A stretch of DNA of 64,000 nucleotides from Euprymna scolopes (taxonomy: Eukaryota), in assembly GCA_053919585.1 (NCBI GenBank), contig CM132790.1; one strand, written 5' to 3'. Shown in pieces: positions 1-64,000 of this stretch (its first letter is position 1; each line of letters starts with the position of its first letter). Made by a program: the position numbers and the translations under genes. The notes below the pieces were generated by a model. The model saw only the letters and a list, made by a program, of their open reading frames with translations. It searched no databases and was not told the DNA's origin.

Positions 1-3000
1 TGATTCTATTTAGATTAGAAATCCTATATAGATTATTTAAAGTGATTCTATTTAGATGTTAAATCCTATGTAGATTATGTAAAGTGATTCTATTTAGATT
101 GGAAATACTATGTAGATTATGTAAAGTGATTCTATTTAGATTAGAAATCCTATATAGATTATGTAAGTGATTCTATTAAGATTTGAAATCCTATGTAGAT
201 TATGTAAAGTGATTCTATTTAGATTGGAAATCCTATGTAGATTATGTAAAATGATTCTATTTAGATTAGAAATCCTATATAGATTATGTAAAGTGATTCT
301 ATTTAGATTGGAAATCCTATGTAGCTTATGTAAAGTGATTCTATTTAGATTGGAAATCCTATATAGATTATGTAAAGTGATTCTATTTAGATTGGAAATC
401 CTATGTAGATTATGTAAAGTGATTCTATTTAGATTGGAAATCCTATGTAGATTATGTAAAGTGATTCTATTTAGATTAGAAATCCTATGTAGATTATGTA
501 AAGTGATTCTATTTAGATTAGAAATCCTATGTAGATTATGTAAAGTGATTCTATTTAGATTAGAAATCCTATATAGATTATGTAAAGTGATTCTATTTAG
601 ATTGGAAATCTTATGTATATTATGTAAAGTGATTCTATTTAGATTGGAAATCCTATGTAGATTATGTAAAGTGATTCTATTTAGATCAGAAAACCTATAT
701 AGATTATGTAAGTGATTCTATTTAGATTGGAAATCCTATGTAGATTATGTAAAGTGATTCTATTTAGATTGGAAATCCTATGTATATTATGTAAAGTGAT
801 TCTATTTAGATGAGAAATCCTATATAGATTATGTAAGTGATTCTATTTAGATTGGAAATCCTATGTAGATTATGTAAAGTGATTCTATTTAGATTGGAAA
901 TCCTATGTAGATTATGTAAAGTGATTCTATTTAGATTGGAAATCCTATGTATATTATGTAAAGTGATTCTATTTAGATCAGAAAACCTATATAGATTATG
1001 TAAGTGATTCTATTTAGATTGGAAATCCTATATAGATTATGTAAGTGATTCTATTTAGATTGGAAATCCTATGTATATTATGTAAAGTGATTCTATTTAG
1101 ATGAGAAATCCTATATAGATTATGTAAAGTGATTCTATTTAGATTGGAAATCCTATGTATATTATGTAAAGTGATTCTATTTAGATTGGAAATCTTATAT
1201 AGATTATGTAAAGTGATTCTATTTAGATTGGAAATCCTATGTAGATTATGTAAAGTGATCCTATTTAGATTGGAAATCCTATATAGATTATGTGAAGTGA
1301 TTCTATTTAGATTGGAAATCCTATATAGCTTATGTAAAGTGATTCTATTTAGATTGGAAATCCTATGTAGATTATGTAAAGTGATTCTATTTAGATTGGA
1401 AATCCTATATAGCTTATGTAAAGTGATTCTATTTAGATTGGAAATCCTATGTAGATTATGTAAAGTGATTCTATTTAGATTAGAAATCCTATATAGATTA
1501 TGTGAAGTGATTCTATTTAGATTGGAAATCCTATGTAGATTATGTAAAGTGATTCTATTTAGATTGGAAATCCTATGTAGATTATGTAAAGTGATTCTAT
1601 TTAGATTGGAAATCCTATATAGATTATGTGAAGTGATTCTATTTAGATTGGAAATCCTATATAGATTATGTAAAGTGATTCTATTTAGATTAGAAATCCT
1701 ATGTAGATTATGTAAAGTGATTCTATTTAGATTGGAAATCCTATATAGCTTATGTAAAGTGATTCTATTTAGATTGGAAATCCTATGTAGATTATGTAAA
1801 GTGATTCTATTTAGATTAGAAATCCTATATAGATTATGTGAAGTGATTCTATTTAGATTGGAAATCCTATATAGATTATGTAAAGTGATTCTATTTAGAT
1901 TGGAAATCCTATGTAGATTATGTAAAGTGATTCTATTTAGATTGGAAATCCTATGTATATTATGTAAAGTGATTCTATTTAGATTGGAAATCTTATATAG
2001 ATTATGTAAAGTGATTCTATTTAGATTAAAAATCCTATGTAGATTATGTAAAGTGATCCTATTTAGATTGGAAATCCTATATAGATTATGTAAAGTGATT
2101 CTATTTAGATTGGAAATCCTATGTAGATTATGTAAAGTGATTCTATTTAGATTGGAAATCCTATATAGATTATGTGAAGTGATTCTATTTAGATTGGAAA
2201 TCCTATATAGCTTATGTAAAGTGATTCTATTTAGATTGGAAATCCTATGTAGATTATGTAAAGTGATTCTATTTAGATTGGAAATCCTATATAGCTTATG
2301 TAAAGTGATTCTATTTAGATTGGAAATCCTATGTAGATTATGTAAAGTGATTCTATTTAGATTAGAAATACTTTATAGATTATGTGAAGTGATTCTATTT
2401 AGATTGGAAATCCTATGTATATTATGTAAAGTGATTCTATTTAGATTGGAAATCCTATGTAGATTATGTAAAGTGATTCTATTTAGATTGGAAATCCTAT
2501 GTATATTATGTAAAGTGATCCTATTTAGATTGGAAATCCTATATAGATTATGTAAAGTGATTCTATTTAGATTGGAAATCCTATGTAGATTATGTAAAGT
2601 GATTCTATTTAGATTGGAAATCCTATATAGATTATGTGAAGTGATTCTATTTAGATTGGAAATCCTATATAGCTTATGTAAAGTGATTCTATTTAGATTG
2701 GAAATCCTATGTAGATTATGTAAAGTGATTCTATTTAGATTGGAAATCCTATATAGCTTATGTAAAGTGATTCTATTTAGATTGGAAATCCTATGTAGAT
2801 TATGTAAAGTGATTCTATTTAGATTAGAAATCCTATATAGATTATGTGAAGTGATTCTATTTAGATTGGAAATCCTATATAGATTATGTAAAGTGATTCT
2901 ATTTAGATTGGAAATCCTATGTAGATTATGTAAAGTGATTCTATTTAGATTGGAAATCCTATGTAGATTATGTAAAGTGATTCTATTTAGATTGGAAATC

Positions 3001-6000
3001 CTATATAGATTATGTAAAGTGATTCTATTTAGATTGGAAATCCTATGTAGATTATGTAAAGTCATTCTATTTAGATTGGAAATCCTATGTATATTATGTA
3101 AAGTGATTCTATTTAGATTAGAAATCCTATATAGATTATGTAAAGTGATTCTATTTAGATTGGAAATCCTATGTAGATTATGTAAAGTGATTCTATTTAG
3201 ATTAGAAATCCTATATAGCTTATGTAAAGTGATTCTATTTAGATTGGAAATCCTATGTATATTATGTAAAGTGATTCTATTTAGATTAGAAATCCTATAT
3301 AGATTATGTAAAGTGATTCTATTTAGATTGGAAATCCTATATAGATTATGTAAAGTCATTCTATTTAGATTGGAAATCCTATGTAGATTATGTAAAGTGA
3401 TTCTATTTAGATTAGAAATCCTATATAGATTATGTAAAGTGATTCTATTTAGATTGGAAATCCTATGTAGATTATGTAAAGTGATTCTATTTAGATTAGA
3501 AATCCTATATAGCTTATGTAAAGTGATTCTATTTAGATTGGAAATCCTATGTATATTATGTAAAGTGATCCTATTTAGATTGGAAATCCTATATAGATTA
3601 TGTAAAGTGATTCTATTATGATTGGAAAACCTATATAGATTATGTAAAGTGATTCTATTTAGATTATAAATCCTATATAGATTATGTAAAGTGATTCTAT
3701 TTAGATTGGAAATCCTATGTAGATTATGTAAAGTGATTCTATTTAGATTGGAAATCCTATGTAGATTATGTAAAGTGATTCTATTTAGATTGGAAATCCT
3801 ATGTAGATTATGTAAAGTGATTCTATTTAGATTGGAAATCCTATGTAGATTATGTAAAGTGATTCTATTTAGATTGGAAATCCTATGTAGATTATGTAAA
3901 GTGATTCTATTTAGATTGGAAATCCTATATAGATTATGTAAAGTGATTCTATTTAGATTGGAAATCCTATGTAGATTATGTAAAGTGATTCTATTTAGAT
4001 TGGAAATCCTATGTATATTATGTAAAGTGATTCTATTTAGATTGGAAATCCTATGTAGATTATGTAAAGTGATTCTATTTAGATTGGAAATCCTATGTAT
4101 ATTATGTAAAGTGATTCTATTTAGATTGGAAATCCTATGTAGATTATGTAAAGTGATTCTATTTAGATTGGAAATCCTATATAGATTATGTAAAGTGATT
4201 CTATTTAGATTGGAAATCCTATGTAGATTATGTAAAGTGATTCTATTTAGATTGGAAATCCTATGTAGATTATGTAAAGTGATTCTATTTAGATTGGAAA
4301 TCCTATGTAGATTATGTAAAGTGATTCTATTTAGATTGGAAATCCTATATAGATTATGTAAAGTGATTCTATTTAGATTGGAAATCCTATGTATATTATG
4401 TAAAGTGATCCTATTTAGATTGGAAATCCTATATAGATTATGTAAAGTGATTCTATTTAGATTGGAAATCCTATGTAGATTATGTAAAGTGATTCTATTT
4501 AGATTGGAAATCCTATGTAGATTATGTAAAGTGATTCTATTTAGATTGGAAATCCTATGTAGATTATTTAAAATGACTCTATTTAGATTGGAAATCCTAT
4601 GTAGATTATGTAAAGTGATTCTATTTAAATTGGAAATCCTATATAGATTATTTAAAGTGATTCTATTTAGATTGGAAATCCTATATAGATTATGTAAAGT
4701 GATTCTATTTAGATTGGAAATCCTATGTAGATTTTGTAAAGTGATTCTATTTAGATTGGAAATCCTATATAGATTATGTAAAGTGATTCTATTTAGATTG
4801 GAAATCCTATGTAGATTATGTAAAGTGATTCTATTTAGATTGGAAATCCTATGTAGATTATGTAAAGTGATTCTATTTAGATTGGAAATCCTATGTAGAT
4901 TATTTAAAATGACTCTATTTAGATTGGAAATCCTATGTAGATTATGTAAAGTGATTCTATTTAAATTGGAAATCCTATATAGATTATGTAAAGTGATTCT
5001 ATTTAGATTGGAAATCCTATGTAGATTATGTAAAGTGATTCAATTTAGATTGGAAATCCTATGTAGATTATGTAAAGTGATTCTATTTAGATTGGGAATC
5101 CTATGTAGATTATGTAAAGTGATTCTATTTAGATTGGAAATCCTATATAGATTATGTAAAGTGATTCTATTTAGATTATAAATCCTATGTAGATTATGTA
5201 AAGTGATCCTATTTAGATTGGAAATCCTATATAGATTATGTAAAGTGATTCTATTTAGATTGGAAATCCTATATAGCTTATGTAAAGTGATTCTATTTAG
5301 ATTGGAAATCCTATGTAGATTATGTAAAGTGATTCTATTTAGATTGGAAATCCTATGTAGATTATGTAAAGTGATTCTATTTAGATTGGAAATCCTATGT
5401 AGATTATTTAAAATGACTCTATTTAGATTGGAAATCCTATGTATATTATGTAAAGTGATTCTATTTAAATTGGAAATCCTATATAGATTATGTAAAGTGA
5501 TTCTATTTAGATTGGAAATCCTATGTAGATTATGTAAAGTGATTCAATTTAGATTGGAAATCTTATGTAGATTATGTAAAGTGATTCTATTTAGATTGGG
5601 AATCCTATGTAGATTATGTAAAGTGATTCTATTTAGATTGGAAATCCTATATAGATTATGTAAAGTGATTCTATTTAGATTATAAATCCTATGTAGATTA
5701 TGTAAAGTGATCCTATTTAGATTGGAAATCCTATATAGATTATGTAAAGTGATTCTATTTAGATTGGAAATCCTATATAGCTTATGTAAAGTGATTCTAT
5801 TTAGATTGGAAATCCTATGTAGATTATGTAAAGTGATTCTATTTAGATTGGAAATCCTATGTAGATTATGTAAAGTGATTCTATTTAGATTGGAAATCCT
5901 ATATAGATTATGTAAAGTGATTCTATTTAGATTGGAAATCATATTTAGATTATGTGAAGTGATTCTATTTAAATTGGAAATCCTATGTAGATTATTTAAA

Positions 6001-9000
6001 ATGACTCTATTTAGATTGGAAATCCTATGTAGATTATGTAAAGTGATTCTATTTAAATTGGAAATCCTATATAGATTATTTAAAGTGATTCTATTTAGAT
6101 TGGAAATCCTATATAGATTATGTAAAGTGATTCTATTTAGATTGGAAATCCTATGTAGATTTTGTAAAGTGATTCTATTTAGATTGGAAATCCTATGTAG
6201 ATTATGTAAAGTGATCCTATTTAGATTGGAAATCCTATATAGATTATGTAAAGTGATTCTATTTAGATTGGAAATCCTATATAGCTTATGTAAAGTGATT
6301 CTATTTAGATTGGAAATCCTATGTAGATTATGTAAAGTGATTCTATTTAGATTGGAAATCCTATGTAGATTATGTAAAGTGATTCTATTAAGATTGGAAA
6401 TCCTATGTAGATTATTTAAAATGACTCTATTTAGATTGGAAATCCTATGTAGATTATGTAAAGTGATTCTATTTAAATTGGAAATCCTATATAGATTATT
6501 TAAAGTGATTCTATTTAGATTGGAAATCCTATATAGATTATGTAAAGTGATTCTATTTAAATTGGAAATCCTATGTAGATTTTGTAAAGTGATTCTATTT
6601 AGATTGGAAATCCTATATAGATTATGTAAAGTGATTCTATTTAGATTGGAAATCCTATGTAGATTATGTAAAGTGATTCTATTTAGATTGGAAATCCTAT
6701 ATAGATTATGTAAAGTGATTCTATTTAGATTGGAAATCCTATGTAGATTATGTAAAGTGATTCTATTTAGATTGGAAATCCTATGTAGATTATGTAAAGT
6801 GATTCTATTTAGATTGGAAATCCTATATAGATTATTTAAAGTGATTCTATTTAGATTGGAAATCCTATGTAGATTATGTAAAGTGATTCTATTTAGATTG
6901 GAAATCCTATGTATATTATGTAAAGTAATTCTATTTAGATTAGAAATCCTATATAGATTATGTAAAGTGATTCTATTTAGATTGGAAATCCTATGTAGAT
7001 TATGTAAAGTGATTCTATTTAGATTGGAAATCCTATGTAGATTATGTAAAGTGATTCTATTTAGATTGGAAATCCTATGTAGATTATTTAAAATGACTCT
7101 ATTTAGATTGGAAATCCTATGTAGATTATGTAAAGTGATTCTATTTAAATTGGAAATCCTATATAGATTATGTAAAGTGATTCTATTTAGATTGGAAATC
7201 CTATGTAGATTATGTAAAGTGATTCAATTTAGATTGGAAATCCTATGTAGATTATGTAAAGTGATTCTATTTAGATTGGAAATCCTATGTAGATTATGTA
7301 AAGTAATTCTATTTAGATTAGAAATCCTATATAGATTATGTAAAGTGATTCTATTTAGATTGGAAATCCTATGTAGATTATGTAAAGTGATTCTATTTAG
7401 ATTAGAAATCCTATATAGATTATGTAAAGTGATTCTATTTAGATTTGAAATCCTATGTAGCTTATGTAAAGTGATTCTATTAAGATTGGAAATCCTATGT
7501 AGATTATGTAAAGTGATTCTATTTAGATTGGAAATCCTATATAGATTATGTAAAGTGATTCTATTTAGATTGGGAATCCTATGTAGATTATGTAAAGTGA
7601 TTCTATTTAGATTGGAAATCCTATGTAGATTATGTAAAGTGATTCTATTTAGATAAGAAAACCTATATAGATTATGTAAAGTGATTCTATTTAGATTGGA
7701 AATCCTATGTAGATTATGTAAAGTTATTTTATTTAGATTGGAAATCCTATGTAGATTATGTAAAGTGATTCTATTTAGATTAGAAATCCTATATAGATTA
7801 TGTAAGTGATTCTATTAAGATTTTAAATCCTATGTAGATTATGTAAAGTGATTCTATTTAGATTGGAAATCCTATGTAGATTATGTAAAATGATTCTATT
7901 TAGATTAGAAATCCTATATAGATTATGTAAAGTTATTCTATTTAGATTGGAAATCCTATACATATTATGGAAAGCGATTCTATTTAGATTGAAAATCCTA
8001 TGTAGATTATGTAAAGTTATTCTTGTTAGATTGGAAATCCTATGTATATTATGTAAAGTGATTCTATTTAGATTGGAAATCCTATGTAGATTATGTGAAG
8101 TGATTCTATTTAGATTGACAATCCTATATAGATTATGTAAAGTGATTCTATTTAGATTGGAAATCCTATGTAGATTCTGTAAAGTGATTCTATTTAGATT
8201 GGATATCCTATGTAGATTATGTAAAGTGATTCTATTTAGATTAGAAATCCTATATAGATTATGTAAAGTGATTCTATTTAGATTGGAAATCCTATGTAGA
8301 TTATGTAAAGTGATTCTATTTAGATTGGATATCCTATGTAGATTATGTAAAGTGATTCTATTTAGATTAGAAATCCTATATAGATTATGTAAAGTGATTC
8401 TATTTAGATTGGAAATACTATGTAGATTATGTAAAGTGATTCTATTTAGATTAGAAATCCTATATAGATTATGTAAGTGATTCTATTAAGATTTGAAATC
8501 CTATGTAGATTATGTAAAGCGATTCTATTTAGATTGGAAATCCTATGTAGATTATGTAAAATGATTCTATTTAGATTAGAAATCCTATATAGATTATGTA
8601 AAGTGATTCTATTTAGATTGGAAATCCTATGTAGATTATGTAAAGTGATTCTATTTAGATTGGAAATCCTATGTAGATTATGTAAAGTGATTCTATTTAG
8701 ATTAGAAATCCTATGTAGATTATGTAAAGTGATTCTATTTAGATTGGAAATCCTATGTAGATTATGTAAAGTGATTCTATTTAGATTGGAAATCCTATGT
8801 AGATTATGTAAAGTGATTCTATTTAGATTAGAAATCCTATATAGATTATGTAAAGTGATTCTATTTAGATTAGAAATCTTATGTAGATTATGTAAAGTGA
8901 TTCTATTTAGATTGGAAATCCTATGTAGATTATGTAAAGTGATTCTATTTAGATCAGAAAACCTATATAGATTATGTAAGTGATTCTATTTAGATTGGAA

Positions 9001-12000
9001 ATCCTATGTAGATTATGTAAAGTGATTCTATTTAGATTTGAATCCTATGTAGATTATGTAAAGTTATTCTATTTAGATTGGAAATCCTATGTAGATTATG
9101 TAAAGTGATTCTATTTAGATTGGAAATCCTATGTAGATTATGTAAAGTGATTCTATTTAGATTAGAAATCCTATATACATTATGTAAAGTGATTCTATTT
9201 AGATTGGAAATCCTATATAGATTATGTAAAGTGATTCTATTTTGATTGGAAATCCTATGTAGATTATGTAAAGTGATTCTATTTAGATTAGAAATCCTAT
9301 GTATATTATGTAAAGTGATTCTATTTAGATTGGAAATCCTATGTATATTATGTAAAGTGATTCTATTTAGATTAGAAAACCTATATAGATTATGTAAGTG
9401 ATTCTATTTAGATTGGAAATCCTATGTAGATTATGTAAAGTGATTCTATTTAGATTGGAATCCTATGTATATTATGTAAAGTTATTCTATTTAGATTAGA
9501 AATCCTATGTAGATTATGTAAAGTGATTCTATTTAGATTGGAAATCCTATGTATATTATGTAAAGTGATTCTATTTAGATTAGAAAACCTATATAGATTA
9601 TGTAAGTGATTCTATTTAGATTGGAAATCCTATGTAGATTATGTAAAGTTATTCTATTTAGATTGGAAATCCTATGTAGATTATGTAAAGTGATTCTATT
9701 TAGATTGAAAATCCTATGTAGATTATGTAAAGTTATTCTATTTAGATTGGAAATCCTATGTACATTATGTAAAGTGATTCTATTTAGATTGGAAATCCTA
9801 TGTAGATTATGTAAAGTGATTCTATTTAGATCAGAAAACCTATATAGATTATGTAAGTGATTCTATTTAGATTGGAAATCCTATGTAGATTATGTAAAAT
9901 GACTCTATTTAGATTGGAAATCCTATGTAGATTATGTAAAATGACTCTATTTAGATTGGAAATCCTATGTAGATTATGTAAAGTGATTCTATTTAGATTG
10001 GAAATCCTATGTAGATTATGTAAAATGACTCTATTTAGATTGGAAATCCTATGTAGATTATGTAAAATGACTCTATTTAGATTGGAAATCCTATGTAGAT
10101 TATGTAAAGTGATTCTATTTAGATTGGAAATCCTATATAGATTATGTAAACTGATTCTATTTAGATTGGAAATCCTATATAGATTATGTAAACTGATTCT
10201 ATTTAGATTGGAAATCCTATGTAGATTATGTAAAGTGATTCTATTTAGATTGGAATCCTATGTATATTATGTAAAGTTATTCTATTTAGATTGGAAATCC
10301 TATGTAGATTATGTAAAGTTATTCTATTTAGATTGGAAATCCTATGTAGATTATGTAAAGTGATTCTATTTAAATTGGAAATCCTATATAGATTATGTAA
10401 ACTGATTCTATTTAGATTGGAAATCCTATATAGATTATGTAAAGTGATTCTATTTAGATTGGAAATCCTATGTAGATTATGTAAAATGACTCTATTTAGA
10501 TTGGAAATCCTATGTAGATTATGTAAAGTGATTCTATTTAAATTGGAAATCCTATATAGATTATGTAAAGTGATTCTATTTAGATTGGAAATCCTATGTA
10601 GATTATGTAAAGTAATTCTATTTAGATTGGAAATCCTATGTAGATTATGTAAAGTGATTCTATTTAGATTAGAAATCCTATATAGATTATGTAAAGTGAT
10701 TCTATTTAGATTTGAAATCCTATGTAGCTTATGTAAAGTGATTCTATTAAGATTGGAAATCCTATGTAGATTATGTAAAGTGATTCTATTTAGATTGGAA
10801 ATCCTATGTAGATTATGTAAAGTTATTCTATTTAGATTGGAAATCCTATGTAGATTATGTAAAGTGATTCTATTTAGATTAGAAATCCTATATAGATTAT
10901 GTAAAGTGATTCTATTTAGATTGGGAATCCTATGTAGATTATGTAAAGTGATTCTATTTAGATAGGAAATCCTATGTAGATTATGTAAAGTGATTCTATT
11001 TAGATAAGAAAACCTATATAGATTATGTAAAGTGATTCTATTTAGATTAGAAATCCTATATAGATTATGTAAGTGATTCTATTAAGATTTTAAATCCTAT
11101 GTAGATTATGTAAAGTGATTCTATTTAGATTGGAAATCCTATGTAGATTATGTAAAATGATTCTATTTAGATTAGAAATCCTATATAGATTATGTAAAGT
11201 GATTCTATTTAGATTGGAAATCCTATGTAGATTATGTAAAGTGATTCTATTTAGATTGGACATCCTCTGTAGATTATGTAAAGTGATTCTATTTAGATTA
11301 GAAATCCTATGTAGATTATGAAAAGTGATTCTATTTAGATTGGAAATCCTATGTAGATTATGTAAAGTGATTCTATTTTGATTGGAAATCCTATGTAGAT
11401 TATGTAAAGTGATTCTATTTAGATTAAAAATCCTATGTAGATTATGTAAAGTGATTCTATTTAGATTAGAAATCCTATGTAGATTATGAAAAGTGATTCT
11501 ATTTAGATTGGAAATCCTATGTAGATTATGTAAAGTGATTCTATTTTGATTGGAAATCCTATGTAGATTATGTAAAATGATTCTATTTTGATTGGAAATC
11601 CTATGTAGATTATGTAAAGTGATTCTATTTAGATTGGACATCCTCTGTAGATTATGTAAAGTGATTCTATTTTGATTAGAAATCCTATGTAGATTATGTA
11701 AAGTGATTCTATTTAGATTGGAAATCTTATGTAGATTATGTAAAGTGATTCTATTTAGATTGGAAATCCTATGTAGATTATGTAAAGTGATTCTATTTAG
11801 ATCAGAAAACCTATATAGATTATGTAAGTGATTCTATTTAGATTGGAAATCCTATGTAGATTATGTAAAGTGATTTTATTTAGATTGGAAATCCTATGTA
11901 GATTATGTAAAGTGATTCTATTTAGATTAGAAATCCTATATACATTATGTAAAGTGATTCTATTTAGATTGGAAATCCTATGAAGATTATGTAAAGTGAT

Positions 12001-15000
12001 TCTATTTAGATTGGAAATCCTATGTAGATTATGTAAAGTGATTCTATTTAGATTGGAAATCCTATATAGATTATGTAAAGTGATTCTATTTAGATTAGAA
12101 AACCTATAAAGATTATGTAAAGTGATTCTATTTAGATTTGAAATCCTATGTAGCTTATGTAAAGTGATTCTATTAAGATTGGAAATCCTATGTAGATTAT
12201 GTGAAGTGATTCTATTTAGATTGGAAATCCTATGTAGATTATGTAAAGTGATTCTATTTAGATTGGAAGTCCTATGTAGATTATGTAAAGTGATTCTATT
12301 TAGATAAGAAAACCTAAATAGATTATGTAAAGTGATTCTATTTAGATTGGAAATCCTATGTAGATTATGTAAAGTGATTCTATTTTGATTAGAAATCCTA
12401 TGTAGATTATGTAAAGTGATTCTATTTTGATTAGAAATCCTATATAGATTATGTAAAGTGATTCTATTTAGATTTGAAATCCTATGTAGATTATGTAAAG
12501 TGATTCTATTTAGATTTGAAATCCTATGTAGCTTATGTAAAGTGATTCTATTAAGATTGGAAATCCTATGTAGATTATGTAAAGTGATTCTATTTAGATT
12601 GAAAATCCTATATAGATTATGTAAATAGATTCTATTTAGATTGGAAATCCTATATAGATTATGTAAAATGATTCTATTTAGATTGGAAATCCTATGTAGA
12701 TTATGTAAAGTGATTTTATTTAGATTGGAAATCCTATATAGATTATGTAAAGTGATTCTATTTAGATTGAAAATCATATATAGATTATGTAAAGTGATTC
12801 TATTTAGATTTAAAATCATATGTAGATTATGTGAAGTGATTCTATTTAGATTGGAAATCCTATATAGATTATGTGAAGTGATTCTATTTAGATTGAAAAT
12901 CCTATGTAGATTATGTAAAGTGATTCTATTTAGATTGAAAATCCCATATAGATTATGTAAAGTGATTCTATTTAGATTGGAAATCCTATGTAGATTATGT
13001 AAAGTGATTCTATTTAGATTGGAAATCCTATATAGATTATGTAAAGTGATTCTATTTCGATTGAAAATCCCATGTAGATTATGTAAAGTGATTTTATTTA
13101 GATTGGAAATCCTATGTAGATTATGTAAAGTGATTCTATTTAGATTGGAATCCAATATAGATTATGTAAAGTGATTCTATTTTGATTGGAATCTTATATA
13201 GATTATGTAAAGTGATTCTATTTAGATTGGAATCCTATATAGATTATGTTAAGTGATTCTATTTCGATTGGAAATCTCATGTAGATTATGTAAAATTGTT
13301 CTATTTAGATTGAAAATCCTATGTAGATTATGTAAAGTGATTCTATTTAGATTGGAAATCCTATATAGATTATGTAAAGTGATTCTATTTAGATTGGAAA
13401 TTCTATACAGATTATGTAAAGCGATTCTATTTAGATTGAAAATCCTATGTAGATTATGTAAAGTGATTCTTGGTAGATTGGAAATCCTATGTATATTATG
13501 TAAAGTGATTTTATTTAGATTGGAAATCCTATATAGATTAAGTAAAGTGATTCTATTTAGATTGGAAATCCTATGTAGCTTATGTAAAGTGATTCTATTT
13601 AGATTGGAAATCCTATGTAGATTATGTAAATTGATTCTATTTAGATTTGAAATCCTATGTAGATTATGTAAAGTGATTCTATTTAGATTTGAAATCCTAT
13701 GTAGATTATGTAAAGTTATTCTATTTTGATTGGAAATCCTATGTAGATTATGTAAAGTGATTCTATTTAGATTGGAAATCCTATGTAGATTATGTAAAGT
13801 GATTCTATTTAGATCAGAAATCCTATGTAGATTATGTAAAGTGATTCTATTTAGATTGGAAATCCTATGTAGATTATGTAAAGTGATTCTATTTAGATTG
13901 GAAATCCTATGTAGATTATGTAAAGTGATTCTATTTAGATTGGAAATCCTATGTAGATTATGTAAAGTGATTCTATTTAGATCAGAAATCCTATGTAGAT
14001 TATGTAAAGTGATTCTATTTAGATTGGAAATCCTATGTAGATTATGTAAAGTGATTCTATTTAGATTAGAAATCCTATGTAGATTATGTAAAGTGATTCT
14101 ATTTAGATAAGAAATCCTATATAGATTATGTAAAGTGATTCTATTTAGATTGGAAATCCTATGTAGATTATGTAAAGTGATTCTATTTAGATTGGAAATC
14201 CTATGTAGATTATGTAAAGTGATTCTATTTAGATTGGAAATCCTATATAGATTATGTAAAGTTATTCTATTTAGATTGGAAATCCTATGTAGATTATGTA
14301 AAGTGATTCTATTTAGATTAAAAATCCTATATAGATTATGTAAAGTTATTCTATTTAGATTGGAAATCCTATGTAGATTATGTAAAATTATTCTATTTAG
14401 ATTGGAAATCCTATGTAGATTATGTAAAGTGATTCTATTTAGATTTGCCATCCTGTGTAGATTTTGTAAAGTGATTCTATTTTGATTGGAAATCCTATGT
14501 AGATTATGTAAAGTGATTCTTTTTAGATTGAAAATCATATATAGATTATTTAAAGTGATTCTATTTAGATTTGAAATCCTATGTAGATTATGTAAAGTGA
14601 TTCTTTTTAGATTAGAAATCCTATGTAGATTATGTAAAGTGATTCTTATTAGATTGGATATCCTATGTAGATTATGTAAAGTGATTCTTTTTAGATTAGA
14701 AATCCTATTTAGATTATGTAAAGTGATTCTATTTAGATTTGAAATCCTATGTAGATTATGTAAAGTGATTCTATTTAGATTGGAAATCCTATGTAGATTA
14801 TGTAAAGTGATTCTATTTAGATTAGAAATCCTATATAGATTATGTAAGTGATTCTATTTAGATTGGAAATCCTATGTAGATTATGTAAAGTGATTCTATT
14901 TAGATTGGAAATCCTATGTAGATTATGTAAAGTGATTCTATTTAGATTGGAAATCCTATGTAGATTATGTAAAGTGATTCTATTTAGATTGCAAATCCTA

Positions 15001-18000
15001 TGTAGATTATGTAAAGTAATTCTATTTAGATTGGAAATCCTATGTAGATTACGTAAAGTGATTCTATTTAGATTAGAAATCCTATATAGATTATGTTAAA
15101 TGATTCTATTTAGATTGGAAATCCTATGTAGATTATGTAAAGTTATTCTATTTAGATTAGAAATCCTATGTAGATTATGTAAAGTGATTCTATTTAAATA
15201 AGAAATCCTATATAGATTATGTAAAGTGATTCTATTTAGATTGGAAATCCTATGTAGATTATGTAAAGTGATTCTATTTAGATTGGAAATCCTATGTAGA
15301 TTATGTAAAGTGATTCTATTTAGATAAGAAATCCTATGTAGATTATGTAAAGTGATTCTATTTAGATTAGAAATCCTATGTAGATTATGTAAAGTGATTC
15401 TATTTAGATTGGAAATCCTATGTAGATTATGTAAAGTTATTCTATTTAGATTAGAAATCCTATATAGAATATGTAAAGTTATTCTATTTAGATTGGAAAT
15501 CCTATGTAGATTATGTAAAGTGATTCTATTTAGATCAGAAAACCTATATAGATTATGTAAGTGATTCTATTTAGATTGGAAATCCTATGTAGATTATGTA
15601 AAGTGATTCTATTTAGATTGGAAATCCTATGTAGATTATGTAAAGTGATTCTATTTAGATAAGAAATCCTATGTAGATTATGTAAAGTGATTCTATTTAG
15701 ATTAGAAATCCTATGTAGATTATGTAAAGTGATTCTATTTAGATTGGAAATCCTATGTAGCTTATGTAAAGTGATTCTATTTAGATTGACAATCCTATAT
15801 AGATTATGTAAAGTGATTCTATTTAGATTGGAAATCCTATGTAGATTATGTAAAGTGATTCTATTTAGATCAGAAAACCTATATAGATTATGTAAGTGAT
15901 TCTATTTAGATTGGAAATCCTATGTAGATTATGTAAAGTGATTCTATTTAGATTGGAAATCCTATGTAGATTATGTAAAGTGATTCTATTTAGATAAGAA
16001 ATCCTATATACATTATGTAAAGTAATTCTATTTAGATTGGAAATCCTATGTAGATTATGTAAAGTGATTCTTTTTAGATTAAAAATCCTATGTAGATTAT
16101 GTAAAGTGATTCTATTTTGATTGGAAATCCTATGTAGATTATATAAAGTGATTCTATTTAGATTAAAAATCCTATATAGATTATGTAAAGTGATTCTATT
16201 TAGATTGAAAATCCTATGTAGATTATGTAAAGTTATTCTATTTAGATTGAAAATCCCATATAGATTATGTAAAGTGATTCTATTTAGATTGGAAATCCTA
16301 TGTAGATTATGTAAAGTTATTCTATTTAGATTAAAAATCCTATGTAGATTATGTAAAGTGATTCTATTTAGATTGAAAATCCTATGTAGATTATGTAAAG
16401 TTATTCTATTTAGATTAAAAATCCTATATAGATTATGTAAAGTGATTCTATTTTGATTGGAAATCCTATGTAGATTATATAAAGTGATTCTATTTGGATT
16501 GGAATCCAATATAGATTATGTAAAGTGATTCTATTTAGATTGGAATCCTATATAGATTATGTTAAGTGATTCTATTTCGATTGGAAATCTCATGTAGATT
16601 ATGTAAAATTGTTCTATTTAGATTGAAAATCCTATGTAGATTATGTAAAGTGAGTCTATTTAGATTGGAAATCCTATATAGATTATGTAAAGTTATTCTA
16701 TTTAGATTGGAATCCAATATAGATTATGTAAAGTGATTCTATTTAGATTGGAAATCCTATATAGATTATGTAAAGTTATTCTATTTAGATTAGAAATCCT
16801 ATGTAGATTATGTAAAGTGATTCTATTTAGATAAGAAATCCTATATAGATTATGTAAAGTGATTCTATTTAGATTTGAAATCCTATGTAGATTATGTAAA
16901 ATGATTCTATTAAGATTGGAAATCCTATGTAGATTATGTAAAGTGATTCTATTTAGATTTGAAATCCTATGTAGATTTTGTAAAGTGATTCTATTTAGAT
17001 TGGAAATCCTATGTAGATTATGTAAAGTGATTCTATTTAGATTGAAAATCATATATAGATTATGTAAAGTGATTCTATTTAGATTTGAAATCCTATGTAG
17101 ATTATGTAAAGTGATTCTATTTAGATTGGAAATCCTATATAGATTATGTAAAGTGATTCTAGTTAGATTGGAAATCCTATGTAGATTATGTAAAGTGATT
17201 CTATTTAGATTGAAAATCATATATAGATTATGTAAAGTGATTCTATTTAGATTTGAAATCCTATGTAGATTATGTAAAGGGATTCTATTTAGATTGGAAA
17301 TCCTATGTAGATTATGTAAAGTGATTCTAGTTAGATTGGAAATCCTATGTAGATTTTGTAAAGTGATTCTATTTAGATTGGAAATCCTATGTAGATTATG
17401 TAAAGTGATTCTATTTAGATTGGAAATCCTATGTAGATTATGTAAAGTGATTCTTTTTAGATTAGAAATCCTATATAGATTATGTAAAGTGATTTTATTT
17501 AGATTTGAAATCCTATGTAGATTATGTAAAGTGATTCTATTTAGATTGGAAATCCTATGTAGATTATGTAAAGTGATTCTATTTAGATAAGAAATCCTAT
17601 GTAGATTATGTAAAGTGATTCTATTTAAATAAGAAATCCTATATAGATTATGTAAAGTGATTCTATTTAGATTGGAAATCCTATGTAGATTATGTAAAGT
17701 GATTCTATTTAGATTGGAAATCCTATGTAGATTATGTAAAGTGATTCTATTTAGATAAGAAATCCTATGTAGATTATGTAAAGTGATTCTATTTAGATTA
17801 GAAATCCTATGTAGATTATGTAAAGTGATTCTATTTAGATTAGAAATCCTATGTAGATTATGTAAAGTGATTCTATTTAGATTGGAAATCCTATGTAGAT
17901 TATGTAAAGTGATTCTATTTAGATAAGAAATCCTATGTAGATTATGTAAAGTGATTCTATTTAGATTGGAAATCCTATGTAGATTATGTAAAGTGATTCT

Positions 18001-21000
18001 ATTTAGATTAGAAATCCTATGTAAGTTATGTAAAGTGATTCTATTTAGATTGGAAATCCTATGTAGATTATGTAAAGTGATTCTATTTAGATTAGAAATC
18101 CTATATAAATTATGTAAAGTGATTCTATTTAGATTGGAAATCTTATGTAGATTATGTAAAGTGATTCTATTTAGATTGGAAATCCTATGTAGATTATGTA
18201 GAGTGATCCTATTTAGATTGGAAATCCTATGTAGATTATGTAAAGTGATTCTATTTAGATCAGAAAACCTATATAGATTATGTAAGTGATTCTATTTAGA
18301 TTGGAAATCCTATGTAGATTATGTAAAGTGATTCTATTTAGATTGGAAATCCTATGTAGATTATGTAAAGTGATTCTATTTAGATTAGAAATCCTATATA
18401 CATTATGTAAAGTGATTCTATTTAGATTGGAAATCCTATGTAGCTTATGTAAAGTGATTCTATTTAGATTGGAAATCCTATGTAGATTATGTAAAGTGAT
18501 TCTATTAAGATTGGAAATCCTATGTAGATTATGTAAAGTGATTCTATTTAGATAAGAAATCCTATATAGATTATGTAAAGTGATTCTATTTAGATTGGAA
18601 ATCCTATGTAGATTATGTAAAGTCATTCTATTTTGATTGGAATCCAATATAGATTATGTAAAGTGATTCTATTTAGATTGGAATCCTATATAGATTATGT
18701 TAAGTGATTCTATTTCGATTGGAAATCTCATGTAGATTATGTAAAATTGTTCTATTTAGATTGAAAATCCTATGTAGATTATGTAAAGTGATTCTATTTA
18801 GATTGGAAATCCTATATAGATTATGTAAAGTGATTCTATTTAGATTGGAATCCAATATAGATTATGTAAAGTGATTCTATTTAGATTGGAAATCCTATAT
18901 AGATTATGTAAAATGGTTCTTTTTATATTTAAAATCCTATGTAGCTTATGTAAAGTTATTCTATTTAGATGTGAAATCCTATGTAGATTATGTAAAGTGA
19001 TTCTATTTAGATTGGAAATCCTATGTAGATTATGTAAAGTGACTCTATTTAGATTGGAAATCCTATGTATATTATGTAAAATTATTCTATTTAGATTGAC
19101 AATCCTATATAGATTATGTAAAGTGATTCTATTTAGATTGGAAATCCTATGTAGATTATGTAAAGTGATTCTATTTAGATTAGAAATCCTATATAGATTA
19201 TGTAAAGTGATTTTATTTAGATTGGAAATCCTATGTAGATTATGTAAAGTGATTCTATTAAGATTGGATATCCTATGAAGATTATGTAAAGTGATTCTAT
19301 TTAGATTAGAAATCCTATATAGATTATGTAAAGTGATTCTATTTAGATTTGAAATCCTATGTAGATTATGTAAAGTGATTCTATTTAGATTGGAAATCCT
19401 ATGTAGATTATGTAAAGTGATTCTATTTAGATTAGAAATCCTATATAGATTATGTAAAGTGATTCTATTTAGATTTGAAATCCTATGTAGATTATGTAAA
19501 GTGATTCTATTTAGATTGGAAATCCTATGTAGATTATGTAAAGTGATTCTATTTAGATTAGAAATCCTATATAGATTATGCAAGTGATTCTATTTAGATT
19601 GGAAATCCTATGTAGATTATGTAAAGTGATTCTATTTAGATTGGAAATCCTATGTAGATTATGTAAAATGATTCTATTTAGATTAGAAATCCTATATAGA
19701 TAATGTAAAGTGATTCTATTTAGATTGGAAATCCTATGTAGATTATGTAAAGTGATTCTATTTAGATTGCAAATCCTATTTAGATTATGTAAAGTAATTC
19801 TATTTAGATTGGAAATCCTATGTAGATTATGTAAAGTGATTCTATTTAGATTAGAAATCCTATGTAGATTATGTAAAGTGATTCTATTTAGATAAGAAAT
19901 CCTATATAGATTATGTAAAGTGATTCTATTTAGATGTGAAATCCTATGTAGATTATGTAAAGTGATTCTATTTAGATTGGAAATCCTATGTAGATTATGT
20001 AAAGTGATTCTATTTAGATTGAAAATCCTATGTAGATTATGTAAAGTGATTCTATTTAGATTGGAAATCCTATGTAGATTATGTAAAGTGATTCTATTTA
20101 GATTGGAAATCCTATGTAGATTATGTAAAGTGATTCTATTTTGATTAGAAATCCTATATAGATTATGTAAAGTGATTCTATTAAGATTGGAAATCCTATG
20201 TAGATTATGTAAAGTGATTCTATTTAGATTGGAAATCCTATGTAGATTATGTAAAGTGATTCTATTTAGATTGGAAATCCTATGTAGATTTTGTAAAGTG
20301 ATTCTATTTAGATTGGAAATCCTATGTAGATTTTGTAAAGTGATTCTATTTAGATCAGAAAACCTATATAGATTATGTAAGTGATTCTATTTAGATTGGA
20401 AATCCTATGTAGATTATGTAAAGTGATTCTATTTAGATTGGAAATCCTATGTAGATTATGTAAAGTGATTCTATTTAGATTGGAAATCCTATGTAGATTA
20501 TGTAAAGTGATTCTATTTAGATTAGAAATCCTATATAGATTATGTAAAGTGATTCTATTTAGATTGGAAATCCTATATAGATTATGTAAAGTGATTCTAT
20601 TTAGATTGGAAATCCTATATAGATTATGTAAAGTGATTCTATTTAGATTGGAAATCATATATAGATTATGTAAAGTGATTCCATTTTGATTGGAAATCCT
20701 ATGTAGATTATGTAAAGTGATTCTATTTAGATTGGAAATCCTATATAGATTATGTAAAGTGATTCTATTTAGATTGAAAATCATATATAGATTATGTAAA
20801 GTGATTCTATTTAGATTGGAAATCCTATATAGATTATGTAAAGTGATTCTATTTAGATAGGAAATCTTATGTAGATTATGTAAAGTGATTCTATTTAGAT
20901 TGGACATCCTATATAGATTATGTAAAGTGATTCTATTTAGATTGAAAATCATATATAGATTATGTGAAGTGATTCTATTTAGATTGGAAATCATATATAG

Positions 21001-24000
21001 ATTATGTAAGTGATTCTATTTAGATTGGAAATCCTATATAGATTATGTAAAGTGATTCTATTTAGATTGGAAATCCTATGTAGATTATGTAAAGTGATTC
21101 TATTTAGATTGAAAATCATATATAGATTATGTAAAGTGATTCTATTTAGATTGAAAATCCTATGTAGATTATGTAAAGTGATTCCATTGAGATTGGAAAT
21201 CCTATATAGATTATGTAAAGTGATTCTATTTAGATTGCAAAATCCCATGTAGATTATGTAAAGTGATTCTATTTAGATTGAAAATCCTATATAGATTATG
21301 TAAAGTGATTCTATTTAGATTGGAAATCCTATGTAGATTATGTAAAGTCATTCTATTTAGATTGAAAATCCTATGTAGATTATGTAAAGTTATTCTATTT
21401 AGATTGGAAATCCTATATAGATTATGTAAAGTGATTCTATTTAGATTGGAAATCCTATATAGATTATGTAAAGTGATTCTATTTAGATGGAAAATTCTAT
21501 GTAGATTATGTAAAGTTATTCTATTTAGATTGAAAATCCTATATAGATTATGTAAAGTTATTCTATTTAGATTGAAAATTCTATGTAGATTATGTAAAGT
21601 GATTCTATTTCGATTGGAAATCCTATATAGATTATGTAAAGTGATTCTATTTTGATGGAAAATCCCATGTAGATTATGTAAAGAGATGTTATTTAGATTA
21701 GAAATCCTATGTAGATTATGTAAAGTGATTCTATTTAGATTAGAAATCCTATATAGATTATGTAAAGTGATTCTATTTAGATTAGAAATCCTATATAGAT
21801 TATGGTCAGTGATTCTATTTAGATTGGAAATCCTATGTAGATTATGTAAAGTGATTCTATTTAGATTGGAAATCCTATATAGATTATGTAAAGTTATTCT
21901 ATTTAGATTAGAAATCCTATGTAGATTATGTAAAGTGATTCTATTTAGATTGGAAATCCTATATAGATTATGTAAAGTGATTCTATTTAGATTGGAAATC
22001 CTATATAGATTATGTAAAGTTATTCTATTTAGATTAGAAATCATATATAGATTATGTAAAGTGATTCTATTTAGATTGGAAATCCTATGTAGATTATGTA
22101 AAGTGATTCTATTTAGATTGGAAATCCTATGTAGATTATGTAAAGTGATTCTATTTAGATTGGAAATCATATATAGATTATGTAAAGTGATTCTATTTAG
22201 ATTGGAAATCCTATGTAGATTATGTAAAGTGATTCTATTTTGATTAGAAATCCTATATAGATTATGTAAAGTGATTCTATTTAGATTAGAAATCCTATAT
22301 AGATTATGGTCAGTGATTCTATTTAGATTGGAAATCCTATGTAGATTATGTAAAGTGATTCTATTTTGATTAGAAATCCTATATAGATTATGTAAAGTGA
22401 TTCTATTTAGATTAGAAATCCTATATAGATTATGGTCAGTGATTCTATTTAGATTGGAAATCCTATGTAGATTATGTAAAGTGATTCTATTTAGATTGGA
22501 AATCTTATATAGATTATGTAAAGTTATTCTATTTAGATTAGAAATCCTATGTAGATTATGTAAAGTGATTCTATTTAGATTGGAAATCCTATATAGATTA
22601 TGTAAAGTGATTCTATTTAGATTGGAAATCCTATGTAGATTATGTAAAGTGATTCTATTTTGATTAGAAATCCTATATAGATTATGGTCAGTGATTCTAT
22701 TTAGATTGAAAATCATATATAGATTATGTAAAGTGATTCTATTTAGATTGAAAATCCAATACAGATTATGTAAAGTGATTCTATTAAGATTGAAAATCCT
22801 ATATAGATTATGTAAAGTGATTCTATTTAGATTTAAAATCCTATGTAGATTATGTAAAGTGATTCTATTTAGATTGGACATCCTATATAGATTATGTAAA
22901 GTGATTCTATTTAGATTGAAAATCCTATATAGATTATGTAAAGTGATTCTATTTAGATTGGAAATCCTATATAGATTATGTAAAGTGATTCTATTTAGAT
23001 TGGAAATCCTATATAGATTATGTAAAGTGATTCTATTTAGATTGAAAATCCTATATAGATTATGTAAAGTGATTCTATTTAGATTGGAAATCCTATATAG
23101 ATTATGTAAAGTGATTCTATTTAGATTGAAAATCATATGTAGATTATGTGAAGTGATTCTATTTAGTTTGGCAATCCTATATAGATTATGTAAAGTTATT
23201 CTATTTAGACTGGAAATCCTATGTAGATTATGTAAAGTGATTCTATTTAGATTTAAAATCATATTTAGATTATGTGAAGTGATTCTATTTAAATTGGAAA
23301 TCCTATATAGATTATGTAAAGTGATTCTATTTAGATTGAAAATCCTATGTAGCTTATGTAAAGTGATTCTATTTAGATTGGAAATCCTATATAGATTATG
23401 TAAAGTGATTCTATTTAGATTGGAAATCCTATATAGATTATGTAAAGTGATTCTATTTAGATTAGAAATCCTATATAGATTATTTAAAGTGATTCTATTT
23501 AGATTGGAAATCCTATATAGATTATGTAAAGTGATTCTATTTAGATTGAAAATCCTATGTAGATTATGTAAAGTGATTCTATTTAGATTGGAAATACTAT
23601 ATAGATTATGTGAAGTAATTCTATTTAGATTGAAAATCATATGTAGATTATGTGAAGTAATTCTCTTCAGATTTGAAATCCAATGTAGATTATGTAAATA
23701 GATTCTATTTAGATTGAAAATCCTATATAGATTATGTAAAGTGATTCTATTTAGATTGGAAATCCTATATAGATTATGTAAAGTGATTCTATTTAGACTG
23801 AAAATCATATATAGATTATGTGAAGTGATTCTATTTAGATTGGAAATCATATATAGAGTATGTGAAGTGATTCTATTTAGATTGAACATCATATGTAGAT
23901 TATGTGAAGTGATTCTATTTAGATTGGAAATCATACGTAGATTATGTAAAGTTATTCTATTTAGATTGGAAATCCTATATAGATTATGTAAAGTGATTCT

Positions 24001-27000
24001 ATTTAGATTGAAAATCATATATAGATTATGTGAAGTGATTCTATTTAGATTGGAAATCATATGTAGATTATGTGAAGTGATTCTATTTAGATTGGAAATC
24101 CTACATAGATTATGTAAAGTGATTCTATTTAGATTGGAAATACTATAGAGATTATGTAAAGTGATTCTATTTAGATTGAAAATCCTATATAGATTATGTA
24201 AAGTGATTCTATTTAGATTGGAAATCCTATGTAGATTATGTAAAGTGATTCTATTTAGTTTGAAAATCATATGTAGATTATGTGAAGTGATTCTATTTAG
24301 TTTGGCAATCCTATATAGATTATGTAAAGTTATTCTATTTAGACTGGAAATCCTATGTAGATTATGTAAAGTGATTCTATTTAGATTTAAAATCATATTT
24401 AGATTATGTGAAGTGATTCTATTTAAATTGGAAATTCTTTTATAGATTATGTAAAGTGATTCTATTTAGATTGAAAATCCTATGTAGATTATGTAAAGTG
24501 ATTCTATTTAGATTAGAAATCCTATATAGATTATTTAAAGTGATTCTATTTAGATTGGAAATCCTATGTAGCTTATGTAAAGTGATTCTATTTAGATTGG
24601 AAATCCTATATAGATTATGTAAAGTGATTCTATTTAGATTAGAAATCCTATATAGATTATTTAAAGTGATTCTATTTAGATTGGAAATCCTATATAGATT
24701 ATGTAAAGTGATTCTATTTTGATTAGAAATCCTATATAGATTATTTAAAGTGATTCTATTTAGATTGGAAATCCTATATAGATTATGTAAAGTGATTCTA
24801 TTTAGATTAGAAATCCTATATAGATTATTTAAAGTGATTCTATTTAGATTGGAAATCCTATGTAGATTATGTAAAGTGATTCTATTTAGATTAGAAATCC
24901 TATATAGATTATGTAAAGTGATTCTATTTAGATTAGAAATCCTATATAGATTATGGTCAGTGATTCTATTTAGATTGGAAATCCTATGTAGATTATGTAA
25001 AGTGATTCTATTTAGATTGGAAATCCTATATAGATTATGTAAAGTTATTCTATTTAGATTAGAAATCCTATGTAGATTATGTAAAGTGATTCTATTTAGA
25101 TTGGAAATCCTATATAGATTATGTAAAGTGATTCTATTTAGATTGGAAATCCTATATAGATTATTTAAAGTGATTCTATTTAGATTGGAAATCCTATGTA
25201 GATTATGTAAAGTGATTCTATTTAGATTAGAAATCATATATAGATTATGTAAAGTGATTCTATTTAGATTGGAAATCCTATGTAGATTATGTAAAGTGAT
25301 TCTATTTAGATTGGAAATCCTATGTAGATTATGTAAAGTGATTCTATTTAGATTGGAAATCATATATAGATTATGTAAATTGATTCTATTTAGATTGGAA
25401 ATCCTATGTAGATTATGTAAAGTGATTCTATTTTGATTAGAAATCCTATATAGATTATGTAAAGTGATTCTATTTAGATTAGAAATCCTATATAGATTAT
25501 GGTCAGTGATTCTATTTAGATTGGAAATCCTATGTAGATTATGTAAAGTGATTCTATTTTGATTAGAAATCCTATATAGATTATGTAAAGTGATTCTATT
25601 TAGATTAGAAATCCTATATAGATTATGGTCAGTGATTCTATTTAGATTGGAAATCCTATGTAGATTATGTAAAGTGATTCTATTTAGATTGGAAATCCTA
25701 TATAGATTATGTAAAGTTATTCTATTTAGATTAGAAATCCTATGTAGATTATGTAAAGTGATTCTATTTAGATTGGAAATCCTATATAGATTATGTAAAG
25801 TGATTCTATTTAGATTGGAAATCCTATGTAGATTATGTAAAGTGATTCTATTTTGATTAGAAATCCTATATAGATTATGGTCAGTGATTCTATTTAGATT
25901 GAAAATCATATATAGATTATGTAAAGTGATTCTATTTAGATTGAAAATCCAATACAGATTATGTAAAGTTATTCTATTAAGATTGAAAATCCTATATAGA
26001 TTATGTAAAGTGATTCTATTTAGATTGGAAATCCTATGTAGATTATGTAAAGTGATTCTATTTAGATTGGAAATCCTATGTAGATTATGTAAAGTGATTC
26101 TATTTAGATTGGAAATACTATAGAGATTATGTAAATTCATTCTATTTAGATTGGAAATCCTATATAGATTATGTAAAGTGATTCTATTTAGATTGGAAAT
26201 CCTATATAGATTATGTAAAGTGATTCTATTTAGATTGAAAATCCTATATAGATTATGTAAAGTGATTCTATTTAGATTGGAAATCCTATATAGATTATGT
26301 AAAGTGATTCTATTTAGATTGAAAATCATATGTAGATTATGTGAAGTGATTCTATTTAGTTTGGCAATCCTATATAGATTATGTAAAGTTATTCTATTTA
26401 GACTGGCAATCCTATGTAGATTATGTAAAGTGATTCTATTTAGATTTAAAATCATATTTAGATTATGTGAAGTGATTCTATTTAAATTGGAAATCCTATA
26501 TAGATTATGTAAAGTGATTCTATTTAGATTGAAAATCCTATGTAGCTTATGTAAAGTGATTCTATTTAGATTGGAAATCCTATATAGATTATGTAAAGTG
26601 ATTCTATTTAGATTGGAAATCCTATATAGATTATGTAAAGTGATTCTATTTAGATTAGAAATCCTATATAGATTATTTAAAGTGATTCTATTTAGATTGG
26701 AAATCCTATATAGATTATGTAAAGTGATTCTATTTAGATTGAAAATCCTATGTAGATTATGTAAAGTGATTCTATTTAGATTGGAAATCCTATATAGATT
26801 ATGTAAAGTTATTCTATTTAAATTTTAACTCCTATATAGATTATGTAAAGTGATTATATTTAGATTGAAAATCATATGTAGATTATGTAAAGTGATTCTA
26901 TTTAGATTGGAAATCCTATATAGATTATGTGAAGTAATTCTATTTAGATTGAAAATCATATGTAGATTATGTGAAGTAATTCTCTTCAGATTTGAAATCC

Positions 27001-30000
27001 AATGTAGATTATGTAAATAGATTCTATTTAGATTGAAAATCCTATATAGATTATGTAAAGTGATTCTATTTAGATTGGAAATCCTATATAGATTATGTAA
27101 AGTGATTCTATTTAGACTGAAAATCATATATAGATTATGTGAAGTGATTCTATTTAGATTGGAAATCATATATAGAGTATGTGAAGTGATTCTATTTAGA
27201 TTGAAAATCATATGTAGATTATGTGAAGTGATTCTATTTAGATTGGAAATCATACGTAGATTATGTAAAGTTATTCTATTTAGATTGGAAATCCTATATA
27301 GATTATGTAAAGTGATTCTATTTAGATTGAAAATCATATATAGATTATGTGAAGTGATTCTATTTAGATTGGAAATCATATGTAGATTATGTGAAGTGAT
27401 TCTATTTAGATTGGAAATCCTACATAGATTATGTAAAGTGATTCTATTTAGATTGGAAATACTATAGAGATTATGTAAAGTGATTCTATTTAGATTGAAA
27501 ATCCTATATAGATTATGTAAAGTGATTCTATTTAGATTGGAAATCCTATGTAGATTATGTAAAGTGATTCTATTTAGTTTGAAAATCATATGTAGATTAT
27601 GTGAAGTGATTCTATTTAGTTTGGCAATCCTATATAGATTATGTAAAGTTATTCTATTTAGACTGGAAATCCTATGTAGATTATGTAAAGTGATTCTATT
27701 TAGATTTAAAATCATATTTAGATTATGTGAAGTGATTCTATTTAAATTGGAAATCCTATATAGATTATGTAAAGTGATTCTATTTAGATTGAAAATCCTA
27801 TGTAGATTATGTAAAGTGATTCTATTTAGATTAGAAATCCTATATAGATTATTTAAAGTGATTCTATTTAGATTGGAAATCCTATGTAGCTTATGTAAAG
27901 TGATTCTATTTAGATTGGAAATCCTATATAGATTATGTAAAGTGATTCTATTTAGATTAGAAATCCTATATAGATTATTTAAAGTGATTCTATTTAGATT
28001 GGAAATCCTATATAGATTATGTAAAGTGATTCTATTTAGATTAGAAATCCTATATAGATTATTTAAAGTGATTCTATTTAGATTGGAAATCCTATATAGA
28101 TTATGTAAAGTGATTCTATTTAGATTAGAAATCCTATATAGATTATTTAAAGTGATTCTATTTAGATTGGAAATCCTATATAGATTATGTAAAGTTATTC
28201 TATTTAAATTTGAACTCCTATATAGATTATGTAAAGTGATTATATTTAGATTGAAAATCATATATAGATTATGTAAAGTGATTCTATTTAGATTGAAAAT
28301 CCTATGTAGATTATGTAAAGTGATTCTATTATGATTGGAAATCCTATGTAGATTATGTAAAGTGATTCTATTTAGATTAGAAATCCTATATAGATTATTT
28401 AAAGTGATTCTATTTAGATTGGAAATCATATTTAGATTATGTGAAGTGATTCTATTTAAATTGGAAATCCTATATAGATTATGTAAAGTGATTCTATTTA
28501 GATTGAAAATCCTATGTAGATTATGTAAAGTGATTCTATTTAGATTAGAAATCCTATATAGATTATTTAAAGTGATTCTATTTAGATTGGAAATCCTATG
28601 TAGCTTATGTAAAGTGATTCTATTTAGATTGGAAATCCTATATAGATTATGTAAAGTGATTCTATTTAGATTAGAAATCCTATATAGATTATTTAAAGTG
28701 ATTCTATTTAGATTGGAAATCCTATATAGATTATGTAAAGTGATTCTATTTAGATTAGAAATCCTATATAGATTATTTAAAGTGATTCTATTTAGATTGG
28801 AAATCCTATATAGATTATGTAAAGTTATTCTATTTAAATTTGAACTCCTATATAGATTATGTAAAGTGATTATATTTAGATTGAAAATCATATATAGATT
28901 ATGTAAAGTGATTCTATTTAGATTGAAAATCCTATGTAGATTATGTAAAGTGATTCTATTTAGATTAGAAATCCTATATAGATTATTTAAAGTGATTCTA
29001 TTTAGATTGGAAATCCTATGTAGCTTATGTAAAGTGATTCTATTTAGATTGGAAATCCTATATAGATTATGTAAAGTGATTCTATTTAGATTAGAAATCC
29101 TATATAGATTATTTAAAGTGATTCTATTTAGATTGGAAATCCTATATAGATTATGTAAAGTGATTCTATTTAGATTAGAAATCCTATATAGATTATTTAA
29201 AGTGATTCTATTTAGATTGGAAATCCTATATAGATTATGTAAAGTGATTCTATTTAGATTAGAAATCCTATATAGATTATTTAAAGTGATTCTATTTAGA
29301 TTGGAAATCCTATATAGATTATGTAAAGTTATTCTATTTAAATTTGAACTCCTATATAGATTATGTAAAGTGATTATATTTAGATTGAAAATCATATATA
29401 GATTATGTAAAGTGATTCTATTTAGATTGGAAATCCTATGTAGATTATGTAAAGTGATTCTATTTAGATTGGAAATCCTATATAGATTATGTGAAGTAAT
29501 TCTATTTAGATTGAAAATCATATGTAGATTATGTGAAGTAATTCTCTTCAGATTTGAAATCCAATGTAGATTATGTAAATAGATTCTATTTAGATTGAAA
29601 ATCCTATATAGATTATGTAAAGTGATTCTATTTAGATTGGAAATCTTATATAGATTATGTAAAGTGATTCTATTTAGACTGAAAATCATATATAGATTAT
29701 GTGAAGTGATTCTATTTAGATTGGAAATCCTATGTAGATTATGTAAAGTGATTCTATTTAGATTGGAAATCCTATATAGATTATGTGAAGTAATTCTATT
29801 TAGATTGAAAATCATATGTAGATTATGTGAAGTAATTCTCTTCAGATTTGAAATCCAATGTAGATTATGTAAATAGATTCTATTTAGATTGAAAATCCTA
29901 TATAGATTATGTAAAGTGATTCTATTTAGATTGGAAATCTTATATAGATTATGTAAAGTGATTCTATTTAGACTGAAAATCATATATAGATTATGTGAAG

Positions 30001-33000
30001 TGATTCTATTTAGATTGGAAATCATATATAGAGTATGTGAAGTGATTCTATTTAGATTGAAAATCATATGTAGATTATGTGAAGTGATTCTATTTAGATT
30101 GGAAATCATATGTAGATTATGTAAAGTTATTCTATTTAGATTGGAAATCCTATATAGATTATGTAAAGTGATTCTATTTAGATTGAAAATCATATATAGA
30201 TTATGTGAAGTGATTCTTTTTAGATTGAAAATCATATATAGATTATGTGAAGTGATTCTATTTAGATTGGAAATTATATGTAGATTATGTGAAGTGATTC
30301 TATTTAGATTGGAAATCCTACATAGATTATGTAAAGTGATTCTATTTAGATTGAAAATCCTATGTAGATTATGTAAAGTGATTCTATTTAGATTGGAAAT
30401 CCTATATAGATTATGTAAAGTTATTCTATTTCGATTGAAAATCATATGTAGATTATGTGAAGTGATTCTATTTAGATTGGAAATCATATGTAGATTATGT
30501 AAAGTTATTCTATTTAAATTGGAAATCATATATAGAGTATGTGAAGTGATTCCATTTAGATTGGAAATCATATGTAGATTATGTGAAGTGATTCTATTTA
30601 AATTGGAAATCATATGTAGATTATGTAAAGTTATTCTATTTAGATTGGACATCCTATATAGATTATGTAAAGTGATTCTTTTTAGATTGAAAATCATATA
30701 TAGATTATGTGAAGTGATTCTATTTAGATTGAAAATCATATGTAGATTATGTGAAGCGATTCTATTTAGATTGGAAATCCTACATAGATTATGTAAAGTG
30801 ATTCTATTTAGATTGAAAATCCTATGTAGATTATGTAAAGTGATTCTATTTAGATTGAAAATCCTATGTAGATTATGTAAAGTGATTCTATTTAGATTGG
30901 AAATCTTATATAGATTATGTAAAGTGATTCTATTTAGATTGGAAATCCTATGTAGATTATGTAAAGTGATTCTATTTAGATTGGAAATCCAATGTAGATT
31001 ATGTAAAGTGATTCTATTTCGATTGAAAATCCCATGTAGATTATGTAAAGTGATTCTATTTAGATTGGAAATCCTATAGATTATGTAAAGTGATTCTATT
31101 TAGATTGAAAATCCTATATAGATTATGTAAAGTGATTCTATTTCGATTGAAAATCATATGTAGATTATGTAAAGTGATTCTATTTAGATTGAAAATCCTA
31201 TGTAGATTATGTAAAGTGATTCTATTTCGATTGAAAATCCCATGTAGATTATGTAAAGTGATTCTATTTAGATTGGAAATCCTATATAGATTATGTAAAG
31301 TGATTCTATTTCGATTGAAAATCCTATGTAGATTATGTAAAGTGATTCTATTTAGATTGAAAATCCTATATAGATTATGTAAAGTGATTCTATTTCGATT
31401 GAAAATCCCATGTAGATTATGTAAAGTGATTCTATTTAGATTGGAAATCCTATATAGATTATGTAAAGTTATTCTATTTCGATTGAAAATCCCATGTAGA
31501 TTATGTAAAGTGATTTTATTTAGATGGGAAATCCTATGTAGTGTATGTAAAGTGATTCTATTTAGATTGGAATCCAATATAGATCATGTAAAGTGATTCT
31601 ATTTTGATTGAAAATCCCATGTAGATTATGTAAAGTTATTTTATTTAGATGGGAAATCCTATGTAGTTTATGTAAAGTGATTCTATTTAGATTGGAATCC
31701 AATATAGATTATGTAAAGTGATTCTATTTAGATTGGAAATCCTATGTAGATTATGTAAAGTTATTCTATTTTGATTGGAAATCCTATGTAGATTATGTAA
31801 AGTGATTCTATTTAGATTGGAAATCCTATGTAGATTATGTGAAGTGATTCTATTTAGATTGAAAATCCTATATAGATTATGTAAAGTGATTCTATTTAGA
31901 TTGAAAATCCTATATAGATTATGTGAAGTGATTCTATTTAGATTGAAAATCCTATATAGATTATGTAAAGTGATTCTATTTAGATTGGAAATCCTATATA
32001 GATTATGTGAAGTGATTCTATTTAGATTGAAAATCCTATATAGATTATGTAAAGTGATTCTATTTAGATTGAAAATCCTATATAGATTATGTAAAGTGAT
32101 TCTATTTAGATTGGAAATCCTATGTAGATTATGTAAAGTGATTCTATTTAGATTGGAAATCCTATATAGATTATGTAAAGTGATTCTATTTCGATTGAAA
32201 ATCCTATGTAGATTATGTAAAGTGATTCTATTTAGATTGAAAATCCTATATAGATTATGTAAAGTGATTCTATTTCGATTGAAAATCCCATGTAGATTAT
32301 GTAAAGTGATTCTATTTAGATTGGAAATCCTATATAGATTATGTAAAGTGATTCTATTTAGATTGAAAATCCTATGTAGATTATGTAAAGTGATTCTATT
32401 TAGATTGGAAATCCTATATAGATTATGTAAAGTTATTCTATTTCGATTGAAAATCCCATGTAGATTATGTAAAGTGATTTTATTTAGATGGGAAATCCTA
32501 TGTAGTTTATGTAAAGTGATTCTATTTAGATTGGAATCCAATATAGATCATATAAAGTGATTCTATTTTGATTGAAAATCCCATGTAGATTATGTAAAGT
32601 GATTTTATTTAGATGGGAAATCCTATGTAGTTTATGTAAAGTGATTCTATTTAGATTGGAATCCAATATAGATTATGTAAAGTGATTCTATTTAGATTGG
32701 AAATCCTATGTAGATTATGTAAAGTGATCCTATTTAGATTGGAAATCCTATGTAGATTATGTAAAGTTATTCTATTTAGATTGGAAATCCTATGTAGATT
32801 ATGTAAAGTGATTCTATTTAGATTGGAAATCCTATATAGATTATGTGAAGTGATTCTATTTAGATTGAAAATCCTATATAGATTATGTAAAGTGATTCTA
32901 TTTAGATTGAAAATCCTATATAGATTATGTGAAGTGATTCTATTTAGATTGAAAATCCTATATAGATTATGTAAAGTGATTCTATTTAGATTGGAAATCC

Positions 33001-34152
33001 TATATAGATTATGTGAAGTGATTCTATTTAGATTGAAAATCCTATATAGATTATGTAAAGTGATTCTATTTAGATTGAAAATCCTATATAGATTATGTAA
33101 AGTTATTCTATTTAGATTGGAAATCCTATGTAGATTATGTAAAGTGATTCTATTTCGATTGAAAATCCCATGTAGATTATGTAAAGTGATTTTATTTAGA
33201 TGGGAAATCCTATGTAGTTTATGTAAAGTGATTCTATTTAGATTGGAATCCAATATAGATTATGTAAAGTGATTCTATTTAGATTGGAAATCCTATGTAG
33301 ATTATGTAAAGTGATTCTATTTAGATTGGAAATCCTATGTAGATTATGTAAAGTGATTCTATTTAGATTGGAATCCAATATAGATTATGTAAAGTGATTC
33401 TATTTAGATTGGAATCCTATATAGATTATGTAAAGTGATTCTATTTCGATTGAAAATCCCATGTAGATTATGTAAAATGGTTCTATTTAGATTGAAAATC
33501 CTATGTAGATTATGTAAAGTGATTCTATTTAGATTGGAAATCCTATATAGATTATGTAAAGTGATTCTATTTAGATTGGAAATCCTATATAGATTATGTA
33601 AAGTGATTCTATTTAGATTGGAAATCCTATATAGATTATGTAAAGTGATTCTATTTCGATTGAAAATCCCATGTAGATTATGTAAAGTGATTTTATTTAG
33701 ATGGGAAATCCTATGTAGTTTATGTAAAGTGATTCTATTTAGATTGGAATCCAATATAGATTATGTAAAGTGATTCTATTTAGATTGGAAATCCTATGTA
33801 GATTATGTAAAGTGATTCTATTTAGATTGGAAATCCTATGTAGATTATGTAAAGTGATTCTATTTAGATTGGAATCCAATATAGATTATGTAAAATGGTT
33901 CTATTTAGATTGAAAATCCTATGTAGATTATGTAAAGTGGTTCTATTTAGATTGGAAATCCTATATAGATTATGTAAAGTAATTCTATTTAGATTGGAAA
34001 TCCTATATAGATTATGTAAAGTTATTCTATTTAGATTGGAAATCCAATATAGATTATGTAAAATGGTTCTATTTAGATTGAAAATCCTATGTAGCTTATG
34101 TAAAGTGATTCTATTTAGATTGGAAATCCTATGTAGATTATGTAAAGTTATT
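1..34152. repeat. 42-bp satellite array, consensus GTGATTCTATTTAGATTGGAAATCCTATRTAGATTATGTAAA, about 810 copies, truncated by the window start
   Basis: Head-to-tail 42-bp periodicity is directly visible, with recurrent 41-bp variants. The array ends abruptly at ...GTAAAGTTATT|GTTGCAATC. Confidence 0.99.
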
Positions 34153-36239
34153 GTTGCAATCTTTTTTTCAGATATTATTGGAAATTTTAGACAGCTCAAA
34201 CCATATTACATTTTTCTTCTAAAATAATTTATTTATTTACCTTGAAATAAATGAAGGTGGAAATTTTCAACCTTATCAAATGTTTAGTTTTTTTAGTCAT
34301 TTTTCCGTCGGAGATATAAAAAGTTCTCTCAAAGATGTAAGCCCATCAAGTTGTTGATCGTGGATTATCTGATAAACTCTTGTGTCGCCAGTGGTTTACG
34401 TTGCATGGTAAATGAAATAATATTGGCAGTTTATATATATCTTCTAAAATTTGAAATATTATTATGCATTTAAGAACATCAAAAAGATATGAATTTTTAA
34501 AATAAATTGTTTACTTACCTTAAAAGCGAGTTTTTTTTTTTACCATATGAGCCTTTTGTAGAGCGTTGTTTTAAATTAATTATAATTCCGTCGAAAATAT
34601 GAAAAAAATCTCTCCATCATGGAAGTCTGTCGACGTGTTAATTGCAGATGACTTCATGGTCTGGCTTTCTTTTCTTTAGCTGTTTTTTGAGTTTGCTCAC
34701 AACCACAAACTAGAACACCGCGAGCCTGTGTGTGTTCAGTGTACAGGCCGTTATTGTCCGCTCATTTTGCAGGTTTTTAGTCGTTGTTCGAGTCTAACCC
34801 CAGTCGCAGTTCATCAAATAAAGTCGAAACGTTTAAAGCAAGGAAACATTGTTAACCTTTATATGTTATAAACATATTTACAAACGAGCAAACTTAGCTA
34901 GACCGAATCAAAACATAATTCCAAGTAGCACGTTTTATTAGCTAACCGTTCAAATGCCTATCTTGCATGAAGATGCAATCCAATCTCACACAAATAACAC
35001 AGTTATTTAAACGGGTTTTGACCATGGTGGTTCTCAAACAACTTTGTAAACATTAATAACATTTTTTAAATGTAATTTTGTAATTTTGATGTTATTTTCC
35101 AATTACATTTACTAATTACCTATCCAAAGAAAGAGGAGAAACACCTTAGATCCTATTTCAGGAAAAACTAGTATACAACACCATATTTACAACCGAAGCT
35201 TTATATAACAGGTGGATTTGACAAAATACTTTTGGCCTGCATCTAATTGAAAATACTCTGATGATTCCGTGGACCAACTCTATCGGTAAATATCATAAGA
35301 GAGGAGGAGACAGTTTGAAGATGATTGTATGCACTCTCTCAAATTTGAGTTTCCGTTTCTTTTATACGCCCTTGTATGCATTTTCTTGTAAGAAGGGTTT
35401 ACGTGAATTTAACGATGACATTAACCTAGAATTTCTTTCATGTTAGAGATTTTTATCATTTAGTTTCTGTAAATGTAAAATTACAAATATTAGTAAATAA
35501 AAAAGAATAAACGATGTAAATTACGATTACTCTATGATGTGAGAGTCGCAAAAAGAAATGATGCAATGAAGTTTCAGGTGTTGATTTTAAAGGCAATTTG
35601 CAACTCCGATGCACGCATTTTCATTGGTCATGCAATCTTTCATGAAAAGGAAAAATAATAAATAACCGCTTCCATTTCTTTTACATTTTTCCGCCTTGAA
35701 CTTGATATAATTATTGCTGCTATAGATACACATTATAAAAGAATTGTTTATATTGAACGTGAAAACGACTATGTCATAGGTAGTTGAGAAGCAGCCTTGC
35801 CTTTTGGGTCCTACGGGTAGTTTAAGAAAAATAAATTGTTCATATAATTTTTGTTTAGCTTACTGAAAAGATTTCGCTTGAGGTGCAATAATATCAATGA
35901 TTATGTATATGATACCCGTCGCGGCAATCACTCCAGATGAGTCGAGAAATATTCTAATAAATTGAGGCCTCACAATCGTTTCGCAGTCGCGTGTAATGAC
36001 CCTCTTGTAACGTAGTCATTAATCTTCTTCGATGGTATCGTTACATTTTTACAAGTTCAACACGTTTTATGCGGAGACAGTCGTAAAGAAACAAGAAAAG
36101 ATAATTCGGCTCTGCTTTTTTTCTAGTTAGAATAAAAGACATTTATTAACAGTATTTTCCAACTAAAGCATTCACCTTGTATTTTTAAAAGGTTCTTACT
36201 TCATTATATAGCTAAAGCAATCTCTGCTGTGTCAAAAAA

Positions 36240-36460
36240 CGTGCTTTTTTTTCTCGCGTCGACATATCTGCTTCTCGTGTCACTAGGCTGATTTTTCAAA
36301 TCTCTCTCGCAGGCACGTCCCCCGACTCGCTGTCGCCACCTTCGCTGTCGATCCTTCTTGTACACATTTCTTTTCGTTCCCCTTCTCCGCTGCGACGTCA
36401 CCGCACGCACCGACTAGGTTATTTGCATATATGAGATGCCCCTGCTGCCACACACGTGTT
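36240..36460. promoter_or_regulatory. CpG-rich, promoter-like island with a CRE-like GACGTCA and an octamer ATTTGCAT
   Basis: Local GC/CpG enrichment against an AT-rich background. GACGTCA is at 36394-36400 and ATTTGCAT at 36421-36428. No associated gene was identified. Confidence 0.25.
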
Positions 36461-39018
36461 AGTGGCTCTGCTATATTATTTTTTATCTATGTTTTAAAAA
36501 GAGGTGTCGTCAGCCATTCATATACCGTACCTGGTATTCAAAATCAGCTACCCATTTGTTACTGAGCAAAGTTAACGTCGCATACTTTCAGTGAGCTAAC
36601 AAGAACCAGTGGGTCAACGGGATTATGGCGTGTCCTGGGTGTCAAATATTAAGTAGACTTATAACTGTCCATTCCGAAGCAGTTATCTAAGCCACAGTAT
36701 TAACCTTTCTCCCATTGCAGAAAGACTGGACAGAAGACTGAAAGTAAGGTATATAAAGGATAACGCACCAGAGATGGTATACTCTTGTCGCTTGGAAAAA
36801 GGGGCTTAAAAGTTTTTCTATGGAAAATGGTTAAAATTTCTCCCATTTTTCGCCTACTACTTCCCTGGCGGGAAGGAGGTTGATTTCCCCTCTCTTGCAT
36901 TAAAGCATGTACAAATTGCAGGAGTATGTCTAAAAAAGAATGCTTTTGACGAATGCTATTTTTAAGGTTACTCAACTCGATTGGCGGGAGGCGCAAAATC
37001 ACAGATGTGATTCCCATTTGAAAATTTCCTGGTTGTGTTTTTCTTTCTTCTGCTTTTTTTATATTCGTTGACTTATGTGATTCTTAACCGTCAGTATTTC
37101 AGCTAAATCCTTACGTATCTTTTTGATCTTAATGTGTCAGATTTTAAAGTCGTTTTCTGCCCAGATAGTCAAACTCACATTTTCCTCGGACGTATCGTGT
37201 TTAGCTAATGATTGGTGCTGGATTGCTATATCATTTATAAAAAACATATCTACATCGTACAAAATGGGGCTTGATACCAAATTTGCCGGCATGGATTACT
37301 GAACACTCATCTATTTCACGTTGAATCAGTGTTTTCTGTTAAATTTAGACTTACATTTATAATTTGGAGTAAAGGTTTAAGAAGATGTAGAGGTTGTGGG
37401 TTATGGTTATGATTATAGATTCAGTTAATTATTAGGATAAATGGATTAGTTTTAAGGTTCCATGTCTGGTAAACGTACATTCTTTCGAAACCAACTAGGT
37501 GGTTTGTTTTCTCTGATTTTGCATTCTGTTAATTGAAATATTGACATATAAAAGTGAGGATATCATAATAAAATTGGTCTATGATATGTCGATCATTAAT
37601 CAAATCCGCATCCTCATGGTGTATATACTTTGCTTTGATTTGAAGCTAACAATCTCTATATTACAAGATGAGCTTTTATTCTTAGACACGTATCTCATTT
37701 GATGAGCTTGTGTGTTCAAATCATATTTCGGGGTGAGAATATTGTCTTGTCACGGATAAAATGATATGTTTTAAAAAAAATTGAATGACAGCTTCAATTA
37801 ATCATGGGTTTTAATTAATACACAGTAACGGAATTTATTTTTGTTTTTAATAATCATAACATGGAAAATAAAATACAAATGCACATCAAATAAAAGTACA
37901 TAAAACAAGACGATCGCATAAATATTTATTCGTATAAATATTGTATGATAATATTTCTGCTTAAAACCCCTCCATGACCAATATGATAACACTCAGGACC
38001 TAGTATTCACGTCTGACTCCAGGCCGGCTAGAAACCGCCTCATCACCGAGTTCCTTTAAGGAGTGCCACTTTCTCGATCAGGATTTCTGTACGTTGAAAT
38101 AGACTTCGAAGAAGTATAGTAAATTCACAAACGAATCTGCTATTCTAAGCGAAATTGGCCACCAAAAAGTCTTTTGTGTTAATTCTGTCCCATATCCCTA
38201 GATGATAATTCTATGTATACATTCTATCAAATTTATTTAGTAAAATTTAAATATTTATTATAAACCGAAATATTGATCGCTGCTTCAAGTATAAAAAAAA
38301 TGTGATGGATAAGATTCTGTAAGTTCTAAACAAGATTGATATCATCCAGGCCAATGCGAATCGGAACTTCCACGATGAAAGCAAAAAAAACAAAAAACAA
38401 ACGACAGGCAACGTAAATTATTAAACGATTGCAATATATTTGAGACTGCCGTATAAATAAACACAATGACATGGCAAAAATATTTTTTCTAAAACCATTG
38501 TATTCAAGAGGCAACCGTGAAATGCAAAGTAAAAGGACAGGAAAACTAAACCATTCAATAGAATAAGACAGGAAACCCTCAATAGAAAAGTATGTAATTT
38601 TATCTCACGAATCTATGATTTTTGTTTACGACTTTACATTAAGAATGCAATGAGGCCATCAACAAAGCAGAAAAGCAGTTTCACACGTTTGCAATGCTTA
38701 ATCAAATAAGGATTTATGGTCGCTGTATGCGCATGGTTTGTACATTATATTTATGCAAATTTGATTTAATCAGGAGAATCAAAATTGACTTGTATCAAAG
38801 TCATTTAAAAATATAATATATCACGTCGTCAAAAGCTTTAGATGTTGTTTCAATTTCGTTCAGATGAGGATTGATAATTTCTTTTATGTGGACATGTTGA
38901 ACTTCTCTTCTTATTTTTCTGTAATTCGCACTAATTCCTATGCAATAAAACCTCTAACAGCGAAGCGGGTATCCGAGCGTACATAAAAGTCCAGCACCAA
39001 GCATGTGTATCTTTGTAA

Positions 39019-39021
<3 letters not shown>

Positions 39022-39052
<31 letters not shown>
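39022..39052. repeat. (TA)n microsatellite
   Basis: Directly visible. Confidence 0.95.
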
Positions 39053-39055
<3 letters not shown>

Positions 39056-39270
39056 GTACAGAAAGTTGTTAGTTGAGACAGATCATTGGTACCGTCGGTT
39101 TCAAGCTCGATAATAAGGCCCATTTAAGGTATCCTTATCAAGCTCTCTTCAGCCAATATTCGTCTCTTTTTTCCTTTTAATTGAGCACTCTGCTGGAATT
39201 CTTTTTCCCCCAAAAAACTAATGATATATATATATATATATATAATGATAGTAATTTATAAAATATATAT

Positions 39271-39336
39271 GGCGATTAAGCTACACTGAATATTCTGCGT
39301 TTCATCCAACTATAGGATTCGTCAGGCTTATGCGCC
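39271..39336 (-). ncRNA. Type I hammerhead ribozyme (all stems intact), Penelope/retrozyme-like
   Basis: The minus strand reads GGCG-CA-UAAGC [CUGACGA] AUCC-uauaguu-GGAU [GAAA] CGC-A-GAAUAUUC-A-GU [GUA] GCUUA-AU-CGCC. This gives the complete catalytic core, stems I/II/III and a GUA cleavage triplet. Confidence 0.85.
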
Positions 39337-39338
39337 TA

Positions 39339-39404
39339 GGCGCATAAGCCTGACGAATCCTATAGTTGAGTGAAACGCAGAATATTCAGTGTAGCTTAAT
39401 CGCC
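39339..39404 (+). ncRNA. Type I hammerhead ribozyme, mirror copy with weakened stem II
   Basis: CTGACGA at 39350-39356, GAAA at 39372-39375 and GTA at 39391-39393. Stem I is TAAGC/GCTTA plus GGCG/CGCC. Stem II (ATCC/GAGT) has a C-A mismatch and a U-G pair. Confidence 0.7.
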
Positions 39405-39544
39405 ATATATATTTTATAAATTACTAACTAGCTCTACCTACGTATTGAGCACTTTTGAAGTAAATACTTAAAGTTTACGCATAAATCTATACTTTCGTAT
39501 ATTAAATTTATGTGAATAAATGAAGTAGTTATATATATAATGAT

Positions 39545-39763
39545 ATATATATATCATTAGATATTATTCAAAATGACAATAAAATAAATATATACATATA
39601 TATCATTAGATATTATTCAAAATGACAATAAAATAAATATATATATATATCATTAGATATTATTCAAAATGACAATAAAATAAATATATACATATATATC
39701 ATTAGATATTATTCAAAATGACAATAAAATAAATATATATATATCATTAGATATTATTCAAAA
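39545..39763. repeat. ~47-51 bp minisatellite (ATATATCATTAGATATTATTCAAAATGACAATAAAATAAATAT...), about 4.5 copies
   Basis: Direct tandem copies that differ only in the length of the embedded TA tract. Confidence 0.95.
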
Positions 39764-39799
39764 TTAAGTTTTTCTATGTTTCTACTATTTTAGATGAAA

Positions 39800-39914
39800 T
39801 TGACCATTTGTATTACTTCGATTCTATCTATCTTGGCGGGATTGGGTGTTGTCTAATCATCCAGCGAAATGCTATGGCCGACCGTACACGAGAAACCAAC
39901 TCTTTTTATATAGA
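39800..39914 (-). mobile_element. Possible 5' terminus of a non-autonomous Helitron
   Basis: The minus strand reads A|TCTATATAAAAAGAG..., resembling the TC start of Helitrons. No matching 3' end was found and the inner boundary is approximate. Confidence 0.25.
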
Positions 39915-40055
39915 TGCAGATGTAAACGTTTATGTATTAGAATGATAGGAATATATAAACTAGTCAAAATTTTAACATTTCTTGTATAAAAATAACATAT
40001 ACACATAAGTATATGTGTGCATGTTTGTGCGTGTGTGTATGTCTTGTATTAATAT

Positions 40056-40264
40056 NNNNNNNNNNNNNNNNNNNNNNNNNNNNNNNNNNNNNNNNNNNNN
40101 NNNNNNNNNNNNNNNNNNNNNNNNNNNNNNNNNNNNNNNNNNNNNNNNNNNNNNNNNNNNNNNNNNNNNNNNNNNNNNNNNNNNNNNNNNNNNNNNNNNN
40201 NNNNNNNNNNNNNNNNNNNNNNNNNNNNNNNNNNNNNNNNNNNNNNNNNNNNNNNNNNNNNNNN
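40056..40264. other. Assembly gap (209 N)
   Basis: Run of N that hides the first 2 bp of the Tc1 TIR and its TA target duplication. Confidence 0.99.
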
Positions 40265-41898
40265 GTGATGATCATATTTATTGGCACGGTAAAATAAAAG
40301 TTAAATTTTGTCTAATAAATTCTAAAAAAGGGATTAAATTAAAGAAAATAACAAAGTATATTATGTATTTTTAACTGGCCTTTCCGATGCAGCAATCGGA
40401 TTTTAGAAAAAATAAATAACAAAGGAACAACAAACATAATTGCAAAAAACCCTTGTTCAAAATTATTGGCACGATTTATTTAATAATCAATTGTATAGCC
40501 TTTGGCCTTGATTACCTTCCTCAGTCGCTTTTCATAGTTTACAACCAAGTTGTTGCACTCTTCAGTAGTAATTTTAGCCCACTCTTCCTGACAATAATCC
40601 TCCAATTGAATAAGATTCTTAGGCTTCCTTTGCATTACCCTCAATTTTAATGTTCTCCATAAATTTTCAATTGGATTAAGGTCTGGGCTTTGTGATGGCC
40701 ACTCCAAAACATTAATATGATTGTCCTCAAGCCATTTCTTAGTCAGTTTAGCCGAATGCTTTGGGTCATTATCTTGCATGAACCACCAACGACGACCAAG
40801 TGAGAGCTCTTTAGCAGAGTCTTTCAGGTTTTCATCCAATATTTTAACATAATCTTCCTTTTTTATGCTACTTGTGACCTTAACAAGTCGCCCTGGTCCA
40901 GAGGCAGCAAAGGATCCCCAAAACATCAAACTGCCTCCACCGTGCTTCACTGTGGGTATGGTGTTCTTAGGCAGGAAAGCTTCGCCAGATTTTCTGTAAA
41001 TATAAGACACTTTATTATGGCCAAATAACTCTATTTTCGTTTCGTCAGTCCATAGAACACGTCTCCAGAATGCAACATCTTTATCAATATGACGTTTTGC
41101 AAAGGCTAGCCTTGCTTTCAGGTGCATAGGCTTCAATAAGGGAGTCTTTCTCGGACGACATGCTTTTAAACCAGCTCTCTTCAAAACTCTACCAACTGTA
41201 TGTCGAGATACATTCACTCCAGAGGTGGTCTGTTCATCAACAATCTCCCCAACAGAGATCCTTGGGGTTTGTTTTACTTGTCGAACAATTTTCCGTTCAT
41301 CTCTTGGGGAAAGAATCCATTTTCTCCCTCTACCCTCTAAACTCATAACGTGGCCTTGCGATTTGAACTTGTTTATTATGGCTCTAACAGTGGATTTGGG
41401 AAGGTTTAGCTTCTTTGAAATCTTATCATAGCCCTCCCCATTGGTATGGCATGCTACAACAAGCTTCCTGACGTCTTCGCTGTGTTCCTTAGTTTTAACC
41501 ATGGCGATTGAAAATTATAATTTAGTCACTTATAATAGTTTAAATAAATCGCTATCTAAAAATTATCTGAAAAAAATTATTCACTGAATTAGCGTTAAAC
41601 AAGCATAATATAGCTATAAAAAAGTTCAGAAAGCACGTAAACCGGAAATTGATTGATATTATACTGATACTAAAAGAAAAACAAAGCCGTGCCAATAATT
41701 TTGAACAAGGGTTTTTTGCAATTATGTTTGTTGTTCCTTTGTTATTTATTTTTTCTAAAATCCGATTGCTGCATCGGAAAGGCCAGTTAAAAATACATAA
41801 TATACTTTGTTATTTTCTTTAATTTAATCCCTTTTTTAGAATTTATTAGACAAAATTTAACTTTTATTTTACCGTGCCAATAAATATGATCATCCCTG
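40265..41898 (-). mobile_element. Full-length Tc1/mariner DD34E transposon with IR/DR-type long TIRs (~1.64 kb)
   Basis: TIRs at 40265-40473 and 41688-41898 (211 bp) are identical by eye except for 1 base. The element ends ...CCCTG|TA. The direct repeat TTATTGGCACG lies at both ends of each TIR, and the transposase ORF inside is intact. Confidence 0.96.
40480..41502 (-). CDS. Tc1-family transposase, 340 aa, intact
   Basis: N-terminal paired-like HTH region and GRGRK linker. The motifs VLWTDETK, FMQDNDPKH and SPDLNPIENLW give DD34E spacing (34 residues counted). AATAAA overlaps the stop codon. Confidence 0.96.
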   Translation of the reverse strand: MVKTKEHSEDVRKLVVACHTNGEGYDKISKKLNLPKSTVRAIINKFKSQGHVMSLEGRGRKWILSPRDERKIVRQVKQTPRISVGEIVDEQTTSGVNVSRHTVGRVLKRAGLKACRPRKTPLLKPMHLKARLAFAKRHIDKDVAFWRRVLWTDETKIELFGHNKVSYIYRKSGEAFLPKNTIPTVKHGGGSLMFWGSFAASGPGRLVKVTSSIKKEDYVKILDENLKDSAKELSLGRRWWFMQDNDPKHSAKLTKKWLEDNHINVLEWPSQSPDLNPIENLWRTLKLRVMQRKPKNLIQLEDYCQEEWAKITTEECNNLVVNYEKRLRKVIKAKGYTIDY

Positions 41899-42190
41899 TA
41901 TGTATATGTGTGTGTATGTGTGTGTATGTCTTGTATTTAAATAATATATACACGTATGCATATGTATATACATATATTTGTGTATGTGTGGGTGCGTGTG
42001 TGTATGTCTTTTATTAAAATAATGTATACATATATACATATGCATATACATATGTATATATGTGTGTACGTGTGTGCGTGTGTGTATGTCTTCTATTAAT
42101 ATAATTTTATATACACATATACATATGTACATACATATTTATATGTATGTGTATGTGTGTGTGCGTGTGTGTGTATGCCCTCTTTTAATA
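41899..42190. repeat. Degenerate TG/TA-rich minisatellite (units ending GTGTGTATGTCTT.TATTAA); a further unit lies at ~39990-40055
   Basis: The same motif occurs on both sides of the Tc1 element, implying insertion into a TA within this repeat. Confidence 0.8.
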
Positions 42191-42929
42191 TACTTTTATA
42201 TTTGCGTTTACTCTTTAATTCAGCACATCTTTGTGTTCAGTTAAAAGAACAAATGTGGCCTTTGTTGTAATTTTATAATTCCAAACTCCCATACATTGTT
42301 TTACGGAGTGCGTGTTGGTATTATACTATATGTTCTATCATCAAGACACAAACCTCAACGACATTACTCCCTACGTTGAGAAGTATTGTAGCATTTGATA
42401 AGTTGTCACGTAAGTATCCTCCTATGCATTACCTATTTTTTTTGTATCGATGCAGTTTTAAGATTAATTCTGCTGTCATAAAACAATCTTGCGTGTTTGG
42501 ACCTCCTCCATTATTGGTGGGATGTAGTGATTGTATTGTGATGATCTTCTCTTCGACAATACCTGATCGTTTCAAGGAGATAGCGTAGTATCTTTCCCGT
42601 AGTCATGGTAACATGCTCATCGGCGTTATCTTCTTTTTGATGAAATGTTGAGAAACGTGTGCGTGTCTATCGTGGTAGCATGCTCCCACACATTTTTTAT
42701 TTGCGAAAACAATAGTATATGTTAATTGTTAATGGTATTATCCTTTCCACGCATTATTTTCTAGGTTTTGGAGACGGAAATGTGTTGTATCTGCCGTATG
42801 AATATGATAACATTCTTACAGGGATATCCTCTATATGGGAGTGCAATTATTTACCAAATAAATATCAATTATTAATAATATCAAATAGTAATAGGTGGTA
42901 TCGTTTATATCATTTTGAATATTCCGACT

Positions 42930-43380
42930 AATGTTCTCATCTTTAGCGTTTTATTCCCAACATTTCGGCCGATGTAACCTGCGATCATCTTAAGTTGTCT
43001 GTTGTTTAAATTCTGAATATTTCAGTCAAACGGGATAATATGTATATGGGTTTGAAAATATAATACTCTATATAAGCAGCCATGACCACACAGAAGCAAT
43101 ACGTTATTCGCAATTATATTCTAACTAGCGGAAACACGGAGGATTGAACATTTAACTTCCAAATGAGTTCAATTATTCTTAAGGTTGGATACTCAATCAC
43201 CTAGCACTTTACCCGTTGCGCCACAGATATTGATAAGGGTTTTATTCGAATATCCGTGCAGATTCCTGAGTTCGACAAAGGACACCTAAGAAAGGTTAGG
43301 GGTCATATCGGCCGAAACGTTGTGGAAATAGCAGTAAGGATAATGAGAGTAATCCAAATAATGCAAATAATCCCAAATGT
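42930..43380. mobile_element. Old inverted pair of Penelope-like LTR remnants with degenerate minimal hammerhead motifs
   Basis: The + strand at 43283-43324 reads CAC-CTAAGAA-AGGTTAGGGGTCATATCGGCC-GAAACGTT-GTG. The minus strand at ~42955-43000 reads CAA-CTTAAGA-TGATCGCAGGTTACATCGGCC-GAAATGTT-GGG. The downstream tails are similar. Confidence 0.5.
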
Positions 43381-44475
43381 ATATGTTTAGATCACGAATC
43401 GTGTTAATTAAACAGTAAAAGCAAAATCCGGACATTTATTAATACAAGATAGGACGATAAATTCCTCGCTCTAGAAGACGACATGAGATCTCTACAACTT
43501 ATGCTCTCTACAAATTCAAGGTATTATAACAGGACCATTGCCAGCACTCTTACAATACATCGTTGGATTGCCACAAATAACAGGGATGGGCCGAAGAGTG
43601 TAGTAATCCCTTAGTACAATCAGCTGGCCGCTTTCCGGAGACTCTGGGGGTTACAGCAGGACCACAATCGAAAGAGACACAGGCTTGTCTTCAAAAGGAG
43701 TGCTACGACTTTGTACCCTTCTCTGACCCCACTGAACTATTTATTTGGTCAGAACATCACCAACATGACATCCCACAACACCAAAGTCAACCTGATCGCC
43801 GCAATTCACCTAGCTACCACCGGCGCTTTTGGAAAAGACATGCTTCCAATTACGGAACCCTATAGTCGGTGATTGAGGCTGAAGGTGGCTACATTGAATA
43901 AATGTCAGCTCTACTACATAATCAAGTTACCTGAATTGTTTTTTTTCACTAAAAGCTTTAAAATAAAGGTGCAGTGTTGTTTTCCTTAAGCTGGCAATTT
44001 TATCGTCCCACCCTATCCTGGGTGATTGTCGTCGATATTTTACTGTTTTTCACTCTAGAAACAATCCGCATGTTTCTGTTTAAATAAAAATGTTTTTGCT
44101 CTTTGTTTATTTTGCAAAATACTTTGAAGCGTTGAAGAATTGCTTGTCTTTGCTTATTTAAAAACAGCGATAATTTCACAACGTTTGAAAGCCCCGCATA
44201 ATTAGATATCGTAAACGAGAATAGACATACAACGCGAGTGATGGACGATGGGGCACAAGTGTGGGAAACGGTAATAGGTTTTTAAAGAAAGTTGGATTTG
44301 CCATGATAAAGAAAACGCTAAATTGAAACCAGAAAGATACAAAAAGACAATAAGATTCGCGTAGAGAGAAGGAGAAAATAGCTGATGAATGACAAAGTCG
44401 CCATTTGACGATGAATTATGTATTGTATTTCAATGTAGACTGAGAAGGTATTTGCATAAATTGTGATGACTTCCG

Positions 44476-44508
<33 letters not shown>

Positions 44509-44524
44509 TGTGTGCGCGTGCGTG
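44476..44524. repeat. (TG)n microsatellite
   Basis: Directly visible. Confidence 0.95.
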
Positions 44525-45129
44525 CGACGGTGAGACCATCTATGCGTTGTAATCAGTCACTCTTTCGTTTGACTTCTGTAAGACGTACATACAAATGAGT
44601 AATGCGTCCAATGACTGACTTTGCTGCCTCTCTCTGAAAGGCCGATAAAACAAACGCGGATTTAATGAAAGACAGAGAGTAAATTAAAACAAACCTTGTC
44701 ATTAAAACTTGCTCTTGTGATGACGTCATAAAATTTCAAAGGAAAACTCAGAGCGAAAAAGGATACCTTTACTTCAACGCCAATTTAGTTTAGATATGCG
44801 TTTTATTGTATTAGATTATGTGTTGAAAGCCACGTCTCTCTAATTCGTAATTATTTTTATACACTATTATATATATTATACACTATTATACTCGCCTTTT
44901 TATAGCGATTAACTATTTATCAAGGCTCACTATAGGATAAAGGTGATTGTTTAAAGTGGACGGCCATACTTCATTTTGGTGATCCGTAAAAGTGGTTGAT
45001 ACTGGGCAGAATTGGCTTATTTACAAGGACAATTCAACTAAAATTATTAACATTAAACTTGAAAGCGGCCATCTTGTATTAATTTGGGAAGTAACAGATT
45101 GGAGTTGTTCGACGGAAACTTTATTCAGA

Positions 45130-45910
45130 TAAGTTCAAATCGGATGGCTCTCGTCTTGGGGAGGCTCCGTGTTTTGACAAACTTCTGGGTTTGACCTTTA
45201 CTCCTGATCTGAAATGGAACACGTACATCAAGTCTGTTGCCAGGGACGCTGGGAAAATGGTGGGATCCTTATACCGCTCCAGAAGATATCTCACTACTGA
45301 TGCAATTTTCTATCTGTATAAAAGCCAAGTACGCCCAAGGATGGAGTACTGCTGCCACATCTGGGCAGGAGCTGTTAAAAACAGCCTACCCTGCCTTGAC
45401 AGAGTAAAAAATAGACTTCGTGGTTTAGTGGGGGATACCCTTTTCTCTTCCCTGCAGTCTCTCTTCCACAGAAGAGACGTTGCGAGCCTGTCTTTGTTTT
45501 ATCGTTATTTCCATGGCAATGCTCGTCTGAACTCCAATCTCTCGTCCGCCCCACGCCAATCTTTCACGAGAAACACCCGTCTGGTTGAGACTACTGTTAA
45601 TAATTTTCCCCACTCTTTATCTGTGCCTAAATCCAAACGTAGATTCCATGAGCAGAGTTTCTTTCTCAGAAGTGTACGATTGTGGAACTCTCTGCCGCTT
45701 GCCTGTTCCCCACCTGACTACAACTTGGAATTCCTCAAATCCAACATAAACAAATTCCTGACAAACCGGCTCCTAAAGTAAGACACTTTATCAAATCTCC
45801 AATACTAATGATTACTACAATACTATCTCATTGATTACTGTACACGCAATAACCCTTATCCCTGAGTGGCCTCCGGGCCTTGATAAGTGGTGACCCCCAT
45901 GTAAAAAAAA
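45130..45910 (+). mobile_element. 5'-truncated CR1/L2/Jockey-type LINE: post-RT C-terminal region, 3' UTR and A-tail
   Basis: ORF 45191-45781 contains LGLTF..DLKW, LYKSQVRPRMEYCCHIW, RRDVASLSLFYRYFHG and FF.RSVRLWNSLP, typical of LINE ORF2 C-termini. The element ends GTAAAAAAAA. Confidence 0.88.
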
Positions 45911-46704
45911 TTAGTTGTAAGTATGCAAAGAAAGAAAGGGATATTATTTCCAGTAGTTGTAAGTAGGCGAGTGTTGTAGTGAATGCTTTACATACAAGAA
46001 CGATGCTTGATTGGGGCTCAGTCAAGCACGTACCATGAAACTATATAATATCTTAGCAGCTTCTCTTTTGTGAGAAAGAGGTTTTAGTGACATTAGGGAG
46101 GAAAAGCGGACAAAATGTTTTTCATTATCATTTTCTCATTTAATGTTAATTTTCGAGTATGCTACTATTGTTGTATATTGGTTTATATTGAAGGAGATGA
46201 TATATTAAAACGTGTCATGTGTTATCTAGTGGATGTGAGATATTGTTCTTTAACAGACAGATAATAAACGTATTAATCGTGTGTATGTTGTTTAACCAGG
46301 GGACACGATATTGACGTGTAAACCGAGTCATGCTGTATCAGACTGATCGCACGGGATATTTTTACAGTTCATATATAAGAAGAATAATATATGCTTCATA
46401 CCGTTTTCTTGAAGAGTTCTTTTAACTTCCTGCTGCTTCGTGACGAACCATGAAGCGATCAGCACCATATAATTGAGACAACTGTTCTTATTTGTGAAAC
46501 CATTAAAACAACTCTTTATATTTTTGTAATATAAATTTATTACAGTTGTCTCAATTGCTTTTCACAGGATCTGCAGTTTCTACATTTTCTGTTCATACAG
46601 CCCGCTCCTAGCTGTCGGTCCACCCTTGTCTAGACGTCTGTCTGCTCTGGTGGTCAATCCTCAACTCTCTGAATCTCTCCAAAATTAGATAACTTTAATC
46701 TGAA

Positions 46705-46705
<1 letters not shown>

Positions 46706-46741
<36 letters not shown>
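46706..46741. repeat. (TA)n microsatellite
   Basis: Directly visible. Confidence 0.95.
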
Positions 46742-46743
<2 letters not shown>

Positions 46744-48109
46744 CAAACAGTTAATAAAACATGTTAAAAAACTTTGAAAAAGAGTTAAGAACATATTTAA
46801 TCTTGAAAAGAAACACTTGATAAGTGGATAGTCCTTAATCCGCGGAGTTTCCAAGAAATACTTTCCTTCTCATCAGAGGGTAGGAATTAGCAAAATGCAG
46901 GATCGGATTTTGCATGCAAAAGTATTTGATGAAACAACAAGTAAGTACAAAGATCTTACTTGATAACAAAAACGTGAAGCAGAGGGAATATGGTGAAGAA
47001 AAAGGTGATTACACATGAATGGATAGTCTGGTTGAAGATAAATAATCCAGTGACGGTAAAATCCAAACATATAACTTCAAGAAAGTTAATTGAATTTCCA
47101 TTTGCACAAGTAAAATCCAAGGAAATCCCGTAAATGGAAGATGGTACAAAATAATTAAAAGGCAGAAATCGATGGAATAATTCACAAAAATGTGTACAAG
47201 TGAAAAAGGGAAAACTCCAATACTATTAATAAAAGAAAAATAAGATATGCTTTTCACTCTACTGCATAAATATCAACAAGAAATATCAGGGAAGACGAAG
47301 AGGAAAAAATTAAATAGTGATAGAATTTAATATAAAATAGGAAAACAAATGTCAAAATGACCAAACAGGAAATGCTAAAAGGTGCGAAAAAATATATAGG
47401 GCAAAATAATATAGGTCAACTGAAGTGTGCAGGTCATCACTTAAAAAATGTCAGCAATGTTAGAAGACACTGAATGGAAAATAAATAAATTAATTAATAA
47501 ATAAATAGAAAATAATAAATAAACAATAAAAAAAAATATAAATAAAAAATAAAAAATAAAAAAATAAAAATTATTTAAGGGGAAAGGATTGCCGGTATCT
47601 GCAAATTCAGGAAAAAGGAAGCAAGAATGTAAGTAAATGCATATAGTAAAATATGAGTAAATATACATACAAGATATGAAATATATGAAAGTATGGGTAG
47701 ATTTATATTTTACTTTAGTTTTATTTTATTTTAGGTTTTATTTTTTTTGCTTCAGGTTTTATTTTTTTTTAGATTTTAAGTTACTATTACTTTGTTGAAG
47801 GATTTCAATATGGGGGTTTCATTCTTATATTCTCATCGGTAGATTCATGTGCGTTTTTGCTGCTAAATAACTTTAGTCGGTGTTCGATTCGTAGGAAAAT
47901 CATGTTTAATTTTCGATTTTTGAGCGATTATTCGGAAAACTAGACAACTTTACACTGATAGGGAAGATTTTTTCATGTTTGAGTGATCCGTCCGTGATTT
48001 TTCATTTTAATATACTTTCACAGAAATGTTTCTGTTATGTAAAAAAAAAAAACACCTATTTTCTTTACGTCACAAATGTCACGCTCATACATGAATTGCA
48101 TAGCTAATA

Positions 48110-48144
48110 CAACATACTGACCCAACAGGTCACGGGTAGTCTAG
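48110..48144 (+). mobile_element. Probable Helitron 3' terminus
   Basis: A GC-richer hairpin (TGACC-caaca-GGTCA, or ACCC...GGGT) is followed by CTAG|T at 48141-48145. The upstream extent of the element is undefined. Confidence 0.45.
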
Positions 48145-48234
48145 TATATGCATATATAGATTAGGTTAATGCAAATATAATGTGTGTTTATATATATAGT
48201 TGGATGTCAAAAACGACATTATTTTTGCACCAAC

Positions 48235-48237
<3 letters not shown>

Positions 48238-48277
<40 letters not shown>
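48238..48277. repeat. (TA)n microsatellite
   Basis: Directly visible. Confidence 0.95.
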
Positions 48278-48280
<3 letters not shown>

Positions 48281-50059
48281 TATATCCAGGTCTGGCTGAG
48301 TATCTGCGCTAAAAGTTCTTGTGATCTTCACTATATATGTCAAAATTGCGTCTGATACAAAGCAAATGGCGCACCTTTTATAGTAAAATAAAGCCCAATA
48401 ATAGAGATACACTTTGCTAAACATTACACCGCGATTAGGCACCCATTTATTTAGAATGCTGAATGACGTACCAAACTAAGTACGGGTATCATTGTAGTAA
48501 ATCTCTCATATGTATGTCATCATTAGACACACGTGGATGCTCAACGATTCCCATAGACAAAAATTTCACGGGTCGCTGGCATGGAACAAACGAAAAAGTA
48601 AATAGGGCTTTGCTTTCGGTAGAATTGGCACGTTGTACAAAAGTTGTTTTATTTCGATGTAATGATCAAGCTGAATAGGCAGGCATATTTATTAGGCTAA
48701 GCCTGTTAGCCAAGGAGGTTCGCCTCCAAAGATCTATATTAAGATCTCTACCTTTCAAACTAAAAGTATATTGTGCACTTCATTATATTTTATGTACGTA
48801 TATACAAAAAAGACGTTACGGGTGTGAGATTATCGGCTGATTTCGAAAGAAACACGATTAAAAACCTAAAGAAAAGGAAAAAAATGAATTAAAAAAACGG
48901 CGGGAAGTTTTTTCACGCATGAAAAGTTATGTTTTTTAAGCAAAAAGGGGGGTAGGTGACTAAGAGCTTGTTTGGAATTATCATAAAGAAAATTACGTAT
49001 TGCAAATGTGGAAAACGAACGCTTGTTGGTCATTGTTCCAGAAAAATAATACAATTAAGCGGTATTAAATAAAATCAAACTGGACGTAGCAATAAACCAG
49101 GCATTAATATCATATGTTTCAGTTTGAAAAGATACAGTTTGAGCAGGTGGACCTCTTAAATTGAACAAATCTCATCTTTAGTATTTAGCCCCATTTTACG
49201 ATTGGGGCATAGGCTCACATTAACTTTTGAAAGAAAAACTACCGCACTAGGAAAAATGGAATCTGGCCTCAAAATGCCTGAACATCCCCATTAGTTTGGA
49301 CAAGTCAGGTCATCACAGTCTAACTAATAATAATCCCTCTCCAAAGAAAGAATGTAAAGCCAATGATGGGGGATCTCATAGAACTGAACAAACCTAAGTA
49401 TTAACTCAGCAGTAGGAGAGTGCATCTTAAACTAATTGCCATAGGTGTATTCTCTATTCGTATGAAAAACAAAAATTCATCTGTTAAGGATTGAGTTTCC
49501 TTTAAGAAATCTTATAACTTGCGCTTTGCTCATTTTATTCTTTAGTCCTCACATTCCACGAGCGATGTTTCTGATAAGGAGGACGAATTGCTGCTTTTTG
49601 AGTTGAAATCCATACGGCTAACATATAATAATTGCTAATTATTGACATTTAAGAAGTATTTCATTTTATTTTTATCTTCTTTACATCAAGGTGCTTAAGG
49701 CCTTATCTGGGATATTCCTATACAAATTCTTCTTACAAAGCAAAAGTGTATTATATCTTTATCATCCTTATACATGATACAATCTAATTATGTTGCTATT
49801 TAAATTACACACGCGTTTCAGTTTTGTACGATAACCCAATGTAAATAAGCTGGCATCAGAGAGTCACTCTTTTACTAAATGTTCAGAGACATTACAATGT
49901 TTAGACAGTGGTTGACCGAACATGATCTAAAAAAGGGAAGAGAATGCATTAATATTTAAATGGTATAATAGCGGCTTGTACAGTTTATTGCCGATTTTTA
50001 CTGATCCGATTAAATAAAACAGATTAAAGACATATATAATCTAAGAGTCAATATACTGA

Positions 50060-50617
50060 AACCACCAGAAAACGCATTGAAGCTCAAAAATTAGGAACTG
50101 GTGATTTATGGAAAATCTAGTGTAGTAAATAATGGAAATCGACAATACCCCCCTCCCCACTATCATACAATCGTGATGTTGTTTGCACAGGAACTGAGAA
50201 AGCTAACATGTTTGCTTGTCAGTTTGCCTCAAACTCTACCTTGAACCCAGCAAGCCATTCCCTCCCTGATTTTCTTCTTCGGACAGAAACCACACTAGAT
50301 GATCTAAAGATCACGCCCTCCCAAGTACATGATATTCTAAAAAAGCCTAGACATCTCAAAAGCATGAGGACCTGACCTCATCCCGGCTGTGCTATTAAAA
50401 AAATGCTCCGCTGAGGTCGATCTTATTCTCTCTAAACTCTAACAAATGCCTTAACGAATCTTGCTTTCCTGGCTACTCGAAAACTGCTCTAGTAACAACA
50501 GTTTGCAAAAACTCTGGCGAAAGAACTGACCCATTAAATTATCGCCCAGTTAGCCCCCTACATCTTTTCGCCAAAATATTTCAGTCCTTAACAAATAAAG
50601 CTCTAGTCCAACACCTT
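50060..50617 (+). pseudogene. Decayed LINE ORF2 fragment (endonuclease-RT linker and start of RT)
   Basis: Manual translation across stops and frameshifts gives EKANMFACQFASNSTL, KA*GPDLIPAVLLKKC, KCLNESCFP and DPLNYRPVS. It is homologous to 52620-53100 on the minus strand. Confidence 0.8.
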
Positions 50618-51625
50618 ACAGCTGCTAAACCTGCGGTTACAGATGCTGATTGCAGTCCAATAACAATCAGACGACACTTACAACAAGAAGGCATGGTAAA
50701 TAAAAAGCGTAAACAAATTCCTCGATTGCTTCTACGTTACAAAGTGAAACGCTTGAGATTTGGTCGTGAATACGAAACCTGGGACGTTGAAAGTAGATGA
50801 AAGTCCTGTTTTCTGATGAGAAAAACTTCAATTCAGATGGTCCTGATAGTTTCCAGCGATATTGGCATGACAAAAATATGCCCCTTGAATTTTGTTCCAC
50901 ATGTCATAGTGGTGAAGGGTCCTTAATGGTATGGGGTGCTTTTTCGAGCTGCAGGTGGTGCAGGGTCGTCAGACAGCAGCTGGTCATGTTAGCATGCTAC
51001 AAAAAGCATTTTTGGTGATGAAGAGTCATCGTTTGTGTGGGATGGATAGTTATTCCAAGAGGATAATGCTGCAATCCACACTGCAAGATCGACCTTGAGC
51101 TTTCTACAAGAGAGTCCAACTCTTGGGACACTCTGCATGATCCCCAGACTTGAACCCAATTGAAAATGTTTGGGGATGGATGACAAGAGAGGTTAATCGA
51201 AATGGCAAACAGTATTCAACAAAAAATGAACTTCGTGAAACCATCTTAAGAAATTGAAGCATGATCCCTCGCACCTTTATGAAAACTCTTATTTCTAGCA
51301 TGCACCAAAGAACTTTTGAAGTCATCAAAAGCAGTGGACGTAGAACTCATTATTAAGTTTGATTGTTGAATCTTTTCATACACTTTTCGTACACTTTGTG
51401 GGCAGTTTAGTAGAATTTTGGTCTCTGATCTTAAAATTTTGATAATGTGTAAAAAGCCTAATTTAATAAAAATGTAATTTTTAAAAATAAATGCTTGGAA
51501 TGTAGCTTTTTATTTCCATAGCCTTTTAGCATTGGTAACCTTACATCCGAAGAGTTTAAACTCTATTTGTAGAAAGGTTTGTTTTTAAAGAATTTAAAAT
51601 GGTCTTAAATTTTTGATCAGCAGTG
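50618..51625 (+). mobile_element. 5'-truncated, decayed Tc3-like (Tc1/mariner) transposon
   Basis: [37 protein letters not shown] and PDLNPIENVWG occur with stops and frameshifts. The stop is at 51356, and the right TIR ends ...GATCAGCAGTG|TA at 51625. Confidence 0.88.
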
Positions 51626-51702
51626 TATATAAACATCATACATTACTGTTCTGCTGTTTCACAGTTCAGCAGTGCAGCTTTACAAGCAACTACGTCAAGC
51701 CA

Positions 51703-51704
<2 letters not shown>

Positions 51705-51779
<75 letters not shown>
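51705..51779. repeat. Compound (TA)n(GA)n microsatellite
   Basis: Directly visible. Confidence 0.95.
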
Positions 51780-51780
<1 letters not shown>

Positions 51781-51844
51781 AGTACAAAACTTGTTGAAAT
51801 TCAAAGACTTAGTTTCGTTAATGGGATGGCAATGTTATTTTATT

Positions 51845-52070
51845 TTTATTTTTTTACACAGTGATCACCACTTATCAAGGCCCGGAAGCCACTCAGGGAT
51901 AAGGGTTATTGCAAGTACATTACGTTAGTGTGGAGATTTGATGAAGTGTTTACTTAAGGGGGCGGTTCATTAGGAATTTGTTAACATCGGACTGGAAGAC
52001 ATCCAAGTTGTAGTCCGGTGGGAAGCAGGCAGACGGAACAGAGTTCCACAGGCGTGCAGTTCTAAGAAAT
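51845..52070 (-). mobile_element. 3' end of a LINE related to the copy at 45130-45910
   Basis: The minus strand translates to RTARLWNSVPSACFPPDYNLDVFQSDVNKFL. It carries the same 3' UTR motif and A-tail. Confidence 0.88.
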
Positions 52071-52127
52071 AAATAATTTAAAAAAAAATGAAATCAAAGC
52101 AAAAAATAAAAAAATACGAAATTAAGG

Positions 52128-53850
52128 TTAAGAGAGATCGTTGACATTTACAGCCTTTGATGTGTTGCCATAGATAGTCGTGTCATCAGTATAGATGTCA
52201 ACGAATGATTTTACTATGTGTTTTGGGAGATCATTGATATACATCAAGAAGAGAGTTGGGCCCAGGATGGACCCCTGAGGGACTCCAGCATTAATACTGT
52301 GGGCCTCTGATTTCTGCCCATCAACCACTACTCTTATGAGCCTATCAGAGAGAAATGATTTAATGATAGAGAAAACATTTCCAAGAAATGATTTAATGAT
52401 AGAGAAAACATTTCCAGTTATACCGTAGCTGGAAATCTTGTGAAGTAGACCCTTATGCCATACTTTAACGAAGGCCTTTGATATGTCAGGAGCAATTGAA
52501 ATGAGACCTTTGTCGAGAGATTTGCTAATTTTATGTGATATAACTGTTAGCACGTCACCTGTAGATCAAGCAGAACGGAAGCCATATTGCGTGCCACTGA
52601 GAAGGTTATTTCTGCTGAGGTGGTTGACTACTTCTCTATTAAATATGGATTCCAGCAACTTACTCATGACACTCAGGAAACTTAATGGTCTGTATTGAAA
52701 GAGAGATGACTTATCACCTGAATTCTTACATACAGGGCACACTGATGAGGTTTTTCAGGGTGTTGGAAAGCACTTCTCCTTAAGGCAATGTTTAAACAGT
52801 TTGGTAAGTATGGGGGTAAGTTCTGGTTGTAGCTTTTTTAATACTATAATTGGAATACCGTCAGGACCAGTTACTTTACTGGAATCAAGGTTCTTGATTA
52901 GCTTGGCGACCTCACGCACAGATATTTGTACGTTACCTTGCGTGTTCTGTGTTGTAGGAGGAAATACGCTGAGTTGATGACCTTCGTCGCATATGGTAGA
53001 ATTTGCTGCAAAGTTCTTTGCAAATAGTTTGGCCTTGTCTGATGCTGACGAGATGACCTTTGGACCATTGATAATGGTTGGGATAGAACGCACGCTTCTG
53101 TTCAGGATCCTATTTGCTATTTGCCAGAACTGCTGGGAACCAAGCCGCTGCTTAGCTACTTTAGATTTAATGGATTGAGCATATAGCTCTCTTGCATTTT
53201 TTATTACTCTTTTACAGTGGTTGCTGGCGTTCCTGAAAACAACTTTAGTCTCAGTGCAGCTATTACGTTGGTAGCTATGGAAAAAGTTATTTATATGTGC
53301 GATGGCAGCAGCACATTCAGGGGAAAACCGTGGCTGGCTGTTAGGTTTTTGTTGGAATTTTTTGGATGGGATTAATTGGTCTATGCCAGCAAGTAACCAT
53401 TCGGTCAGGTCTGATACTATAGAGGACACATCCTTTTTAAACATGGAATGGAGAGGTAGATCAGATATGAATGTACGGAAGCTATCCCAGTCAGCCATAG
53501 AATATCAGTATGCAGTACGGTGGAGAGGTACATCTGTAGTATTATTATATTTCATTTTTATCTTAACTGATACAACAGAGTGGTCGAAGGATCCTAGATG
53601 GGATAGAACGGCACATGAGTATAGCCTTGAGGAGGTGGAGAGAAAAAGGTCAAGAAGGCTTGTGTACTGACCCGTAGTATCGGGCACACGGGTGGGCTCG
53701 TGAGGTCATAGGCAACGGTAAAATCATGAGAGAACCTCCCCTTATCGTCAGTCTTATTTGAGTGGGTCAATCATTCAACATTGTGGACGTTGAAGTCACC
53801 GCAAATGTGAATGTCAACTGTGGGATGAGCAGACATATTTTGAATGGATA
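52128..53850 (-). pseudogene. Decayed LINE ORF2: AP endonuclease, linker and reverse transcriptase
   Basis: Endonuclease motifs IHICGDFNVH, LDLFL and DHSVVSV. RT motifs GPDGIP, DISKAF.KVWH, GVPQGSILGPTLFLMYINDL and YTDDTT. Several frameshifts are present. Confidence 0.92.
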
Positions 53851-53857
53851 GTTTTTG

Positions 53858-53859
<2 letters not shown>

Positions 53860-53913
<54 letters not shown>
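53860..53913. repeat. (TA)n microsatellite
   Basis: Directly visible. Confidence 0.95.
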
Positions 53914-53916
<3 letters not shown>

Positions 53917-53919
53917 CGA

Positions 53920-54152
53920 AGCTGTTTGCTTCCTCGAGAGGAGAGGTATTTATTTTAATTGAAGCCAGGTAGGAATCAGAGCGTTAGTTTTGAAAAATTA
54001 CAAACTTGGTTTCACTTGCATTAAAAATACCAAGCCATCTTTTACCCCATTGTATCTAGTTCTCTGGGGTGAAAAATTGTCGGAGGAGATAGACCAAGAG
54101 AGACCTTAGTCCTTCCTGGCTTTGAGGTGTTGCCATAGATGGCAGTGTCGCC
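53920..54152 (-). pseudogene. Additional decayed LINE RT C-terminal fragment
   Basis: Manual minus-strand translation gives DTAIYGNTSK and, after a frameshift, QWGKRWLGIFNASETK. Confidence 0.6.
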
Positions 54153-55004
54153 TGTGCTTATGGAAGGTAAATATTTGTAGACTTCAGTGTAAGGTCAAAT
54201 GTTATATTCAGTTTATTGGCGATAACATTGAACAATTCATATACATGAACCAACCGAGGAGACTGGACGACATAATGACGCCAATTAGTGATTCTACTCG
54301 TTGCCTGATCGGATATGAATTGTGCTGATAGAATTTTGCGTCTTTGTCCGTTCTTGAAATGAGTAGACTTTAAATAGACATGGTTATTGGCATAATTCAT
54401 AAGCATTACAGTATCGGATGGGGATCAGAACGAGGGTCATTTGTCCTTGGCCGAAGGGCATTTATCTGAGGTAGAATTGGCTGCAGGGATTGATTAATTC
54501 GAGTAAAAGGTTACCACATGAGAATGAGATCAGAATTAAAAGAAATTAATTCTCTCAGGATGACTGACTTTATCGTTGAGTTTAATTTGAGAACATGGGT
54601 GTCTAAAAGCAATAGCAGTTATTCAATGACTACTTTATTCTATGCCATAGACAATGGCGCAAAATTAAATGACAAACGTATACTCCACAAATAATGGGAC
54701 AAAAGCGGAAATAAATACGAATTTATGTTATTGCACTAAATAAAAGTAAATCGATGTTTGTTTACTTAAGAATTTTTGTGTATTTGATTCAATGATACAC
54801 ACTGTATACAAACATATAACTTAGTTCTGGGATTGATTTATGCTTGAAAAAAAATCATGAGTTGTATCAAGGATACACGTGTTTATTTAATAGCGGAAAC
54901 AAATTCTGTTATTTATGTGGAAATCTGACCGTCTACCACTTATTGTTTACTGATTCTACCAAATACTGTCTAAATCAGTTTTGATTCATATTTTGTTTTA
55001 ATTG

Positions 55005-58000
55005 TAATACTATTACAAGTAATTTATACTACAAGTAATTTATATTACAAGTAATTTCTATTACAAGTAATTTATATTACAAGTAATTTCTATTACAAGT
55101 AATTTCTATTACAAGTAATTTCGATTACAAGTAATTTATATTACAAGTAATTTCGATTACAAGTAATTTATATTACAAGTAATTTCTATTACAAGTAATT
55201 TATATTAAAAGTAATTTCTATTACAAGTAATTTCTATTACAAGTAATTTCTATTACAAGTAATTTATATTACAAGTAATTTCTATTAAAAGTAATTTCTA
55301 TTACATGTAATTTATATTACAAGTAATTTATATTACAAGTAATTTATATTACAAGTAATTTATATTACAAGTAATTTCTATTAAAAGTAATTTCTATTAC
55401 AAGTAATTTCTATTACAAGTAATTTCAAGTACAAGTAATTTATATTACAAGTAATTTATACTACAAGTAATTTCTATTAACAGTAATTTCTATTACAAGT
55501 AATTTATATTACAAGTAATTTCTATTACAAGTAATTTCTATTACAAGTAATTTATATAAAAAGTAATTTATATTACAAGTAATTTCTATTACAAGTAATT
55601 TATATTACAAGTAATTTCTATTACAAGTAATTTATATTACAAGTAATTTCTATTACAAGTAATTTCTATTAAAAGTAATTTATATTACAAGTAATTTCTA
55701 TTACAAGTAATTTATATTACAAGTAATTTCTATTACAAGTAATTTCTATTACAAGTAATTTATATTAAAAGTAATTTATATTAAACGTAATTTCTATTAC
55801 AAGTAATTTACATTACAAGTAATTTATATTACAAGTAATTTATATTACAAGTAATTTATATTACAAGTAATTTATATTACATTAATTTCTATTAAAAGTA
55901 ATTTATATTACAAGTAATTTATATTACAAGTAATTTCTTTTACAAGTAATTTCTATTACAAGTAATTTCTATTACAAGTAATTTCTATTACAAGTAATTT
56001 ATATTAAAAGTAATTTCTATTACAAGTAATTTCTATTAAAAGTAATTAATATTACAAGTAATTTATATTAAAAGTAATTTTTATTACAAGTAATTTCTAT
56101 TACAAGTAATTTCTATTACAAGTAATTTATATTACACGTTATTTCTATTACAAGTAATTTATATTACAAGTAATTTATATTACAAGTAATTTATATTACA
56201 AGTAATTTATATTAAAAGTAATTTACATTGAAAGTAATTTCTATTACAAGTAATTTATATTACAAGTAATTTCTATTAAAGCAATTTATATTACAAGTAA
56301 TTTATATTACAAGTAAATTATATTACAATAATTTATATAAAAAGTAATTTATATTAAAAGTAATTTTTATTACAAGTAATTTCTATTACAAGTAATTTCT
56401 ATTACAAATAATTTCTATTACAAATAATTTCTATTACAAGTAATTTATATTACAAGTAATTTATATTACAAGTAATTTCTATTACAAGTAATTTCTATTA
56501 CAAGTAATTTCTATTACAAGTAATTTCTATTACAAGTAATTTATATTACAAGTAATTTCTATTACAAGTAATTTCTATTACAAGTAATTTATATTACAAG
56601 TAATTTATATTACAAGTAATTTATATTACAAGTAATTTCAATTACAAGTAATTTCTATTACAAGTAATTAATATTACAAGTAATTTCTATTACAAGTAAT
56701 ATCTATGACAAGTTATTTCTATTACAAATAATTTCTATTACAAGTAATTTGTATTACAAGTAATTTCTATTACAAGTAATTTATATTACAAGTAATTTAT
56801 ATTACAAGTAATTTCTATTACATGTAATTTCTATTACAAGTAATTTCTATTACAAGTAATTTATATTAAATGTAATTTCTATTACAAGTAATTTCTATTA
56901 CAAGTAATTTATATTACAAATAATTTATATTACAAGTAAATTATATTACAAGTAATTTTTATTACAAGTAATTTATATTACAATAATTTATATTCACATT
57001 AATTTCTATGACAAGTAATTTCTATGACAAGTAATTTCTATTACTAGTAATTTCTATTACACGTAATTTATATTACAAGTAATTTATATTACAAGTAATT
57101 TATATTACAAGTAATTTCTTTTACAAGTAATTTATATTACAAATAATTCATATTACAAGTAATTTATATTACAAGTAATTTCTATTACAAGTAATTTATA
57201 TTACAGCTAATTTATATTACAAGTAATTTATATTACAAGTAATTTCTATTACACCTCCTTTCTATTACAAGTAATTTATATTAAAAGTAATTTCTATTAC
57301 AAGTAATTTATATTAAAAGTAATTAATATTACAAGTAATTTATATTAAAAGTAATTTATATTAAAAGTAATTAATATTACAAGTAATTTTTATTACAAGT
57401 AATTTCTATTACAAGTAATTTCTATTACAAGTAATTTATATTACAAGTAATTTATATTACAAGTAATTTACATTACAAGTAATTTATACTACAAGTAATT
57501 TATATTACAAGTAATTTATATTACCAGTAATTTCTATTACAAGTAATTTATATTACAAGTAATTTATATTAAAAGTAGTTTCTATTACAAGTAATTTATA
57601 TTAGAAGTAATTTATATTACAAGTAATTTATATTACAAGTAAATTGTATAACAATAATTTATATTAAAAGTAAATTATATTAAAAGTAATTTTTATTAGA
57701 AGTAATTTATATTACAAGTAATTTCAATTACAAGTAATTTATATTACAAGTAATTTATATTACAAGTAATTTTTATTACAAGTAATTTATATTACAAGTA
57801 ATTTGTATTAAAAGTAATTTCTATTACAAGTAATTTCTATTTCAAGTAATTTATATTACAAGTAATTTCTATTACAAGTAATTTATATTACAAGTAATTT
57901 ATATTACAAGTAATTTATATTAAAAGTAATTTATATTACAAGTAATTTATATTACAACTAGTTTATATTACAAGTAATTTATATTACAAGTAATTTATAT

Positions 58001-61000
58001 TACAAGTAATTTATATTACAAGAAATTAATATTACAAGTAATTTCTATTACAAGTAATTTATTTTACATTAATTTCTATGACAAGTAATTTCTATTACAA
58101 GTAATTTCTATTACACGTAATTTATATTACAAGTAATTAATATTACAAGTAATTTATATTACAAGTAATTTATATTACAATAATTTCTATTACAAGTAAT
58201 TTCTATTACAAGTAATTTCTATTACAAGTAATTTCTATTACAAGTAATTTATATTACAAGTACTTTATATTACAAGTAATTTCTATTACAAGTAATTTCT
58301 ATTACAAGTAATTTATATTAAAAGTAATTTCTATTACAAGTAATTTCTATTAAAAGTAATTGATATTACTAGTAATTTATATTAAAAGTAATTTATATTA
58401 AAAGTAATTTATATTACAAGTAAATTATATTACAATAATTTGTATTAAAAGTAATTTGTATTAAAAGTAATTTTTATTACAAGTAATTTATATTACAAGT
58501 AATTTCCACTAAAGGTAATTTCTATTACAAGTCATTTCTATTACAAGTAATTTATATTAAAAGTAATTTCTATTACAAGTAATTTATATTACAAGCAATT
58601 TATATTACATTAATTTCTATGACATGTAATTTCTATGACAAGTAATTTCTATTACAAGTAATTTCTATTACACGTAATTTATATTACAAGTAATTTATAT
58701 TACAAGTAATTTATATTACAAGTAATTTCTATTACAAGTAATTTATATTACAAATAATTTATATTACAAAAATTTCTATTACAAGTAATTTCTATTACCA
58801 GTAATTTCTATTATAAGTAATTTATATTACAAGTAATTTCTATTACAAGTAATTTTTATTACAAGTAATTTATATTACAAGTAATTTATATTAAAAGTAA
58901 TTTCTATTACCAGTAATTTATATTAAAAGTAATTAATATTACAAGTAATTTATATTAAAAGTAATTTATATTAAAAGTAATTAATATTACAAGTAATTTT
59001 TATTACAAGTAATTTCTATTACAATAATTTCTATTGCAAGTAATTTCTATTACAAGTATTTTATATTACAAGTAATTTATATTAAACGTAATTTCTATTA
59101 CAAGTAATTTATATTACAACTTATTTATATTACAAGTAATTTATATTACAAGTAATTTATATTACAAGTAATTTATATTACAAGTAATTTCTATTACAAG
59201 TAATTTATATTACGAGTAATTTATATTACCAGTAATTTCTATTACAAGTAATTTATATTACAAATAATTCATATAAAAAGTAATTTCTATTACAAGTACT
59301 TTATATTACAAGTAATTTCTATTACAAGTAATTTATATTACAAGTAATTTATATTACAAGTAAATTATATTACAATAACTTATATTAAAAGTAAATTATA
59401 TTAAAAGTTATTTTTATTACAAGTAATTTATATTACAAGTAATTTCTATTACAAGTAATTTATATTACAAGTAATTTATATTACAATAATTTCTATTACA
59501 AGTAATTTCTATTACAAGTAATTTATATTACAAGTAATTTATATTACAAGTAATTTATATTACAAGTAATTTATATTACAAGTAATTTATATTACAAGTA
59601 ATTTATTTTACATTAATTTCTATGACAAGTAATTTCTATTACAAGTAATTTCTATTACACGTAATTTATATTACAAGTAAATAATATTACAAGTAATTTA
59701 TATTACAAGTAATTTATATTACAATAATTTATATTACAAGTAATTTCTATTACAAGTAATTTATATTACAAGTAATTTCTATTACAAGTAATTTATATTA
59801 CAAGCAATTTCTATTACAAGTAATTTCTATTACAAGTAATTGATATTACTAGTAATTTATATTACAAGTAATTTATATTAAAATAATTGATATTACTAGT
59901 AATTTATATTAAAAGTAATTTATATTAAAAGTAATTTATATTACAAGTAAATTATATTACAATAATTTGTATAAATATAATTTGTATTAAAAGTAATTTT
60001 TATTACAAGTAATTTATATTACAAGTAATTTCTACTACAAGTACTTTCTATTACAAGTAATTTCTATTACAAGTAATTTATATTAAAAGTAATTTCTATT
60101 ACAAGTAATTTATATTACAAGTAATTTATATTACATTAATTTCTATGACAAGTAATTTCTATGACAAGTAATTTCTATGACAAGTAATTTCTATGACAAG
60201 TAATTTCTATTACAAGTAATTTCTATTACACGTAATTTATATTCCAAGTAATTTATATTACAAGTAATTTCTATTACAAGTAATTTATATTACAAATAAT
60301 TTATATTACAAGTAATTTATATTACAAGTAATTTCTATTACAAGTAATTTCTATTACAAGTAATTTATATTACAAGTAATTTCTATTACAAGTAATTTTT
60401 ATTACAAGCAATTTATATTACAAGTAATTTATATTAAAAGTAATTTCTATTACAAGTAATTTATATTAAAAGTAATTAATATTACAAGAAATATATATTA
60501 AAAGTAATTTATATTAAAAGTAATTAATATTACAAGTAATTTTTATTACAAGTAATTTCTATTACAAGTAATTTCTATTGCAAGTAATTTCTATTACAAG
60601 TATTTTATATTACAAGTAATTTATATTAAACGTAATTTCTATTACAAGTAATTTCTATTACAAGTAATTTATATTACAAGTAATTTATATTACAAGTAAT
60701 TTATATTACAAGTAATTTATATTACAAGTAATTTCTATTACAAGTAATTTATATTACATATAATTTATATTACCAGTAATTTCTATTACAAGTAATTTAT
60801 ATTACAAATAATTTATATAAAAAGTAATTTCTATTACAAGTACTTTATATTACAAGTAATTTCTATTACAAGTAATTTATATTACAAGTAATTTATATTA
60901 CAAATAAATTATATTACAATAATTTGTATTAAAAGTAAATTATATTAAAAGTTATTTTTATTACAAGTAATTTATATTACAAGTAGTTTCTATTACAAGT

Positions 61001-63321
61001 AATTTATATTACAAGTAATTTATATTGCAAGTAATTTCTATTACAAGTAATTTATATTACAAGTAATTTATATTAAAAGTAATTTCTATTACAAGTAATT
61101 TATATTACATGTAATTTATATTACCAGTAATTTCTATTACAAGTAATTTATATTACAAATAATTTATATAAAAAGTAATTTCTATTACAAGTACTTTATA
61201 TTACAAGTAATTTATATTACAAGTAATTTATATTACAAGTAATTTCTATTACACGTAATTTATATTACAAGTAATTTATATTACAAGTAATTTATATTAC
61301 AAGTAATTTATATTACATGTAATTTATATTACAATAATTTATATTACAAGTAATTTCTATTACTAGTAATTTATATTACAAGTAATTTCTATTACAAGTA
61401 CTTTCTATTACAAGTAATTTATATTACAAGTAATTTCTATTACAAGTAATTTCTATTACAAGTAATTTATATTAAAAGTTATTTCTGTTACAAGTAATTT
61501 CTATTAAAAGTAATTACTATTACAAGTAATTTATATTAAAAGTAATTTACATTAAAAGTAATTAATATTACAAGTAATTTCTATTACAAGTAATTTCTAT
61601 TACAAGTAATTTATATTACAAGTAATTTATATTACAAGTAATTTATATTACAAGTAATTTATATTACAAGTAATTTATATTAAAAGTAATTTAAATTGAA
61701 AGTAATTTCGTTTACAAGTAATTTCTATTACAAGTAATTTATATTACAAGTAATTTCTATTACAAGTAATTTCTATTACAAGTAATTTCTATTACAAGTA
61801 ATTTATATTACAAGTAATTTCTATTACAAGTAATTTCTATTACAAGTAATTTCTATTGGAAGTAATTTCTATTAACAGTAATTTCTAGTACAAGTAATTT
61901 ATATTACAAGTAATTTATATTACAAGTAATTTCTATTACAAGTAATTTCTATTTCAAGTAATTAATATTACAAGTAATTTCTATTACAAGTAATTTCTAT
62001 TACAAGTAATTTCTATTACTAGTAATTTCTATTACAAGTAATTTATATTACAAATAATTTATATTACAAGTAAATTATATTACAAGTAATTTATATTACA
62101 AGTAATTTCTATTACAAGTAATTTCTATTACAAGTAATTTCTATTACAAGTAATTTATATTAAAAGTAATTTCTATTACAAGTAATTTATAATACAAGTA
62201 ATGTCTATTACAAGTAATTTATATTACAAGTAATTTATATTACAAGTAATTTCTTTTTCAAGTAATTTATATTACAAGTAATTTATATTACATTAATTTC
62301 TATGACAAGTAATTTCTATGACAAGTAATTTCTATTACAAGTAATTTCTATTACACGTAATTTATATTACAAGTAATTTATATTACAAGTAATTTATATT
62401 ACAAGTAATTTCTATTACAACTAATTTATATTACAAATAATTTTTATTACAATAATTTCTATTACAAGTAATTTCTATTACATGTAATTTCTATTACAAG
62501 TAATTTATATTACAAGTAATTTCTATTACAAGTAATTTATATTACAAGTAATTTCTATTACAAGTAATTTATATTAAAAGTAATTTCTATTACAAGTAAT
62601 TTATATTTAAAGTAATTAATATTACAAGCAATTTATATTACAAGTAATTTATGTTAAAAGTAATTAATATTACAAGTAATTTTAATTACAAGTAATTTCT
62701 ATTACAAGTAATTTCTATTGCAAGTAATTTATATTACAAGTAATTTATATTACAAGTAATTTCTATTACAAGTAATTTATATTACAAGTAATTGATATTA
62801 CCAGTAATTTCTATTACAAGTAATTTATATCACAAGTAATTTATATTAAAAGTAATTTCTATTACAAGTAATTTATATTACAAGTTATTTCTAATACAAG
62901 TAATTTATATTACAAGTAATTTCTATTACAAGTAAATTGTATTACAATAATTTATATGTAAAGTAAATTATATTAAAAGTTATTTTTATTACAAGTAATT
63001 TATATTACAAGTAATTTCTATTACAAGTAATTTATATTACAAGTAATTTATATTACAAGTAATTTCTATTACAAGTAATTAATATTACAAGTAATTTATA
63101 TTAAAAGTAATTCATATTACAAGTAATTTCTATTACAAGTAATTTATATTACAAGTGATTTATATTACAAGTAATTTATATTACAAGTAATTTCTATTAC
63201 AAGTAATTTCTATTACAAGTAATTTCTAGTACAAGTAATTTCTATTACAAGTAATTTCTATTACAAGTAATTTATATTACAAGTAATTTATATTACAAGT
63301 TATTTATATTACAAGTAATTT
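55005..63321. repeat. 17-bp satellite array, consensus ATTACAAGTAATTTMT with an extra A/T spacer (TATTACAAGTAATTT[A/C]), about 490-520 copies
   Basis: Short (16-17 bp) tandem periodicity is directly visible over ~8.3 kb, with stop codons throughout and both array ends inside the window. The exact period should be confirmed with TRF. Confidence 0.98.
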
Positions 63322-63587
63322 GTTTCCTGTTCTTAGCTATTTATGTATTTATGTTGCGTTATGTTGATTTAACTGCAAAATTTCAAAATGTTTTCGTAAC
63401 CGCTTTTAGAAAGATAGATTTTCTTTTCAAACGTCATTATCTAATTTTTAACACGTGATAGACACTTATGTAAATTAGATGATAAAATTAGAAAAAGATA
63501 CAATTTTGTGTGAAGATAATAAAATATAATTATATATCTACTGCATAATAAGGGAAACACCGGAATAAAAATATTTGACAAGTCAAA

Positions 63588-63588
<1 letters not shown>

Positions 63589-63657
<69 letters not shown>

Positions 63658-63661
63658 ATAT
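63589..63661. repeat. (TA)n microsatellite
   Basis: Directly visible. Confidence 0.95.
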
Positions 63662-64000
63662 TCATTTTTATACTATGAAAAGCTTAGTAATTGCAATTAA
63701 GAATAGGAAATTGGATCAAATGTTTGTAACATATCTTATTCCTAAGATTAAGGGTGGTGGTGTTTGATCAACACTGCTGGGGAGCCATGATGTAATATAC
63801 TGCTTTGTTTTCAAATCCCCGAAACAGTGTTTCATGGTAAACAACTGGTAATCCCTTGAAAAAAATGGTATTATAGTAAATTCGAGAGAGTTGATGCAGT
63901 GATTGCAGGTGATTAAATGACTTACTGACTAGATGTTTTTTTAACGAATGATAAAAAGTCATTTTTTGTATAGTTTTAAAGGTTAAAAACTTCAAAGACT

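What the first reader, a model, noticed from the sequence alone, without database searches (positions are those of the whole stretch)
39249..39426. Back-to-back hammerhead ribozymes encoded by a 178-bp palindrome
Seen: a spacer-less palindrome in which each arm, read outward from the centre, contains a full hammerhead core (CUGACGA...GAAA...GUA). Stem I is UAAGC/GCUUA plus GGCG/CGCC around a 2x2 internal loop, stem II has 4 bp, and stem III is capped by self-complementary GAAUAUUC. The only 2 mismatches in the palindrome fall in stem II, which is perfect on the minus-strand copy and weakened on the plus copy. Established: Penelope-like elements and retrozymes carry type I hammerheads in their terminal repeats, often with palindromic stem III that allows dimeric folding, and Penelope insertions often have inverted 5' LTR pieces. 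Inference: transcripts starting near the centre could self-cleave on either strand. Read-through transcripts would instead fold into an ~89-bp hairpin that sequesters the ribozyme and could be a Dicer/ADAR substrate, so the locus could act as a ribozyme/dsRNA switch.
Basis: partly seen in the sequence, partly recalled or inferred. Interest (0 to 1): 0.85.

Follow-up and report, generated by a model that had tools for sequence, protein, structure and literature searches.

The report
Penelope retroelement head-to-head insertion scar
The 178-bp palindrome is real, but it is the joint between two tiny, oppositely oriented end-pieces of a very abundant Penelope-like jumping gene of a mollusc, each carrying that element's hammerhead ribozyme motif; this is a known kind of insertion scar, not a special RNA switch.

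Summary
The arms are 39249-39337 and 39338-39426, 89 nt each, with no spacer and two mismatches (39305/39370, 39306/39369). Each arm has a complete type I hammerhead core. The minus arm folds as a three-way junction; the plus arm has a damaged helix II.

It is not a stand-alone device. The arms are the last ~90 nt (left) and ~196 nt (right) of a Penelope-like retroelement with a TERT-like RT plus GIY-YIG ORF, pLTRs and (TA)n targets. This 5.9-Gb genome holds about 7,500 hammerhead copies, about 29,000 element 3' ends, and 1,430 palindromes with the commonest junction. The whole 285-bp inverted dimer (39249-39533) lies between 10-bp direct repeats in a (TA)n tract, so it was one integration event.

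Published PLE biochemistry explains the shape: both target strands are cleaved and extended, and there are two RT start sites. The arms lack the element's promoter, and read-through RNA would form a -145 kcal/mol hairpin. RNA reads and genomic "fossils" show no sign of cleavage. Rfam misses the motif, but also misses canonical hammerheads in relatives.

The scan noted the same structure earlier elsewhere in this genome. It is a new member of a known kind; the ribozyme/dsRNA switch is unsupported.

The parts
39224..39248 (.). Target (TA)n tract. Its last 10 nt, TATATAATGA (39239-39248), are the left copy of the target-site duplication.
   Evidence: The same 10-mer directly abuts the other end of the insertion.
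39249..39270 (-). Short 3' terminal segment ('short end', ...AAATTACTA) of the inverted (left) element copy.
   Evidence: The 33-nt 3' segment that includes it has 28,949 exact genomic copies.
39271..39337 (-). Hammerhead motif of the left copy, identical to the family's dominant GGAT form except for 2 extra 5' nt. Core CUGACGA is at 39325..39319, GAAA at 39303..39300; predicted cut between 39282 and 39281.
   Evidence: MFE three-way junction, descriptor hit, and GGAT is the dominant form genome-wide.
39336..39339 (.). 4-nt CTAG filler at the centre, between two arms that both begin at unit position 1 (GCGCAU...).
   Evidence: three other loci have TTAG at the same place; this exact junction occurs once in the genome.
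39338..39404 (+). Hammerhead motif of the right copy. Helix II 3' strand is GAGU instead of GGAU (39369 A, 39370 G); predicted cut after 39393.
   Evidence: Most reads of the family show G at 39369 and A at 39370.
39405..39426 (+). Short 3' terminal segment of the right copy; last part of the palindrome.
39427..39533 (+). Extension ('tail') present on the right copy only. In full-length copies this sequence follows the upstream hammerhead and leads to the ORF start (pLTR / 5' UTR).
   Evidence: (97% identity to L038/L041/L043/L044 positions 1245-1438).
39534..39543 (.). Right copy of the 10-bp target-site duplication TATATAATGA, followed by more (TA)n and a 48-bp minisatellite.

Best explanation
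The palindrome is the inner part of a single 285-bp insertion (39249-39533) made by a Penelope-like retroelement (PLE). The insertion consists of two extremely 5'-truncated copies of the element's 3' end, laid down head to head in a (TA)n tract and flanked by a 10-bp target-site duplication. Each copy begins at the first nucleotide of the element's hammerhead motif (plus 2 extra nt) and runs to one of the element's two alternative 3' ends: short on the left, long on the right.

Shown here: (1) the arms are the 3' end / pLTR of an element encoding a TERT-like reverse transcriptase and a GIY-YIG nuclease; (2) head-to-head pairs with variable truncation points are a standard product of this family; (3) the hammerhead's 5' edge is a hotspot for arm starts.

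Inferred, from published PLE biochemistry: the PLE protein nicks both strands of the target, each 3' end primes reverse transcription of element RNA from one of two internal start sites, and the two cDNAs are joined where they end. I also infer that the recurrent arm start reflects a discrete template 5' end, probably a transcription start 31 nt downstream of a TATA box, or else a strong RT stop helped by the GCGC palindrome.

The hammerheads are passengers of this process. In this locus they have no promoter, would be locked in a perfect hairpin in any read-through RNA, and one of them is already mutated. The locus most likely has no function of its own.
For: Palindrome and motif.

Family size: 6,375 exact cores, 7,496 full hammerheads within 3 mismatches, 28,949 exact 3' segments.

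Head-to-head pairs: 1,430 loci carry the commonest junction. Among the first 100 core hits, every close opposite-strand pair was oriented '- then +'. Junction positions vary, with 0-5 nt of filler or a short overlap.

Hotspot: 8 of 28 arms in an unselected sample start at unit positions 1-3 (p ~7e-5, assuming starts are otherwise uniform over 57 positions). Asymmetric cases have one arm at position 1 whatever its partner does.

Link to the autonomous element: L032 has a 646-aa ORF ending 348 nt before a hammerhead and is itself a head-to-head pair whose arms are 98-99.6% identical. Full-length copies run (TA)n - ~230-nt body with TATATAAAAA - hammerhead - short tail - long segment - ATG, with a 763-aa uninterrupted ORF. 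The protein has >2,000 homologues. Its predicted structure (pLDDT 84.5) best matches telomerase TERT (E 6e-9). GIY-YIG scores E 1.6e-4, and all catalytic residues are invariant in the 20-sequence alignment.

Single event: TSD TATATAATGA abuts both ends.

Literature: inverted 5'-truncated copies, one-sided tails, (TA)n targets and hammerheads near 3' ends (PMC8557442); dual hammerheads on opposite strands 100-700 bp apart (PMC4209133); PLE protein cleaves and extends both strands, two RT start sites define the tail, cleavage is dispensable and leaves no RNA-seq ends (PMC11167929).
Against: No Rfam hammerhead model matches, and pair 10.1-11.1 is A-U instead of the conserved G-C, so catalytic competence is unproven. 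The transcription-start idea has no direct support: poly(A) RNA reads show no pile-up of starts at the arm start, and many reads run from the upstream body into the hammerhead. Short-read contigs could not span the palindrome, so this particular locus has no independent read-level confirmation. The 2 extra nucleotides (AG) at arm 5' ends are unexplained. Dual-strand priming has been shown for a lizard PLE in vitro, not for this family.
Confidence: 0.9

Rival explanations
1. Functional ribozyme/dsRNA switch: transcripts starting at the centre self-cleave, while read-through transcripts form a hairpin that feeds Dicer or ADAR.
For: Each arm has a complete hammerhead core. The hairpin is extremely stable (-145 kcal/mol). 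The family is transcribed in both orientations. Two RNA-enriched, strand-biased T>C differences at 39410 and 39425 could be A-to-I editing of the opposite strand.
Against: The arms stop exactly where the promoter-like region begins, so there is no start signal at the centre. The plus arm's helix II is broken. This is one of thousands of similar scars with variable junctions. No read ends fall at the cut site. The T>C sites number only two, sit alongside RNA-enriched C>T and G>T differences, and can equally come from one expressed variant copy.
Confidence: 0.04
2. The palindromic dimer is itself a non-autonomous mobile unit that is copied as a whole, which would explain the 1,430 identical junctions.
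For: The identical 30-nt junction occurs at 1,430 loci.
Against: Junctions form a continuum of truncation points, with fillers and asymmetric arms. One arm often starts at position 1 while its partner starts elsewhere. Longer head-to-head pairs that include ORF sequence have the same architecture. The window's own junction is unique in the genome. A perfect hairpin RNA is a poor RT template (inference).
Confidence: 0.05
3. Assembly or sequencing fold-back artefact.
For: Complex PLE inverted structures are known to trouble assemblies (PMC8557442). I could not get a contig spanning the whole palindrome.
Against: The two sides are not symmetric beyond 89 nt (short versus long end). The flanks are non-palindromic and carry a 10-bp TSD. 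Thousands of analogous loci have different flanks. Independent RNA and DNA runs give some depth across the centre.
Confidence: 0.01
4. Foldback or MITE-type DNA transposon with terminal inverted repeats.
For: It has inverted arms, a TSD, an AT-rich target and high copy number.
Against: The arms are collinear with the 3' end of an RT-encoding element. Truncation is always from the element's 5' side and is variable. Many copies are solo, with one orientation only.
Confidence: 0.01

Closest known systems
Hammerhead ribozymes in the pLTRs of Penelope-like elements (Cervera & De la Pena 2014, PMC4209133)
   Same: It is a type I motif with helix I open, sits in the terminal repeat of a PLE, has a palindromic helix III sequence that permits dimers, occurs in thousands of copies that are mostly in truncated elements, and forms pairs on opposite strands close together.
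   Different: Their metazoan 'min-HHR' has a 1-2 bp helix III, a bulged nucleotide after A9, a 6-8 bp helix II and G10.1-C11.1. Here helix III is 4 bp + A.A + 2 bp with an AUAU loop, so it is stable as a monomer. There is no bulge, helix II is 4 bp, and 10.1-11.1 is A-U. Here the spacing between the two motifs is zero.
Complex tandem/inverted PLE insertions with one-sided 'tails' and microsatellite targets (Arkhipova 2006; Craig et al. 2021, PMC8557442)
   Same: An inverted 5'-truncated copy abuts the 5' end, an extension is present at one end only, the target is (TA)n, and 5' truncation is heavy.
   Different: Both copies here are truncated to the last 89-196 nt, so nothing but ribozyme and tail remains. 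The extension is ~107 nt rather than 30-40 nt. The truncation point is a family-wide hotspot at the hammerhead's 5' edge.
In vitro activities of the Anolis Poseidon PLE protein (PMC11167929)
   Same: Cleavage and extension of both target strands and two alternative RT start sites would generate exactly a head-to-head pair with one short and one long end. Hammerhead cleavage was not needed in vitro, and no RNA-seq read ends fell at the cut site, as seen here.
   Different: It is a different clade and host, and nothing was tested biochemically here.
Animal non-LTR retrozymes (Cervera & De la Pena 2020, PMC7229834; Li et al. 2026 preprint, 10.64898/2026.07.22.740005)
   Same: They are small non-coding hammerhead-bearing repeats derived from PLE pLTRs and mobilised in trans.
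   Different: Retrozymes are head-to-tail tandem arrays that give circular RNAs. This locus and its relatives are head-to-head, and I saw no tandem arrays of the short unit.
Twin-priming inversions of LINE-1 (Ostertag & Kazazian 2001; cited from my own knowledge)
   Same: Two cDNAs primed from the two strands of one target are joined into an inverted structure within a single TSD.
   Different: LINE-1 inversions are inverted/direct segments of one RNA, not mirror-image copies of the same 3' end.

Membership tests
Hammerhead ribozyme, type I | Conserved core C3-U4-G5-A6-N7-G8-A9 ... G12-A13-A14, A15.1-U16.1, and H17 not G | tested here: met
   Both arms have CUGACGA ... GAAA ... U-A; the cleavage-site nucleotide is A.
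Hammerhead ribozyme, type I | Three helices around the core, with helix I open | tested here: met
   The minus arm (which has the family's dominant helix II form) gives helices I (5+3-4 bp), II (4 bp) and III (4+2 bp) as its MFE. The plus arm keeps only 2 of 4 helix II pairs and does not fold this way.
Hammerhead ribozyme, type I | Conserved G10.1-C11.1 pair | tested here: not met
   The pair is A-U here. Relatives' hammerheads have G-C.
Hammerhead ribozyme, type I | Score against the curated covariance models (Rfam hammerhead families) | tested here: not met
   No hammerhead hit even at E<=10 on 73-nt arms. Control: Rfam at E<=1 also reported no hammerhead in the loci L053-L055, where my descriptor finds canonical hammerheads beside homologous PLE genes, so this test has low power here.
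Hammerhead ribozyme, type I | Covariation that preserves the helices | tested here: inconclusive
   The family is too young (most copies exact) and my sample was biased. Across species, hammerheads next to homologous PLE ORFs share the core and helix layout but have unrelated helix sequences.
Hammerhead ribozyme, type I | Self-cleavage at H17 | not testable with these tools
   The indirect tests were negative. Poly(A) RNA reads show no ends at 39393/39394. Only 2 head-to-head junctions fall at the cut site, against 1,430 at the 5' edge. Breaks right after H17 (275) are not in excess over neighbouring positions (122 and 310).
Penelope-like element (EN+) | Reverse transcriptase most similar to telomerase RT | tested here: met
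   An AlphaFold model of the 763-aa ORF (pLDDT 84.5, pTM 0.80) has TERT structures as its top Foldseek hits (3du5_A at E 5.7e-9), followed by other RTs. RT motifs A and C are invariant. Sequence-only searches (Pfam, PDB) found nothing.
Penelope-like element (EN+) | C-terminal GIY-YIG endonuclease behind a Cys-rich linker | tested here: met
   PF01541 scores E 1.6e-4, 22.4 bits against a cutoff of 22.6. Y644, Y660, G662, R671, H675, E730, N745 and four linker Cys are invariant in 20 homologues.
Penelope-like element (EN+) | pLTRs carrying a hammerhead, on both sides of the ORF | tested here: met
   The hammerhead lies ~190 nt upstream of the ATG (L038, L041, L043, L044) and 348 nt downstream of the stop codon (L032).
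Penelope-like element (EN+) | Inverted 5'-truncated copy adjacent, one-sided tail, microsatellite target | tested here: met
   definition from PMC8557442.
Non-LTR retrozyme | Head-to-tail tandem repeats of a short hammerhead unit, giving circular RNA | tested here: not met
   Close pairs are head to head. The only same-strand pair among the first 100 core hits is 2.9 kb apart, with ORF-derived sequence between the two copies. Circular RNA was not tested.
microRNA precursor (Rfam mir-580 and similar) | Score at or above the family gathering threshold | tested here: not met
   60.9 bits against a threshold of 83 for mir-580. These are generic matches of a perfect hairpin to hairpin models.

The most novel reading that the evidence does not exclude
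The 67-nt hammerhead plus a 22-nt tail may be a self-sufficient minimal template for Penelope-type retrotransposition. It would be transcribed from the pLTR's own TATA promoter, so that its 5' end is the first nucleotide of the ribozyme. That would explain the hotspot and the 1,430 identical palindromes. It would also define the cis requirements of PLE integration in fewer than 90 nt, and would seed the genome with thousands of perfect hairpin-forming loci that could feed dsRNA pathways (ADAR, small RNAs).
Probability: 0.2. Interest if true: 0.55.

Novelty: new member of a known kind. Interest (0 to 1): 0.28.

Why it matters
For annotation: such palindromes should be masked as PLE insertion scars and not called as ribozyme genes, miRNA-like hairpins or assembly errors. 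There are thousands in this genome.

For PLE biology: this very young, very large family is a natural data set on how PLE insertions are resolved. It has ~29,000 3' ends, many uninterrupted ORFs, a sharp hotspot of arm starts at the ribozyme's 5' edge, two discrete 3' ends, and clean TSDs. It also gives a negative in vivo 'fossil' result on whether hammerhead-cleaved RNAs serve as templates, in line with the in vitro finding that cleavage is dispensable. The biological role of PLE hammerheads remains open, and this locus does not settle it.

Tried and rejected
1. Rfam at gathering score over the whole window, and at E<=10 on the region and on each arm alone, gave no hammerhead; it gave only sub-threshold miRNA-hairpin look-alikes. 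It also reported no hammerhead in the relatives' loci L053-L055, so I did not count this against the motif.

2. My first BLAST-type sample of 30 copies suggested a hypervariable dinucleotide in helix II. That was a sampling bias from the query; an unbiased pattern search shows GGAT in 96 of 100 copies.

3. The substitution profile by structural element over 74 copies was too biased and the family too young to be informative. The mismatch-tolerant pattern search lists exact copies first, so it gave no variant spectrum.

4. An RNA-only 'opposite strands' joint at 39392/39413, next to the cut site, looked like an RNA-level event. It is encoded by one complex genomic locus, L035.

5. Fossil tests for cleaved templates were both negative: palindromes joined at the cut site (2 loci), and breaks right after H17 compared with neighbouring positions.

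6. Other PLE families of this genome (738-aa and 723-aa ORFs; L048-L051) showed no hammerhead near their ORFs with strict or relaxed descriptors; the one relaxed hit in L050 was not examined. They gave no covariation partners.

7. Pfam on whole ORFs and on 20 homologues, and sequence and profile searches of the PDB, found nothing. Only the isolated C-terminus and the fold comparison were informative.

8. Short-read contigs could not bridge the palindrome, so the read-level artefact check is incomplete.

9. Clade assignment within PLEs (Neptune, Penelope/Poseidon and so on) was not attempted beyond noting the Cys-rich linker.

Full report
**Observation.** The sequence at 39249-39426 is a spacer-less inverted repeat with 89-nt arms that are 98% complementary. 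The only two mismatches are 39305/39370 and 39306/39369. Read outward from the centre, each arm carries a complete type I hammerhead layout: helix I (5 bp, a 2x2 internal loop, then 3-4 bp), CUGACGA, a 4-bp helix II with a 7-nt loop, GAAA, a helix III built around the palindromic GAAUAUUC, and GUA. The minus-arm RNA has the three-way junction as its minimum-free-energy fold. The plus arm does not, because its helix II 3' strand reads GAGU instead of GGAU.

**Is it more than chance?** My own descriptor (full core, helices of at least 5/4/4 bp) hits only the minus arm in the 64-kb window on both strands. It hits 6 of 1000 composition-matched simulated windows. The 31-nt core occurs 6,375 times in the genome, against 0 for the reversed control.

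No Rfam hammerhead model scores the motif, even at E<=10 on a single 73-nt arm. I take this as a weak negative. The same library at E<=1 also reported no hammerhead in L053-L055, where my descriptor finds clean canonical hammerheads next to homologous elements of other animals. One real departure from the family consensus remains: pair 10.1-11.1 is A-U instead of G-C.

**What the arms belong to.** The window lies in a 5.9-Gb genome whose contigs number up to at least C46 and reach ~200 Mb. Public runs that hold parts of the stretch are labelled mollusc or invertebrate. The species name is coded, and I do not name it.

The arm is a high-copy repeat: 7,496 full 65-nt hammerheads within three mismatches and 28,949 exact copies of the 33-nt segment that follows the cut site. 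Aligning copies shows that in most of them the hammerhead is preceded by a conserved body of a few hundred nucleotides and followed by one of two ends. The short end stops at ...AAATTACTA. The long end continues for ~107 nt. Both ends run into (TA)n.

Longer copies connect this 3' region to an ORF. In L032 a 646-aa frame ends 348 nt before the hammerhead. Full-length copies have the order (TA)n, ~230-nt body with TATATAAAAA, 23 nt, hammerhead, short tail, the 'long' segment, ~60 nt, ATG. So the window's right-hand 'tail' is the pLTR / 5'-UTR sequence of the element.

**The ORF.** An uninterrupted 763-aa ORF has more than 2,000 homologues of ~700 aa in marine-invertebrate assemblies. Sequence libraries do not recognise this N/K-rich protein. 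However, its predicted structure (pLDDT 84.5, pTM 0.80) matches telomerase catalytic subunits best (E 5.7e-9), followed by other reverse transcriptases. Its C-terminus scores as GIY-YIG (E 1.6e-4), and every catalytic residue is invariant among 20 homologues. A TERT-like RT, a C-terminal GIY-YIG nuclease, hammerhead-bearing pLTRs and (TA)n targets together define an EN+ Penelope-like element (PMC8557442).

**How the palindrome arose.** Head-to-head pairs are a routine product of this family:

- Among the first 100 core hits, every close opposite-strand pair is oriented '- then +', with offsets from 32 nt to 3.8 kb.
- L032 is such a pair built from 1.2-kb and 2.3-kb truncated copies whose arms are 98-99.6% identical.
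- One particular palindromic junction (arms meeting at GC|GC) occurs at 1,430 loci.
- In 14 unselected tight pairs the arm starts are scattered (unit positions 1-3, 8-18, 28-32, 47, and a few upstream of the hammerhead), with 0-5 nt of filler or a few nt of overlap in most. Even so, 8 of 28 arms start at positions 1-3, the hammerhead's 5' edge (p ~7e-5, assuming starts are otherwise uniform over 57 positions).
- In asymmetric cases one arm starts at position 1 whatever its partner does.

The window's junction is 'both arms at position 1 plus a CTAG filler'. It is unique in the genome; three other loci have TTAG there instead.

The whole inverted dimer, 39249-39533, is bracketed by the direct repeat TATATAATGA inside a (TA)n tract. 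That marks a single integration and argues strongly against an assembly fold-back.

The literature describes this architecture: heavy 5' truncation, an inverted 5'-truncated copy abutting the 5' end, an extension present at only one end, and (TA)n preference (PMC8557442). It also reports dual PLE hammerheads on opposite strands 100-700 bp apart (PMC4209133). The one biochemical study of a PLE protein found that it cleaves and extends both target strands, unlike R2 or LINE-1. It also found that reverse transcription starts at two alternative internal sites, and that the interval between them is the 'tail' (PMC11167929). A head-to-head pair with one short and one long end is what those two properties predict.

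This mechanism is inferred for the present family; it is not shown here. The hotspot at the ribozyme's 5' edge needs an extra assumption. The position lies 31 nt downstream of a TATA box, so it may be the element's transcription start, in which case short pLTR transcripts would be copied to their 5' ends. A strong RT stop aided by the self-complementary GCGC is the alternative. Poly(A) RNA reads gave no pile-up of starts there, and many reads run from the body into the hammerhead, so this point stays open.

**Does the ribozyme act, and does the locus do anything?** The family is transcribed: two raw-read poly(A) runs cover the arms and tail in both orientations. Most reads carry G at 39369 and A at 39370, which confirms that the window's plus arm is the mutated one.

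I found no evidence of cleavage:

- No read ends fall at 39393/39394.
- Only 2 head-to-head junctions lie at the cut site, against 1,430 at the 5' edge.
- Discontinuities right after H17 (275) are not in excess over the positions before (122) and after (310), and they look like ordinary transitions.

These are indirect tests. They agree with the published finding that cleavage is not needed for insertion, and they do not show that the ribozyme is inactive.

For this locus the switch idea fails on anatomy. The arms begin exactly where the promoter-like region ends, so the centre has nothing to start transcription. A read-through RNA would zip into an 87-bp hairpin of -145 kcal/mol, against about -17 kcal/mol for a hammerhead fold.

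Two RNA-enriched, strand-biased T>C differences in the tail (39410, 39425) could hint at editing. They sit alongside RNA-enriched C>T and G>T differences and can equally come from a single expressed variant copy.

**Comparison and novelty.** The motif works like, and sits like, the PLE hammerheads of Cervera and De la Pena. It differs from their metazoan 'min-HHR' in having a long helix III that is stable as a monomer, no bulge after A9, a 4-bp helix II and A10.1-U11.1. Hammerheads beside homologous PLE genes in a sea cucumber, a coral and two unnamed assemblies include both the min-HHR type and the canonical type. All of them have G10.1-C11.1 and unrelated helix sequences.

The locus is not a retrozyme array, because the units are not in head-to-tail tandem. 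It is also neither a foldback transposon nor a miRNA gene. Earlier notes of this scan describe the same kind of palindrome elsewhere in this genome, and two follow-ups reached the same reading. I had formed mine before seeing them.

**Verdict.** The functional interpretation is not supported. It is a new member of a known kind. It is of moderate interest to retroelement specialists for the size, youth and regularity of the family, and of low interest otherwise.

Noticed in passing
window 39556-39770: A 48-bp AT-rich minisatellite (about 5 copies, unit containing ...ATCATTAGATATTATTCAAAATGACAATAAAATAAAT...) lies directly right of the insertion. The pre-insertion target looks like CTAATGA(TA)nTCATTAG, which is itself palindromic.
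   Followed up: partly
window 39060-39210: The left flank of the insertion is itself a very high-copy, transcribed repeat: summed DNA contig depth is 10^5-10^6 and RNA reads are present. Its identity was not determined.
   Followed up: no
window 39410 and 39425: T>C differences appear in 20-26% of RNA reads of one mate orientation (about 10% or none in the other) but in 0.2-0.3% of DNA contig depth. This could be A-to-I editing of the opposite strand or one expressed variant copy.
   Followed up: no
window 39451: 50-58 RNA reads per run match from 39451 onward but are preceded by a constant unrelated sequence (GTCACCCTTACATC..., 95-97% agreement). This suggests a chimeric or spliced transcript, or one expressed locus, that joins into the pLTR/5'-UTR segment.
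   Followed up: no
L035 (G000:C6:149422676-149425708), about 1380-1700: A nested double palindrome of four truncated copies. One sense copy ends exactly at ...CAGTGTA, the predicted cleavage site, before joining an inverted copy. The locus is expressed and accounts for an odd inverted joint in the RNA reads.
   Followed up: partly
family-wide; e.g. L035, and reads at window 39308/39370: A subfamily with a 1-nt deletion in loop 2 (UAUAGU instead of UAUAGUU) makes up roughly 10-33% of DNA contig depth and RNA reads at that position.
   Followed up: no
L001-L004, L071-L073 (arm 5' ends): Arms that start at unit position 1 often carry 2-4 extra nucleotides (AG, TAG, CTAG/TTAG) that are not in the genomic sequence upstream of the hammerhead (which reads ...GAATTC). 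Their origin is unexplained.
   Followed up: partly
L048-L051 (G000:C3:24452500-24458500, C35:4314000-4320000, C16:23894000-23903999, C19:122089000-122095000): Other PLE families of the same genome have 723-738-aa open frames in many copies with identical match scores, so they look very young. They show no hammerhead near their ORFs with my strict or relaxed descriptors; the single relaxed hit (L050 298-335) was not examined. L050 holds a head-to-head pair of full-length copies.
   Followed up: partly
L052:2293-4584 and L032:2438-4378: The ORF has a poly-asparagine, low-complexity stretch of variable length between the RT and the nuclease domain (predicted disordered, pLDDT ~32). This probably explains why Pfam models fail on the whole protein.
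   Followed up: partly
window 40265-41898: Another note of this scan reports an apparently intact Tc1-type DNA transposon about 0.7 kb to the right. I did not examine it.
   Followed up: no
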